This document shows positions 1 through 57,811 of a stretch of DNA of 57,811 nucleotides, piece by piece. Every line of letters starts with the position of its first letter. Position 1 is the first letter of the stretch. A program made the translations under genes and the position numbers. Source of the stretch: a virus. Taxonomy: Duplodnaviria > Caudoviricetes. Location of the stretch: positions 1 through 57,811 of IMG/VR virus record IMGVR_UViG_3300044641_001974; one strand, 5' to 3'. The notes beneath the pieces were generated by a model. The model worked only from the letters and a program-made list of their open reading frames with translations, was not told the origin of the DNA and searched no databases.

Positions 1-165
1 GCAGTTCATGGTACGGAGATTGAACAGGGGGTTGTGCTGATGGCATCCCAGGATGGGCAGGTACAAGAGTTTGTGTCGGTTGGCCGCGAGTGGACGCAGT
101 ATAAACAGGCGTGGTTTGCTCGTCTCGAAGCGTTCTACGCTCTTCACGGACAGTCTGAGCAGTAA
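1..165 (+). CDS. 3' end of a probable phage exonuclease (PD-(D/E)xK, MGME1/Cas4-like), truncated by the window edge
   Basis: Frame +1 reads AVHGTEIEQGVVLMASQDGQVQEF...WFARLEAFY...*, which resembles the C-terminus of phage exonucleases. Not in the ORF track; convergent with the structural operon. Confidence 0.55.
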   Translation, partial: AVHGTEIEQGVVLMASQDGQVQEFVSVGREWTQYKQAWFARLEAFYALHGQSEQ

Positions 166-228
166 CCATTATCCAATCAAATACGTTGCCTTGCCCCCGG
201 TCATAAACAGGAAATTTCGGAAGCTTTT

Positions 229-3200
229 TCATTGTTGCGGTGGAGGCGGTTGTTTATTTACTTGGATAGCCTGACCGATTGTATCCCGTGGGAACAAGGA
301 TTGGTACATCGCCGCAGCATTCCCACTAGGGGCTGGAGGAGTGGTCGGGAACGCAGGCTTTAGCTCTGGTATGCCTTTAGTAGGAGGCGCTGGGAAGCGT
401 TGATTAAACTTCTGCATTTGCTGTTGAGCGTTGCTTGGCTGGACCGGAGCAGGTGTGACTTGCTGTGGCATAGCTGGTGGTGCAGGTGTAATCTGTGGAG
501 GCATAGCTGGTTGCTGCTCTACCATAGGCTCTTCTTGTAATGCTTGAGCGGTCTCTGTCATTACTGCACGACGAGGAGCGTTATATACCACTTCAGGAAT
601 ATACACACCACTCTTGTTAAAGAAGTTCTGCATCCGCTTGCCAAAGCCTTCTGCAGTCTTGTCTTGGGCTTGTTGTACCAACGCTTTTGCAAAGTCCGCA
701 TCTTCAACCGCACGCTGCATCACACGATCAAGAATGCCATACTCTTGACGACCTACGAAGCGTGTAAGAACGTAGGCTGTAGGCCAAGTAACGCCTGTAC
801 GGCCTTCCATAACAGAACGACCCAAGCTGGTTAAGCCAGGGAGGCTCGTGCCAACTGTCTTAGCAAGTCTTTCGCTAGTTGATTCAAACGGCGAAGGAAT
901 GTTTGCAACATCAGGAGAGGATTTAATTAATCTTTCTAGCTCACCAATCTTGCGTAGGTTTCCAAGTTGCTCTTCGCTAAATAAAAACGACAGCGACTTC
1001 GGGTTAGCTTGGTCCAAGAACTGCGAAATCATTACTTTGCCGTTAGGGTCAGCAGCTTCTTTGTATACGGCACGGCGTAATGCCTCTAAACGCTCTGGAG
1101 AGCCTTCTAGCGATTTAACCAACAAACGCATATCTGCTGGGTCACGCAAGGCACGGGTAATCAGCTCGCTGGGGTCAGCACCTTCTCTTGTGCTTCTAGC
1201 AATTAGTTTGTTTAACTCATCGTCTATTGCTGCGTTTTTACGAGCCTCTAGCTGTCCAATACGAGCAGACACCGCTTTGCCTATTTCTAAGTCGTCAGTA
1301 ATGTTTTGGCGAACTACATCAGGCATAGCGTTAATAATCGCTTTATTACTATTTATTACAGCTTGCAGTTTGTTGGGATCAACTAACCCGTCTTTATCCA
1401 AAATGTTTTTGCTACGCAGCCAATCCATTGAGGCACGAGCCATGAGGTCTCTTCCCTGTTGGGTGTCTGACACTAGGATATTCATGTCTTTAAGATTTGC
1501 AGCGTTTTTAAATGCTTCGTTAACTACAGCTTCATTGGGGGTTAAAAACTCTCCTGTAGGCCGTTTTGCACCAAGAAGAATAGGTAAATAACGCTCATAT
1601 GCACCGCCATATATGTCGTTATAGACTTGCTTAAAGTCTGTGTATTCTTTACCCATTTTAGGCACAGCATTAAACAACATTTTTTCTACGTCTTTGTAGA
1701 CAGCATTAATTTTGTCTAAATCTTTTTGTGCAGCTTGTCTCCCACGCCCCGCAAACTGAGCATCGGTAAAACGCTGAACGGCTAGGTTCCGTGATTGGGT
1801 GGCCGCTTGCATTAATTCAATTGCTTCGGGGAAGTTAATATCAACTTGGCCTACTTTTTTAGCGGACGCCATAGCACGGTCTTGCGCCGCTTTTAGCTCT
1901 GCGGGGTCAATGTCAAAAGAACGGGCTAATAAAGTAGTTTGTTGGCTTGGTTCTAAATCCGCTAAGCCAGGGCGTTTTTTAGTTCCAGCAGCCGGACGCA
2001 TTAAAGAGTCAACAATAAATTTAGCGTTGCCTTCTTGCATTTGCACAAACTTTAGATCAGCGTCTATTGCATCTTTTGCAAGTTCAGACGGCGCCAGATA
2101 AGGTGCCATAGGCCCGGGGGGACTTTCAGGCCGCCTCTTTTTAGCAAGAATTTCTGCAATTTCTTTTACTAACGCATTTTCAAACGCATCTGTGCCTTTG
2201 GCTTGTTGCCTAGTTTTGTAACGTGCCAGTATGTTTGCCAAGTAAGGACTGTATTCTTTAATAGGTCCTGTTAGAACATTGTATTTTGCAGTAATAGCAT
2301 TAATGTCTTTTTCAATGTTAAATGAGGGGAATAAAGACTTGCCATCGTTGTCACGAGTGGGAAGAGGCACGCCGTCCTCATCCGTAAAGTTACGGCGTAA
2401 TCCCATGCGGTCAGCTACATTTCTTAAATTAAAAAAGGTGCTTTCCCCGCTGCTTAAAATAGTATTACGCAGCTCATTTCCTACTAAGTTCTTATCAATA
2501 GAAGAGTAGCGATTAGCAACCCGATCTGCTTCAACCGCTTTCTCTTGCGAGATTTTTTGTATTAAACCGTTTTGCAACTCTTCCGAATCTGTTTTTACTT
2601 TAAGAATTGCTTCTTCAATAGGCATGTTTGCTTTAGGAGAGAAGCGCTCAATGATGTTATCAAACTCAGCTAGGTTGCTGGCACGACGGGCAAGCTCTTT
2701 TTGTAGCTGCTCTGGGGCCATATTTTTTACTAGGTTGCCCTGTTCAATCAAGAACTGAGGCAACATGGTACGCTCGGCGGTGTTTAATCTAACGCCTTGT
2801 GCTCCGAGGTCCGTGATTAGTTGTTCTGCTTTTCTGAGTGTTTCTTGGACTTCCCCTTTGCTTAGAGCTTTGCCCACGGCTTTTTCTGCACGGGGAACTA
2901 GCAGGTTAGCAATTGGTCGGGTAAATGGACCATACTCTCCAGCAATTTCTTTTCCAACTTCACTTAGTTTTTGCTCAGAAGGGCTTACTACTTGTTTTAA
3001 ATACCGAGCAGCAATACCACTAGGGCTAACAGTAGAAGCAACTTTAGCTGCGGCAGCTCCTCCGATTGGTGCAACAATAGCTGCGCCAAGAGGGACTAGC
3101 TCTTGAGCCAAGGGACCCATCTCTTCTTCTTTTGTGTACTGCTGGGCAAGACCAAACGCACCACCAGAAGTAACGTCTGCCGCTAGGGCTGCCTTTGGGT

Positions 3201-3642
3201 TTTTACGAATAAAGTCTAGGGTCTCTTTTGCAACCCGTTTTAACACTCCAGCATCGGCAGCAAGTGGGGCAGCTAACTTTTGGCTTGCAGCAGCAAACCC
3301 TAAAATACCTGTAATAGGTAGGTTTGCACCAATACCCTCTGCAATAGCACGAGCATATCGCTCTTCAGAGTTCTTTGGGCCTGTATCGCCTTTATTAAAA
3401 ATCTTAGTTAAGGTCTGTACATTTTTTTCATCGTACCCTAATGCTTTGCCAATCTGGCGAACAGCAGCATCTGGAAGGGAAAACAGGGCAGCATTAAAGC
3501 CATAGCTGGCTTGCTTAGCTAAGTCATAAGGATTTCCTGGTATCTCAAACTTTGACTTAGGTACAGGGGCTTCGGTTCTTCCAACAACTGTGCCAGTGTC
3601 TAGGTCAATCACTTGACCATCTGGTGTGGTAATTTGAGCCAT
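229..3642 (-). CDS. Large internal virion (DNA ejection) protein, 1137 aa
   Basis: Long helical A/L/K-rich ORF with a P/Q-rich tail; last gene of the structural operon, where podoviruses encode ejection proteins. Confidence 0.6.
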   Translation of the reverse strand: MAQITTPDGQVIDLDTGTVVGRTEAPVPKSKFEIPGNPYDLAKQASYGFNAALFSLPDAAVRQIGKALGYDEKNVQTLTKIFNKGDTGPKNSEERYARAIAEGIGANLPITGILGFAAASQKLAAPLAADAGVLKRVAKETLDFIRKNPKAALAADVTSGGAFGLAQQYTKEEEMGPLAQELVPLGAAIVAPIGGAAAAKVASTVSPSGIAARYLKQVVSPSEQKLSEVGKEIAGEYGPFTRPIANLLVPRAEKAVGKALSKGEVQETLRKAEQLITDLGAQGVRLNTAERTMLPQFLIEQGNLVKNMAPEQLQKELARRASNLAEFDNIIERFSPKANMPIEEAILKVKTDSEELQNGLIQKISQEKAVEADRVANRYSSIDKNLVGNELRNTILSSGESTFFNLRNVADRMGLRRNFTDEDGVPLPTRDNDGKSLFPSFNIEKDINAITAKYNVLTGPIKEYSPYLANILARYKTRQQAKGTDAFENALVKEIAEILAKKRRPESPPGPMAPYLAPSELAKDAIDADLKFVQMQEGNAKFIVDSLMRPAAGTKKRPGLADLEPSQQTTLLARSFDIDPAELKAAQDRAMASAKKVGQVDINFPEAIELMQAATQSRNLAVQRFTDAQFAGRGRQAAQKDLDKINAVYKDVEKMLFNAVPKMGKEYTDFKQVYNDIYGGAYERYLPILLGAKRPTGEFLTPNEAVVNEAFKNAANLKDMNILVSDTQQGRDLMARASMDWLRSKNILDKDGLVDPNKLQAVINSNKAIINAMPDVVRQNITDDLEIGKAVSARIGQLEARKNAAIDDELNKLIARSTREGADPSELITRALRDPADMRLLVKSLEGSPERLEALRRAVYKEAADPNGKVMISQFLDQANPKSLSFLFSEEQLGNLRKIGELERLIKSSPDVANIPSPFESTSERLAKTVGTSLPGLTSLGRSVMEGRTGVTWPTAYVLTRFVGRQEYGILDRVMQRAVEDADFAKALVQQAQDKTAEGFGKRMQNFFNKSGVYIPEVVYNAPRRAVMTETAQALQEEPMVEQQPAMPPQITPAPPAMPQQVTPAPVQPSNAQQQMQKFNQRFPAPPTKGIPELKPAFPTTPPAPSGNAAAMYQSLFPRDTIGQAIQVNKQPPPPQQ

Positions 3643-3643
3643 G

Positions 3644-6085
3644 CTAGTCCTTCAATGTCGACAACAAAACAGGAGTGGATTTACCGTTAATGTTAATGTA
3701 AACCTGAGCATTTGGGTTAACTTGTTTGAGCGATTTCAAATAGGTTAGCTTTTCTTGTGGGATAGGATCAGCAGGTGTGCCAAGGTTTGGCACCTCTAAC
3801 TGAACATCTTGGTTAATCCAGCCTAATTGAGCTGCAGTATTCAAACGCTGGTTAGCCAACGATGTACGCACAGTCATCATGCGTTTCAAGGCGCTCTGAG
3901 AATCAGAGAAGAATGTACCTGGCTTGTCACCTAAAATTGAAGCGGCTGCGTTTTGTTCAGCTACAGCAATATTTCCTGTGTCGCCTGTCCTTGCAATCGC
4001 CTTGGTCGCATTATTGATAGCCATATTAATCTTGGTACGTTGTTGCTCAGTCATGACATTAGGGTCTAGTGGAGATACAGGAACCAAGATGTTGTTCTTC
4101 AAATTAGAGAAAAATGCTTTAGGACCAAATGCGCCTGAGTATTCTTTAATTGCATCATCCATCGCAGCCAACGCAGACTCTTGACGAGATACTTCGTTTG
4201 CCAAACGTTCACGGGTAGTTTTGTCTAAGTTAAGGGTTTGTGCTGCAGGGCTTACACGAGCATACGGAGTATCAAACCCAACCAAATTACCTTCTTTATC
4301 TTTTTGAACTTGCGGCGTAAAACGGCTGTTCAAAAAGCTATTGGTAATCTGTGGGTCAATCTGCATGCCTTTTGGTTGACCTTGTTTGTCTACATAAGAA
4401 GTTAATCCTGCGCCACGATCTGTAGGAATTACTTCCCCAGCGCTGACTGCTTTCTTTAAAATTTCTCGTTGGATTGCAGCAGTAGCCTTGTCTTCCGCAG
4501 CAATAGTCTGCAAGCCAGAGGTAAGGGCAGCACCACGAATCTGTGTTTTACGGGCTTGTTCTTGTGCAGCCAACTGGCTAAGGCCAGCAGGCATACGTTT
4601 GAATGCGTTAGCCAAGGCCATCATGCCTGTACGAGCAGGTTTGGTAGCATACTCAAGACCAGCATCTGCCAGCAATAACAACGCCTGGATTTGCGAGGAC
4701 TCTTTGTCACCGCCCATATACTTCTCAAATATAGGCAGGTTTTCTTTCATATAATCTTCTAGGCGATTTGTTTTTTCACCTTTTGTTTGCTTAGTAATAA
4801 GCTCTTCTACTGTCTTTGGTGCAGCAGAAGGGGTTGTGTCTGCCACTACCTTGCTTGGCGCTGCCTTGTCTTCTGCTACGGGCTCTTTAGGAACTTCTGC
4901 TTTTGGAGGAGCTGAGTAAACACGATTACCCGCCGCATCTGTGCCAATAACAGCAGGCACATCAGTAGCAGGCATATTCTCTACACGCTCTCCACCGCCC
5001 ATGGCGTTCATTACTGCTGCGCCTCCTGGGATAGTAGATAACGCACCGATTGCCTTTTGTGAGGCAGGCATATTAGCAATGTAGTTACGTACAGGCTCTG
5101 TTGCCATGCCAATCCGTTGCGTGAGCGTAGGATAGGTTAGCTCCATTCCCTCTACTGTTTTCGGACCAAACGTGCCTAGTGTAGTACGACTTTGTTGAAT
5201 GCTAGGTGGCGTTAATACAGGTGCCATCCGGCTGCCAATCATTTGGTTTGCTGCCTGAGCGTAGGGCTGAATGCGCTGCATTAAGTTTGTAGCCATTCCT
5301 GCACCCATGTAATGCTCAGGCAGACCTGTTTTTGGGTTGGTGGTCGAGCCCCCTCCCATCATCGAAAGAACTTGGTGTTGTTGAGGAGTCATGTGCGCAA
5401 CCATCGTATCGCCGTTGCGACCAGCGCCTTGAATGTAATTAGCGCCTGGCTCTAGTTGTCCTGAGTAGCTGACACCTTGGTTATAGTTAGCACCCGACTG
5501 AGGTAGGCTTGCAATACCCCCTTTTGCGTACCCTTGTGGTGCCATTGCACCTTGGTACATTGGAGGAGCCATCATGCTCATTGGGCCATAACCAGGGGCG
5601 CTATCTACCATGCCACCATAAGCAAATCCTTGTGGTGCTGGCCCTTGGTCCGTGGGCATTGGTCCTTGTGGCATTTGGGGAGGAGCAGGAGGCATACCAC
5701 CGCCCATTTGTGGGGGAGGAGGTGGGGCCATAGGCGCTCCACCAGCAGGTAAGCCACTAATTCCAGGAGGAGCTTGTTGCGCTGTAAACTGAGACTGCAA
5801 CATCGCCAACACTTCAGGAGGCGTTTCCATTGCAACATCTTCGCCTACCATCTCAGCTAATTCTTGATAGCGAGCGTCAACCGAGCGCATGTCGCCCCGT
5901 AAATTATTCATTAGGATTTCAGGAGAGCTAGGTGAACGACGGGATACTTCTTCCATCATCTCGTCGTCATTCTCTTCAATATCTTTTGGCTCTTCGTCAT
6001 CAAACCCTTGCATAATTCCAGAATCGGCTTTGCGAGGCTTGCTTTCCGCTTTAAACATCGCCCGTTCAAATACCTTCGAATCCAT
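3644..6085 (-). CDS. Internal virion / ejection protein, 813 aa
   Basis: Position; P/G/M-rich low-complexity N-terminal half; FAYGG and YAKGG motifs; GRNGDTMVAH...NPKTGLPE module shared with 7165..9267. Confidence 0.55.
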   Translation of the reverse strand: MDSKVFERAMFKAESKPRKADSGIMQGFDDEEPKDIEENDDEMMEEVSRRSPSSPEILMNNLRGDMRSVDARYQELAEMVGEDVAMETPPEVLAMLQSQFTAQQAPPGISGLPAGGAPMAPPPPPQMGGGMPPAPPQMPQGPMPTDQGPAPQGFAYGGMVDSAPGYGPMSMMAPPMYQGAMAPQGYAKGGIASLPQSGANYNQGVSYSGQLEPGANYIQGAGRNGDTMVAHMTPQQHQVLSMMGGGSTTNPKTGLPEHYMGAGMATNLMQRIQPYAQAANQMIGSRMAPVLTPPSIQQSRTTLGTFGPKTVEGMELTYPTLTQRIGMATEPVRNYIANMPASQKAIGALSTIPGGAAVMNAMGGGERVENMPATDVPAVIGTDAAGNRVYSAPPKAEVPKEPVAEDKAAPSKVVADTTPSAAPKTVEELITKQTKGEKTNRLEDYMKENLPIFEKYMGGDKESSQIQALLLLADAGLEYATKPARTGMMALANAFKRMPAGLSQLAAQEQARKTQIRGAALTSGLQTIAAEDKATAAIQREILKKAVSAGEVIPTDRGAGLTSYVDKQGQPKGMQIDPQITNSFLNSRFTPQVQKDKEGNLVGFDTPYARVSPAAQTLNLDKTTRERLANEVSRQESALAAMDDAIKEYSGAFGPKAFFSNLKNNILVPVSPLDPNVMTEQQRTKINMAINNATKAIARTGDTGNIAVAEQNAAASILGDKPGTFFSDSQSALKRMMTVRTSLANQRLNTAAQLGWINQDVQLEVPNLGTPADPIPQEKLTYLKSLKQVNPNAQVYININGKSTPVLLSTLKD

Positions 6086-6094
6086 ACCTTCTCC

Positions 6095-7165
6095 TTAGAA
6101 TAATCCTGCTTTTTTAGCGGCTGTGCCTGCTGCTAGACCAGCGATACCTGTTCCAACGGCTTGCTGGAATGCGCTTGGAGTAGGTGCAGTAGCGGCTGAA
6201 ATAGACTGCTGAGACGATGGTGCACCTTTGTAAATATCTGACAAGAATGCCAAACGCTGATAAGGCTCGTACGCTTGCTGCAATGCCGCATTGCGTTGCG
6301 CATCGTTTTGTTGCTGGGTAAGAGCCTGCTGTTGTTGGCCAATGTTGTACAAGAAGTTAACGTCTTGCTGTCCAAGCTGTTGAGCAGATTGTCCAAGAGC
6401 GCCTTGTTGAACGCCAAGGTTGCCAAGCTGAGCACCCATTCCAGAAAGGGACTGAGCCATGTTTTGACCAATTCCATATTGCTGACCAGCCAACGCACCA
6501 ATTCCTTGGGCTTGATTACCTAACTGTCCAGCAGCGGCTAGTTGTGCTTGTTGCTGTTGTTGAGCAGTACCTAACGCTTGGCCATAGCCTTGTTGTAAAG
6601 ATTGAGCAATCGCTTGGTTTTGTGTCTGCATTAAGTTGCGACCTAGCTCAGCACGTTGAATACCTTCCCGTGATCCACCAAACGCACCTGCTCGAACGGC
6701 TTGCCCTTGCAGAGCCTGCTGCTGCATAGCTGCTTGACGATTCATTTCCCCTAACTGTTGTTGCAAAACTAAGTTAGAGTAAGGGTTCATGTACTGCTGA
6801 ATGTCTTGCTGACCAAGCTGTCGGCCAGCGCCCATGGTTCCTTGAACAGCAGCATTTTGTGCAGCCTGCGCTGCTTGGAATTGATTACGAGTATCTGCGC
6901 CACGCAATACATCAGCGGCTTCACCAGTAGTAGCAATACCTCTTTCTAAGGCTTGTGTGCCACCATATAAGTAAGGTTGATACGCACCAATACCTGAGCG
7001 TGCCTGTTCAAAAGCTCTAATTTGATCTGGGTTAAATCCAGCAATGTTGTACCCTGGTAAATTAACAGCCGTGTCAGATAAGCCTTTTGCAGAACGCAAA
7101 AGACCTATTTTATAGGCTTCTATTTCGGGGGCTTCCCGGACTATTTGTTCGGTAATTTCAGGCAT
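6095..7165 (-). CDS. Q/A/G-rich DNA pilot/ejection protein, 356 aa
   Basis: YMNPY and AGAFGGSR motifs, Q-rich coiled coil and glycine-rich hydrophobic C-terminus typical of P22-like ejection proteins. Confidence 0.6.
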   Translation of the reverse strand: MPEITEQIVREAPEIEAYKIGLLRSAKGLSDTAVNLPGYNIAGFNPDQIRAFEQARSGIGAYQPYLYGGTQALERGIATTGEAADVLRGADTRNQFQAAQAAQNAAVQGTMGAGRQLGQQDIQQYMNPYSNLVLQQQLGEMNRQAAMQQQALQGQAVRAGAFGGSREGIQRAELGRNLMQTQNQAIAQSLQQGYGQALGTAQQQQQAQLAAAGQLGNQAQGIGALAGQQYGIGQNMAQSLSGMGAQLGNLGVQQGALGQSAQQLGQQDVNFLYNIGQQQQALTQQQNDAQRNAALQQAYEPYQRLAFLSDIYKGAPSSQQSISAATAPTPSAFQQAVGTGIAGLAAGTAAKKAGLF

Positions 7166-9267
7166 TAGACTCTACCTCCTGCTTTCTTTTCTAGTGCGTG
7201 CATCATACGATATAGTTTTTTTGCACCTTCTCTGCGACTTCCTTTACCTGCGCCTTTAACAGCTTTCGCAGTCAATACAAATTCGCCATCAGACAACATC
7301 GCTGGAATTGAGTCCGAAGTACCTGTTCCAGGGCCATCTATCTTTCCTGTTTTTCTTGGGTAAACATTGGTTATTCCGCCTTTAGCTGCATACACCCTAG
7401 GCATAAAGGAATAATTATACGGGTTATTGTATGGCTGTTGAATGGGCTGATAGTTGGTTGCGGTTGTTGTTCCTGCTGGAGGCGTGTAGGTAGGAACAGC
7501 AGAGCGCCCGTACTGAGGTGCTGCTGTGTAAGTTACCGGGGGCATGTTTGGCTGACCAGTATTAAAGTTTGGTATATTGCCTACGATATAGCGAGAAGGA
7601 TCACGGTCTACTAATGTTTCGCCTGTAACGCTGCGGTCTACTATTCCAGGGGGAGCGGGTTGGGTTGGGGTAAATCCACCCATTAACGCACCACCCGCAA
7701 GCACGGTTCCAGTAACAGCAGGAATGCTAATGTCCCCTTTACTGTTGTAAAAAAATCCTGGATTTTTTGGATCGCTACTAAATAAGTAATCTTTGGCTTT
7801 GTCGTAAAAACCACCAATTCCTGTGCTGTCAGATTGAGGCACAGATCGTGGCATACCTTGTTGGGTAACCATGTATTCTTCTGCAGTAGGGGCCCTACCA
7901 CCATAAAAACCACCCGCTTGAGACTCCACATCTCTTGCGTTTGGTAAAGGAAGTCTTTTATCGGTGTAGGTTACTTCTGTGTTTACATTTCCTGGAATTA
8001 ACTCTGAGCCTCTTGTTTGAGGTGGAAACCCGGTATCAGGGCCATATCCTCCTGCTGCACTTGAAGAAGGTGGGAACCCTGTGTCAGGGCCATAACTACC
8101 TACTGTATCCGTAGGAGCAGTTAAATTAGTGTTCCCTGTAGGCAAAGTAGAAATCCCGTCTGATGGTCCAGGCAAGACAGTGCTTTTGTCTACAATAGGA
8201 GCTTCTGTTGAAGGCTGGGAAGAGAATAAACCTGTCCCTGATCCGGGGCCCGTGGCGTTTGCTCCGCCAAAAGCGCTCATTCCACCCGCTAATACACCAC
8301 CTGTCAAAGCAGCTTGACCAATGTTTTGACCAGTTGCTGCCCCGTAGCCAGCACCCATAATGGCACCAGTAGCAGCGGCATTTAAATAACCACCTGTTCC
8401 AGGTAACATGTTGGAGATTTGCGGGGCAAGCCCTGCCATAGCTCCAGAAGTTACCCCGCTAATCAGAGCTTGTTTTAAGTTCGAGCCACCTGCTAAGGAT
8501 ATTGCTGCACCAGAAATACCTGCTGCAAGCATGGTAGACATTCCCAAACCTGCTGGTCCGAGAGCAGCGGTCAAAGCTACTGTAGCAACAATCCTACCAA
8601 TTGGGGAAGAAGCAATTGATTTAACAGCATTACCAACGGCTTTAAAAGCGCCGCCTACTGCTTTGCCAATACCGCCAAGAACACCACCTCCGCCACCCTT
8701 AAATTCCATGATCCCAGTAGCAGGGTTAATGGTGCCTGCTCCGCCCATAGACTTAAGCATACGGGCTTCTTGGGGATTAATATGGGCTAGGATGGTGTCG
8801 CCACCACGGCCTTTTTGACGTAATGCCTCTGCTGCGCCTGCTAATCCACCTTTTTGAAAGCCTTGGGGCTCAGGCATTTGGCTTATGCCAGACTGTTGTT
8901 TACGATTAATGGCTTCTTGCGCCATTACCAGCATGGTAGTGAAGTAACCACGGTCAAATTGTGGGGGCAAATCCTCTTCGTCTAATGTCCCAGAGCTGAT
9001 TAACTGCGCTCTTATTTGGGGGTAGTTTTGCTCATTAGCTAAGAGATACTCAAGTCCGTCAATTAAAGCTTGTAAATCTTCAACCGGTAAATCTAATTGC
9101 TGCACCGCAGCTTGCATGCCTTCTTCATAGGCAGGAATTGCTTCAGGGTTGTCTTTTGCTAAGGTAGCTTTAATGTTTTCCAACTCGCTTGAAAAAGGCA
9201 TTTTTTGCCCAACAGGAGCTTGGTTTTCGGGTGATTGGGGTAGGGTTGCAATGCCTTCTTGAGCCAT
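7165..9267 (-). CDS. Internal virion protein, 700 aa, with glycine-zipper segment and tape-measure-like C-terminal motif
   Basis: GRGGDTILAHINPQEA...GTINPATG module; long G/A-rich hydrophobic stretch; C-terminal GPGTGTSDSIPAMLSDGEFV motif. Confidence 0.55.
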   Translation of the reverse strand: MAQEGIATLPQSPENQAPVGQKMPFSSELENIKATLAKDNPEAIPAYEEGMQAAVQQLDLPVEDLQALIDGLEYLLANEQNYPQIRAQLISSGTLDEEDLPPQFDRGYFTTMLVMAQEAINRKQQSGISQMPEPQGFQKGGLAGAAEALRQKGRGGDTILAHINPQEARMLKSMGGAGTINPATGIMEFKGGGGGVLGGIGKAVGGAFKAVGNAVKSIASSPIGRIVATVALTAALGPAGLGMSTMLAAGISGAAISLAGGSNLKQALISGVTSGAMAGLAPQISNMLPGTGGYLNAAATGAIMGAGYGAATGQNIGQAALTGGVLAGGMSAFGGANATGPGSGTGLFSSQPSTEAPIVDKSTVLPGPSDGISTLPTGNTNLTAPTDTVGSYGPDTGFPPSSSAAGGYGPDTGFPPQTRGSELIPGNVNTEVTYTDKRLPLPNARDVESQAGGFYGGRAPTAEEYMVTQQGMPRSVPQSDSTGIGGFYDKAKDYLFSSDPKNPGFFYNSKGDISIPAVTGTVLAGGALMGGFTPTQPAPPGIVDRSVTGETLVDRDPSRYIVGNIPNFNTGQPNMPPVTYTAAPQYGRSAVPTYTPPAGTTTATNYQPIQQPYNNPYNYSFMPRVYAAKGGITNVYPRKTGKIDGPGTGTSDSIPAMLSDGEFVLTAKAVKGAGKGSRREGAKKLYRMMHALEKKAGGRV

Positions 9268-9318
9268 GGTCAGGGCCTCTCCATAAGCGGTAAATGGTTT
9301 GTATAGAATGGTATCATT

Positions 9319-10707
9319 TTATTGCGTTAAATCATAGAAGGAAATAGAGCCTACGCCATCTCCGTTAGTAGCTCCAGAGACGGTTCTGACCCCTAGGGTG
9401 TATATATCACTGACCCCCGCTAAAGAAGCGCCTAGCTGTAAGTCCCAGTTATAGCCTGTTGCCACACTTGTTGCGCTTATTCCCGCACTTCCAGAAGCGG
9501 TTACATAGTCGGTTTGCACAATAGTTCCAACATTAGATATAGCTGTAGCTGCTACGTCAAACTCTACGTTGGCATCCGTTGGCACAGTAGCAGCCCAAGT
9601 TGCCCCAGTCAGGGTGGGGTTTTTTAATAAAGCTATTTCGTAGTTTTGATTAGTTGTTGGCAAAAATTGTACTCGGTTAGGCAGGACCACCGCCCCTAGA
9701 GCCGTTGAAGCCAGCCGTATAGATACTATGGGGAAGAAGGTCGCTGCGGTGGTAATGTTATTAAATATGGTAGTTCGCCTAGCCACATGGTCAATAGAAA
9801 CTTGTTCATAGCCTCCAGAGGAGTACACGCTAGAGCAAATCTGTTTCATGGAGGAACTTGAAGCCGTGCCAGCCGTATTTCTAATCTCATAGCGAACAGG
9901 CAGGATAGCCGTGGTCATATAGACCGTAGTCTGTATATTGTCGTTATGGAAGGTATGGCATATAACAAATTTGCCGTCTTCAAAGAACCCGCACCGCACA
10001 TCCCCTACTCCTAGCCACTCAAAGTCCATTGCTAGAATCTGGGTTTTGGTTACGTCAATAATACGACCACTAGGTCCAGTTCCATCTAGCCTGTCGCCAT
10101 TCCAACTAGCTTGAGTAACTACTGTATCTACAGGCGCACCGCTGGTATATGAACGTAAAACAAACGACAAAACGCCGTCGTTTTGCTGGAAAAACACCCC
10201 ATTTTGGGTATTAAAGTACCCTACTCGTTGACGTAGCCCCGTTTTGCCCTCGTTCATAACAAAGGTAGCTAGTAGCCCAAGCCCTTTACCAGGCTGGTAT
10301 GGCATGACTCGATAGGATTGGCGAACTACCTCAGAACCGCTGGAGGTTGTTGTGCTTAGCTGAACGCTTGATTCGTTGGGTAAGTAGGTAGTGCTTCCGC
10401 CCGTTGCGGTGCTGGTGTCAAACTGGTTGTCAATTGCGTAGCGATTTTGACTATCAAACAGGGTATAAGGCTGGGCTACTACTAAACGATTAAAAGCGTC
10501 TACGTTAGTAGGAGGAAAGGTTACGTAGGTTGGGTCATTAATTGTTCCGCTCATAGCTTGCACCAATTGTCCTATTGCATTATCTAGCTCATTAAAATAA
10601 ATTCGTAGCTGGTTTTTAAAAAGTTCTTGTTGCTGTTGGTTATAGTCCGGTCTTGCAACAATTAAGTTAGGAGCCTTGGTCGGGCGAATAGTAAGCGATG
10701 AAGCCAT
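9319..10707 (-). CDS. Virion structural protein, 462 aa (short N-terminal coil plus beta-rich domain)
   Basis: DAFNRL...TLFD...YQPGK motifs seen in phage virion proteins; translationally coupled to the upstream tail gene. Confidence 0.5.
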   Translation of the reverse strand: MASSLTIRPTKAPNLIVARPDYNQQQQELFKNQLRIYFNELDNAIGQLVQAMSGTINDPTYVTFPPTNVDAFNRLVVAQPYTLFDSQNRYAIDNQFDTSTATGGSTTYLPNESSVQLSTTTSSGSEVVRQSYRVMPYQPGKGLGLLATFVMNEGKTGLRQRVGYFNTQNGVFFQQNDGVLSFVLRSYTSGAPVDTVVTQASWNGDRLDGTGPSGRIIDVTKTQILAMDFEWLGVGDVRCGFFEDGKFVICHTFHNDNIQTTVYMTTAILPVRYEIRNTAGTASSSSMKQICSSVYSSGGYEQVSIDHVARRTTIFNNITTAATFFPIVSIRLASTALGAVVLPNRVQFLPTTNQNYEIALLKNPTLTGATWAATVPTDANVEFDVAATAISNVGTIVQTDYVTASGSAGISATSVATGYNWDLQLGASLAGVSDIYTLGVRTVSGATNGDGVGSISFYDLTQ

Positions 10708-12644
10708 TATCTGCGTCCATCGGGTCTGATATCTATTCTAGGGCTACCAAGCTGCCATTGCACGCCAAGTCCTGTAGAGTCAATCCTAAATGCCATTTGG
10801 CGGCCACGAATACGGGTATATACCTGACCGGTATACTCTTCCACAGGGAAAGAAGCCGTTCTGGTCACTGTGGGGCTGTTTGACGTGCCATAGGGAGTTC
10901 CAGAATTAACTCTAGGTTTAACTGTCAAGGTGACTTGTGGGTTGGCTGCCGTAGACCCAGCAAAAGTCAAGTCAGGCAAAATACGCCATACAAAACCAAA
11001 GTTATGCCCGTCACCAATGTCAAAGTCAGAGGTTTGTATGTAAGCCGCAATTGGCTGTGGAGTGGCACCTGCTTCGTCGTCCACAGAGGCTTCATGGTAC
11101 AAAAGGCGACCATTGTAGTCCGCAGCAAAGGGGTACTCACGTAATCCAGAGTGTAGCCATGCAGTACGTCCCATAGTGCCGTAATACCAGCTACCCTCAA
11201 TAATATTGTAGATTACATAGCTGTCAATTACGTCTGACCCAGTAGATGGGTAGAACCACCAGATTTCATTAAACTCTTCGTTGTAGCCTGTATGGCACTG
11301 CCATGCTTGAGCTTTGTTTAAGCGACCAAAAACAAACGACCTTAGTGAGCAAGGCAAGGTTTGCACTCGGCCATCGTAGAAATAAAACTTATCGCTACCC
11401 ATCCAATATGTAATGTTGTTTGCTGTAATTACAGTATTTGGTCCAAGTAAAGTAACGTTGTCTTGGATAATGTTAAAGCCCCAGACAAAAGGTGGTCCAA
11501 GGTATTGCATGGAATAGATTGCTGAATCCGTCCAAACTAAGATTTCTTGGCGGGTGTTTCTAGCAGCTAGGATAAACGAACCATTACTTAATCTAAATTC
11601 TCCCGCTTGGTTGGTTGCTGCTGGAACCCATTGATAAGGGTTTTCTTGGTCTGACCAACGCACCAGCATTGGGTCAAAGGTCGTGTTTGCATTACCTGGG
11701 TCATAGCTGTTTGAGCCAAAACAAATAACAAACCGCTGAATAGCTGAAGCTACAATCTGGTTAGTCTGGGTAGGAACAAACTGACCCAAATAACCCTCAG
11801 TTGTAGATTTACTAGAAAGGCTCACCGCACGAGTGGTTGTTCCGGTAGTAGCGTCCCAATAGTAAGGAACGCTTCCCCGAGGAGCGATGAGCAGGTCTTC
11901 GCCGTAGTTGTCGTTTGTCCAAAGGCGTAGCTGCTCACCCGCTGTTAACTGGGCGCCGGAGCCCCAAGTTAAACGGCTCCAGAAACTTGCTCCCCAGCCG
12001 TTGCCACCCACATACTTGTCTAAGCCTACGTTGATCTGGTAGCTTGCAACTACGGCATTCCCGCCTCCCCCGGTGTCTCCAGCGCTTGCTAATACAGGGG
12101 CTCCTGGAGTTGCAACAGACGATACGGCTCGTGCTTGGATGCTATATTGATTGCTATCAATAAAAGTAATTTGGTACTCTTGGTTTAGGATGGCTGCAGT
12201 AATATTGCCACCAAGGCTTGTTGCTCCACTAAACGTAACAAAGTCATTATTTATAGCCCCGTGGCCAACGTCCGTTACTACAATCGTAGCAGACCCGGCT
12301 GTTGCAGCAAAAGGGTTTCCTGTAGCAGGGGGCTGAGGTCCCAACATGGGACTAACTGTTTTACGGATTGGGGTAATGTCGTTGTAGCCACCACCCTTTT
12401 CAATGTAATATTTTAGGCTTGTACCAACTCCAACTAGGTTATCGCCGTTAAGCGTGACCCAATTCCACAGCGCTCTACAAGTTCCAAGAAAATTGTTTGG
12501 AGATACTTGAATCCAGCCACCAATTTTTTGGGGCATATTTGCACGAAAACGAATCTTGTCGCACTCAAAATAACCACCCTCACCCGTGTAGTTAGTGACT
12601 TCCTTGTTAATTCCAGGGCGAAACTGTAACTTAGATAGTGGCAT
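10707..12644 (-). CDS. Tail nozzle / packaged-DNA stabilization protein (P22 gp10 / tail tubular B-like), 645 aa
   Basis: Size, beta-propeller-like W/G-rich sequence (VRWSDQEN, EIWWFYP), C-terminal RIDIRPDGRR, and position. Confidence 0.65.
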   Translation of the reverse strand: MPLSKLQFRPGINKEVTNYTGEGGYFECDKIRFRANMPQKIGGWIQVSPNNFLGTCRALWNWVTLNGDNLVGVGTSLKYYIEKGGGYNDITPIRKTVSPMLGPQPPATGNPFAATAGSATIVVTDVGHGAINNDFVTFSGATSLGGNITAAILNQEYQITFIDSNQYSIQARAVSSVATPGAPVLASAGDTGGGGNAVVASYQINVGLDKYVGGNGWGASFWSRLTWGSGAQLTAGEQLRLWTNDNYGEDLLIAPRGSVPYYWDATTGTTTRAVSLSSKSTTEGYLGQFVPTQTNQIVASAIQRFVICFGSNSYDPGNANTTFDPMLVRWSDQENPYQWVPAATNQAGEFRLSNGSFILAARNTRQEILVWTDSAIYSMQYLGPPFVWGFNIIQDNVTLLGPNTVITANNITYWMGSDKFYFYDGRVQTLPCSLRSFVFGRLNKAQAWQCHTGYNEEFNEIWWFYPSTGSDVIDSYVIYNIIEGSWYYGTMGRTAWLHSGLREYPFAADYNGRLLYHEASVDDEAGATPQPIAAYIQTSDFDIGDGHNFGFVWRILPDLTFAGSTAANPQVTLTVKPRVNSGTPYGTSNSPTVTRTASFPVEEYTGQVYTRIRGRQMAFRIDSTGLGVQWQLGSPRIDIRPDGRR

Positions 12645-13161
12645 TTGCCATCCTTAAGGCTTCATCTCTTACTTCGTTTACACGGCGTTCCCAGCCTTTG
12701 CCAAACGTTTCAAAGGTCTTAAGTGATTTTAAAAAGTCTAAGCGTTTTTCACAATACTCTTTAACCAAGGTGTTGGACACGTCCCCTTGGAATTGATTTA
12801 CGGCAGCCATAGTAAGGCTGCCAAAACCACCGTCAGGATTAACCCCAATACAACTCTGTAAAAACTTAATAGCACGCCCTGCCCCTGAGTTAACAGCGCA
12901 GTCAAAAACAGCATAGTCAAGACCAGATACAAGCTCATCAGCTCGGCAAGCATCCCAGTATTTCTTTCTATATAACGGTGCTACGGCTTCTGGAGTAAGC
13001 TCTCGCATTGTTTTTTCAGTAACTTCATGCCCTACCCACGCCTCGTAAACCGCCTTGGTAACTCCAAGGTTAGTCATGCCACCTGGGTCTTGGGGGTGAT
13101 TTACAAAGCCTCCCTCGTGTTTTAAAAGGTTTTTTAGGCAACTCTCAAAATTATTTTGCAT
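12631..13161 (-). CDS. Endolysin, glycoside hydrolase family 108 with C-terminal peptidoglycan-binding domain
   Basis: HEGGFVNHPQDPGGMTNLGVT catalytic motif, FDCAVNSG, FGKGWERR. Confidence 0.9.
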   Translation of the reverse strand: MQNNFESCLKNLLKHEGGFVNHPQDPGGMTNLGVTKAVYEAWVGHEVTEKTMRELTPEAVAPLYRKKYWDACRADELVSGLDYAVFDCAVNSGAGRAIKFLQSCIGVNPDGGFGSLTMAAVNQFQGDVSNTLVKEYCEKRLDFLKSLKTFETFGKGWERRVNEVRDEALRMANATI

Positions 13162-13558
13162 CTTTTTTAGCTTTCATGTCCATAATCTTTTCCAAGGTCC
13201 TGCCGCCAAAATAAAACGACATAATCAACATGCCCCATTGTCCAAGTAATTCTACATACTTCTCGTTGGCGTTGGAGCCAAAAGCAGACATCATGGCAAA
13301 AATAAAGTAGGCACCCAGAATAAAGATTAGGGTCATAGGACGGATGTTTTTGGATAGCCAAGAGTCGCTGCCCATATCCGCTTCTTGGCGCTTGGTCAGT
13401 TCTTGGGCTTCAATGTTATCGGCATTAAGTTCAGCTAGGCGCCCTTCTTGTTGCATCTTTAGGAGTTCTTGCTGGGCCTTGGCCTTGGCTTCTGGATCAG
13501 GGATAAACTTATCTAGAATTTTCATCCCAACGTCTACAATTGCGGTCAATGGAAACAT
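13151..13558 (-). CDS. Holin (3TM / GTA-holin-like)
   Basis: DSWLSKNIRP motif, hydrophobic helices, FYFGGRTLEK; adjacent to the endolysin. Confidence 0.75.
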   Translation of the reverse strand: MFPLTAIVDVGMKILDKFIPDPEAKAKAQQELLKMQQEGRLAELNADNIEAQELTKRQEADMGSDSWLSKNIRPMTLIFILGAYFIFAMMSAFGSNANEKYVELLGQWGMLIMSFYFGGRTLEKIMDMKAKKDAK

Positions 13559-14007
13559 TATTTACTCCCCCATACGATATACCATGAAATCCAAGCAGCT
13601 ACTAAAAAACACCAAAACTGCACCCAACGGACTTTAGCCAGCTCAGCGTCAAAGTATTCTTTGTCGGCCTTTTCTAGCTTCTCAATTTGGGTTTTAATAT
13701 CTAACAATTTTTGCCACTCTTTAGTTCCGTACAGCTTGATAAAATCAATTCGTAACTTGTATTCCTCATCCGAAATCTTTTTCTGGTGCTTATACTCCTC
13801 AAGCGCTTTAAAGATCGCTCGCTCTTTTTTTAGCTCCGCTTCTCGCCGCTCACGGATTCTTGCATTTGCCCGTTCTTTTGCTACATCTACTGCTTCCTTT
13901 TGAACATCCTCGATGTTCTTGGCGATCTCTTTCCCGGCTTCCCGCCCAGTTTTAAACCCTTCGCTGATGCCTTTGGCACCAGCCGCCAATCCGAGTTCGT
14001 CTGCCAT
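13558..14007 (-). CDS. Coiled-coil protein with C-terminal transmembrane helix (lysis-module associated, unknown function)
   Basis: Charged coiled coil ending in WVQFWCFLVAAWISWYIVW; coupled to the holin gene. Confidence 0.45.
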   Translation of the reverse strand: MADELGLAAGAKGISEGFKTGREAGKEIAKNIEDVQKEAVDVAKERANARIRERREAELKKERAIFKALEEYKHQKKISDEEYKLRIDFIKLYGTKEWQKLLDIKTQIEKLEKADKEYFDAELAKVRWVQFWCFLVAAWISWYIVWGSK

Positions 14008-14024
14008 AGCTCACTTGATTGCAC

Positions 14025-14291
14025 CTATTTCGGATACTTAGCTTTGACCGCCAAGCAGTCAGCAATGTATTTATCAATCTGAACTTGGTCACCCTTTACT
14101 ACACCATCAATGTAATCGGTGATGGGTGGGTATTCTTTAGCCCTTGCAAACTTGTAAGCGTCAGGGTCTTGCCAAGCATCGACAAAAGCCATGTCAATCT
14201 CAACCTTGTTGCCTTGTGCATCAAAAGCACCAGCCGTATCATCAACAGTAACAACAGTTGGATATAGTTTATATATAGCTTTATGGTTCAT
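14025..14291 (-). CDS. Small tail-fibre partner/chaperone, 88 aa
   Basis: YKFARAKEYPPI...VKAKYPK motif common in small proteins following phage fibre genes. Confidence 0.55.
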   Translation of the reverse strand: MNHKAIYKLYPTVVTVDDTAGAFDAQGNKVEIDMAFVDAWQDPDAYKFARAKEYPPITDYIDGVVKGDQVQIDKYIADCLAVKAKYPK

Positions 14292-14827
14292 GCTGCAATC
14301 TCCATGACTGTGATAGATGATGTACCGCCAATAATGAATGCGGCATTATCTGTTTGGAAAGGTGCGTTAATTGAAAGTTGTATAGAACCAAATTCTGAAG
14401 AGGCCTGCACTTTGTACGTAATTGAACTGGTTGTGTTTGGACTATCTAAATATGTGTTAGATGCGCACATTATTTTATAATTGTCACTGGGTGGCCCTAC
14501 ACCAAAAGTAGCGGCAGTTTGATTGCCTGATGGATATGTACCAACGACTACATTTGTTGAATTTCTTAGTACAAAAAAAGCCCCGTATAAATTTGCATCT
14601 CCACCATAGTTAATATTTGTCACAATCAGAATTTTGCTAGATGTACTTGTCGGTGTAATTGTTACAGATAAACCTGTAATATCAACTGCTGACGATGAAG
14701 TTGTCGTAAATTTATCTGTTTTAACTGTTTGAACCACTTGCAACACAGAACCAGTAGGTAATGCGGCTTTAGGAATAGACTGACCGCTTGCCAGTATCAT
14801 CCCGCCTTGTACTTGTGTCAAAGCCAT
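14288..14827 (-). CDS. Tail fibre/receptor-binding domain protein, 179 aa
   Basis: GSVLQVVQ...ITPTSTSSKIL...YLDSP...ITYKVQ...SSITVMEIA motifs. Confidence 0.6.
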   Translation of the reverse strand: MALTQVQGGMILASGQSIPKAALPTGSVLQVVQTVKTDKFTTTSSSAVDITGLSVTITPTSTSSKILIVTNINYGGDANLYGAFFVLRNSTNVVVGTYPSGNQTAATFGVGPPSDNYKIMCASNTYLDSPNTTSSITYKVQASSEFGSIQLSINAPFQTDNAAFIIGGTSSITVMEIAA

Positions 14828-15042
14828 TATGGAAGCTCCTTAATAAAATCGTCTGCCTGTTCTTGTGTCATCACATTTCCATCGACATCTTGCAGTTCTG
14901 CACCAGCTAAGACTTCTTTTTTGAAGTTAGCATAGTCTGTGTTGTCGGGGTCGAATGGAATAAAGGCGTTGTCTAAAATACGAATAACAACATTTAATGT
15001 TTCTTTTGTTAAAAAATTAATTGTTTGTTTATACATAATCAT
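14827..15042 (-). CDS. Tail fibre chaperone-like small protein, 71 aa
   Basis: IPFDPDNTDYANF motif; paralog of 17956..18153. Confidence 0.6.
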   Translation of the reverse strand: MIMYKQTINFLTKETLNVVIRILDNAFIPFDPDNTDYANFKKEVLAGAELQDVDGNVMTQEQADDFIKELP

Positions 15043-16109
15043 AGCTCGATAGAAGCGGTTATACCGCTGGTTGTTGTAGTGGTTGCATAATATGTTCCTG
15101 CACTTCCGCCATTAATAACTTGCAATGAATAACTTGATGCACTTGTTCCAAACAAAACAACCGTTCCACTTCCCCCCAAATTAACATTTGTCCATGTGCC
15201 ACTTATAGTTATTGTAGGAGATGCTCTTTTTGTTACTGCAAATGGAAGACTTTGGTATCCAGTAAGATTGCCTGCACCAATTCCATAATTAACTCCATCT
15301 ACTGTAATTGCTCCAGTAGCAAAACCTTGAATTTCATAATATCGTTGGCAAAGTTGCAGTTCTGTAGTGTAAGGTCTGTAATCAAAGCTAGTAGCTGTAG
15401 AGCCTACCTCTAGCTGAACTCCAGTAATGTAGAAAGTTGCTCCGTTTGTACCGACTACGGATGTTGCTCCTGTGGCTGAAAGCAAACTTGAACCAGCCCA
15501 TGCACCAGCAGTTCCGCTTAATGTAGAGCCTGTTCCTAAACTAAAAACTACCCTAATTCCAATGCCATTAGTTGTTAGCCAAGTTCCGCTTGTATCTCCA
15601 GCAATCGTTACTGTTTTATATTCCCAAGTATTTGCAGAAGAAATGGTGTAACTAAACGGATAAGAACGGTTAAATGCACTATTACGCAAAGCACCGCCAA
15701 ATGTTCCAGTTAATGAACTGCGAACCCAAAATGATAAAGTTACCGTCTTAGCGTTAGCGGTCCCCCACCCTAAATCTGCTGTATTAAAACCTTCTATATA
15801 TTGCTGTATTACAAAAGTTTCGCTTGAACCAACTGAGTAAGCAGATAAAGAAGTCGCACCTAAGTAGTCTGTAAATCCTACTGGTGGTGTTACTGCACCA
15901 GCATCTTGTTGAACACTAAACTTAGAAGCGGCAGAACCATAAGCCGCCCATCTATCTAATGTATAGGTGTTATTTACTGTGTCAGTAATCGTAACACTAG
16001 CACCAGCATTACGCTGATCGATCGTCATCCCGCCATTAATTATTCTATTGCGAAATCCTTGAGATACCCCTGTTGAGGCTTGTTGGGCTAAAGAGACTGC
16101 GTTTGTCAT
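15039..16109 (-). CDS. Tail fibre protein with carbohydrate-binding-like domain, 356 aa
   Basis: FRNRIINGGMTIDQRN...TLSFWV...GVQLEVG...ELQLCQRYY; paralog of 18155..19537. Confidence 0.7.
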   Translation of the reverse strand: MTNAVSLAQQASTGVSQGFRNRIINGGMTIDQRNAGASVTITDTVNNTYTLDRWAAYGSAASKFSVQQDAGAVTPPVGFTDYLGATSLSAYSVGSSETFVIQQYIEGFNTADLGWGTANAKTVTLSFWVRSSLTGTFGGALRNSAFNRSYPFSYTISSANTWEYKTVTIAGDTSGTWLTTNGIGIRVVFSLGTGSTLSGTAGAWAGSSLLSATGATSVVGTNGATFYITGVQLEVGSTATSFDYRPYTTELQLCQRYYEIQGFATGAITVDGVNYGIGAGNLTGYQSLPFAVTKRASPTITISGTWTNVNLGGSGTVVLFGTSASSYSLQVINGGSAGTYYATTTTTSGITASIEL

Positions 16110-16279
16110 ACTGTTGCTCCTAACTGTTCATCTGTTGGGCGGGGGAGTGTGGGATGTTCCCACTTGGCGATGTAGTCGCCTTTGCCGTTTGAATCGTTTT
16201 GTAGTGTAATAACGCCAGAAGCAAAATCAAAGTTTGCGAGTTCTGGGTATAGGGAAATTATTTTTTCGTATAAAGTCAT
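16106..16279 (-). CDS. Small XkdW-like fibre partner, 57 aa (not in ORF track)
   Basis: Read by hand: MTLYEKIISLYPEL...LQNDSNGKGDYIAKWEHPTLPRPTDEQL; start and stop overlap both neighbours. Confidence 0.65.
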   Translation of the reverse strand: MTLYEKIISLYPELANFDFASGVITLQNDSNGKGDYIAKWEHPTLPRPTDEQLGATV

Positions 16280-17280
16280 TATGCTGCCCTCACTAATGCA
16301 CCAGACATATAAGTGTTATACCCAACACCAGTGCTTGTTCCATAGTCTACAGATAGGCTTGACCCAGCCAAATAAACATAAAGTTCAATATAGTCAGTAG
16401 ACCCGTTGCAATATACCAAACATGAACCATAAGTTCTATATGAACTAGATGCCGTGTAATCTCCAAATCCAGCATACCCAGAACCATTCTTAAAAATGGA
16501 TACTATAGTTCTTGTAGGAGTATTACCAGCTAAGTTTGAAATTCCGCCACTTATTTGATAATATCCTGCAACAGTTGGTGTAAATGTGGATGATGCAAAG
16601 TTATTGTTTGTGTCGTATTCTTCAGAATTAAGCGTTACTTTTGTAAAAGTACTATTAGTAATTGATTGAGGCACACCGCTCTTATACGCAAAAAACGCTG
16701 GACCATTACCAGCCACGCCAGAAGCCAACTTAGCCTGAGTCACTGCGCCATCTAAAATATAACTACTCGTCACCGCACCAGCTGTTGCGGGAATAGCGTT
16801 AAGCACTGAGCTTACATAGAACGAAACAGTCTCTATTAGGTCACCAGCAGATGCGCCAGCAGCCAGCGTTACAGTCGTGCCGTTAGTCGCAGTAAAGTCG
16901 GCAGAGCCTAGTAACGCACCGTTACGGTAGACATCAATATACCCAACCGTGTAGCTTGGTACGGAGAAGGTTGTCTGACCAGCAGTTGCTGTGAACTCGG
17001 TCTGGGTTCTGTAGGCGGTATTAACTACGCCACTAGCGGGAATGCCTAGAAAGCGTACTGAGATATTGCCTGTGCCAGCAGGAGGGGCGGCAGAGAAGTT
17101 TAAGGCGGTGCCCGAAATACTATAGGTGCTTGGGTCTTGCAAAACGCCTGAGACCGCTACCAGGATAGAGTTAGTGTTGGCCGGGGCAGCCGATAGTGTG
17201 AATGCGGTAGTAGACCCCGTACCGTTGAATGTATCGGTTACGAAGGCTGTTGTAGTTGGTTGTGCGCCTATGTAGGACAT
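16279..17280 (-). CDS. Tail fibre protein with N-terminal anchor repeats and C1q/TNF-like head, 333 aa
   Basis: MSYIG start, TAFTL/GVLQ anchor repeat, GPAFFAY...FTPTVAGYYQ...DYIELY head domain. Confidence 0.65.
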   Translation of the reverse strand: MSYIGAQPTTTAFVTDTFNGTGSTTAFTLSAAPANTNSILVAVSGVLQDPSTYSISGTALNFSAAPPAGTGNISVRFLGIPASGVVNTAYRTQTEFTATAGQTTFSVPSYTVGYIDVYRNGALLGSADFTATNGTTVTLAAGASAGDLIETVSFYVSSVLNAIPATAGAVTSSYILDGAVTQAKLASGVAGNGPAFFAYKSGVPQSITNSTFTKVTLNSEEYDTNNNFASSTFTPTVAGYYQISGGISNLAGNTPTRTIVSIFKNGSGYAGFGDYTASSSYRTYGSCLVYCNGSTDYIELYVYLAGSSLSVDYGTSTGVGYNTYMSGALVRAA

Positions 17281-17450
17281 TATTTTAATTCCTCATCTGT
17301 TGGGCGAGGCAGGGTTGGATGGTTCCAAGACTTTATGTAATCGCCTTTGCCGTCTGAATCGTTTTGTAAAAATATAGTAGCTCTTGGGCTTGAAAAATCA
17401 GCTTCTGTTAGCGTTGGATACAAAGCAATAATTTTGTCGTATAAAGTCAT
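17280..17450 (-). CDS. Small XkdW-like fibre partner, 56 aa (not in ORF track)
   Basis: Read by hand: MTLYDKIIALYPTL...LQNDSDGKGDYIKSWNHPTLPRPTDEELK; paralog of 16106..16279. Confidence 0.65.
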   Translation of the reverse strand: MTLYDKIIALYPTLTEADFSSPRATIFLQNDSDGKGDYIKSWNHPTLPRPTDEELK

Positions 17451-17956
17451 CATGCCGCCCTTAATAATGAACCTTGAAAAAATGAATATTGAGAATTAGC
17501 CGCAAATACTGGTCCAGTAGCTGAACCAGATATTAATCCAAACATTTCCATATAATCTGTTGTGCCGTTCATATAGTAAATAGCAGTAGCGGAAGCAATA
17601 ATATCGGTGCCTGACTCAAAAAAGATTGGTCCAGTGGTTGCTATTGAACCATTTTGATAAAAAGTAACACGACCAGCAACCATAGCTGTGCTTGATGCAC
17701 AATACAAAACACCATTAAACAAATAATAACCAGCAACAGTTGGCGTAAATCTTGAATTAGCCGTGCTGTAATTGCTGTTTAAATTAAATGCAGTAGTAGC
17801 CAAAGTAACTTTTGTAAAAACACCATTTGATACTGATTGACTGCCAGCCGTACTGTAAGCATAAAAAGCTGGTGCGCCTGTAGTCGCAGTACCACCATTT
17901 GCTAAAGGAAGAGTCCCGCTTACCGCAGAAGTTAAAGGTATTTGACTAACAGCCAT
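17450..17956 (-). CDS. C1q/TNF-like fibre head protein, 168 aa
   Basis: PAFYAY...RFTPTVAGYYLF...DYMEMF; paralogous to the C-terminal half of 16279..17280. Confidence 0.6.
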   Translation of the reverse strand: MAVSQIPLTSAVSGTLPLANGGTATTGAPAFYAYSTAGSQSVSNGVFTKVTLATTAFNLNSNYSTANSRFTPTVAGYYLFNGVLYCASSTAMVAGRVTFYQNGSIATTGPIFFESGTDIIASATAIYYMNGTTDYMEMFGLISGSATGPVFAANSQYSFFQGSLLRAA

Positions 17957-18153
17957 TATGGTAACTCCTTAATAAAGTCTTTTGCCTGTTCTGCGGTCAT
18001 GGTGTTGCCGTCTGCGTCTTGTAACTGTGCCTTGTCTTCGAGGATGGCGGTCTTGAAGTTAGCATAGTCGGTGTTGGCTGGGTCAAATGGGATAAACGTG
18101 TTGTCAGTTGTGCGGACAATCATGTCTTTAAGACTGTTAATTAATTTGTACAT
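17956..18153 (-). CDS. Tail fibre chaperone-like small protein, 65 aa
   Basis: IPFDPANTDYANF motif. Confidence 0.6.
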   Translation of the reverse strand: MYKLINSLKDMIVRTTDNTFIPFDPANTDYANFKTAILEDKAQLQDADGNTMTAEQAKDFIKELP

Positions 18154-18154
18154 A

Positions 18155-19537
18155 TTACAACTCCGCAGATAAATTCATTGTTGAACTTGAGCCACTACCC
18201 AATCCAATTGCTCCAAAATTTCTACTAGACCCCCATGATGAAGCACCTGTCCATTGAAGCTCAAACCAATAACAATTGTTTGTGCTACGAGCACTTACAC
18301 TAAAAGCATTAGGTGTTTGGGTAGAAGCTAGTGTGCCGTCATATCGGTAAAAAGAAATAGTGGCTGTTCCTATTGTGGTTGTTATTGATGGAGTTGCCCT
18401 CATTGCAATTGTTACAGGAAGTGCTTGTATTAAAATAGTTGTTGAAGAATAAACTATTGCTGGGTAGCACTCATTTGTATCCCTTGGAAGCGTTATTGGG
18501 AAAAAATACCTCTGACACAAAGCCAATTCAGCACCGTATGAACCACCCGCTGTTGTGAAGGTCGTTGCCTGTGTGCCTACTTCGAGTTGTACGCCTGTAA
18601 GTTGCCATGTAGCGTTTAATGTTTCAAGTATTTGAACACAACCAGATGCTGCATATTTACCACTTACTGTTTGCCATACATTATTTGTGCCTGTGTATGT
18701 TGAAGTTGCAGCCATTTGCCAACGAACATTAATACCTCTGCCAGTCGTTGTAAGCCACGTTCCGCTAGTATCTCCAGTAATTGTCACTGTTTTATATTCC
18801 CAAGTGTTGGCAGCGGAAATAGTGTAGGTAAAAGGGTATAGTCTAGTGCTATCTCCATTATTTAAAGCACCGCCAAAAGTACCCGTTAATGAAGATTTTG
18901 TCCAAAACGACAACGTAACAGTTTTAGCGTTTGCGGAACCCCATGCTAAATCTGAAATATTTGTTCCTTCAATAGTTTGAGTAATTAAAGAAAAGTCATA
19001 AGCACCTGTTGCGTTTGTTGTTGTAAACCTTATTGAATTAACAAAACCAGATGGAGCATCAGAAATTTGCTGTAAAGAAAAAGTAGGATTACCTGAATGG
19101 GCAATAGCAAAACGGTCTACGGGATAAGAGCCTGATGTTGTTACAGCAGAACCAGCGTTTCTTTGGTCAATTTGCATTGCGCCATTGATAATTCTGTTCT
19201 TGAACGAAATACCCAAATCACCCTGAACATTGCTATCTAACGTACTCCAGCTAACCGTATTCTGACTTGGTGTAATTGCCTGAGTCGTGGTGCTGAGATA
19301 ACGCACATAGACGTTCTGTGTGCCAGAGCTTGGTGCAGAAGTAAAGGTAATGGTCGTACCGCTGATGGTGTACGCATCGTTAGGGACTTGCACTACGTTG
19401 TTGACTACCGCCTGAATGTCGTTAACAGAGGCTACCGTGCGGGATAAGGTAAACGCAGTCTGAGCGCCTGTGCCATTGAAGTAGTCAGTACCAGAGATGA
19501 AACTCTGGGTGGTTGGTGTATTTCCGAGGTATGGCAT
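18155..19537 (-). CDS. Tail fibre protein, 460 aa
   Basis: MPYLGN anchor repeat plus FKNRIINGAMQIDQRN...GVQLEVG...ELALCQRYF domain. Confidence 0.7.
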   Translation of the reverse strand: MPYLGNTPTTQSFISGTDYFNGTGAQTAFTLSRTVASVNDIQAVVNNVVQVPNDAYTISGTTITFTSAPSSGTQNVYVRYLSTTTQAITPSQNTVSWSTLDSNVQGDLGISFKNRIINGAMQIDQRNAGSAVTTSGSYPVDRFAIAHSGNPTFSLQQISDAPSGFVNSIRFTTTNATGAYDFSLITQTIEGTNISDLAWGSANAKTVTLSFWTKSSLTGTFGGALNNGDSTRLYPFTYTISAANTWEYKTVTITGDTSGTWLTTTGRGINVRWQMAATSTYTGTNNVWQTVSGKYAASGCVQILETLNATWQLTGVQLEVGTQATTFTTAGGSYGAELALCQRYFFPITLPRDTNECYPAIVYSSTTILIQALPVTIAMRATPSITTTIGTATISFYRYDGTLASTQTPNAFSVSARSTNNCYWFELQWTGASSWGSSRNFGAIGLGSGSSSTMNLSAEL

Positions 19538-19546
19538 AGTTTCCTC

Positions 19547-19873
19547 TTAGGTGATATTCAACACGCTGGTTACTACGTCCGCTGATGAAGCAGCCGAAGA
19601 AACAACCTTCAGAGCATCACTGGTAATCAATACGACCTTTTGGTCGCCTCCCACGATGACAAGCGAACTGCCTACTGGCACGGTTGCCGTCTCAATCAAG
19701 TAATAATCAACACCTGAACGGGTAATATAAGCATTTACTGTGATTGGGCTAGACGTTGTGTTAGCCACGGACATACCGATAACGGTAGTTTGCGTTGAAG
19801 CGCCAACCGTCACAACTGTGGCAGCAGACGTTCCAACGTCTTTGTTGACATACGAGGTAAATGTATTTGGCAT
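19547..19873 (-). CDS. Virion structural protein, 108 aa
   Basis: T/V/S-rich beta-type sequence within the tail operon. Confidence 0.5.
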   Translation of the reverse strand: MPNTFTSYVNKDVGTSAATVVTVGASTQTTVIGMSVANTTSSPITVNAYITRSGVDYYLIETATVPVGSSLVIVGGDQKVVLITSDALKVVSSAASSADVVTSVLNIT

Positions 19874-19882
19874 GGTTTTTCC

Positions 19883-20626
19883 TTATCCTAATGCGATTGC
19901 TAGTGCTACAGCCGTTCCCGCTTGGTCTGCACCAACCGTACTGTAATCAATTGTTCTTGCAACACTTCCATTAAATGTTACAGGAGCTGCTGCGCCACCG
20001 GTAGTGGTGATTGTTAATGAGTTTGTTGTAGTACCTGCTGGAGCTCCCCAAGCTAGGGTTCCTCCGCTTACAACCAAGGCTTGGCCACTTGAGCCAATCC
20101 CTAACTTGCTAAGGGCCGTTGTGCCCGTGGCATACAACAAGTCTCCTGCGGTGTAGCTTGACTGCCCTGTACCGCCTGAAGCAGCAGGCAACGCTGTAGT
20201 CAGGGTAAGTGAGCTAAGGTGAGTAGTAGCGTCAACAACGTTTGTGCCGTTGTTGTATACAAACATGGATTTACCAGCAGGGACGGCAATACCTGTACCT
20301 GTGGTGTTTTTGACTGTTACTGCGTCTGCTAATCCGTTATTAATGAGATACAGTTTTTCGATCTGGCATCCAGAACCAAGGATTAAGTTCCTTGCCCCGC
20401 CAGAAGTTCCTGTTAAATTTAAACGTAAATTACGAGCTGTTTGGGCGGCGTTAGTATCTGTTAGGGTAACTGTGACGTCAGCGCTAGAAAAGGCTACATC
20501 CGCCGAACCCGTAATAGCCTCTTCAATGGCCGTACCAAGGTTGGTATTGGTAGTATTACCCCATGTTCCCGACTGCTCGCCAGTAGCAATAAGCTCTATT
20601 TTTAGCGGTGAAAAGGTGGATGGCAT
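19883..20626 (-). CDS. Tail fibre proximal/adaptor structural protein, 247 aa
   Basis: LKIELIATGEQSGTWGNTTNTN start, GGTGQSSYTAGDLLYA repeat, AVALAIALG end. Confidence 0.55.
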   Translation of the reverse strand: MPSTFSPLKIELIATGEQSGTWGNTTNTNLGTAIEEAITGSADVAFSSADVTVTLTDTNAAQTARNLRLNLTGTSGGARNLILGSGCQIEKLYLINNGLADAVTVKNTTGTGIAVPAGKSMFVYNNGTNVVDATTHLSSLTLTTALPAASGGTGQSSYTAGDLLYATGTTALSKLGIGSSGQALVVSGGTLAWGAPAGTTTNSLTITTTGGAAAPVTFNGSVARTIDYSTVGADQAGTAVALAIALG

Positions 20627-20635
20627 AGTTAGTCC

Positions 20636-21730
20636 TTATACAGTCGTTATTTCAGTCCAGGTAGGGTTCTGGGAGTCATCTACCTGAGTCCAACTTGCGG
20701 GCTGGTCATCATTGATAGCAGCCCACGTAATCGTTTGGTTATCATCAATTGGCTCCCAAAATAGCCTTGCAGTAACTGAATCTGTCGCTGTTAACGATTC
20801 TATTACAGAGGCAACAAAAATACTAGAGGGAGTTGAAACTATCACAGCAGCCTTACCCGAATCGGTAAACCCAGCATAGAAGGTACTTCCTGCCGGGTCC
20901 ATTACGCCTGTTGCCGTAAGGGACTCATTTATGGCCGCAACAAAGTTCTGTAACGCTTCTACAAGATCGGAAGCTACCCCTGTTTCGCTGACATCAACAA
21001 AGTAAGCAAAAGCAGCGTCTAGGGCGTCTGCCCCAGCGGCGGACTCACTTACGGCGGTGGCAAATACCTGCCCAGCAAAAAGGTTGTCTGCTCCAGAAGC
21101 TGACTCACTTACAACGGTGGCAAAGTTCTGGGAAGCGGATACGGAATCCAAAGCTACTGAGGTTTCATTGACTGCAGTACCAAATACCTGGGTTGAGGAG
21201 ATAGCATCGGTAGCGGTAGCGGTTTCATTGACTGCCGAGGCAAAAGCTTGGGTAGCGGATACGGCATCCGACCCAGCGGCAATATCACTAAAGGAAGCAT
21301 TAAAGCTACTGCCAGCCACAAATTTGGATTCAGTAGCAACTGCACTTTCGTTGACAGCGGTAGCAAATGTTTGCAGTGCAGCAATATTGTCCGTGGCTAC
21401 GGCAGTCTCATTGACAGCGGTAGCAAACAACTGGGTAGCACTAAATGCGTCCGTTGTTGCACTTATTTCACTTACGGACACCTCAAACGAGCTTGCAGCC
21501 ACCAATACCGCATCAGAGCCAGCAGCAGACTCGCTTACGGCCGTACCAAAGGTTTGTGCTGCAGATACGGAATCCGTGGCCGTAGCGGTCTCCGCAACAG
21601 CTACCCCAAAGGTTTGTGCTGCAGATACGGCGTCTGATCCGGCGGCTATTTCATTGGCATCTCGGTAATATACCGACATGCCCCATCCGGCTTCGCCCCA
21701 GGTGCCTGAGCTCCAGCCGCCGTCTGGCAT
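20636..21730 (-). CDS. Repeat-rich fibrous structural protein, 364 aa
   Basis: About 14 tandem 20-21 aa repeats (DAVSAAQTFGxAVxExAxAT) with Trp-rich termini. Confidence 0.55.
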   Translation of the reverse strand: MPDGGWSSGTWGEAGWGMSVYYRDANEIAAGSDAVSAAQTFGVAVAETATATDSVSAAQTFGTAVSESAAGSDAVLVAASSFEVSVSEISATTDAFSATQLFATAVNETAVATDNIAALQTFATAVNESAVATESKFVAGSSFNASFSDIAAGSDAVSATQAFASAVNETATATDAISSTQVFGTAVNETSVALDSVSASQNFATVVSESASGADNLFAGQVFATAVSESAAGADALDAAFAYFVDVSETGVASDLVEALQNFVAAINESLTATGVMDPAGSTFYAGFTDSGKAAVIVSTPSSIFVASVIESLTATDSVTARLFWEPIDDNQTITWAAINDDQPASWTQVDDSQNPTWTEITTV

Positions 21731-21732
21731 AT

Positions 21733-21900
21733 TTAGCCCGCTACGAGCTGATCTTGCTCAAACCAACGCTGTTGGGTTGTTTCCCCGTCATTCCACTCAA
21801 CTAAGTAAGACACTACGCCATCTTCCGACATGCGTAGGGCAATTACTGGGCCTTCTGGAACAACTGCTTTTACCTTTACAACTTCGCCTTTTTTAAACAT
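21733..21900 (-). CDS. Small hypothetical protein (SH3-like), about 55 aa
   Basis: MFKKGEVVKV...YLVEW...RWFEQDQL; start moved to the ATG at 21900. Confidence 0.5.
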   Translation of the reverse strand: MFKKGEVVKVKAVVPEGPVIALRMSEDGVVSYLVEWNDGETTQQRWFEQDQLVAG

Positions 21901-21910
21901 ATTCGTGTCC

Positions 21911-22489
21911 TTACGCATCCAAACTAAACGTATATGTTACGTTTAGAACATCACCAGAAGCTACTGTGCGGTCTCCAGGAGCTGCAAAATCAGAAGCTGA
22001 GAACAATACACCGGTAAAACCACCCTTGGTGTTATTGCTGATTAAAAACGCACCGCCTACAGTCGAGGTAGCGTTGATATTAAACGCTGCTGGAGAGGCA
22101 GAATTACTGATAACAGAAGGGTCAGCCGTAGTCGCTGTGCCAAAGGTACAAGCAGGGCGGGTAGCGTTGCTGTAAGGAACAATCTCGGTAAAGCCAGCAT
22201 GGACTGCTGCAGTATCGCCAGCAACTGGGTTATTAGACGCAGCAGCGCCGTATAAACCAATGAACCAAGCAGCGGTGTAGGTCACGCCAGTAAAATACTT
22301 GGTATTCATATCTTGTAAACCTTCGTTTACAACCAAATTAGAGGGCTCTAGCACCCACTTGACATTACCTTGAGCGTCTACACACTCAATCTTATATTTA
22401 CCCGTAGCACGGGCAGAATCACCAGATTTCATCGCCTTGGTTAAGGTGCTAGAAACCTTGTCCTCAACGCTTAATTTTTCAACTTGCAT
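21911..22489 (-). CDS. Virion structural protein, 192 aa
   Basis: NLVVNEG...WFIGL...GDVLNVTYTF motifs typical of phage tail proteins. Confidence 0.55.
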   Translation of the reverse strand: MQVEKLSVEDKVSSTLTKAMKSGDSARATGKYKIECVDAQGNVKWVLEPSNLVVNEGLQDMNTKYFTGVTYTAAWFIGLYGAAASNNPVAGDTAAVHAGFTEIVPYSNATRPACTFGTATTADPSVISNSASPAAFNINATSTVGGAFLISNNTKGGFTGVLFSASDFAAPGDRTVASGDVLNVTYTFSLDA

Positions 22490-22499
22490 TTTTAGCTCC

Positions 22500-22922
22500 T
22501 TAAGTAATGCGAATTATTGCTTCGTTTGCGGTATTTGGGGGCATTGTAATGTTAAACACATCTAGTGCTCCCGCAGTCTGATCCGTACCAAAATTGTATA
22601 CGGCAACTGATTTATTGCCTTTACTGCTATTGTATATCAGGGCTCCTCGAGCAGTAAAGGTAACACTGGTCCAGGTTAAGTTATTAAAAGTCACATAAGC
22701 GATTCCACTTCCTGTGCTCAGGATAGTACCTGTTAAAACCTGCCCTCCAGCAACGTAGGTGCCTTGAGGGGTAACTTCTCCTAAAGCCGTATAAACAAGC
22801 GTATTAGGCCCTAGAGTAGCGGAGGAAGTGTAGAGCGCAATCTTAAAGGTGTCCGTTAAAAAATTATGGACGCCTTCTAGAATTTCCCGCTTAAAAGAGG
22901 TGGTTAGGGTTTGTGTCAACAT
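22500..22922 (-). CDS. Virion structural protein, 140 aa
   Basis: TSFKREILEGVHNF...FKIALYT...ARGALIYN motifs. Confidence 0.55.
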   Translation of the reverse strand: MLTQTLTTSFKREILEGVHNFLTDTFKIALYTSSATLGPNTLVYTALGEVTPQGTYVAGGQVLTGTILSTGSGIAYVTFNNLTWTSVTFTARGALIYNSSKGNKSVAVYNFGTDQTAGALDVFNITMPPNTANEAIIRIT

Positions 22923-22923
22923 T

Positions 22924-23577
22924 CTAGGTCACCGGAACCCTAACTTGACCAGAGCGGTAAGCATCTTGACGCTCAAGGCCATCACCAAGGCGTTTAGCCT
23001 GTCCAAGGGCTTCAGCGTACTTTTGCTCTACGTTAGCAATCAGGTCAGGCTCGCCTTTCATAAACAAATAAGCCTCACGCAACGAGCCATAAAGCAATAC
23101 TGGGTCAAAATTGTCGCCCAACCAAGAAGTGCCAGCATCCACAATTGACTGTGGGTAAAAGAAATAGTGCAGCTCAGCCAAATAGCCACTATTCGGGGTT
23201 GGCCCAAGGATTAAGCTAAGCTCGTTCGGAAAAGTAAGCTGTGACCCAAAAATAGCGTAAACCTTGGGGACGCCGGTAGTGTTGGGGTTTGGGTAGGCTT
23301 CCCGAATGTAATTCACGTCTTTGTTAATCAGATAGTAGTACTCTCCGCTAACTACGATAGCCAAGGAATAGACTGATAAAAAGTCGCTTGGGGTAGATAG
23401 ATACTTATTACCATTAGTCAGGTTTCCCGTTACGTTCTTGCGTAAGGAAGGGAACTGAACGGTGTTATATATGCGCTTTTCTGCTTGCTTTACAAAAACA
23501 GGGATATTGTCGTCAAACGTCTGTTCGAAGTTTTCGGTGTAATCCTTAATTGCTTGTTTTAGTTCTAAGTAGTTCAT
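22924..23577 (-). CDS. Head-tail adaptor / tail tubular protein A-like, 217 aa
   Basis: MNYLELKQAIKDY...AEKRI...LLYGSLREAY...DAYRSG pattern; position. Confidence 0.6.
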   Translation of the reverse strand: MNYLELKQAIKDYTENFEQTFDDNIPVFVKQAEKRIYNTVQFPSLRKNVTGNLTNGNKYLSTPSDFLSVYSLAIVVSGEYYYLINKDVNYIREAYPNPNTTGVPKVYAIFGSQLTFPNELSLILGPTPNSGYLAELHYFFYPQSIVDAGTSWLGDNFDPVLLYGSLREAYLFMKGEPDLIANVEQKYAEALGQAKRLGDGLERQDAYRSGQVRVPVT

Positions 23578-23903
23578 AATCCCGTTGCTTTCATATTGCC
23601 TGCATAAGTTACTGCAATGGTCGGATTAGAAATAGGTACAGGAACCATGCCGTTAGACCCGATAGCGCTGTCTCCAATAACCCCAATGTATACGTTAAAC
23701 GTATCGTCAGGAATTGGGCGAGGTTCTTGCAATGCAATAGCATCTGAAACATTACGGCGTGGCTCCAACTGAGGATGCTTTGATTCATAGCAATATTGGC
23801 ATGTTTTAAGTCCTTGCCATTCTTTTCGCAAGGCGTTAAGGAAGAATCGTTGTCCGCAACGATCACAGGCACCCCAGGCAAGTCTTCCTTGTGCATAAGC
23901 CAT
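23574..23903 (-). CDS. Zn-ribbon protein (CDRCG...CxxC...KHPQLEP)
   Basis: Two CxxC pairs; located in the head-tail cluster. Confidence 0.55.
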   Translation of the reverse strand: MAYAQGRLAWGACDRCGQRFFLNALRKEWQGLKTCQYCYESKHPQLEPRRNVSDAIALQEPRPIPDDTFNVYIGVIGDSAIGSNGMVPVPISNPTIAVTYAGNMKATGL

Positions 23904-23904
23904 T

Positions 23905-24588
23905 TTAGTAGTTTAGACGTGTGTCAGGAACAGCATAATAACTAGCACTATCCCTGTCAAACTCAGAAATCCGTTTAAAATCCTCTTCGTAGATTTGCTT
24001 AAGAAGAACCATACGATCAGGGGCTTTTTTCATTGAAACATAATAAGCCAGCCCTGAAACTAGGCATGGCAAAAACTTAAAGTTTACGTCTGCAGTATTG
24101 GTAAAACCACCTGCATCTTGAATCCTACGAATAGCGTAGTACACAAAAGTATAGGGTTGTGAATCATCAGGGCAAGGAAAAAAGTATGCCTTTGGCTGAT
24201 TAGTATGCTGATAATAAAACTGCGCTGGACGACCTAGAGTGCCTGATTTATTAGGAGTATGCAACCACTCTGCTTGGCTAAAACGATTGAGGGTAATATC
24301 AATGTTTTGTCCAGGACTTTGGGGAGAACGAACCACCGCAGACAACACATCTACTGTATCCGTGGGTAGATTGTATTCGAATACGTTGGCGGTTAAAGCC
24401 TGTGATCGTTCTTGTATAGTCCATAAATTTAAGCCACGACTTGCCCAATCCAAAAACAGCAAGTTCAGCGAGCGCCTTGCTGTTCTTAGATCGTAACCTG
24501 TGCGAGACTCGATACCGCAGCGTTCGTACGCTTCGGTAATCAGCTCCTCAATGTCCAGGTCAAAGGTAGTTGTACCTGACGTGGCCAT
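23905..24588 (-). CDS. Head-tail connector protein (P22 gp4-like), 227 aa
   Basis: MATSGTTTF...EAYERCG...GYDLRTARRSLNLL...WASRGLNLWT; position. Confidence 0.6.
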   Translation of the reverse strand: MATSGTTTFDLDIEELITEAYERCGIESRTGYDLRTARRSLNLLFLDWASRGLNLWTIQERSQALTANVFEYNLPTDTVDVLSAVVRSPQSPGQNIDITLNRFSQAEWLHTPNKSGTLGRPAQFYYQHTNQPKAYFFPCPDDSQPYTFVYYAIRRIQDAGGFTNTADVNFKFLPCLVSGLAYYVSMKKAPDRMVLLKQIYEEDFKRISEFDRDSASYYAVPDTRLNY

Positions 24589-24594
24589 TAGTTA

Positions 24595-24771
24595 TCAGAA
24601 GCTGGTAGGTTGAGGAATACGTTTGTCTTTTGGTGTATCTACTGTGCCGCACACTTTTTGATTTTCAAAGTTTACGTCTACTTTTTCAGGCTTTTTAGCC
24701 TGCTCGGTAGTCTCAGAGAATACTGCACCAAAACCTTTAATTGCTGCACCTACGCCACGTTTTTTCATCAT
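24595..24771 (-). CDS. Small basic hypothetical protein, 58 aa (not in ORF track)
   Basis: Read by hand: MMKKRGVGAAIKGFG...; preceded by an AAGGAG RBS. Confidence 0.55.
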   Translation of the reverse strand: MMKKRGVGAAIKGFGAVFSETTEQAKKPEKVDVNFENQKVCGTVDTPKDKRIPQPTSF

Positions 24772-24778
24772 TTACTCC

Positions 24779-25108
24779 TTATTTGCAACTACGTTTAGCC
24801 ATGCCGCCCATTTTTTTGTGGGCTACCTTTGCTGGCTTGCTTGCATGAGCAGCCAATTTTTTATCTTGCATCTTGTCGTAAGCAGAAGGCTTTACGTCTC
24901 CGCCTTTTTTATACGCAGATTGTGGTGCAATCATAGGCAAGTTTTTAGCCATTTTGCCGGGCAACAAAGCACGACCTTGGCGGTCAGCTTTTGCACCAGC
25001 AGAGGCTTTAGTTGCAGATTTTTTCATCTCGCCTCCTTTAGCGGCTTTGATTGGTTTGCCCATAGCCATAAGCTTGTGGCGGTTTGTGTTGCTTGCGTTA
25101 TAGTCCAT
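24779..25108 (-). CDS. Lys/Ala-rich basic protein with repeated xxKGG motifs
   Basis: AAKGG, YKKGG, KKMGG; highly basic. Confidence 0.55.
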   Translation of the reverse strand: MDYNASNTNRHKLMAMGKPIKAAKGGEMKKSATKASAGAKADRQGRALLPGKMAKNLPMIAPQSAYKKGGDVKPSAYDKMQDKKLAAHASKPAKVAHKKMGGMAKRSCK

Positions 25109-25462
25109 TTATCTTCCTCTCGCTGAACGTTTAGCTATTTTAGCTGTTTTAGCCGAATTAATAAACGCCTGTTTGGTAGGCGCACCTTTTGCTCCAACTG
25201 GTCTTATTTTTTCGCCAGAACCCGCAGCGATCCTGCGTTTTTTAGCTGCGATATTGGCATACAAGCCGGGTTTTGTTGCCATAACTTTACCTCCACTTTT
25301 GTAATTATCAGGTACGTCTTGTTGACTCTTTCCACGAACCTTATCCAATACTTCTTTAAATCCTGGATCAACTTTGTTTTTATTTACCTTGTCTGTTGCA
25401 TTAGGGTTTTGTTTAGCAGGAGTTGCAGGAACAGAAGGGGTGGGGTTTACACGTTTTACCAT
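25109..25462 (-). CDS. Basic hypothetical protein
   Basis: YKSGGKV followed by a KPGLYANIAAKKRRI...GAPT module. Confidence 0.55.
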   Translation of the reverse strand: MVKRVNPTPSVPATPAKQNPNATDKVNKNKVDPGFKEVLDKVRGKSQQDVPDNYKSGGKVMATKPGLYANIAAKKRRIAAGSGEKIRPVGAKGAPTKQAFINSAKTAKIAKRSARGR

Positions 25463-25699
25463 TTATTTTCCCCAATGGCCCATAATAAAGCCAATAACTC
25501 CTGTTGCAGCACTAACTGCTCCACCTGCCCAAATCAAGGCTTTCCAGCCTCCTTTTGCTTCAGACAATGTTTTTTGGATTATTTGAATCGACTTTTTAAT
25601 TTCGTCCATGTCTCCAACAAGTTTGTCCATATCCGCTTGAAGATGTTTAATATCGTTTGCATGTGTCGCTAACTCCCTAGCTGTTTGTATTTCTTCCAT
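25463..25699 (-). CDS. Coiled-coil protein with C-terminal transmembrane helix, about 78 aa
   Basis: Start at the ATG at 25699, coupled to the upstream stop; GGWKALIWAGGAVSAATGVIGFI. Confidence 0.5.
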   Translation of the reverse strand: MEEIQTARELATHANDIKHLQADMDKLVGDMDEIKKSIQIIQKTLSEAKGGWKALIWAGGAVSAATGVIGFIMGHWGK

Positions 25700-25959
25700 T
25701 ATGCGCAGTTCCATCGTTTTAATGAAGCTTTTGCACGCTCTGCAGGACCCTTAGCTTTCGCTACTACTCCTGACATTCTGGCACAGAACGATTTTTTACG
25801 GCCTGCGTCCGCTTTTGTTTTTGGGTTTGGTGCAGGGGCTTTTAATTTACTACCTGTTGCCTTGTTGTACTTGGCTCTTCCCTTGGCAGTAAGTCCAGCT
25901 CCCTGTTTTACAGGGAGCTTTTCTCCCCGCCCAATAGCAAGGGAAGGGTTCTTAGCCAT
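25699..25959 (-). CDS. Conserved basic phage protein (RKKSFCARM family)
   Basis: GAGLTAKGRAKYN...RKKSFCARMSG...SLKRWNC. Confidence 0.6.
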   Translation of the reverse strand: MAKNPSLAIGRGEKLPVKQGAGLTAKGRAKYNKATGSKLKAPAPNPKTKADAGRKKSFCARMSGVVAKAKGPAERAKASLKRWNCA

Positions 25960-26236
25960 AAAACACCGTAACGGTCATATTAGCAGGGGTGGTTGCATAA
26001 ATACCATTAGTGCAACGAATACCATCGCCAGGGATGCTTATGTTAAGGGATTGAGCTGCTGCGGGAGCTACAAAACTAAAAACTGTGGTACCAGCTGAGC
26101 CATTTTTAAGGGTTAAAGTGCCACCAGCAGCAGGAACACCTACTACCATTCCTTTAATCCTAGCAGGACCAGCAAAAACAGCAGCATCAGTTTGCCCTGC
26201 AGCAATTGCGGTTGATAAGACGTCATATTGAAGCAT
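25952..26236 (-). CDS. Small beta-rich virion protein, 94 aa
   Basis: GPARIKG...IPGDGIRC...VTVFYG. Confidence 0.5.
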   Translation of the reverse strand: MLQYDVLSTAIAAGQTDAAVFAGPARIKGMVVGVPAAGGTLTLKNGSAGTTVFSFVAPAAAQSLNISIPGDGIRCTNGIYATTPANMTVTVFYG

Positions 26237-26238
26237 AA

Positions 26239-26409
26239 TTAATCCTTTTCGTGTTCTGCTGGTGGCTCTTGCCGATCTATTTCAGTTAACAAAACGTCCA
26301 CCATTGCAATTGCTCCATTAGCCTGTTGGATAAGTTCTAAGTACTTTTGCCGTTGCTCAAGTGCCTGGTTTCTTAAATCCAACAGGTATGCTTTATCTAA
26401 CGCAGCCAT
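26239..26409 (-). CDS. Small coiled-coil protein, 56 aa (not in ORF track)
   Basis: Read by hand: MAALDKAYLLDLRNQALEQRQKYLELIQQANGAIAMVDVLL...; coupled to the upstream stop. Confidence 0.55.
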   Translation of the reverse strand: MAALDKAYLLDLRNQALEQRQKYLELIQQANGAIAMVDVLLTEIDRQEPPAEHEKD

Positions 26410-26981
26410 TAGGCATTAAAGTTAGCAGCAGTAGCGGCAAGCAGGTAATAATCACTACCAGCAATTTTTACACGCAGTCCATGGGTAATCTCATTAACGT
26501 TGGTAATAGTGCCAGTAGCGGCTAATTTAGCACCAGCAACAGTTACGCCAGCAAGGTTTAACAAGTAACCGTTGGTATCAACAGTTGCCTTGCCTGTACC
26601 GTTAACAGAAGCGTAAATTAAAGAAGTGTTTGTGCCAGTAGATGCTCCAGTAGCACAATTAAGTTCAATTTCAACAGGAGCATAAGTACCTGAAGAAGTA
26701 CCTGCTGAAAGGGTTAATTCAGCCACAAAAGCTGAGCCTAAACCAGAGGTAGAACCAGTAGCACCATAAACAACGTTTGCTTTTAACGCATTTGAGAACG
26801 AACCCAAAGCGGCATCAGCGTTTAATTGGAAAAGAGTACGTCCGCCAACACCACCTGCACCAGTCATTGTGACTTCGGTTGTGCTTGCGTTAAAGGTAGA
26901 TGAGCCGGTAGAAGTATCGGTAATGGTAGTGATAAAACCGTTAGCTGAGGCCACTGGCCCTGTAAATGAGGTACGTGCCAT
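26409..26981 (-). CDS. Probable capsid decoration/fibre protein, 190 aa
   Basis: MARTSFTGPVASANGF start, typical of the gene after gpT-type capsid genes; G/T/A-rich. Confidence 0.5.
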   Translation of the reverse strand: MARTSFTGPVASANGFITTITDTSTGSSTFNASTTEVTMTGAGGVGGRTLFQLNADAALGSFSNALKANVVYGATGSTSGLGSAFVAELTLSAGTSSGTYAPVEIELNCATGASTGTNTSLIYASVNGTGKATVDTNGYLLNLAGVTVAGAKLAATGTITNVNEITHGLRVKIAGSDYYLLAATAANFNA

Positions 26982-26998
26982 GGTATAACTCCTTGTAT

Positions 26999-27066
26999 AT
27001 GCAGTACATTTTCCTGTAGTCTCTGCATCGTCTGCTGGGCCAGTCTACAGGAATAAAAAATCCCAG
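26999..27066 (-). ncRNA. Candidate structured RNA, possibly the Mu-gpT-DE motif
   Basis: 9-bp stem 27011-27019/27045-27053 enclosing ACTGGCCCAGCAGACGATGCAGAGA; possible pseudoknots CTGGG/CCCAG and ATGCAG/CTGCAT; lies downstream of a gpT-type capsid gene. Family assignment is from memory only. Confidence 0.5.
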
Positions 27067-27077
27067 TTCCTGGTGTA

Positions 27078-27106
27078 TTTATACCCCTAAATTCATTTGG
27101 TTGCAA
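27078..27106 (-). promoter_or_regulatory. Sigma70-like promoter TTGCAA-N17-TATAAA
   Basis: Read directly on the minus strand just upstream of the candidate RNA. Confidence 0.5.
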
Positions 27107-27146
27107 CAGTTTTTTAGATAAAATGGGTTATCCCCGGAGGCGAATC

Positions 27147-27632
27147 ATGAAATTTACCATTAAGAAGGTTGATTTACGCAATGAGTCTAATAAGACCGTA
27201 ATTCTTTACCTTCAGAAAAAAATACTGCCTTCGGATGCTCCTTACAAACCAACTCACGGGCATTGGTGGTTAGCTTACACAGAAGAAGGCAAACCAGTAG
27301 CATTTGCTGGGCTAGTAAGATCACAACGATTTACAGACACAGGTTACCTTTGTCGTGCAGGGGTTTTAGATGAGTACACAGGGCACCGTTTGCAAAGACG
27401 TTTAATTAATGTAAGAATCCGTAAGGCCAAGGAATTAGGCTGGAATTGGATTATTACAGATACAACCGATAACCCTGCTTCATCTAACTCGTTAATTAAT
27501 GCTGGCTTTAAAATTTATACCCCTAGTACCCCGTGGTCGTTTAAGCACGCAATCTATTGGAAATACAGGGTAGACCAGAGCGATGCCTTACAAAGACCCA
27601 AACGATCCAAGAAAAAAGCAGGCGTTGCGTAG
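27147..27632 (+). CDS. GNAT-family acetyltransferase
   Basis: GYLCRAGVLDEYTGHRLQRRL acetyl-CoA motif A and NPASSNSLINAGF motif B; GGAGG RBS before the ATG at 27147. Confidence 0.75.
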   Translation: MKFTIKKVDLRNESNKTVILYLQKKILPSDAPYKPTHGHWWLAYTEEGKPVAFAGLVRSQRFTDTGYLCRAGVLDEYTGHRLQRRLINVRIRKAKELGWNWIITDTTDNPASSNSLINAGFKIYTPSTPWSFKHAIYWKYRVDQSDALQRPKRSKKKAGVA

Positions 27633-27966
27633 GGGTTCTGCCAATCATTACAAGAAAAACAAATTAAAAGTACTTATTGCTACCTATAAAAGAAAAAAAG
27701 AAGAAAGAGAAAAATGGGTTGCATTTAAAGCCAGCTTGAAATGCAGTTATTGTGACCAAAACCATCCTGCTGCGCTAGACTTTCATCACGAAGACCCCAA
27801 GCAAAAAGACCGGGAAGTCAGCTATTACGTCAAAAACTATCAATACACTAGGGCGATGGAAGAAGTTAAAAAATGCCTTGTCCTATGTGCTAATTGCCAT
27901 AGAATTTTGCACTTTAACGAAATTTCTAAAAGACAAAAGAAAAAGCCCCACCGAAGTGGGGCCTAA
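27583..27966 (+). CDS. HNH endonuclease
   Basis: CSYC...LDFHH...KCLVLCANCHRILH. Confidence 0.85.
   Translation: MPYKDPNDPRKKQALRRGSANHYKKNKLKVLIATYKRKKEEREKWVAFKASLKCSYCDQNHPAALDFHHEDPKQKDREVSYYVKNYQYTRAMEEVKKCLVLCANCHRILHFNEISKRQKKKPHRSGA
27936..27962 (-). terminator. Rho-independent terminator after the major capsid gene
   Basis: GCCCCAC-TTCG-GTGGGGC followed by TTTTTCTTTT on the minus strand. Confidence 0.85.
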
Positions 27967-27983
27967 CCTCACGTGAACAAGGT

Positions 27984-28895
27984 TTAGGTTGCGCCAGGTG
28001 ATCCGTAGATACCACGTGGATCAGACCAGCCGAAGCTGTAACGCTCACGAGCCTTGTAACGTACGTTGCCGGTGTCGAAGTCGCCTTCGAAAGCTGTACG
28101 GATTGGGGCACGTTGGAACATCTTGAGTCCATTTGGAGCGTCGGTTAACAAGAACCATGCCGATACGTCGGTTAGGTAATGGTTAACAACGAATCCATCA
28201 GGAATTAGACCCATAGACTTGATAGCGTTGATGTCGTTATCAGCCGTAGCAGTACGGAGAGTAGACTTCATTAAACGCTCTGCTGTGAACTGGAGTTCTT
28301 TTGGAACTACCAACTTCTTAGCAATCAAGGCAATCTTCAAACCACGCTCGTCTGTGAAACCAGCGATGTCGATGATACCTTGCTCAAGGGAGGTCTCATT
28401 CAAATCAGCAGGAGTCGTAGGACGGTTGCTGAAGTTTGGACCAAGAGCGGTTGGGTGGTTTGTTGCGCACAACTGTACGCCGTCGCCACCTGGATAGTTG
28501 CTGTCAAAGGCGTTGTTCAATACGGACGCACCAAATACCTGCTTGGTGTGAGCCATTGAACGAGCCAAAGCCTTGGTATAACGGCTTGCCAAACGGTCGT
28601 AGAGGTTGTCCTCGATTGCCTCTTCGGTAATCGAGAATGCCAATGCGATAGTCTGGTGGGTATAGCGAGCGGTAAATGACTCTTGTGCAGAATCATAGTT
28701 AACGCCAGCACCTTCAGCCTTAACTGGGGCTTGACCGAAGCCAGTTAACATAACTTCTTCTTCGAACGCACGCTCAGAATCTTCAATTTCGAAGATATCT
28801 TCGTGTTCGTTCTCATAGCGCTTGTACTCGAGACCGAATAAAGCGTTAAGACCTGGTTCTAGTTCTTTAACTAGTTGTGAACGAGTGATAGCCAT
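27984..28895 (-). CDS. Major capsid protein (Mu gpT-like family)
   Basis: MAITRSQLVKELEPGLNALFG...DFDTGNVRYKARERYSFGWSDPRG; strong terminator downstream. Confidence 0.85.
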   Translation of the reverse strand: MAITRSQLVKELEPGLNALFGLEYKRYENEHEDIFEIEDSERAFEEEVMLTGFGQAPVKAEGAGVNYDSAQESFTARYTHQTIALAFSITEEAIEDNLYDRLASRYTKALARSMAHTKQVFGASVLNNAFDSNYPGGDGVQLCATNHPTALGPNFSNRPTTPADLNETSLEQGIIDIAGFTDERGLKIALIAKKLVVPKELQFTAERLMKSTLRTATADNDINAIKSMGLIPDGFVVNHYLTDVSAWFLLTDAPNGLKMFQRAPIRTAFEGDFDTGNVRYKARERYSFGWSDPRGIYGSPGAT

Positions 28896-28897
28896 GA

Positions 28898-29494
28898 TTA
28901 ACTAACTCCTGCTGTTGGTGCTTTATACAGATGCTCATTGATCGTAACGATCAAGTCAGCGTATGCAGCGGTTAAGTCATCGTTGCTAGGATCAGTGGTA
29001 ACACCAATAACTTTGACATTTAATGCCGAAGCAGGGTCCAAAGTACCAGTGCTGAGTTCTAATCCAGAAACGCCCGTTGTGGTATTGCCTGCTACTGTCT
29101 GTACTAAGTCAGCGTTTTTGCCGATAGCTGTTACGCCAGCGACACCAGAAGCCTGAACCAAGAACTGAGCATAAGGGTCATCCACAATGAAAGCTACGAT
29201 ATCCGAAGCAGCGATGCCACCTGGATAGTAGTTACGCCATACAGGCTTTTTGCTTGTAGGGTCGGTGTAGTTACATCCAAGGAAAACACCAAGAATGTTA
29301 GCTGCACCAGGGGTGTGTTTTACGATGAAACCGGTAGAAGCACTACCAGAAACACCGAAAGTTACGGTATCGCCCTGAAAGATTGCTGTAGCCGTACCAC
29401 TAGCGATTTTGTACTGTGTATCACCATCGCTGTTGTAGTTACTGCCTAGTTTTCCTAGAGGACGAAGACCAAAGGCTTTATTTACGTTTGCCAT
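28898..29494 (-). CDS. Capsid-associated (cement/decoration) protein
   Basis: MANVNKAFGLRP...IFQGD...GVFLGC...DDP; directly upstream of the capsid gene. Confidence 0.6.
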   Translation of the reverse strand: MANVNKAFGLRPLGKLGSNYNSDGDTQYKIASGTATAIFQGDTVTFGVSGSASTGFIVKHTPGAANILGVFLGCNYTDPTSKKPVWRNYYPGGIAASDIVAFIVDDPYAQFLVQASGVAGVTAIGKNADLVQTVAGNTTTGVSGLELSTGTLDPASALNVKVIGVTTDPSNDDLTAAYADLIVTINEHLYKAPTAGVS

Positions 29495-29518
29495 TTGTTT
29501 TCTCCAAAATTAAATTAA

Positions 29519-30010
29519 TTAGCTTTCACTCTTAGAGTTAGAGCCACCAAAAGAAATACGAGTATTACGCTCTGGCTGCTGAAAACGCATTGTTGAATGC
29601 GCATTCTCTTTCATCATATTGTTGTCTACTGCTTCAATTTGGTCCCTTGCACGTTGGCGGTAATAAGCATTACGCTCACTGACAGTTTCTTCGGGGATTT
29701 TCGCTAAAAGTAAGCCGCCAACTCCGACGACTCCTTTGTTCCGACCATCTTCAACAGTAGGCATGGTGTTTTGATATTCTTCGGGCAACTCTTCTAAACG
29801 AACGAGTTCATATCCCTCACGAAGCTTACTAAACACATTCTGCTTGTCTTCAAAGCCTTGAACTTCAGAGCGAATCCAACGATATTTAAAACCATCTGGT
29901 GCAGGGGGAGCATCCAAACGAGAAGGAGGTGCCCATGGTTTACGTTGCGCAGTCTTTTCACGTGTTTGAGCGTTACGGGAGCTGCGATTAAATTTAACAG
30001 TATCAGTCAT
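29519..30010 (-). CDS. Conserved head-module protein, 163 aa
   Basis: WAPPSRLDAPPAPDGFKYRWIR...REGYELV...GGLLLAKIP. Confidence 0.55.
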   Translation of the reverse strand: MTDTVKFNRSSRNAQTREKTAQRKPWAPPSRLDAPPAPDGFKYRWIRSEVQGFEDKQNVFSKLREGYELVRLEELPEEYQNTMPTVEDGRNKGVVGVGGLLLAKIPEETVSERNAYYRQRARDQIEAVDNNMMKENAHSTMRFQQPERNTRISFGGSNSKSES

Positions 30011-30014
30011 GGTT

Positions 30015-30998
30015 TTATTCCTTTACGTATTTGGCATATTCCTCAATAGGAACACCAAGTTTTTTAGCAATAGCGACTTGACTAGGAGACAGTCTTACGC
30101 TGCGGCGTGCATTAGTATTTACTCCGGATGACCGGGCTGCAGGTGCAACGGCCTGCACGGGTTGCCGTTGTTGCCTGTTAGGTTGTGCAGCGAACTTCTG
30201 CGGAAACTGTGCTTTAATTCGCCGATTTAGCTCATCATAATACTCATCTGATGATCCGTCAAACCCTTCTGCTTCACGAAGCTGTTTATCTATCCCCCAA
30301 GCAGCATAGGTCATCGTTGTATCTTGACCAAACCATGGGTTTTCTTCTGCCCAAGACTCTGCCTTTGGATCAACCCGTGGAGCCTGTTGGGCTGGGGGTT
30401 GAAACTGAGGTTGTTGGTAAATCTGCTGTGGTTGGATAGGCGGGTTGTAAATCTGTGCTTGAGGTTGCTCTGCACCTCTTTCTAAATAGCCAGCAAGTTC
30501 CCGTTGCTCATGCGCTAGAGAAGCTAAGCGCTCTTGGGCTTCGGTTTCGGTGTCAATGTCACCTTCTTCACGGGCTTTTTTGATAATTTGACGAATAGTC
30601 AAAAGCTGAGTGTCTACTCGGCTCTTGGCTTCTGCCAAGCGGCCATAGTCAGAGGTAGCAGCCCGTTGCTGGGCTTGCTGGAACTGACCTTGAACGCCTT
30701 TTGCAAACTCCAAAGCTGCCTGTTCACGGCGTTCTGCCTCACGCAGCTTAGAAGTTAGCTTATCAATCCGTTTTTTAACGGTATCGCTGTATTCCTTGAG
30801 CTCTTCGCCCTGGTTATTGGCTTCTTCCTTAGCAGGCTCTTTGTCTACGGGCTCTGCTAGGGCTGGTTTGTCAGGCTCTGGAGCAAGGTCTTCTACAATC
30901 TCTGCCTTGCCCTCATCATCTATGTCGACTTGAACTTCGGGTGCGTTTTCTGCCCCTACTTCGATGTCGTAAGTCGGATTTTCAGTTACTTGTCCCAT
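30015..30998 (-). CDS. Scaffolding protein
   Basis: Acidic N-terminus, coiled coil (VKKRIDKLT), WAEENPWFG, C-terminal VAIAKKLGVPIEEYAKYV. Confidence 0.7.
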   Translation of the reverse strand: MGQVTENPTYDIEVGAENAPEVQVDIDDEGKAEIVEDLAPEPDKPALAEPVDKEPAKEEANNQGEELKEYSDTVKKRIDKLTSKLREAERREQAALEFAKGVQGQFQQAQQRAATSDYGRLAEAKSRVDTQLLTIRQIIKKAREEGDIDTETEAQERLASLAHEQRELAGYLERGAEQPQAQIYNPPIQPQQIYQQPQFQPPAQQAPRVDPKAESWAEENPWFGQDTTMTYAAWGIDKQLREAEGFDGSSDEYYDELNRRIKAQFPQKFAAQPNRQQRQPVQAVAPAARSSGVNTNARRSVRLSPSQVAIAKKLGVPIEEYAKYVKE

Positions 30999-31007
30999 TG
31001 TTGCTCC

Positions 31008-31460
31008 TTACATGTGCAAAATATCTTCGGGGTTGTTGATAACAGCAATGATTTCGTCATCATTTAAGATTCGGATTTCACCTTCGTCAATTCCAATACG
31101 GGAACCTGCATATCGAGTGAAAACTACCCAATCACCGTCCTTGCACCACGCTCCTGTAGGAAATTTGCTCTCGTCTTTATATGCCAAAGGACCAGTTTTC
31201 AAGACGTAACCACATACTGTGGTTATTTGGGTCTGCTTTTTGGTCTCTTCGACGTATAAAATACCGCCTTTAGATTTATTTGTGCCCCTGTAAGGTAGGA
31301 CAGCAATACGCCATCCTGTGGGAGTTGGAATACGGTCTAAAACCGCTTCCTCAATCCTATCGGGCTCTAGTTGCCCATCTTCGTTATAGGCGTCATCAAG
31401 TTCAGGCCCTCTTGCTGCCTTCTCGTCTGCCCATTTCTGCTCTAATGCAGTCAATTCCAT
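31008..31460 (-). CDS. groES: Phage co-chaperonin GroES-like
   Basis: PTGWRIAVLP...KSKGGIL...GPLAY...GDWVVFTRYAGSRI...RILNDDEIIAV. Confidence 0.8.
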   Translation of the reverse strand: MELTALEQKWADEKAARGPELDDAYNEDGQLEPDRIEEAVLDRIPTPTGWRIAVLPYRGTNKSKGGILYVEETKKQTQITTVCGYVLKTGPLAYKDESKFPTGAWCKDGDWVVFTRYAGSRIGIDEGEIRILNDDEIIAVINNPEDILHM

Positions 31461-31478
31461 ACGGTTTTCTCCACAGGG

Positions 31479-31664
31479 TTAGTCAAAAGTCTCTTTCCTA
31501 AGCATGTCTTGTACGACCTGCTCAACAAAAGTGTAGCCCTCAAGCCTACCCATCATCTGGCGGTATTGTTCCATATTCTTCATGGACCCCGAGATCACGA
31601 GTTGTTCCGTATCCTGCCGCATGCGGCGAATTTCGTGTAGCAAGTTTTCTGTAAACTTGAGCAT
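31479..31664 (-). CDS. Small hypothetical protein
   Basis: G...NMEQYRQMMGRLEG pattern typical of the gene before phage GroES. Confidence 0.5.
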   Translation of the reverse strand: MLKFTENLLHEIRRMRQDTEQLVISGSMKNMEQYRQMMGRLEGYTFVEQVVQDMLRKETFD

Positions 31665-31745
31665 GGTTCCTACCATGTTGCAAGAGGACTTTTAGCCCCT
31701 CTTGATAGCTAGTTACTGTGAATATACACAGTATATTTCAAAAAA

Positions 31746-32045
31746 TCAATAAATACCTACAGGAAGTTTTCCGTCACGCTTGTACGTAACAGTCCCCCCT
31801 CGTTTTTGAATAGCCCTTTTCTGACTAGCCACCACATTACGGGGCTTTTCCGACGAAACCGAGCCACCTTCTTTTTTCTTTTGGACGCCCGCTTTTTTAA
31901 GGCTAATTGCCACCGCCTGCTTGACCGCAGCTTTTTTAGACTTAGGAGTGCTCGTACCGATACGCCCCTTAGACTGGTATGTGTCGACGAGTTCTTGGAT
32001 GTTTCCACTAACTGTTTTTCTACTGCTTCCGGGTTTGAGAGGCAT
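31746..32045 (-). CDS. Basic hypothetical protein, about 99 aa
   Basis: MPLKPGSSRKTVSGNI...KQAVAISL; ATG at 32045 after an AGGAG RBS. Confidence 0.55.
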   Translation of the reverse strand: MPLKPGSSRKTVSGNIQELVDTYQSKGRIGTSTPKSKKAAVKQAVAISLKKAGVQKKKEGGSVSSEKPRNVVASQKRAIQKRGGTVTYKRDGKLPVGIY

Positions 32046-34392
32046 TTTGGGCTCCTTTTTGTAACATAGCCATAATACGTTCATTTGCAATTTTTTCGTT
32101 AGACTGAATTTTAGCCAAGTCAATTTGATCTTGCTTTTGCTTGTCCATCTGCTCCATTTGGAGGCGGGCGCTGGCTTCTTGCGTCTTAGCTTGATCTCGC
32201 TGGGCGCTTTGTTGCAGCTCTTGCTTCTTCAACTCAACTAATGGGTCTGTTTGGTCGCCCACAAGCTGGTTTTGAAGTTCCCGTACCTGCTGGAGATTTT
32301 CAACAATCTTTATGGCAATCATGCCTTCTTTTTGCAAGTCAGACACCATGTTTTCAGGGTCTGTGCCATACGTTTTGAAGAGTTCTGCTTCCACATCCTC
32401 TTCTGCTCTTAGGCGGCAATGCTCTAAAATATGCTTTTGCAGCTCCACCGCAGCCAAAGGATTGGATTGGAGGATTGGCGAGATACCTTGGATTAAGTGG
32501 CTCACAATATGAGCGTCATGTTGCTGTCCAGGGAACGCCTTGAGCTTGACTCCGTCCATTACGTCGCCATTTTCTGTGGCTGGGTCTTTTGGCAAGTCTG
32601 GGTTCTGTGGTTTTAAGATTGCGTCAATGTTTTTAGTTCCCAGCGCCTCATAAATACGGCGATATGCCTCATACAGGTTGTGCATCTGTGGAGCCGACTG
32701 TGCAAGCTGTAGTTGGGTCTGCGCCATAGTGATACGCTGCGCTGTTGAAAAAATATTGGGGTCTGCAACAGGGATTACATCGACGCTGCCGTCAAAATCG
32801 GTACGTTTAATCTTACGGGAAGCGCCGGGTACATCATATGGGTACTCGTCAGGCAAGGATTCACCAAAGCCGTCAGCCAATAAGCGGAACTCGAGCTTTT
32901 GGGCATAGTGCATCCGTTTGTGAATAGCGGACATGATGTTTGCGCCCTTTTCCAAGAGTGCAATGGTGGTTCCAACTGCTGCTTGCTGGTTGCCGTCGCC
33001 TACTTGCATGTCTGCAATGGACGCCAAGCGTTTACCAGCCTCAACGCAAAAGCCTAACAAGGTAAATAGCGTCTGGCTTGGCTCTTTGTACGGTAGTGGT
33101 AACAAGGAAGACTGTAAATCAGCTCCACCAGCGTCAATATCACGCCATTCGCCCGGTTGCAGCGGCACGTCGTCGTTGGCAATACGGGCGCCCCTAGCTT
33201 TAAAGCCTGCAGGCAGATTAGCCAAGGTTCCAGCATCGATTAATTGACGCATGGAGGATGTTGCGGTGCGGGTTAAGCCACCAATCAAGTGTACAAAACC
33301 AAGGCCGTAGGCTCCCGGTCCCTCTACAAGCACATAATGCACAAAATACTCTTTACGGCACTTGTATCCGTCCTTCATTTTCCAGTTACGACGAATCCCA
33401 ACCACTTGGTTGGTGCTTTCTTCGATGGTAATGACATAAGGCAGGGCAACACCGGTCTCTTCGCCGTCATCGTCCTTGTCTTCAAAGCCTTCTAAGTCCC
33501 AATCCACGTGGAACTCATACAAAAACACTTCTTCTGGCTCACCAGAGGCAGACATACCGACTAATTTGTCGATGCTGTCTTGAATTGCGTCGCCTGGAGT
33601 CGAATTAACAACAGGCTGGACGTTAACATCACGATAAAAGCCAATATTGACCAGTTTGCGGTACTCATTTGCGTCCATTGGCACACGATGAGTAATGCGT
33701 GGGCACTTCGACATAATGGAAGAGCCGTTGTAAGGGATAAATAAGTCATCTGGCAGCACTAACTTGCTTACCATCTTGCCTGTTTGTGGGTTTTGATAGA
33801 CTTTTTTGAATGCTGAGCCGCCATAACCTGCATAAAACAGTAATTGGTCAAACTCAGGGGTGTAATCCGCCATGTCAGTAGTCAGTTCGTAGTTCATGAA
33901 CTCCTTGACACGCTCTGCTTTGGCTAATTTCTCACGAGTTTCCTTGCCAAGCACCTGTGTTTTGACAGGGCCTTCGGCTGGCATGAGTTCTTTGAACGCT
34001 TGGGCCTGAAATTGTACGATTGCTTCGGTAAGCATGGGGTGTGCTGTGCCACAAGCGCCCTTAAATGGCTTGGTACGCTCCTCGTATGAAAAGCCAAGAA
34101 GCTCTAAACCCTTAGAATACTGCTTTTCCCAATCACCACGGCTCGCTTTGTCAGCGTCTAACAACGCCATGAGCTCGCTGGAAATAGGACCAAGCTCGCT
34201 GGGGTCTACTACTTCGGCTAAATTGGCGTCAAACGGCACTTCTTCGTGGTCTTTTTCACCCATTTCGACTGTTGCACCGCCATCTTCTTCCAAAATAATC
34301 TCAATGTCGCCCTCTGGCGTTTTCATTTCAATCTCAGGAAGCTCAATATCAATTGTTTCTTCGTCTTCTGGACGGTTTTTTTCAATAGCCAT
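32020..34392 (-). CDS. Portal protein, 790 aa
   Basis: HPMLTEAIVQFQAQA, GSAFKKVY, RQLIDAGTLANLPAGFK, PLPYKEPS; position between TerL and scaffold. Confidence 0.85.
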   Translation of the reverse strand: MAIEKNRPEDEETIDIELPEIEMKTPEGDIEIILEEDGGATVEMGEKDHEEVPFDANLAEVVDPSELGPISSELMALLDADKASRGDWEKQYSKGLELLGFSYEERTKPFKGACGTAHPMLTEAIVQFQAQAFKELMPAEGPVKTQVLGKETREKLAKAERVKEFMNYELTTDMADYTPEFDQLLFYAGYGGSAFKKVYQNPQTGKMVSKLVLPDDLFIPYNGSSIMSKCPRITHRVPMDANEYRKLVNIGFYRDVNVQPVVNSTPGDAIQDSIDKLVGMSASGEPEEVFLYEFHVDWDLEGFEDKDDDGEETGVALPYVITIEESTNQVVGIRRNWKMKDGYKCRKEYFVHYVLVEGPGAYGLGFVHLIGGLTRTATSSMRQLIDAGTLANLPAGFKARGARIANDDVPLQPGEWRDIDAGGADLQSSLLPLPYKEPSQTLFTLLGFCVEAGKRLASIADMQVGDGNQQAAVGTTIALLEKGANIMSAIHKRMHYAQKLEFRLLADGFGESLPDEYPYDVPGASRKIKRTDFDGSVDVIPVADPNIFSTAQRITMAQTQLQLAQSAPQMHNLYEAYRRIYEALGTKNIDAILKPQNPDLPKDPATENGDVMDGVKLKAFPGQQHDAHIVSHLIQGISPILQSNPLAAVELQKHILEHCRLRAEEDVEAELFKTYGTDPENMVSDLQKEGMIAIKIVENLQQVRELQNQLVGDQTDPLVELKKQELQQSAQRDQAKTQEASARLQMEQMDKQKQDQIDLAKIQSNEKIANERIMAMLQKGAQNASQTRKQ

Positions 34393-34394
34393 GG

Positions 34395-37208
34395 TTATTT
34401 ATTTCTCCAATTTTCTGGGAGGTACCTAGGTAGCTCTGTAAACTTAAGATCATCGCCAATTTTATTCGAATAATCTGTTAAAAACTCATCAATCTGCGGA
34501 AAATAACTTTCGGCGGGGGTATTTGCTGTTCCCTTTATTTGAACAATTTCATCAAATACGTCTTTTTTACTGGGATCAACCTCTTTTCTTACCGATCCGT
34601 CCCAGTTATACATAGGAACTTGATTGGTTTTATTAAGTTCTATTGTAACGTGCGGAACGCCTTTTTTATCCCGTAATGAATATATCTTTTTGGTTCCGTT
34701 GACAACACCTTCTAAGTAAGAGGGTCGGTTTCCAACGCAATGGCCCATGATACAGCCTTCAATTGTCAAAGCCTCTTTAGTCTTTACATCAACCCAAGAG
34801 TAGTCGTCTTTTGCTTTTGCTATAGGCTCTGTTCCAGCAAACAGTTCTTTTCTACTAAACTTTTCAGGATTTGATTTTGCATTGGCAAGCATTTCGTGCC
34901 ATTGTGAGGATTTGGCTAATGCGTCAGCAAAACCCATGTTTTTAATTTCGTTAGCAGAGCGAGTGCTTAAGTAATCTTTTAATTCCCCTAGCTTTAAAGC
35001 ATTCATACTTAGTATGTTAGTAAAGACAGGGTCCCCTTGGGTAATTGCTTGGCGTATGTGTGGAGGTAAATTTGACTTACTTAGCAAACTGGCTATTCCT
35101 TTTTTATCCCCTTCCTCTACCAACTGCTTCATTCCAGGGAAATCATATAAAGAAGGATATTCCCGAATAGTTTGTTGCTCTAAAGGGCGAATAGAAGTCA
35201 TTAAGGTAGTTGGATTATCTGGACTTTGTTTAGCAATTAAGTCTTTTATGTCTTGTTGAACTTTGTATAGGTGTGTGGAAGAATAGCCTTCGCCCTTTGC
35301 CTTAGCTACTGCTTTGTTTATCAAAGCAGTAACTCCCGTTTCAGCATCATACGCATCCCGTACTGCTTTTAAAGTTTCTTTTGAAGCTGATTCACGATAC
35401 CGTTGTATTTTTTCAGGAGAAATAAAAAACTGGTTTGCGGGGATTTGACCTTCAAGAATTTTCTTGAAAACAGGGTCATCCGCTGTGCCGTATTGGTTTT
35501 GAATAAAGCTGCGTGCTTTTTTATCAAAGAATTGTTTGATTGCTGCGCCTTGCTCGGTAGAAGCATCTACATCCCCCAAGACATTTTGAAGTTCAATGTC
35601 ACTACGAACTAAAGGAGGTTCGTCCACGGATTTCGCACCAAGGTACACACCGCCTTTTGGTCGTACCGCAAATGCTGTACCGGGAGCCATGATCTGTTGT
35701 GCTACTTTGCTGCCACCTTGTCCGGTGCTTGCCATCGCCAAGTCTTCCAGCGCTGCTTTAGCTGTGCCCTTCATGGCTTTGCCTGCAGCAACCACGGCTC
35801 GTGGTCCGGCAGTAGGACTTATAATTCCCGTTCCCAAGCGTGTCAAAGTTTCTGTGGTCGAGCCGGTTGGCTTGTCGGCAATGCCTAGCTCTCGAGACTT
35901 TTGAATCAGATAGTCACTGCCCCCTACAGGCTTCTCAGTCGCAAGCTTACTGCCGGTGACGTAGTCTACACCTTTTAGAGCAAGATTGCCGATATCTACA
36001 GGGGCGCCTAAGAGGTCATAAGGGGTGTACTGCATACTACGCAAAATTTCTTTAGCCGTGCCTTTTACCTTTTCGCCCATGCTGGGCTCTGGCTTTTTTT
36101 CGACTTCCCCTCCGTCTGCAAACAGCGGTGTGCTAGTTCCTGCAAAACCACTTACGTCCCCTAAGCCAAAGCTACCTATGTTGAACTGTCTAGGGGCTTG
36201 TACTGCACGCATAGCAGTTGAACTAGCCTGAGCATTTTGAATAGCCCGTTGTTTGACCTGTTCTGTAAACTTGTCAATCTCTGCCTGAGTCATTGGTGCA
36301 GTAGGTTCTTTTAATGTAAATTCAGGTGGAGTGCGTGGGCGCTTGTCAAAGCGATTGCCGGGTACAAAGCTTTCCAGCATCTTGTTATGCTCGGCAACCG
36401 CTTTGTTGTATTCGTCTACCTGTGTTTCGTAGTCCTTGATGCTTTTGTTCATTTCTTCTTGCTTGGTTCTGTCCTTAGAAGAAATGCGGGGGGTTCGTCC
36501 AGCATAGGCGCTTGCAAACCCACCCTCAGCCATGCGCCGTGGTTCTTGAGCGGGGAACGGTGATGTGGGTTTAATTTGTGCGAGCATTTGCTTGGCTTGC
36601 GAGAAATCCGCACCAGCGCTGGCAAGCTCCTCTTCCTCTGCAATCTTTTCCCTTGCTTCACTTAGGTCGTCCGCTTTTGCCATTAAGGCAAGCGCCGCCT
36701 GGTAGCTAGGTCCGAGGTCCGTGATCTTTTGTTTAATCAAAGGATTGACAGGGGGTTTGTTCCCTCTAGGGGCAAGCTGTGGTTGGCTGCCTTTGGTGCG
36801 CCCCATCACTTGCTCCATGTACTGCAGCGTATTGGGTGCATTCGGGTTGCGAGGATCACTTACTGCAACGCCTTGCTTTGCTTTCTCAATAGCCTTTGGA
36901 CCGCCATAGTAGCCTACCGCTGTTAAGCCAAGATCGTTTGTTTTACTGAATAAATCCTTGATGTACCGCAAGCCCCCTACCGAGTTGTCGTAGGGGTCGT
37001 CAATGTTCCCTTGAGGGTTGTAGGCTTTAAACGTAGCAGGTAACACTTGCATTGGACCACGGGCGCCAGCATTACTGGTTTTGACGTTGGCTCCCGAGCT
37101 GCTCTCTTGTTGGAAGATAGAGCGGGCGACAGACTCAAGATTTGTGCCTGCAATGCCTTCATCTTTGAGAGCCTTTTCAAAGCTCGTGATCCGTGATTCT
37201 TGGGCCAT
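34395..37208 (-). CDS. Polyvalent protein: N-terminal lytic transglycosylase (SLT) plus C-terminal PcfJ-like domain, 937 aa
   Basis: QESS...SNAGARGPMQVLPATF...GLRYI...GYYGGP (SLT); EGCIMGHCVG...IYSLRDKKGVPHVTIE...QIKG (PcfJ-like). Confidence 0.7.
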   Translation of the reverse strand: MAQESRITSFEKALKDEGIAGTNLESVARSIFQQESSSGANVKTSNAGARGPMQVLPATFKAYNPQGNIDDPYDNSVGGLRYIKDLFSKTNDLGLTAVGYYGGPKAIEKAKQGVAVSDPRNPNAPNTLQYMEQVMGRTKGSQPQLAPRGNKPPVNPLIKQKITDLGPSYQAALALMAKADDLSEAREKIAEEEELASAGADFSQAKQMLAQIKPTSPFPAQEPRRMAEGGFASAYAGRTPRISSKDRTKQEEMNKSIKDYETQVDEYNKAVAEHNKMLESFVPGNRFDKRPRTPPEFTLKEPTAPMTQAEIDKFTEQVKQRAIQNAQASSTAMRAVQAPRQFNIGSFGLGDVSGFAGTSTPLFADGGEVEKKPEPSMGEKVKGTAKEILRSMQYTPYDLLGAPVDIGNLALKGVDYVTGSKLATEKPVGGSDYLIQKSRELGIADKPTGSTTETLTRLGTGIISPTAGPRAVVAAGKAMKGTAKAALEDLAMASTGQGGSKVAQQIMAPGTAFAVRPKGGVYLGAKSVDEPPLVRSDIELQNVLGDVDASTEQGAAIKQFFDKKARSFIQNQYGTADDPVFKKILEGQIPANQFFISPEKIQRYRESASKETLKAVRDAYDAETGVTALINKAVAKAKGEGYSSTHLYKVQQDIKDLIAKQSPDNPTTLMTSIRPLEQQTIREYPSLYDFPGMKQLVEEGDKKGIASLLSKSNLPPHIRQAITQGDPVFTNILSMNALKLGELKDYLSTRSANEIKNMGFADALAKSSQWHEMLANAKSNPEKFSRKELFAGTEPIAKAKDDYSWVDVKTKEALTIEGCIMGHCVGNRPSYLEGVVNGTKKIYSLRDKKGVPHVTIELNKTNQVPMYNWDGSVRKEVDPSKKDVFDEIVQIKGTANTPAESYFPQIDEFLTDYSNKIGDDLKFTELPRYLPENWRNK

Positions 37209-37214
37209 GGGGTA

Positions 37215-37478
37215 TTACTTAATACCACCTTTTGTTTTACCGCGGACCGCGCAGCCATCAGCACGGCGACTTGCCATAGTTACGCTGCCACCTTTTTTCT
37301 TCTTGACAGGCTCTTCTTTGCTTTCGGCTTCTTCCTTCTTGCCTTTGCCTATCATTTTCTGAAACTTCTGCTCAGGAGGATAATCCTTCATGTCCTCTGC
37401 TGCTTTTTTGTTTTGCTCGGGGGTGCCCATTAAATTTTCATAAGCACGTTTCAAGAGATTGGGGTTTTGACTTGCCAT
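37215..37478 (-). CDS. Small basic protein, 87 aa
   Basis: KKKKGGSV...ASRRADGCAVRGKTKG. Confidence 0.55.
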   Translation of the reverse strand: MASQNPNLLKRAYENLMGTPEQNKKAAEDMKDYPPEQKFQKMIGKGKKEEAESKEEPVKKKKGGSVTMASRRADGCAVRGKTKGGIK

Positions 37479-37514
37479 GATATACCTTTGCGGAAAGTTT
37501 TCTTGATTATAGAG

Positions 37515-38978
37515 TTAATAATACTCGTGGACAATAGTATCCGAATTCCGGTCATCTTCATAGTCTAGATTGAGCGAAATGAAGTTGCCCATGCGAAACC
37601 GAGAAAGAGCCATGGACATCGAGTCAACCTGGTCGTCATGTGAGCCGTTAGGAAAGGACGCACACTCCTCGATCATTTCTTGTGCCCACTCGTCCTCGGA
37701 CGCCCAGACCATCCCAGACTCCAAGATTGGAGCAATAGCGTTAGCCCTAGATATCTTGTCGGTACCCGCTTTCCGCCCTCCGGGACTGTACATAGTCACA
37801 GGTATGCCTACCCGCCTAAGTTCTTGCTGAAGCGGGGTTCCCGTGGCTTTTGCCTCGATTAGGACATTGTCGGGGTTCCAATACTTATACTCTTCAAGAG
37901 CGATTCGCTTAAGTTCGGGAAAATCCCAGCGACCTCTGCGTACGCCAAGCAAAATAATATTGGGGCCAGAATCAGAATCTGGCGTAAACACGCCCCAAGT
38001 TGAGATAACCGAATAGTCGGCAGTCTCCTTTTTGGAGTAGGCGGTGTCGTAGGATTGGATAATATATTCGCAAGCAGGCGGTTCTTCATGGGGCCACTTT
38101 CTCCACCATTCACGCTTGAGGATAGCCCCGTCGTCATTAGTGGGTTGTTGTTGCCATTGGGCGTTCCACTTTTGGAGACCAATGGACATTTTTACTTTTT
38201 CGAGCTCGTCTAGCTTCCAATACTCAGGCCAGAGAGGCTTATTACTTGGCAGGATAGCAGGAAATTCCAACACTTCCCACTGATCGGACTTTAATTGGGA
38301 CTGATTTTTGAGCAAGCGCCCCGCTACGTCGTCCGTTTTCCAGCGGGTATTAATCAAGATAATTGAGCCACCCGGCTGTAAACGCTGGCGTGGTCCAGAG
38401 GTATACCACTCCCAAGTGTTCTCCATGGCAGTATCGGATATGGCGTCTTGTTCGTCTAAGATGTCGTCAAGGATAATAACGTCGCCTCCCCGCCCGGTCA
38501 TCGCTCCGCCCTTACCAATGAAGAAGGCTTCACCGCCTTGGGAGGTGCTCCAGCGTCCAGCCGCCTTGGAGTCTGCTGACAGCATAGTGCCAGGGAATAG
38601 CTCCTTGTACCGCTCGTCATCGACAAGGTTACGGATCATACGACCAAAGCGCTGCGCTAGTTCAGCCGTGTGTGACCCTACAATGAGCTTGGACTGCGGC
38701 ATACGGCCCATGAGGTAGGCGGGGAACAGGTAGCTCCCAAGCTGGGACTTACCATGCCGTGGGGGCATCGCAATGATTAGACGCTTGCACTCGCCAGAGA
38801 CCACCCTGTCAAACTTTTCAGCAATCTCTTTATGGTGTTGCCCAACGATCATCTCGGGCCATACGTAACGGCAGAAGTCTAAAAACTTAGTCGTAGACTT
38901 TTCTTGTGCCTCTAACAGGTGCTTGCGATACTCTAGCCTCGCTATCTCGGCGGCAACATCATCAGGTGTTGAATTCAT
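37515..38978 (-). CDS. terL: Terminase large subunit
   Basis: Walker A MPPRHGKS, Walker B VIILDD, TRW coupling motif, nuclease SYDTA and HDDQVDS. Confidence 0.92.
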   Translation of the reverse strand: MNSTPDDVAAEIARLEYRKHLLEAQEKSTTKFLDFCRYVWPEMIVGQHHKEIAEKFDRVVSGECKRLIIAMPPRHGKSQLGSYLFPAYLMGRMPQSKLIVGSHTAELAQRFGRMIRNLVDDERYKELFPGTMLSADSKAAGRWSTSQGGEAFFIGKGGAMTGRGGDVIILDDILDEQDAISDTAMENTWEWYTSGPRQRLQPGGSIILINTRWKTDDVAGRLLKNQSQLKSDQWEVLEFPAILPSNKPLWPEYWKLDELEKVKMSIGLQKWNAQWQQQPTNDDGAILKREWWRKWPHEEPPACEYIIQSYDTAYSKKETADYSVISTWGVFTPDSDSGPNIILLGVRRGRWDFPELKRIALEEYKYWNPDNVLIEAKATGTPLQQELRRVGIPVTMYSPGGRKAGTDKISRANAIAPILESGMVWASEDEWAQEMIEECASFPNGSHDDQVDSMSMALSRFRMGNFISLNLDYEDDRNSDTIVHEYY

Positions 38979-39162
38979 AGCCGCATAATAGCCTAAAAGG
39001 TATGTTTTTGTAAAAAATATAATACCTATGGGTATGGGTACCCTTTTTAAAACAAGGGGGTGGTATTTGTGTTTTAGCTATATTTGTTTGTCTGAAAATT
39101 GGGAGAAGAGCAAGAAAAAAATAAGGGGGTGGTTTTAGGGGGTTAGGGTTATAAAAGGTCTA

Positions 39163-39269
39163 TATGAATCCTAACTAGTTAGGATTCATAGTCAAGGGCT
39201 ATCGGCTCAGCCGAGCCGATAGCTAATTCCTAATTAGCTATCAACTATCAGGGCTCACGCCCTGATAGT
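39163..39269. repeat. Cluster of four abutting or overlapping inverted repeats
   Basis: 28-bp perfect palindrome 39163-39190; 11-bp stems at 39198-39223, 39218-39242 and 39244-39269. Confidence 0.9.
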
Positions 39270-39278
39270 AACAATCAA

Positions 39279-39494
39279 CTAGACAGCTACCTCGTCTAGT
39301 GTTAGGTCAAACAGGTCACGCCCGCACAATCCGTAGATTGTGATAATAGGTGGCGTGTCCTGAGCCAGACACGCAAACACTCCCGTGATAAATGCTTGCT
39401 GGTGATTCTGATACTTAATCGTATTACGCTTAAGTTTGTTACGCTTTGCGTAAGCTACCCATTCAATAGCTATTTGTTTACCTGTGACTTTCAT
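39279..39494 (-). CDS. Small early hypothetical protein, about 71 aa
   Basis: ATG at 39494 after an AGGAGAAATCAGA leader. Confidence 0.6.
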   Translation of the reverse strand: MKVTGKQIAIEWVAYAKRNKLKRNTIKYQNHQQAFITGVFACLAQDTPPIITIYGLCGRDLFDLTLDEVAV

Positions 39495-39551
39495 TCTGAT
39501 TTCTCCTGTGGTTACACGGGGATTAATCCCCGTGTAAGTATTATACATCAA
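39495..39551 (-). promoter_or_regulatory. Repeated element 1: TGTATAATAC + 26-bp palindrome + AGGAGAAAT RBS
   Basis: TTACACGGGGATTAATCCCCGTGTAA at 39512-39537. Confidence 0.8.
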
Positions 39552-39752
39552 TTAAAACCAATCGTCACTATTTTCAGTATTACCAATATCTTCCAGACTA
39601 GTAACTAGCCCGTCGAAATCTTCAGTTTCCCCCAGCAGGTCTGCTAGGGCAAATACAGTAGAACGCTCAATGCCCATACCATCAGCGAGCTGTTGCAAAT
39701 AATCCTTACGGGATTCATAACCATTAATTTCATAAACATTATCCATTCTCAT
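39552..39752 (-). CDS. Small acidic early hypothetical protein
   Basis: NGYESRKDYL...EDFDGLVTSLED; follows a repeated leader. Confidence 0.6.
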   Translation of the reverse strand: MRMDNVYEINGYESRKDYLQQLADGMGIERSTVFALADLLGETEDFDGLVTSLEDIGNTENSDDWF

Positions 39753-39805
39753 TTCTCCTGTTAAGTAATCACGGGCATATGCCCGTGATTAGTATTATAC
39801 ATCAA
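39753..39805 (-). promoter_or_regulatory. Repeated element 2
   Basis: TAATCACGGGCATATGCCCGTGATTA at 39766-39791, next to GTATTATACATCA. Confidence 0.8.
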
Positions 39806-40149
39806 TATTCAGAAGTCAACAGTAAAACATTGTCAGTAAAGTAAAAACGATACTCTCCATCTGGGCAATCAGTAAAACTGATTTCCTTGTTCCAGAGCGT
39901 GGTTAGGTTTCCGTCAGTTGCAACAATCGACGCTTGCTCATTGGCTACTGTCATTGTGATGGAAAGAAAACCCTCTTTCTTTTGCAACGGAAATAATTCC
40001 GTATCCACAATGTCTAAGAACCAATACGCCCCAGCTTTTTCGGCGAAATACTTTACGCCGTCAGTATAAACAGTATCGTGCATCAGGTTATGGCGATACC
40101 AGTTTTCCGTGCCTGTGAAATTACTTAAGTCATTTACTAGCATTCTCAT
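39802..40149 (-). CDS. DUF6876-like early protein
   Basis: FTGTENWYRH...YTDGVKYFAEKAGAYWFLD...VLLLTSEY. Confidence 0.6.
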   Translation of the reverse strand: MRMLVNDLSNFTGTENWYRHNLMHDTVYTDGVKYFAEKAGAYWFLDIVDTELFPLQKKEGFLSITMTVANEQASIVATDGNLTTLWNKEISFTDCPDGEYRFYFTDNVLLLTSEY

Positions 40150-40200
40150 TTCTCCTTTAGTAAGCATGGGAATTATTTCCCATGCTTGTATTATACATCA
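40150..40200 (-). promoter_or_regulatory. Repeated element 3
   Basis: AAGCATGGGAA-ttat-TTCCCATGCTT at 40162-40187, then GTATTATACATCA. Confidence 0.8.
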
Positions 40201-40536
40201 GTCAACAGAAACAGTAAACGACATATCTTTAACCACTCTAATTATGTGGTCATCATCTACTTCAATCATCTGCTGGATGCTCTCTTCGTAATCATAGATG
40301 TCGAAGTTGTTACGAGCCCAATGGTCACAGATTGACTCACCCTCTTCGTTGACCAGCTCCCGCACCTTGATATCAAATTCGTCGCTGTCCAAAAGATGGG
40401 CACTAACATTTGCCATTACTTCCTTGGCTACTGCTTTGACCAGAGCATCGAACACACTCTCCAATGGAGTGAGTGGGGTACTGCAGTCAATCGTAGCTAC
40501 TGGGGTTTGTACTGCTGTGGTTTCAATAACAGTCAT
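40198..40536 (-). CDS. Acidic early hypothetical protein, 112 aa
   Basis: ORF following the repeated leader; strongly D/E-rich. Confidence 0.6.
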   Translation of the reverse strand: MTVIETTAVQTPVATIDCSTPLTPLESVFDALVKAVAKEVMANVSAHLLDSDEFDIKVRELVNEEGESICDHWARNNFDIYDYEESIQQMIEVDDDHIIRVVKDMSFTVSVD

Positions 40537-40591
40537 TTCTCATTTCTCCTTTAAAGTACGGGAACTATTCCCGTACTTGTATTATACACAA
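40537..40591 (-). promoter_or_regulatory. Repeated element 4
   Basis: AAGTACGGGAA-cta-TTCCCGTACTT at 40554-40578, then GTATTATACACA. Confidence 0.8.
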
Positions 40592-40637
40592 TAAAAGACA
40601 ATAAGGTAAAGAATTATTAACATTACTATTGCTGTGG

Positions 40638-40940
40638 TCATTCCTCTTGGCTCTCTCTTTCTTCTACTAGTGCTGCAGGCCAGTAAGCAATGAACCCCCG
40701 CCCCATGCTATCGAGCTGGGGCGCCGGAGTTATTGATCCGGACGGATCACGATCAAAGTACAGTGCGCGAGCCATCTCAAATCCCAGCTCGAACAGCTCG
40801 TTCGAGCTGTTGAGTTCAGTACTCAGACATACCCGCCCGCTCATACCACGGCCCGAGTATGTCCGAACACCTTCGGAGAAATTCGTTTGGTCCAACAAGC
40901 CAAGCACGTGCTTGGCTGTTTCGTTTAAAGGCTTAATCAT
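40638..40940 (-). CDS. Early hypothetical protein, about 100 aa
   Basis: YSGRGMSGRVC...DSMGRGFIAYWP; ATG at 40940. Confidence 0.55.
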   Translation of the reverse strand: MIKPLNETAKHVLGLLDQTNFSEGVRTYSGRGMSGRVCLSTELNSSNELFELGFEMARALYFDRDPSGSITPAPQLDSMGRGFIAYWPAALVEERESQEE

Positions 40941-41229
40941 CTTGGCTCTCCTCAGCAATGATGTCGTTCCACGTTTCAACAAAGTGCATGGCAATTTCGT
41001 GCCAATTGATCTGGGCAACAAACGCCCTGGCGTAGTCTAAAGTGAGGCCTTCCTCGCAAGGTCCGCCGAGAATTTCATCTACGTATTCGCTTAAATACTC
41101 AGCAATCTCCCATGGGTCTGGCTCACAATAACGTGTAAGCATGGGGATGTTAGTGCAGTCCCAGCCATCAAAAACTTCCAAATTAATACGCCATGTGGCG
41201 TAATTTGTCCAACCGTTATATGTACTCAT
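40933..41229 (-). CDS. Conserved phage early protein (YNGWTNYATW family)
   Basis: YNGWTNYATW...INWHEIA. Confidence 0.6.
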   Translation of the reverse strand: MSTYNGWTNYATWRINLEVFDGWDCTNIPMLTRYCEPDPWEIAEYLSEYVDEILGGPCEEGLTLDYARAFVAQINWHEIAMHFVETWNDIIAEESQDD

Positions 41230-41306
41230 TTCTCATTTCTCCTTAAGAATGCCCTACACCTGTAGGGCATGTCTGTATTATACACAGGGATAAATCCCTG
41301 TGTCAA
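41230..41306 (-). promoter_or_regulatory. Repeated element 5 with full promoter TTGACA-N18-TATAAT
   Basis: The spacer is itself palindromic (CACAGGGATTTATCCCTGTG); stem ATGCCCTACA/TGTAGGGCAT at 41249-41270. Confidence 0.85.
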
Positions 41307-41310
41307 CACT

Positions 41311-41757
41311 CTACCAGCTAGACCTATAATGGAACTGCCATTTGTCGTCAAACGCTTGCAAGGCTTTGTCTAAGCCCTGCACAGTTCCTTCGATGTCATT
41401 CCAGTACCATTCATCGTACTCAGTAGACCCAAAGAAAAAGCCGTCAGCCGTGGGCAAGGTTTCTTCTGCCATTTCCCTTTGTGTGCAAAGCTTTGCACAC
41501 AAATCACGGAGCTCAACTAATTGCTCACGCTCCACGTAGTAACGCTGGCAATTATCTTCGCCACCTTGAATGTTTTCCACAAACCATTTGTGGATTGCAT
41601 TGGCTTTACGCCAATACATGGCTTCTGCTTCAACAGAATTGACACGCATTCTTTCTCCATCTAATTGCAAACCCAAGAGGTTTGCAACTTCATCCGAGAT
41701 TGGTTTCTCGGATGACCAAATGTAACGCTCTGCTGTTAAGTACATATCTAAACCCAT
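41311..41757 (-). CDS. Conserved phage protein (MGLDMYL / YWRKANAIH family)
   Basis: MGLDMYL...YWRKANAIHKWF...GFFFGSTEYDEWY...YRSSW. Confidence 0.65.
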   Translation of the reverse strand: MGLDMYLTAERYIWSSEKPISDEVANLLGLQLDGERMRVNSVEAEAMYWRKANAIHKWFVENIQGGEDNCQRYYVEREQLVELRDLCAKLCTQREMAEETLPTADGFFFGSTEYDEWYWNDIEGTVQGLDKALQAFDDKWQFHYRSSW

Positions 41758-41811
41758 GGTAATTCTCCTTAATAGTTTTTGGTTATCACGGCCTTCGCCG
41801 TGATAGTTTGG

Positions 41812-42039
41812 TTAATAACTCTGTCTTGCTTCTGCTTGGTGTTCTTCCATTAATTGCTTACGCAAATCAATGGTGTCTTGCAAAGACTGAATAGTCTTTT
41901 TAAGGTCAAAATTGTGCTCGGAAAGTTCTTCGAGCAAATCGCCGTCGTCGTAGGCTTCAACAACCAAATCCCAACCTTCGTTGTAGTGGTCATTAGCATA
42001 CTTACGAATAAACTGAATACAGGCTTGTTCATCTTTCAT
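41812..42039 (-). CDS. Small early hypothetical protein
   Basis: YANDHYNEGWDLVVE; follows a repeated leader. Confidence 0.55.
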   Translation of the reverse strand: MKDEQACIQFIRKYANDHYNEGWDLVVEAYDDGDLLEELSEHNFDLKKTIQSLQDTIDLRKQLMEEHQAEARQSY

Positions 42040-42100
42040 TTCTAATTTCTCCTTTGGTTAATGGTTCATGAATCATGAACCATGATTGTATTATACACAA
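42040..42100 (-). promoter_or_regulatory. Repeated element 6
   Basis: ATGGTTCATG-aat-CATGAACCAT at 42061-42083, then TGTATTATACACA. Confidence 0.75.
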
Positions 42101-42235
42101 TCATAAATAATTAGCATAGGGATTTTCCCCTATGCTCATGGCTCATGGCTCACGCCACAAGTTTCGTGGCTCAAGGGGCAGGGGCGAGGGGGCTAGTTTG
42201 TGCATACGCAATATACTGCTTAAAAATTAAGCAAC

Positions 42236-42272
42236 AAATAAAAATCCCTTATAGTTCAAAGCTATAAGGGAT
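42236..42272 (-). terminator. Probable terminator
   Basis: 11-bp stem ATCCCTTATAG/CTATAAGGGAT followed by a T-rich run on the minus strand. Confidence 0.6.
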
Positions 42273-42303
42273 AAGTTTTTAATAGTTTATTGTTATTAAG
42301 AAT

Positions 42304-42819
42304 TTATGCTGTTTTGGGTGTTTTCCAGCCAATGTTTTGCAAATCTGCAACCAATCCAGCAATCGCTGGTAGGGTTTTGCATCTGCTTCCATCAATTTCA
42401 GGCAAATACTTTGCAAACTCTGGCAACGCTTCCCGTGCTGTCTTGACTGTCGTAAAGCTGTCAATCACGCCACGCAACTTAGTTTCCAAATCCCAACGCT
42501 TTTTCTGCTGTTCGTTTTCCTGCTTTTTCAAATAATCAATCTCAGCAAGAAAATCCATATCCGTCACAACACAATCCATTGGAATTAAAGGTGAAGAGAA
42601 CCAGCCCAAATACTCACTACCATAATATAGGCTAACGCAATTTTGCCCAACATACTTTTTGGTTTTTGGATTGTCATAAACCTTTTTAACCTCAGCAGGG
42701 GCAATCTGATAGAAATACTGCTTTACCCTGTCAGAAATTTGGGTGTTGTAGTCTACCAATGACGAGTCATCTAGAACCGATTTGATAAACGCTTGTTTGA
42801 TTGAATTGTTTAATCTCAT
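42304..42819 (-). CDS. Nmad5-like (nucleotide modification associated domain 5) protein
   Basis: MRLNNSIKQAFI start and C-terminal TTVKTAREALPEFAKYLP pattern; recognised from memory. Confidence 0.55.
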   Translation of the reverse strand: MRLNNSIKQAFIKSVLDDSSLVDYNTQISDRVKQYFYQIAPAEVKKVYDNPKTKKYVGQNCVSLYYGSEYLGWFSSPLIPMDCVVTDMDFLAEIDYLKKQENEQQKKRWDLETKLRGVIDSFTTVKTAREALPEFAKYLPEIDGSRCKTLPAIAGLVADLQNIGWKTPKTA

Positions 42820-42875
42820 TTCTCATTTCTCCTAAAAATAGCACGGGGATATTCCCGTGCTTGTATTATACACAA
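42820..42875 (-). promoter_or_regulatory. Repeated element 7
   Basis: AGCACGGG-gatatt-CCCGTGCT at 42840-42861, then TGTATTATACACA. Confidence 0.8.
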
Positions 42876-43541
42876 CCCTGATTATTGTTGTAAAGGTCTT
42901 TTAGTAATAAATCCTCTTGAATTCGCTTTGCCCATTCATCTGTCATTTCTTCTCCAGCATGGTGAAGTAATTCATCTACTAAATCGCTGGTCGGGGTGTC
43001 AAATAATTGGTCTAGCATGTGCTCAGCAATTTCAGGGTGATAACGCTCATGGATAGCGTGTATGCTCATAGGGTTAGACATTTTCCTTCTCCAAAATAAG
43101 TTTTTCAATTTGTAAAATGTGTGGCATGTCCTTCATGCCAATTCCACCTGTTTTAAGTTCAATCAATAAACTGCGTAGTCTGGCTACACTCCAACAATAA
43201 TAATTAGGCATTTTGAATTTCCTCAGCAACATAAACATACCTATCCCAATTTGGGTCGCTGGGGTCATCAAACTCTTCTTTTTCCAGAAGTGAATATCCA
43301 ATCCCCTCTGCATCTTCAAAACTCAGGGCTTCAACAACCTTCAATTGAGCAACCTTTTTAATTAGGTAAACCTCATACAGGGGCATTTTTATATCCCTTC
43401 ATAAAAGTAAGATTCAATATTGATGACCACAATTCCACTACTGTTGACCCATTTCATGTGGTCATTGAATGTGCCTATAACAGTTTCATATCGCTGTGTA
43501 AGCTGGTCATACAGGTCAATTAAATAAAGTTGGCTAAGCAT
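42866..43541 (-). CDS. Run of four tiny ORFs (42866-43081, 43074-43211, 43204-43386, 43389-43541)
   Basis: Overlapping or abutting start/stop junctions; no recognisable motifs. Confidence 0.45.
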
Positions 43542-44124
43542 GTTGAACCTCCATTTTTGTTAACCACGCTGGGGTAGAAAACATTGTGTGCTCTGCCCGA
43601 TAGGGCATCATCAATCCAGCAAAGTAGTCAGGCTTACCAATGTCAACCAACGCTGTGCCTGTGCCATTGTGTCCAATAGTAGGCATGGGGTTTTTCATGC
43701 CCAATGCTTTGCCAACCTTCGTAAACCTTGCAATAAAGTCAGGATTAAATTGTGCAATCTCGCCTGATATTTTGCCCGTAGGAAATACTCGCATGTAGTC
43801 AGGGAATGTGCCTTCAATCCCGCTAAACCCAACATTGTCAATTACATACTTATCACCTTCTTTTGACAAAGTATGATGCAACGCTTTCTTATTTAGCTTT
43901 TCAATTACCTCATGGGGAACAATCACACGGAATGGCTCACCTTCGTCACCATTCTTATTGCTTTGTTGATACACGCCCAACAAATGGCCGTCAGTCGCAA
44001 CAGCACGGATTAGTTTGTTATCCACTTCCAACAATACCCCGTTCAGGTAATAACGAATATCTTTCTTGGCAGAAAGAATAGACATAGCATTCAGAACACC
44101 ACCATCAAAATATATATTTCTCAT
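43534..44124 (-). CDS. DNA polymerase III beta-clamp-like protein (partial, about 196 aa)
   Basis: DIRYYLNGVLLE...AVATDGHLL...IEGTFPDYMRVFP...FNPDF...LMMP match the central and C-terminal domains of DnaN. Confidence 0.75.
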   Translation of the reverse strand: MRNIYFDGGVLNAMSILSAKKDIRYYLNGVLLEVDNKLIRAVATDGHLLGVYQQSNKNGDEGEPFRVIVPHEVIEKLNKKALHHTLSKEGDKYVIDNVGFSGIEGTFPDYMRVFPTGKISGEIAQFNPDFIARFTKVGKALGMKNPMPTIGHNGTGTALVDIGKPDYFAGLMMPYRAEHTMFSTPAWLTKMEVQHA

Positions 44125-44168
44125 TTCTACGCTCCTTAAAAGGGTCAACCAATTTAACCCATATTTGT

Positions 44169-44196
44169 ATAATACACATTTATTCTAGGCTGTCAA
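44169..44196 (-). promoter_or_regulatory. Sigma70-like promoter TTGACA-N16-TATTAT
   Basis: Read directly upstream of the clamp-like gene. Confidence 0.55.
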
Positions 44197-44238
44197 GTAT
44201 CCACCATAAAATAATAAATCCCAGCAAAACTAAAAATA

Positions 44239-44883
44239 TCATATTGCCCCCACAGTCGCCCCAGCATACTTTGTGGCAAAAATCTCACGCTTTGCCCTAT
44301 GGATTAAATCAAACGCACCCTCTTCCCATGAAGTAGATTCATACATTCCAACCCACTCGTCGTAAATTTCTTCCCCGTCCCTGTGTGCCTGAACATGAAC
44401 AGATACATAATTCCAATCACCACAGATATAACCTTCAAAATAGGTTATCTCACGCTTTACTGCGTCAAGGGCTTTACGTTGTAAATCTGCTTTGCCTGTT
44501 TTGCCATTTTCATAATCCTTACGGGCTCTTTTCAAGGCTTCTGCAAAATTGTAGTAATAGTTTTCACGCCCATAGCTACGCACCTGAACATTTCCATTTC
44601 CAGCATTCTCTGCATAGCGTTGCATAGGCTTAATTGTGCCAAATCCTTCGCACCAATCCCACGGGGCTTCAGAACAATGGTCAGGAACAACCTCCAAAGT
44701 AATAGAACAGTTTCTAGGCAAGTCACGATAAATAATCTCAACAGGCTTACCATAGTAGTGATAGCTAGTATCCAAACACAGGTCAGCATACTTCTTCTGC
44801 ACACGCAACAACGCCAAAGCACCCTTCGCTGGTATGTCAGGTGAGGCCTTCCGGATTTTCATATATTCAGCAAACATTCTCAT
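44239..44883 (-). CDS. Early hypothetical protein, 214 aa
   Basis: AGGAGAAATGAGAATG leader; no clear motif. Confidence 0.6.
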   Translation of the reverse strand: MRMFAEYMKIRKASPDIPAKGALALLRVQKKYADLCLDTSYHYYGKPVEIIYRDLPRNCSITLEVVPDHCSEAPWDWCEGFGTIKPMQRYAENAGNGNVQVRSYGRENYYYNFAEALKRARKDYENGKTGKADLQRKALDAVKREITYFEGYICGDWNYVSVHVQAHRDGEEIYDEWVGMYESTSWEEGAFDLIHRAKREIFATKYAGATVGAI

Positions 44884-44889
44884 TTCTCC

Positions 44890-45746
44890 TTATTCAAAGT
44901 CTTTAGACACAAACACATTGTTTTTACGCAACAGGGCAATAGCATGGTCATTCAGACTCATCACCCCGTCGTACTCGCACAGCGATCTTTTGCCATCTTT
45001 GTCAAACTCAAACCACAAACCAATGTACTCAAACCTATCAATACTAGGTATATCCCATTCAATAAAACCTGTATTGTCTTTGTTGTAATAAAGTTCTAGG
45101 GTAGATTCGTGCTCACCTAATCCTCTTTCACCCCATGAACCTTCCAAAACCAATGGGGAAGTAACAGTCATCGTATCAATAAGTTCAGACATCTTTGTAC
45201 TCCTCTTCTTCTTCTTCGTAAATAAAATAAGGCACGTCCATATACTCACCCTCAAAAGGTACTGCCGTTACAAAATAATTAATACGATTAACAAGGTGAT
45301 ACCCACTACTGATATACAGATTGCCGTCGTCACCATCAATCAACGTCCAAATGCACCTTGGGTCTTGTGCTCTAACAAAATCTAAATCCTTACCATATGT
45401 TTCAAACTTATCGGTGACTGCGTTCATATCAATGTGGTTATCCATTGGCTGATACTTCAAGCACCATGCGTTAAATTCATCTTCCCAATCCATACTATTT
45501 CTCCTTTCTTAGATTAACTGCCTGCAACACTACTTCTTTGCCCCAATCCGCCATTTCGGTATCAGGGTTTATAGGACACGCAACAACAGAGAAAATACCT
45601 GTTTCGTGGTAGTCACAAATATTTATCTCATAGTCTGCAAACTTGTAGAACCAATCATTCTCTTTAAGAATCTCCTGCTTGTACTTGGAAAGCAAAAACG
45701 GAACACGCTCCCGTACAGGCAACGTTTCTATATCAACAACTTTCAT
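44890..45746 (-). CDS. Three small acidic hypothetical ORFs (44890-45192, 45185-45493, 45495-45746)
   Basis: Each has an AGGAG RBS; e.g. FETYG...IWTLIDGD...GYHLVNRINYFVT. Confidence 0.55.
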
Positions 45747-45793
45747 ACTATTTCTCCTTTCTAAAGGTGCTCAATTCTGTAGAGCACGGGATT

Positions 45794-45821
45794 AGTATAA
45801 TACTAATTAAAACTATGTCAA
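45794..45821 (-). promoter_or_regulatory. Sigma70-like promoter TTGACA-N16-TATACT heading the early array
   Basis: Followed by a GTGCTC/GAGCAC stem and an AGGAGAAAT RBS. Confidence 0.55.
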
Positions 45822-46223
45822 CAACTTTTTTCTAATTTCTGACCAATCAACAGAAGAAGCTAAGTATCGTAGTAAAAACGGAGCATCTATACCCCGTTCA
45901 AAAACCTCGATCGCTCTCCTTCCCTCATATAGTGACAGATAATTTAGAGGTCCACCTAGCAGTTTATGTTGCACCAAAATAAATACAGGCGCTCCCATTT
46001 TGGAGTGCTTGATTAGAAAAGAAATTTGGTGCGGGCTGAGATTTACCTTCTTTCCTTTTTGCACCACCTTGAGCTCCATCATCACAAATAACCCTTCAGG
46101 GTCTAGGGCTATCAGCATGTCGGGTATACCTAATCCCGTCCTAGATTCAAGCCTTGTTATGTGACTCTTTGGCAGGTTCTGCTGTACTTTCTTCCCCAGC
46201 AGACTCTCCGGTTTCGTCGTCAT
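45813..46223 (-). CDS. PD-(D/E)xK nuclease (VRR-NUC / Holliday junction resolvase-like)
   Basis: E...RLE...GIPD...ELK...LSPHQISF. Confidence 0.7.
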   Translation of the reverse strand: MTTKPESLLGKKVQQNLPKSHITRLESRTGLGIPDMLIALDPEGLFVMMELKVVQKGKKVNLSPHQISFLIKHSKMGAPVFILVQHKLLGGPLNYLSLYEGRRAIEVFERGIDAPFLLRYLASSVDWSEIRKKLLT

Positions 46224-46848
46224 CTTCTATTTCCATTTCAAAAGGGGGTTCTTGTTCGTTGACAACAGACATTTCTACAGTCTTAGAATCAACATCCAGA
46301 ATAGGTTGGGGCGTTCCACCATAAATCTTTCTAAGTTCATTCAGTTTGCGTTCTACCTCTTCTTTGCTCATGGAATCAATCGACCCGTGCCTAATCTCTT
46401 TGCGATCTACATAAATCGTACCCAAGGCCTGACCCCTGCGATACTCGGCCTGAACAGCAGCACCATATGCTCCCGCTTCCAAGGCCTTATCCCGAATCAA
46501 CTGCAAATCCCGCATATGGCGATCAAAGTTTGTTCCATACTTGGAATTTAGTTCTGCCCGATAAGATTGGATAGCAGATACCACATGGGGGCTCAGGGCA
46601 GGGTTTGTAAGTTTCCACGCCATCGCTGAGGCACTCTTCTCGTTATATCCAGCACGAATCGCTGCTTCTTTCATGGTAACGTGCCCGTCGCCCGACACGA
46701 GCTCCTGGACAAACTTCCATTCCTTACCTTTTACAGTTTTGCGTTGCTTACGCAAAGGGGCTACTTCAGTCGCTAATCTCTTAGCTGTCTTGTTTACCCG
46801 AATTGGTGCAACATTCCAAACGTCTTTCTTTCCCACCTGCTTCTCCAA
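46147..46848 (-). CDS. terS: Terminase small subunit
   Basis: KFVQEL...EAAIRAGY...SA...L HTH pattern, AAVQAEYRRG, IDSMSKEEVERKL. Start uncertain. Confidence 0.7.
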   Translation of the reverse strand: MEKQVGKKDVWNVAPIRVNKTAKRLATEVAPLRKQRKTVKGKEWKFVQELVSGDGHVTMKEAAIRAGYNEKSASAMAWKLTNPALSPHVVSAIQSYRAELNSKYGTNFDRHMRDLQLIRDKALEAGAYGAAVQAEYRRGQALGTIYVDRKEIRHGSIDSMSKEEVERKLNELRKIYGGTPQPILDVDSKTVEMSVVNEQEPPFEMEIEDDDETGESAGEESTAEPAKESHNKA

Positions 46849-46859
46849 AAAATGGTTCC

Positions 46860-47145
46860 TATAGTCTTTTTTTTGATAGGAGTGAGTTTTTTAAATTCAA
46901 AATTTCAGCCTCACGGTCCCCCCAGAGAAATTACGTTACTGTATTTTGGTGTAATGGTAACGTAAGCCTCCAAACCCTTACTGGTATTGACTTATTACGG
47001 CATTACGTCTATTACGTCTATTTTCACAAAAAAAATATTTTTTTTCATCATGCCCGTAAAAAAGTCTATATACCCCCGTTTTTTGCCTATTTTTTAAGCA
47101 ACTCATGTATATCCATACAGTAGTTGCCTATTTTTTAAGCAAATT
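46860..47145. repeat. AT-rich non-coding region with iteron-like repeats (possible replication origin)
   Basis: Inverted TTACGTTAC/GTAACGTAA; ATTACG(T/G)C x3; 19-bp direct repeat at 47083-47101 and 47124-47142. Confidence 0.6.
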
Positions 47146-47147
47146 GC

Positions 47148-49491
47148 TCAGTGAGCCGTGGTCCGTGATCCAACCCCCTCCAACAAGTCAAAACCATCCT
47201 CCAAGTACTCAATCACATCCTCTTTACAAACCACCGGACCAACAAACAAACTCTTAATCTTTGGCACGTGGTCCATGAAAGGCGCTCCATAATACTCGTA
47301 ACTCACCCCTCGGTCATCCGTCAAAACAATCACCTGAATGCTAGGAATACTCTCATCAGGCATTTTTTCAACTTTAAAGTCCTTTTCCATCATTTTTAAC
47401 CTCGACTTCGGCTTCTGTTTCAATCCATACATGCGCACCACACGATAAAGGCTTGTCAGGGGCATAAACCACCCTGCTAGGGCCGTGGATCACGACATCA
47501 TGGGCATAGGTATTACTCTTATACGTTTTCACCGTTAAAACGGGTTCTGTGACCCCGTTCTTCCGATTGGACTTAATCACATGCTGGTTAACGTGAATAA
47601 TGGTTTTCAAGAGCTTGCTCTCGGACCAAACAAATCAGGTCTGTTCTGTTTCTTATCCAAACCCTCTCTTTTTTCAATTTCCGAGAGTTTTTTAGCTATT
47701 TTCTCAGCAAACATGTCAAATAACTGCTCATTTTTGCCAATATTAGGGGTTTCTGGGCGCTCCCGCTTGGAAGGGCTTACCTTCCTGCGTAAACGCTGGG
47801 CGTGGGCAATGAGAAGCGCCTGGCGCTGCTCTAAGGTAGTCAGTTTATCCCGTAAGTCATGGCCTGCCATAAGGCGGTCTCCCCGCTCCATGGAAAAGTC
47901 GATAAGGGCCTTTATCTTTTTTTCTGCCCACTCATTGGGGGGTTTCGGGTGCTGAGTGCTCATGGCTAAATTCCTTTATGTAATGGTCAAGCTTTATTGC
48001 TTCGTACTGCAGTTCGCTATAGTCGTCTACCTGTTTAGCCAAAAGCGACAGTTTTCTGGCTTGGATTAATAACTTGCAGGTGTTGCATTGAAAGTCGTCC
48101 ATGGTTTTTAGCGATATATAGTCTTTTAACGTTGTATTCATCTTAGCCTATCCTTTGGTTTCCCTCAATCCTTGCTTTTTACAGGGAAAAGTGCATGAAT
48201 TTTCCATAAAATTACATGCAACGTTTTGTCTTTCTACCTGTGCCTTGTTTAAAGCTATGGATGACTCCAACCCCTCTTCCAAATGCTTTATGTGGTCTGC
48301 CATTTGAATAAGCACATCTGCTAATTCTTTAAGTTTTAGACTACCAACTTGAATACATGTACCTTCTTTTAGTTCTTTAGCTAATTCGTATGCGTTCATT
48401 TAATCCCGTGCCTTTCTTCTATTGCCCTAGCAAACTTAATTTGCCAACCCCACTCAGCATTACCATGCTCTAGATAAAGCTTGTTTATCTCTTCTTCACT
48501 TAAAGGCCCTTTGCCTAGAGCTCGTTTTCTTGCAAATACATCGGCATCTTCCAAAGAACAAACCTTGTACTCGTCAGAAGGTTTCATTTTTTTCCTTTCT
48601 AATTTCTAATTTGTTACACAATATGTAACATAAAGTGAGCCATAACCGACTTTATGTAACATTTATGAGTCATTACCAAGGCAACGGCTCTTCATCCACT
48701 TCGGTCATACTAACCGAAACAAGATCGTCATTTTCAAAGCGCAAAAGCACGTTGCTCCGTGATTCGTGACTAAACATCTCTGGCTCTCCAGTAAAGGGAT
48801 TGAGCTCAATTTGTACCCACATCTCCGTGATCCGTGGTGCTCGGGACGTGCCGGGTTTTACTCGGTACTCAATTGCATCAAACCAACCGGGCTCAGGGGT
48901 CGTGATCCATACGCCGTGCTCAGGGTTATACGCCTCAATCTCGTAGCCATCGGCCCAAGCTTTAATAAATTCTGCGTGCTTTCTAGGTGCTGTCATATTA
49001 GTTCCATTCATCGTCAAGTTCTTTAAATTTACCCACAAAATCACTATTCCGAAGAATCGGGCGCATGATTCCAGCGTGGGCTCTGTCTAGGTATTGCTGT
49101 ACTTCATCAAGGGTTTCCCCTCCTACCGTGGCACGGGTATGGCCCACGGGTACACCTTCGTCGTCGTAAAACACTTCCCGTAGCTCCATGTAGACTTCTT
49201 CCGTAGGCGTGGTTAAAAGCACCAAACGAAGGTTCCATGTCATACGCTATCCTTTCCCTGCTTACGCAAAGCCCGCACCAAACGCTTGGCTTCTTTGACG
49301 GACGAAAATTCCAGGGGGATGTCCACCTTAGCGTATTTGGAGATCAACATCACACAATGCCCAAAGGCAAGAGCCGTGACCAGTATTTCGTCTTTACTGA
49401 GCTTGTTTTTAAGCTTAATAAGGTCCTCGGTAGTAATCTCTTTTTGATTGATTGATTTGCGGTCAATCGTTGCTTTCATTTTTGCTGCCAT
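47148..49491 (-). CDS. Cluster of about nine small hypothetical ORFs (47148-47393, 47374-47610, 47607-47963, 47932-48141, 48148-48399, 48396-48587, 48673-48996, 48998-49243, 49240-49491)
   Basis: Mostly overlapping or abutting ORFs. Recognisable phage families include MKTIIHVNQH...KPLSCGAHVWIET and RKHAEFIKAWADG. Confidence 0.55.
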
Positions 49492-51087
49492 GGGTCATCT
49501 CCAAACGTGTCTTTTAAAAATTTGCTGGTGGTCCAAAACAAAATAACCACAATGCCACTCACAATAACAAATGCACCAAGATACCAAACAAAAGTTTCCA
49601 TATTATTTCCCTTCAAATAATTTTTTAACCACACGATCCGCTTCTGCGTTAGCAGACTCTATTGCTTTGTGCTTACTCCAACTAAGCCACAAGTTCAACG
49701 CAATTATTGCCACGTACAGGCCCCACCATTCGGCAGAGGCACTACCTTCCCACAACAAATAGGCTACGAGTAACTCAATCATTGACGACCTCCAAAAAAG
49801 TAGGACTGTGATAAAAAAGGTGTGACAGGGGCTAACAGGGCAGAAGGCCCAGCCATGGGACCCACTAACACATAGGGGCTTTCAGGCACAAAGCTAGGGG
49901 CAGAGCCGGGAGCCGTGGTCGGAAAGCGTGGTTGTAGCACGTTGGCTACACCATACCCGGCAGCCGGTGCGTTATTGCCCCCGGGCATCACCGCAATCTG
50001 TGGGATTTGCTGGGCATATATACCATTGGTATATACCAAGGTATATACAATGTATATACAAGGCAAGAGCTTTCTCATTCGTCATCTCCCCTAAACATTT
50101 CTTGCTTGGCAATCTCAAGTGCACCAATCGTACCCATCACGCTGTTGATGTAATGAAAGTCTTTGTAAAAGTATGCCGAGCCGGGTTGGCCGTTAACCTT
50201 TTCGGGGTGCTCTTCGTAAAGCACCACAAAGCAACAAAGGTTAGCAAGATTGTCGGTTTCGGGGCTACGTACCCAATTAAGCGCCTGTTCAAGCACCTCA
50301 CAAACCTTTTCTCGGTTGTCGGGCATAAAAGCAAAAGGAACGATCTTCATTTGCCACTCGCAAGTAAAACAACTAACAGCACAAACAAACTAATAATAAG
50401 AGCAATCTTATTAGCCCAATACCTGCGGTTAATAACCCGTGGGTCACCAATTAGGTAGGACTGAAGCTCTAACATATCGCTGTCGTACTCTACATACTTT
50501 GGAGGCTCGTAGTGCTCGCCAATTTTTACTTTGCCGGTGTTGTATGGTGTGGTTTTCATAGGACGTTCTCGAAGGCGGATTGTTGGATGTACTCTAAGAG
50601 ACTTGGGGCTTGGTTGACCATTTCCCAAATACTAGTACTTAGTTTGCCATCAGGCGCAGCAATCCGAACATCGTGGATGTCTACTTCGCCTAAATAACCA
50701 ATGTCGCTTTCAGGGCCTACAACTTCGCCATACACCTCTAGCTCGGTATCACCAACAGTAACGGTGGTGACATAGTACCTAGCGCTTTCTTGATCCCATG
50801 CGTTTTTGCTAAACATATTTCTTCCTTTCTAATTTCTATTCGATACATTACTCTTTGGTGGAATGTAAGTCAAGTAACTTTTGCCACCGCTTGGGTCCGA
50901 GTAATGCAATGGCATCAAAGCATATCGGAATTAAGGTACTCATCTTTTGAATTTCTTCATGCTGGATAAAGCCTTTGGAGATGTTGTCCAGAATTATCAT
51001 GGCCTCGAGCCGTGATTGGTCAACCATGTCTAACCAAGCTTCTGCATCTTCGTTGCTTAACTTTTCTTGCTGTTCTTCTGCCATCAC
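49476..51087 (-). CDS. Cluster of small ORFs, several with hydrophobic segments (49476-49601, 49603-49782, 49779-50078, 50075-50350, 50347-50559, 50556-50816, 50848-51087)
   Basis: ATGA-type overlaps; TM- or signal-like segments in four of them. Confidence 0.5.
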
Positions 51088-51269
51088 ATCACCTGTTCAT
51101 ATGCTGTATCAATTAACCAAGTCATCTCCCCACCAATGGTGCGGTTGTCCACTCGGGCCATATCACATAGCTTGGTATAAGCGTCCTTACGGATAGCCAC
51201 AGCAACCCATGCGTTCTTTCGCTTAGACGGCGAAATTTGCTTCTTTACTTCTTTCTTACTTTCTTCCAT
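51084..51269 (-). CDS. Small ribbon-helix-helix-like DNA-binding protein
   Basis: WVAVAIRKDAYTKLCDMARVDNRTIGGEMTWLI beta-alpha-alpha pattern; TGTATAAT box upstream. Confidence 0.5.
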   Translation of the reverse strand: MEESKKEVKKQISPSKRKNAWVAVAIRKDAYTKLCDMARVDNRTIGGEMTWLIDTAYEQVM

Positions 51270-51315
51270 ACTACCTCCCTGTATCGAATTATATTATACA
51301 CAAGGCTAGTTACAC

Positions 51316-51753
51316 CTATAAGGACTTACCCTTACGCCATTTATGGTTCAAATAATCTTCCCGCAAGAACCCAAAGATGTGGCAGTCGTCACCATCCACA
51401 AACGCTTTACGCATAACGCCTTCGTGGGTAAAACCAAACTTAGGGGCAATGCGTAACGCAAGCGGGTTTGAGCCACGGGTAGGGCCCGTGAGCCGTGATA
51501 AGCCCAACGTGATGAACGCATAGTCAAACGCCGCAGCAACAAAATCAGGCGCAAAGCCATGCCCACCAGGGCGCCCAGCGTAGTGGATACAAGCGCTGTA
51601 TTCGTTAAGGTCAGAGAAAACAAACACCGCACAGAAGTTATTGTCCTTGTCCACTCGAGAAAAGGTCAGGCAAGGACCACAGGGTCCTTCTAACCCCATG
51701 CGACTGCGAGCCCACGTAAGAGCTTCGTCTTTCCTGTCGTTGCCAATAATCAC
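51316..51753 (-). CDS. RimJ/RimL-type GNAT acetyltransferase
   Basis: AAFDYAFITLGLSRL...N...KFGFTHEGVMRKA. Confidence 0.7.
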   Translation of the reverse strand: MIIGNDRKDEALTWARSRMGLEGPCGPCLTFSRVDKDNNFCAVFVFSDLNEYSACIHYAGRPGGHGFAPDFVAAAFDYAFITLGLSRLTGPTRGSNPLALRIAPKFGFTHEGVMRKAFVDGDDCHIFGFLREDYLNHKWRKGKSL

Positions 51754-53615
51754 TTGGCTTCACCCCACGATGGGCCAATCTCCACATCCACTTTGCTGGG
51801 TACTTCAAGGCGCACAGCGTCGATCATAATTTGAGCAGCCTCTTCGGCTTGTTTCTTATCTGAAACACTTAATGCAATCTCGTCGTGGACTTGTAGCAAT
51901 AGGTGCTTGCCAGCCTTGGAGAGGGCTATCATGGCAGCTTTGGTCTGATCGGCAGCAGAGCCTTGTATCAACCTGTTTAGACCTTTATAGGTATAGGCAC
52001 GCTTAATCCGTTGGCCGTATTCAATGACTGCCTGCTCTCTAGGCAAAGCCTTGTTGACACCCCACTCTTGGGGTTCCCAGAGGTTAAAACGACACTTCCT
52101 GCCTAGTAGGGTTCGGATGGTGCCGTTGGCGGCAGGATGGTCAATTCGCTTCATTACAGCGTTGACTGTTCCCCGTAGGAAAGGCACGTTTAGGTGAAAC
52201 TTCTTGATAAGGTCATCTGCCTCTTCAATCTCTAGTCCAAGACTGTTTGCCATCTTTGCCTTACCCATGCCATACATCAGTCCCAAACCAATCGTCTTGG
52301 CGGACTTACGATCAATCCCAGCCATATCAGCAACCATTTGGTGGAAGTCTACCTTGGCATCATACCGATAGCCGTCAGCGGCTTTCTCTGCCCCTGGTAG
52401 GTCTAACAGGCACCCGTAGTGGGTCATGATCCGTGGTTCTTGTTGCGAGAAATCATTTGCTGCCCACAAGTGCCCTTCTTCAGGTAAGAAAAGGCTCCGA
52501 ACGAGGGGTCCAATCACTTCATGTCTGGCGGGGACTTGTTGAAGGTTGGGATTAGCCATGGATAACCGTCCGGTAACGGTTCCCCCATCGTCGGAGCGCA
52601 ACTGGTTGACGTGCGGATGGATACGCCCGTCGATTGCTGAGTACTGCAAATAAGGTTCTAAGAAGGTTCCGTGGGTCTTGTTGACTTCACGGGCTTCCAC
52701 AATCATTTTGGCAACAGGATGGTCTACGTTGTCCAAGAAGTTCTTGGTAAAGCTTGGGGCGCCCTTCTCTGTTTTGAAGTAAGGGATGGATAGCACATCA
52801 AATGCCTTGGCAATTGAATCGGCTGCCCACACTTCGACATCCTTGCCAACAATCCGCTTGAGCTCTTTGTTAATTTCTTTCTCACGCTTTTTGAATTGGT
52901 CCATGAGCTGTTCGCACTTAACTCTATCAAACCGAATACCTCTAAAGGTTAAATCAATCAGTACAGGTAATAGGTCTGTTTCAAGGGTAAAGACGGACTC
53001 GAGCTCTTCTTTGCGGATAAGAGGCTTGAAGTGTTGCCAAAGCTTCAGGGTCAGGCTTGCGTCTTGCTCGGCATACGCTCCCACATACATGGCAGGTAGC
53101 TTCCAGAGTTCTTTCTTGGGATGGACGTTAAAGTCAGCGGCGGCTTGACGCAAACCTACTTCGGACTTGGTCTCCTGCAGGTAGTCAAAGCCAAGAGCGT
53201 TCAAAGAATACGAGAAACGATTCTCATCCAAGATAGGGGCGGCGAGCATTGTGTCAATGATGCGCCCGTTGATTGTGTAGCCTGTGGCTTTTAGCCAGCC
53301 CATATCGTAGGCGGCGTTGTGCATTACCTTGTCAGCGTTGCTTGCTAAGACTTCTTTCATCCAACGCTCGACCATCTTCTTATCTAGATTGCCACCCCCA
53401 GCATGTGCCACAGGGTAGTAACCACTCCAGCCATCTACTGCTACGGCATAGCCAACAATGTAGCCATCCTTACGAGGCCAGCCTGGACCATAGGACTCCA
53501 TATTGGGATCGCAAGTCTCGAGGTCAATTGCAATCTCCGTGGCAGCGGATAAGTCTGGAAAGGTGTCTGGAGGGCACCACTCTACCTGCACAGGAAATAG
53601 GGTCATGTTACTCAT
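51750..53615 (-). CDS. polA: DNA polymerase family A with 3'-5' exonuclease
   Basis: Exo DLET, HNAAYD, YAEQD; TGRLS, motif A DFSQQEPR, motif B KTIGLGLMYG, motif C QVHDE. Confidence 0.93.
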   Translation of the reverse strand: MSNMTLFPVQVEWCPPDTFPDLSAATEIAIDLETCDPNMESYGPGWPRKDGYIVGYAVAVDGWSGYYPVAHAGGGNLDKKMVERWMKEVLASNADKVMHNAAYDMGWLKATGYTINGRIIDTMLAAPILDENRFSYSLNALGFDYLQETKSEVGLRQAAADFNVHPKKELWKLPAMYVGAYAEQDASLTLKLWQHFKPLIRKEELESVFTLETDLLPVLIDLTFRGIRFDRVKCEQLMDQFKKREKEINKELKRIVGKDVEVWAADSIAKAFDVLSIPYFKTEKGAPSFTKNFLDNVDHPVAKMIVEAREVNKTHGTFLEPYLQYSAIDGRIHPHVNQLRSDDGGTVTGRLSMANPNLQQVPARHEVIGPLVRSLFLPEEGHLWAANDFSQQEPRIMTHYGCLLDLPGAEKAADGYRYDAKVDFHQMVADMAGIDRKSAKTIGLGLMYGMGKAKMANSLGLEIEEADDLIKKFHLNVPFLRGTVNAVMKRIDHPAANGTIRTLLGRKCRFNLWEPQEWGVNKALPREQAVIEYGQRIKRAYTYKGLNRLIQGSAADQTKAAMIALSKAGKHLLLQVHDEIALSVSDKKQAEEAAQIMIDAVRLEVPSKVDVEIGPSWGEAK

Positions 53616-53758
53616 TTTTGTCCTCTTAATTTATCGAGTTTTTTAAGGAGGTCTTCGACCACTTTGTTATTGATAGCTTGGTCTCTGATCTCTTGTTCCA
53701 ACTTCCAAAGCACTTTTACTTCTTTTAACAAGTCAACAATCTTCTCTTCAAAGTTCAT
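53612..53758 (-). CDS. Small coiled-coil protein, 48 aa (not in ORF track)
   Basis: MNFEEKIVDLLKEVK...; ATGA overlaps with both helicase and polymerase. Confidence 0.5.
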   Translation of the reverse strand: MNFEEKIVDLLKEVKVLWKLEQEIRDQAINNKVVEDLLKKLDKLRGQK

Positions 53759-55257
53759 AACTGAAAACCTCTGTTAGTATTTTTAGGCAAAATAATATGT
53801 AAACTCTTCTTGGCACGGGTTACGCCTACGTAAAACATGCGGTGAATGGAATCGCTATTCACCGCATATTCTGCGGCGAATCGGGAAGAAAGGTCCGTGA
53901 GCAGCATGACATGATCCGCCTCGCCTCCCTTTGCTCCGTGGATAGTGGATAACTTGACAGGCATATGGCCCTTTAGCTTACGCCCACGACGCAACGCAGC
54001 AATAATATATTCCCGTTTATCTTCCGATATCTTGGTCAAAGCCTCATGCCAGATTACATCTGTCAGTAAGCCATGCTTTTCTTTGAGCGTGTGTATGGTG
54101 TGTAATTCGTCGGGAAGTGCCTTGGGTAGGCGCTTATGTCCTCGAGCCACGAAGTCTGCATCAAGATAGCGGTAGACGTTTACTACGGCAGGGGTCTCCA
54201 CTTCTAGCCCTTTGCGTAGCTGTTCCCAAGTGTATACGGCTTCGATCATGTTCTCAGGTAGCGAGCGTTGGCCGTGGCGTTCATAAATAATGCCAAGGCT
54301 TTTTAGCCAGCCATGCACTTCGTTCAAAAGGTAGTTGGTAGAGGCTAGGATTAGCCACTCTCCTGTGGTTACGTCCACATCCTCAAAACGCTGGTAAGTC
54401 TGTACTGCCCCCTCAAAGTTCCTTGGCTTCCATTCCTTGGCTTGGCGGTGTCTGATGCGCTGCACAATATCTTCTGCCACCGCATGCACCTTGGCAGGTA
54501 CACGCCAAGACTGCTCGAGTACTGTGATCTTGCCTTCAAAGTTTAAAAAGGCATCCACATCTGCCCCCGCCCATGTAAAAACTGCCTGGTCATCATCCCC
54601 AGCAATGTAGACTCGCTTGGCCTTGGCAGCAAGTATTTCTACAAGATTCCATTGCAAGCGGCTCAAATCCTGAGCTTCATCTATGATAAGCGCCTCTAAT
54701 GCAGGTAGCTTGTCGGGCTCGTTGACAATCTGCTCGAGCATGTCGGTAAAGTCAATTAATTCCCTAGATTGCTTATAGTGACGATAAGCACGCTCAACAT
54801 ACTCAAAGTGATGCCACTCAATATCAAGATTGCTACGATTGTAATAAGCTCGTAGGTCTTCGCCCTTAATACGAGCGATGTTGATTTCAGACAAAATAGG
54901 ATTGTCCGCTCTGACCATAAACTCTTCTTCACCCAATTCAATATTGATTTCAATTCCTGTCTCCTTACTAAACTCTCTGTAGTTCTCTGGTTTCATAATG
55001 TCGTTGGCAGATATGTGCAAACAACGAAAAGCCAAGCTGTGCAGGGTTCTGAACCACGGGAAGTCAATCTTCTCGTTTAGGTGTGGGAACTTCTGTATGG
55101 CTCGTTCTTTTGCCTCGTTGGAGGCTTTCTTTGTAAATGAAAAATATCCAATGCTAGAAGAGGGTATGCCCTCTTCCAATTCCTTTTCCACAATAGACAA
55201 CAGATATGTTGTCTTTCCGCTTCCGGGTGGACCAAAGATTTTATGGATATGGCTCAA
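53755..55257 (-). CDS. UvrD/Rep-like superfamily 1 helicase
   Basis: GPPGSGKT, TLHSLA, IIDEAQD, AGDDDQAVF, STIHGAKGGE, YVGVTRAK. Confidence 0.9.
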   Translation of the reverse strand: MSHIHKIFGPPGSGKTTYLLSIVEKELEEGIPSSSIGYFSFTKKASNEAKERAIQKFPHLNEKIDFPWFRTLHSLAFRCLHISANDIMKPENYREFSKETGIEINIELGEEEFMVRADNPILSEINIARIKGEDLRAYYNRSNLDIEWHHFEYVERAYRHYKQSRELIDFTDMLEQIVNEPDKLPALEALIIDEAQDLSRLQWNLVEILAAKAKRVYIAGDDDQAVFTWAGADVDAFLNFEGKITVLEQSWRVPAKVHAVAEDIVQRIRHRQAKEWKPRNFEGAVQTYQRFEDVDVTTGEWLILASTNYLLNEVHGWLKSLGIIYERHGQRSLPENMIEAVYTWEQLRKGLEVETPAVVNVYRYLDADFVARGHKRLPKALPDELHTIHTLKEKHGLLTDVIWHEALTKISEDKREYIIAALRRGRKLKGHMPVKLSTIHGAKGGEADHVMLLTDLSSRFAAEYAVNSDSIHRMFYVGVTRAKKSLHIILPKNTNRGFQL

Positions 55258-56783
55258 AATGGCGACCCTTCACGCATCTCTGGGGTTTGGAAGGGGGCGC
55301 TTTGTTTCTTGAAGTTAGGCACTCTCCAGCAACGTACTGTCCTGCCTTTTAGGAAGAGAGGTACAGGTGCGCCACCAATATCCCGTAGGCGCTGTGCCAT
55401 CTTAGGTGCAGTCAGTCCTGTAAAATTATTGCGTTTGAGGTGAAGCTCAAGGTCCTTGATCCTAAAGTAAGTCTGCCCATCCTCGTCAGATATCCATGGA
55501 CGGCCAAGCAAGAGCTCGTCACGATCTAACGCTTGTTGCATATGCGTACAGAACTCTTCAAGCAAGTCCATAAACTTACCTGTAATGCTGGTGTCCTCAG
55601 AAGCCTCAGTAATCTGCTCTGTTTCCACCATTTCTTTTAACAGGGCGTTCAATAGCCCCTCCCAATCCTGTTTACGCAGGGTAGGTGGCAGTAGGTTTAA
55701 CTTTTCAACGCACGATTTTTGAAACGCTGTTTGAATAAAAAGGCTGTCTGTATCAAGTTCAACTCGATTTCCGTTGACGTCAAGGAACCATAGTGGAGGC
55801 TCTGAAGCATACTTTGAAAGCGAACTGAGTTGGGGAGCGTCAGGGCCGTCACCGCCGATACCATGCTTCCTTGTTCGGCACAGTCCCGAGTTACAGAAGG
55901 AGTTGAGTGGCGCATCCTTGCACTTATAACGGTAATCTTTTTTACCAGCTTGTTTTGTAATGAGCTCAAGTTCTTTCATTCCTAAAGGTGGACTCATGTA
56001 TTTGATGTTGTATTCCATGAGCTTGTCTTCCCAGCCCACCGGATGTGCTTTCTTAAGATAAACTCCGATGGCAAAGAGGCCATTATTGCGGGTCCCTTCT
56101 GGAAACCCTTGAGTGCATAACGCTTGCAAACACGGTGGACCATCCTTAATCGGATTGTCCGCTTCTTTCGGAGCCTCTGGTATCGACAGCGGCGTATCTT
56201 GGACGTTTGATTCGTACAGCTCATAGAACTCTGAAAGAGTCGCAGCACTCCCGTCAGATTTGATGGCATAGCGTGTTCCTTTATCTCCTGCAAAGTAAGG
56301 CAGGTTTAAGAAATTACCCGTGTCGCCACGGTCTACTAATATCTCAGATTGTTTTGGAAAAATCTCTCGCCCTGCTTCTCCTAACAAAGCAGCACAAGTT
56401 TTTAAATAGTTTTGCATTAGGCGTGCAGCTACAGGTTCTTTTACAAATAAGAACACATGCGCACCGCCTGATTTGCTACGGCATACAACTAAAGGCAGAT
56501 TTAAATCTGCAATCTTTTTAACAAGAGCGTGATGGTCAAGGGGATACTGATCGATATCAATACAACCCCATATGCAAGTATTGTCAGACCTAATAGGAAT
56601 GATCCCAAGACTAGGCTCCACCCCATCCAGATGATTACTCCACAGCTCGTCCACTGGTGGTTGTCGTACCACAACTGCCTTGCCCGCTTGTTTGCCGTCT
56701 CCACGTGACTTCTCAATCCGATAGGTGCCATATGCAATATCTAGCCCTTCGAATATAGATTTGAATTTCTCGATGTCCGCCAT
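55254..56783 (-). CDS. AEP-type primase with PriCT-like domain
   Basis: CIDID, RSKSGGAH, GNFLNLPY, GPPC, EGTRNNGLF. Confidence 0.75.
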   Translation of the reverse strand: MADIEKFKSIFEGLDIAYGTYRIEKSRGDGKQAGKAVVVRQPPVDELWSNHLDGVEPSLGIIPIRSDNTCIWGCIDIDQYPLDHHALVKKIADLNLPLVVCRSKSGGAHVFLFVKEPVAARLMQNYLKTCAALLGEAGREIFPKQSEILVDRGDTGNFLNLPYFAGDKGTRYAIKSDGSAATLSEFYELYESNVQDTPLSIPEAPKEADNPIKDGPPCLQALCTQGFPEGTRNNGLFAIGVYLKKAHPVGWEDKLMEYNIKYMSPPLGMKELELITKQAGKKDYRYKCKDAPLNSFCNSGLCRTRKHGIGGDGPDAPQLSSLSKYASEPPLWFLDVNGNRVELDTDSLFIQTAFQKSCVEKLNLLPPTLRKQDWEGLLNALLKEMVETEQITEASEDTSITGKFMDLLEEFCTHMQQALDRDELLLGRPWISDEDGQTYFRIKDLELHLKRNNFTGLTAPKMAQRLRDIGGAPVPLFLKGRTVRCWRVPNFKKQSAPFQTPEMREGSPF

Positions 56784-56811
56784 CCGAATTCTTCTTTCTA
56801 GTTAATAGGGT

Positions 56812-56884
56812 GGGACTACTCGCTCCACTACTGCACCCCGGTAAGGATACATTCTTGGCCATGTGTAGAATCTGCTTTCGTCCC
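56812..56884 (-). ncRNA. Candidate structured RNA element with GAAA/GAGUA (E-loop-like) internal loop
   Basis: GGGAC-GAAA-GC...CUAC...GUAG...GC-GAGUA-GUCCC in the SSB-primase intergenic gap. Confidence 0.5.
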
Positions 56885-56891
56885 TAAAACA

Positions 56892-57659
56892 TTAGAATGG
56901 CACTGTTTCGCTTGCTGTTTCTTCGCTCTGGTGCTTGACTTTAACTTCACCGCTACCGATTGAATTAGCAAACGACTTTGCCGCTGCGTATATATTCTGA
57001 TCTTCAACAGAGCCTACACGCTCAATCTCCCAACCATACCACTTGCCTTTGTCGTTAGACTCAGCTTGTGTGGTTAAGCGGTAGATTTGGCTATACATAG
57101 GTGGCGTGTATGGACCATTCTTACCCATCAGTTTTGTGCTCATCATCATGCTGTTCCACTTACGGCTCTTTTTAAGCTGTGTAGAACGCATAACAATCAA
57201 AGCTGGGTTAGGAATGCCATCCTCGCCAAGCACCATCACGTAATGGTTTGCGGTGTTTTCCACATAATTACCATTATCAAGATAGTCTTTATTGTCGCCC
57301 GGCTCTCTATGTGTGTGCGTCAGAATATCACTAGTTGCCGTGTGAATAGCAATGGGTGCTCCACTACCTGAACCCCTTGGAGCCCATTCAATGTATTGGC
57401 GAATATATGCTGTTGGAATAACCAACAACCCTTTTTTGCCATCATACAACTCGTTGGTAACGCTATTTAATACCATGCCTGGCATAGCGCCTTCCATCTC
57501 TCCAATCTCAGGAGAAGTGCTGGTCAGTAACTTCAAGAAGGGTAAAGCAAAATCTTCTTGAGTCATGTTATTAAAACCTGACTGTGCATCCTCTTCAAAG
57601 TTAGAAGCTAATACTACTGCGGTACTACCTGTTTTTGTTGCTAGATCGTTCTTTGCCAT
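56892..57659 (-). CDS. Single-stranded DNA-binding protein-like
   Basis: LPFLKLL...YIEW...STQLKKSRKWN...ESNDKGKWYGW, acidic tail ending in VPF. Confidence 0.6.
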   Translation of the reverse strand: MAKNDLATKTGSTAVVLASNFEEDAQSGFNNMTQEDFALPFLKLLTSTSPEIGEMEGAMPGMVLNSVTNELYDGKKGLLVIPTAYIRQYIEWAPRGSGSGAPIAIHTATSDILTHTHREPGDNKDYLDNGNYVENTANHYVMVLGEDGIPNPALIVMRSTQLKKSRKWNSMMMSTKLMGKNGPYTPPMYSQIYRLTTQAESNDKGKWYGWEIERVGSVEDQNIYAAAKSFANSIGSGEVKVKHQSEETASETVPF

Positions 57660-57676
57660 GATTCGTGGTCCTTATT

Positions 57677-57811
57677 TCATGCTGATTTAATAGTTGCCTT
57701 CTGGCCAATGTAAGCACCAAAAAGCTCTGTCGGGAACTCGTTGCCTTGTTCCGTCATTTCTCGAACCCAAGCCTTGAGGGTTTGTGGCTCGATCTTTTCC
57801 GCTTGCTCGGC
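57677..57811 (-). CDS. 3' end of a conserved phage replication-module protein (truncated)
   Basis: ...IEPQTLKAWVRE...FPTELFGAYIGQKATIKSA*. Confidence 0.5.
   Translation of the reverse strand, partial: AEQAEKIEPQTLKAWVREMTEQGNEFPTELFGAYIGQKATIKSA

Follow-up and report, generated by a model that had tools for sequence, protein, structure and literature searches.

The window, a 57,811-nucleotide stretch (57.8 kb record) that is a near-complete lake podovirus genome, carries a PeSL-like (promoter early stem-loop) array in a new phage group. The array probably consists of short units transcribed by host RNA polymerase, each opening with a 5'-terminal hairpin followed by a free SD, with genes exchanged at the leaders and starts. 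The phage is kin to Phage DSL-LC04 and the HTVC023P-type pelagiphages; by TerL, its nearest named phages are DSL-LC04 (64%) and the Pelagibacter phages HTVC027P and HTVC023P (53-56%). The array is a hyperplastic region bounded by a terS-like gene and terL. The only recognisable families among its genes are DUF6876, DUF7249, a partial Nmad5 domain and a sliding-clamp-like protein, and the remaining genes either match no family or match only PHROGs whose function is unknown. The window has no match to a phage RNA polymerase and no Rfam match at gathering score. Its 78 ORFs have no Pfam family match to an integrase or other recombinase, in agreement with the first-pass annotation, which had seen no integrase. 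A weak match to Holliday-junction-resolvase PHROGs lies at 45813-46223, just upstream of the array.

The features are listed below. z-scores are relative to dinucleotide shuffles, and bit scores come from a model of the unit built from a seed that left out the DUF7249 and 75-aa gene units.

39163..39269, no strand, four clustered perfect palindromes (palindrome search) in the non-coding gap from the last cassette gene to terL
39279..45746, minus, 18 small genes of the array, 44-212 aa (ORFs, family searches)
39492..39568, minus, unit of the 71-aa gene: -35 GTGACG (39568), 17 bp, box 39547-39538, hairpin 39537-39512, SD leader, ATG 39494; z -4.93; 70.5 bits
39744..39819, minus, unit of the 64-aa gene: box 39801-39792, hairpin 39791-39766, leader, ATG 39746; TATAAT lacks a well-spaced -35, TTGACT being only 14 bp upstream; z -5.65; 68.4 bits
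39802-40143, minus, DUF6876 gene
40141..40218, minus, unit of the DUF6876 gene: -35 TTTACT, 17 bp, box 40197-40188, hairpin 40187-40162, leader, ATG 40143; z -4.48; 79.8 bits
40534..40610, minus, unit of the 112-aa gene: -35 TTTACC, 18 bp, box 40588-40579, hairpin 40578-40554, leader, ATG 40536; z -4.69; 67.7 bits
40933-41229, minus, DUF7249 gene
41227..41306, minus, unit of the DUF7249 gene: TTGACA-18-TATAAT (12/12) with a palindrome within the promoter spacer, box 41284-41275, hairpin 41270-41249, leader, ATG 41229; z -3.97; 47.4 bits
41784..41805, minus, promoter-less hairpin, 6 nt past the stop of the 75-aa gene
42037..42097, minus, unit of the 75-aa gene: box 42097-42088, hairpin 42083-42061, leader, ATG 42039; no -35 in the promoter scan; z -2.92; 45.4 bits
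42113-42136, second intrinsic-terminator-like hairpin
42244..42272, minus, intrinsic-terminator-like hairpin and T-run, 3' of the Nmad5-domain gene
42304-42819, minus, partial Nmad5-domain gene
42817..42894, minus, unit of the Nmad5-domain gene: -35 TTTACA, 18 bp, box 42872-42863 containing the upstream gene's stop codon, hairpin 42861-42840 with T-run, leader, ATG 42819; z -3.79; 71.5 bits
43534-44124, minus, sliding-clamp-like gene
44122..44196, minus, degenerate unit of the clamp-like gene: TTGACA-16-TATTAT, weak hairpin, SD AGGAGCG, ATG 44124; z -1.0; 25.3 bits
45744..45821, minus, degenerate unit at the head of the array: TTGACA-16-TATACT, weak hairpin 45787-45767, leader AGGAGAAATAGTATG; z -1.93

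The repeated unit and its promoter

Each unit has the same order: a TGTATAATAC box, a stable hairpin of variable sequence, and the leader AGGAGAAAT.AGA(A)ATG. The exact box occurs seven times on the minus strand, between 39.5 and 42.9 kb (first bases 39547, 39801, 40197, 40588, 41284, 42097 and 42872), and nowhere else on that strand; its single plus-strand occurrence is the complement of a TGTATTATAC variant at 44176. With up to one mismatch, both strands together hold 16 matches against 3.5 expected, a number reached in none of 100 shuffles. AGGAGAAAT is found ten times on the minus strand, from 39499 to 45758, with one plus-strand copy elsewhere, where 0.49 are expected. The seven stems fold at -12 to -18.3 kcal/mol (z -2.9 to -5.65), and the SD remains unpaired. 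The control was the 65 single matches to box plus GGAGAAAT found elsewhere among 2.9 million viral contigs: just one of them, from a relative of this phage, has a hairpin at or below -8 kcal/mol.

These results confirm the first-pass count of at least seven minus-strand copies and agree with its seven stem positions. Five stems do share a YAYGGG...CCCRTR core with 6-8 nt between, and the upstream stop codon does lie within or adjoining the box in four of the seven units. As for the degenerate copies it proposed, the one at 45.8 kb is a unit with a weak fold (z -1.9), whereas the 41784-41805 hairpin has no box.

That the stems vary in sequence while keeping their pairing is borne out by the alignment, in which 88.1% of cells are paired compared with 69.5% in shuffles (0/500 reach 88.1%) and 28-46% in slid controls; 8 of 11 pairs vary on both sides. 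Together with the fold z-scores, this covariation supports the earlier proposal of selection on a hairpin and not on a fixed operator. Covariation extends to the outermost 2-4 stem pairs, even though these are upstream of any canonical start. Because these pairs precede the start, the full hairpin can form only in read-through RNA or single-stranded DNA, and a purely 5'-terminal role leaves them unexplained. In three cases the hairpin loop is exactly inverted between relatives. These inversions show DNA-level events at the palindromes, and with such events arm complementarity could persist without RNA-level selection.

The boxes are the -10 elements of predicted sigma70-type promoters, sigma70 rules being assumed for the host. 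Most have a -35 at 16-18 bp in the promoter scan. Matches to the sigma70 consensus reach 12/12 at one unit, 11/12 at three and 10/12 at three, that is, at seven of nine units. Between 38 and 58 kb, the best promoter matches of the gene strand sit, with a single exception, at array units or just before terL. Four units had been described as lacking a well-spaced -35; this holds for the unit at 39801, but the other three have at least 4/6 matches at 17-18 bp, the overlooked elements being TTTACT-17 at 40218, GTGACG-17 at 39568 and TTTACA-18 at 42894. The predicted start is the A of the YAYGGG core, the 7th nt past TATAAT, inside the 5' arm of the stem; that position is an A in six of the seven exact units. 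If starts are assumed 5-8 nt past the -10, all seven exact units give 0-2 unpaired 5' nt and then a 4-10 bp stem. Because the predicted start falls in the 5' arm, each transcript would open with a hairpin and a free SD. Contigs from RNA libraries cover the array region, and contigs of this kind carry no start information.

Gene turnover among relatives

Cassette order and content were compared among relatives, a check proposed in the first-pass annotation. Genes have been gained, lost, swapped and moved, and order differs, so the array is hyperplastic, as the proposed shuffling of cassettes had it. The location of the exchanges is another matter. Recombination had been placed at the box and hairpin, but among 16 joints in close relatives, 13 are at plain RBS, start-codon or stop contexts without a box, and three are within promoter units, two in the leader and one at the box; none is in a hairpin. 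Units are not over-represented among the joints (3/16, against 9 of 20 gene starts that carry a unit). A second small-gene region at 46.9-51.7 kb, without boxes, shows the same gene-sized indels. The joint positions thus fit homologous or microhomology exchange at the leader and do not fit a site-specific system.

Individual cases are informative. In one relative (L202) an insert has on its two sides a direct repeat that consists of the leader only, and the 41784..41805 hairpin and the 75-aa gene are replaced together. In another (L013) the hairpin family of window unit 40588 is joined to the DUF6876 gene, and the 112-aa gene is elsewhere. Two further relatives (L017 and L019) differ by three genes and one unit between two leaders. 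One identical 36-nt unit has unrelated DNA on either side. Exchanges also involve hairpin-less units: of the 37 distinct units that relatives carry, 33 reach -5 kcal/mol or lower and the other four lack a hairpin. The hairpin is thus optional, added to a promoter and leader that already work. A distant clade has the same layout with other leader sequences; a promoter is present at 62 of its 122 distinct leaders and a hairpin at 30 of these 62. Isolated Phage DSL-LC04 has this layout as well, and the multi-copy element is restricted to this phage clade. No deletion or circle joints were seen in contigs of four runs, where rare forms are dropped.

Possible roles of the hairpin

In the explanation that we favour, the array would be a series of short transcription units read by host RNA polymerase. 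The promoter part would be sigma70-type, with a -35 of TTGACA or TTTACN, a 16-18 bp spacer and the -10 inside the invariant TGTATAATAC; the hairpin part would be a GC-cored palindrome beginning 2-6 nt past the -10 hexamer, whose 5' arm holds the predicted start; and the leader part would be the unpaired AGGAGAAAT.AGA(A)ATG. The base-paired 5' end may hinder 5'-end-dependent decay, by RppH and RNase E or by RNase J, and the free SD would give strong expression of whichever small gene comes next. On read-through transcripts the full-length hairpin, just past the upstream stop codon, might serve as an attenuator or a 3' barrier. Genes would be gained, lost, replaced and relocated through homologous or microhomology recombination that uses short conserved sequences near translation starts, chiefly the 16-17 nt leader and secondarily the box, inside one genome or between co-infecting relatives and without a dedicated recombinase.

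It is conceivable, though we consider it doubtful, that the hairpin acts mainly on read-through RNA, as in classical PeSLs, as a terminator/attenuator or 3' exonuclease barrier, and that its overlap with the start is incidental. Covariation of the outer pairs upstream of the predicted start would suit such a role, as would the four unit hairpins that lie 10-16 nt past the upstream stop codon and the promoter-less hairpin that travels with its gene 6 nt past the stop; in PMC2839356, the stem-loop of one PeSL lowered the expression of a reporter to roughly the same extent as a strong terminator does. However, a T-run follows only one of the seven unit hairpins (42861-42840), and stem position is set by the -10 (2-8 nt downstream), not by the upstream stop codon. 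Stems of the distant clade likewise start 3-7 nt past the -10 in most hairpin-bearing units. A repressor role, in which palindromes or box are operators of a dimeric phage protein that jointly shuts off the promoters, is very improbable. The palindromes do overlap the predicted start, the 10-mer never varies, which is more than sigma70 requires, and GTATAATAC alone forms a 9-nt palindrome; yet stem sequences vary between units and even between orthologous ones, the arms lie 3-8 nt apart, the palindrome moves by as much as 6 nt, 4/37 units have no palindrome, and the distant clade retains the hairpin and loses the extended box.

The palindromes could also matter as DNA. As cruciforms or single-strand hairpins they might be hot spots for recombination in cassette exchange that do the work of attC without an integrase, possibly with cleavage by a junction resolvase of the phage. 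The three loop inversions, the weak resolvase match beside the array and the clustering of perfect palindromes (10 of the 11 in the record with arms of at least 11 nt are in 39.1-42.1 kb) favour this idea, which nevertheless seems quite unlikely, given the absence of joints from hairpins, the 13/16 at gene boundaries without box or hairpin, the part taken by hairpin-less units, the lack of a recombinase family match and the circle or deletion joints not seen in those contigs, which drop rare forms. A bolder version, also unlikely, has active DNA structures that repeatedly invert their loops and seed cassette exchange through cruciform/hairpin processing in replication, each incoming gene receiving a standard 'expression socket' in which an insulating hairpin stands between the promoter and the fixed leader.

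Known systems and biological meaning

PeSLs, the comparison made in the first-pass annotation, are apt, since promoter, stem-loop, SD/start, upstream stop and a hyperplastic ORFan setting are all found here. As described in PMC2839356 and PMC4122927, they are composite repeats of T4-type myoviruses that run from an upstream stop codon through a sigma70-like promoter, stem-loop and SD to a start codon. The stem-loop falls into five positional subclasses, one downstream of the -10, and PeSL-PeSL recombination forms mini-circles (Arbiol et al. 2010, PMC2839356; Comeau et al. 2014, PMC4122927). The array shares this order of parts, a strong sigma70-like promoter per repeat (here predicted at 7/9 units), and a place in a hyperplastic region that precedes small ORFans and in which close relatives differ by indels, replacements and moves. 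It differs in belonging to a ~58-kb lake podovirus and not a T4-type myovirus; in a stem-loop always directly past the -10 and overlapping the predicted start; and in its conserved part, a 10-nt box and 17-nt leader split by a variable hairpin, PeSLs being ~100 bp. Joints here favour units no more than plain gene starts, and mini-circles were not seen in the contigs of four runs, which drop rare forms. Because six of seven hairpins have no T-run, a terminator role is not evident.

The 5' stem-loop stabilisers of the ompA/papA type resemble the units in having a hairpin at the 5' end, 0-2 unpaired nt and a free SD, which here are predicted; mRNA is stabilised by a structured 5' end, since RppH and RNase E require a single-stranded one (PMC3997798). 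In contrast to those stabilisers, the hairpin here is repeated before many unrelated genes, and its outer pairs extend upstream of the predicted start.

The suggested analogy to integrons fails on the missing recombinase match in 78 ORFs, the restriction of the element to one clade and the 0/16 joints in hairpins. Sites of the attC type are likewise structure-conserved, sequence-variable imperfect palindromes at cassette boundaries, sometimes beside a stop codon, but here no integrase was found and joints lie outside hairpins, and each cassette has its own promoter where integrons have one common Pc. attC stems have extrahelical bases, whereas the array stems are short perfect hairpins without them. 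Minute hairpin-loop inversions occur in chloroplast non-coding DNA; there too an exactly reverse-complemented loop sits between conserved inverted-repeat arms and recurs independently, while ours are three cases only, in promoter-proximal hairpins of phage.

We found no literature naming PeSLs in the DSL-LC04/HTVC023P-type group, and the HTVC023P-type genome paper says nothing about promoters, hairpins or intergenic repeats. Taken together, our results extend the picture of mobile regulatory cassettes from T4-type myoviruses to abundant freshwater and marine podoviruses, the DSL-LC04 and HTVC023P kin. They also refine the model: what recombines is mainly the short leader with the RBS where genes begin, whether or not a promoter accompanies it, and the hairpin behaves like a structure under selection at the RNA end, with a loop that flips in the DNA. 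The units form a ready natural set of promoter, 5'-hairpin and RBS modules, and they mark turnover sites of accessory genes of unknown function, possibly in counter-defence.

Composite units in a small-gene array

The record is 57,811 bp long with an estimated completeness of 98%, and the minus strand encodes nearly all of its genes. TerL places it nearest, among named phages, to Phage DSL-LC04, a lake isolate (64%), and to the Pelagibacter phages HTVC027P and HTVC023P (53-56%). Sequencing runs containing window DNA are mostly labelled as lake or freshwater metagenomes.

Gene modules of the window in reading order
57.6-51.7 kb, minus: primase, UvrD-type helicase, family A DNA polymerase
51.7-46.9 kb, minus: first small-gene run; a terS-like gene comes next in reading order
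45.8-39.3 kb, minus: unit-bearing small-gene array
38978-37515, minus: terL, then portal, capsid, tail and lysis genes

The sole sizeable gene on the opposite strand is a GNAT acetyltransferase ORF within the structural module (27123-27632, plus). No named phage matched the region in megablast, Rfam gave no match, and ARAGORN found no tRNA. Among the 78 ORFs scanned, Pfam returned no match to RNA polymerase, integrase, serine recombinase or transposase families. The recognisable cassette genes are DUF6876, DUF7249, a partial Nmad5 domain and a clamp-like protein; the cassette genes mostly have no known function. PMC11846954 connects Nmad5 with DNA modification and with sensing by the Tmn defence. 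The Pfam match of a 196-aa cassette protein (43534-44124) is to the DNA polymerase III beta clamp, central domain; the protein also matches a PHROG labelled RusA-like resolvase, a label that looks doubtful.

The repeated box reported by the first-pass annotation is real. The minus strand has exactly seven copies of TGTATAATAC, all within 39538-42872. Allowing up to one mismatch gives 16 matches on both strands against 3.5 expected, a count that no shuffle reaches. For the leader AGGAGAAAT the array has ten minus-strand copies, with 0.5 expected for both strands. All seven stems lie where the annotation had placed them, with folding energies of -12 to -18.3 kcal/mol (z -2.9 to -5.65) that leave the Shine-Dalgarno sequence unpaired. 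Degenerate units fold weakly (z -1.9 at 45.8 kb, z -1.0 at 44.2 kb). The proposed covariance-model check, seeded with 19 units, five of them from the window, recovered all seven window units at 45-80 bits and on the minus strand only, including two absent from the seed. The 44.2-kb unit scored 25 bits, and the window holds no other convincing match. A box variant lacking the hairpin, TGTATAATAT, stands at 51300.

As a control, 2.9 million viral contigs were scanned for boxes with GGAGAAAT downstream at the spacing of the window units. This returned 111 stretches, about the number expected by chance on a rough estimate. A hairpin of -8 kcal/mol or better accompanies one of the 65 single-copy matches, and that one comes from a relative of the window phage. 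Multi-copy loci occur on nine contigs, eight related to the window by TerL or DNA alignment; kinship of the ninth, L160, was judged solely from the appearance of its units.

Predicted promoters and selection on pairing

In a consensus scan of the gene strand between 38 and 58 kb, most of the best-scoring sigma70-type matches fall at units, which makes the box part of a predicted promoter. Promoter-like sites overall are no more numerous than in shuffles (28 vs 32.8), so it is the top-scoring sites that carry the argument, not the total.

Best-scoring promoter matches in the consensus scan
41306, minus: TTGACA-18-TATAAT, 12/12 consensus
45821 and 44196, minus: TTGACA-16
42894, minus: TTTACA-18
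40610, minus: TTTACC-18
40218, minus: TTTACT-17
39568, minus: GTGACG-17

Four units had been described as having no -35 element. This holds for the unit at 39801, whereas the other three do have one; the unit at 42097 also lacks a -35 in the scan. The -35 often overlaps the final codons of the preceding gene. Because no phage RNA polymerase was matched, the host holoenzyme is the likely reader of these promoters. An extended -10 (TGnTATAAT) was rejected, as the TG directly abuts TATAAT and is one position off. The spacer of the 12/12 promoter contains a 7-bp palindrome, CAGGGAT...ATCCCTG (41276-41306), and comparable spacer palindromes occur in a more distant clade, for example on contig L022. 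Read on the plus strand, 42840-42871, 41249-41280 and 42061-42093 each present a hairpin and then the T-rich complement of the box; these score as intrinsic-terminator-like, and the units are therefore predicted also to stop antisense transcription.

Pairing in the hairpins is retained while sequence changes. The stems do not line up in a MAFFT alignment of 33 units, and RNAalifold consequently predicted no consensus structure on it. We therefore supplied the helix explicitly to a 19-unit sub-alignment, in which three to four rows are still one to two columns out of register and were counted as unpaired. Paired cells reach 88.1%, against 69.5% in shuffles (0 of 500 attain 88.1%) and 28-46% with a slid partner, and eight of 11 stem pairs have changed on both sides. 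Compensatory changes are also seen in orthologous hairpins, such as the 42083-42061 stem compared with the related contigs L122 and L150. Of 37 distinct units in relatives, 33 reach a folding energy of -5 kcal/mol or better and the other four lack a hairpin, which suggests that the hairpin is an add-on to a working promoter and leader.

Transcription from sigma70 promoters usually starts 5-8 nt after the -10. The stems start 2-8 nt past the TATAAT hexamer. If the start is taken as the fifth to eighth nucleotide after the -10, every one of the seven exact units would yield a transcript whose 5' end has 0-2 unpaired nucleotides ahead of a 4-10 bp stem. The seventh nucleotide is A in six of the seven. 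A start inside the 5' arm would account for the common core: YAYGGG reads as a pyrimidine-purine start context, with CCCRTR no more than its complement. Such 5'-terminal pairing shields mRNA, since RppH and RNase E require single-stranded 5' ends, as set out in a section of PMC3997798. The outermost stem pairs, however, lie upstream of any canonical start and yet covary, and a promoter-less hairpin at 41784-41805, 6 nt past a stop codon, is swapped along with its gene. The full-length hairpin would thus exist only in read-through RNA or in single-stranded DNA, and both observations weigh against a purely 5'-terminal role. A serious partner or rival to that role is that the hairpin would serve the upstream cistron as a 3' barrier or attenuator, the function that PMC2839356 assigns to stem-loops of the promoter-early stem-loop (PeSL) elements of T4-type phages; against it, a T-run follows only one of the seven hairpins. 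An HK022 put-like antiterminator and RNase III sites are not favoured, the hairpins being single, short (8-12 bp) and variable in sequence.

Gene turnover and its breakpoints

Comparison with the related contigs L009-L011, L013, L017 and L019 shows that gene content and order vary in this region. Both L009 and L011, but not L010, carry an unrelated gene in place of the DUF7249 gene. The 112-aa gene, which precedes the DUF6876 gene in the window, lies in L013 between the 64-aa and 71-aa genes, and L017 reverses the order of the 212-aa and 100-aa genes relative to the window and has cassettes missing from L019. Nucleotide-level mapping in close relatives (L009/L201, L202, L203 and L150, the last covering the same contig as L202) yielded eight events with 16 joints.

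Joints mapped in close relatives
42875: at the box (1/16)
41229 and ~42045: in the leader of a promoter unit (2/16)
Ribosome-binding site, start-codon or stop contexts lacking a box: 13/16, one of them about 35 nt inside an ORF

None of these 16 joints falls inside a hairpin. The idea that recombination is centred on the box and hairpin does not survive this distribution, nor does an integron-like reading, for which the 78 ORFs also offer no integrase match. Units stand at 9 of the 20 gene starts of the stretch vs 3 of the 16 joints; with so many gene starts carrying one, joints are not enriched at units. In L202 a direct repeat of nothing but the leader borders one insert, and a 19-nt repeat across a stop-start overlap borders another. 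Gene-sized indels likewise occur, among relatives L202-L204, in the box-free region at 46.9-51.7 kb, where about 20 small genes lie between the DNA polymerase and the terS-like gene; leaders there are similar to GAAATTAGAAAGGAA and AAGGATAG, and it is the AAGGATAG type that the distant clade uses. More diverged comparisons (L013, L017/L019) show clean unit-to-unit events. The DUF6876 gene of L013 is fused to the upstream part of window unit 40588 and to a hairpin of that unit's family, three genes and one unit between two leaders set L017 apart from L019, and a hairpin-less 36-nt unit is identical in these two with unrelated DNA on either side. Cassettes would be exchanged by homologous or microhomology recombination at short sequences conserved in start regions, of which the promoter units would be one source and not a dedicated site.

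The DUF7249 gene and its unrelated replacement both end in EESQDD and a stop (window 40940-40960; L009:7060-7085). The next gene has its RBS and its overlapping start in this stretch, which makes the joint dual-coding. At L012:1-180 the end of the 64-aa gene, a unit and the start of the 71-aa gene are inverted and abut the terL upstream region; the inversion may be genuine or may come from chimeric assembly at a palindrome, and for that reason it was excluded from the evidence.

Contigs from two RNA-library and two DNA metagenome runs were mapped to the window; such contigs drop rare forms, and parts they leave uncovered are uninformative. Within that limit, the contigs of the four runs showed no deletion or circle joints and no pile-ups of starts or ends. 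Independent lake DNA runs have loose ends at the points that vary between relatives, 41189-41229 (with the alternative allele among them) and 44238/44287, which only confirm variant alleles known from IMG/VR relatives. Contigs of the RNA libraries extend over most of the array and across several units, but they neither reveal transcription starts nor prove transcription.

A less likely reading, kept alive by loop inversions, is that the palindromes are recombination-active DNA structures. Three independent pairs of near-identical hairpins differ solely by an exactly reverse-complemented centre.

Loop inversions between near-identical hairpins
Window 42861-42840 vs L009 (L009:5233), L122 and L150
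Window 41270-41249 vs L011 (L011:348)
L017 9257 vs L019 8636

Among hairpin pairs at least 88% alike, three flips stand against three ordinary differences, so that flips make up about half; the distant clade, with only two comparable hairpin pairs, shows none. The flips show DNA-level template switching or arm-to-arm recombination at palindromes, and also that loop orientation is unconstrained. The positions of the joints speak against recombination-active palindromes as the main route of cassette exchange. Of the record's 11 perfect palindromes with arms of at least 11 nt, ten lie within 39.1-42.1 kb. Four perfect palindromes with arms of 11-14 nt, preceded by a degenerate box, occupy 39163-39269, in the non-coding gap of about 300 nt from the last cassette gene to terL; possible identities are a group of terminators, a small structured RNA or a site related to packaging.

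Distribution and likeness to PeSL elements

A terL search gave 345 related stretches, of which the best 80 were retained. The exact unit is present in 8 of these best 80 loci, all close relatives. A more distant clade (TerL ~77%) has the same architecture with a different leader, ...AGAAAGGATAGAG(A)AATG. Promoter-like sites precede 62 of its 122 distinct leaders, and 30 of these 62 carry a hairpin of -7 kcal/mol or better, mostly starting 3-7 nt after the -10. The isolate DSL-LC04 also keeps the order terS, small genes, terL, with promoter, hairpin and the leader ACATACAGGAGAAAG. The predicted promoter-hairpin-leader design is family-wide.

The closest known system to these units is the PeSL. 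Both are composite promoter, stem-loop and Shine-Dalgarno repeats that precede ORFans in a hyperplastic region and are associated with indels, replacements and moves. Unlike PeSLs, the window array is in another phage group than the T4-type, its hairpin is fixed over the predicted start and is without terminator features, its conserved stretch is much shorter, and its joints are no commoner at units than at plain gene starts. The window array is a further case of a PeSL-like system, outside the T4-type phages.
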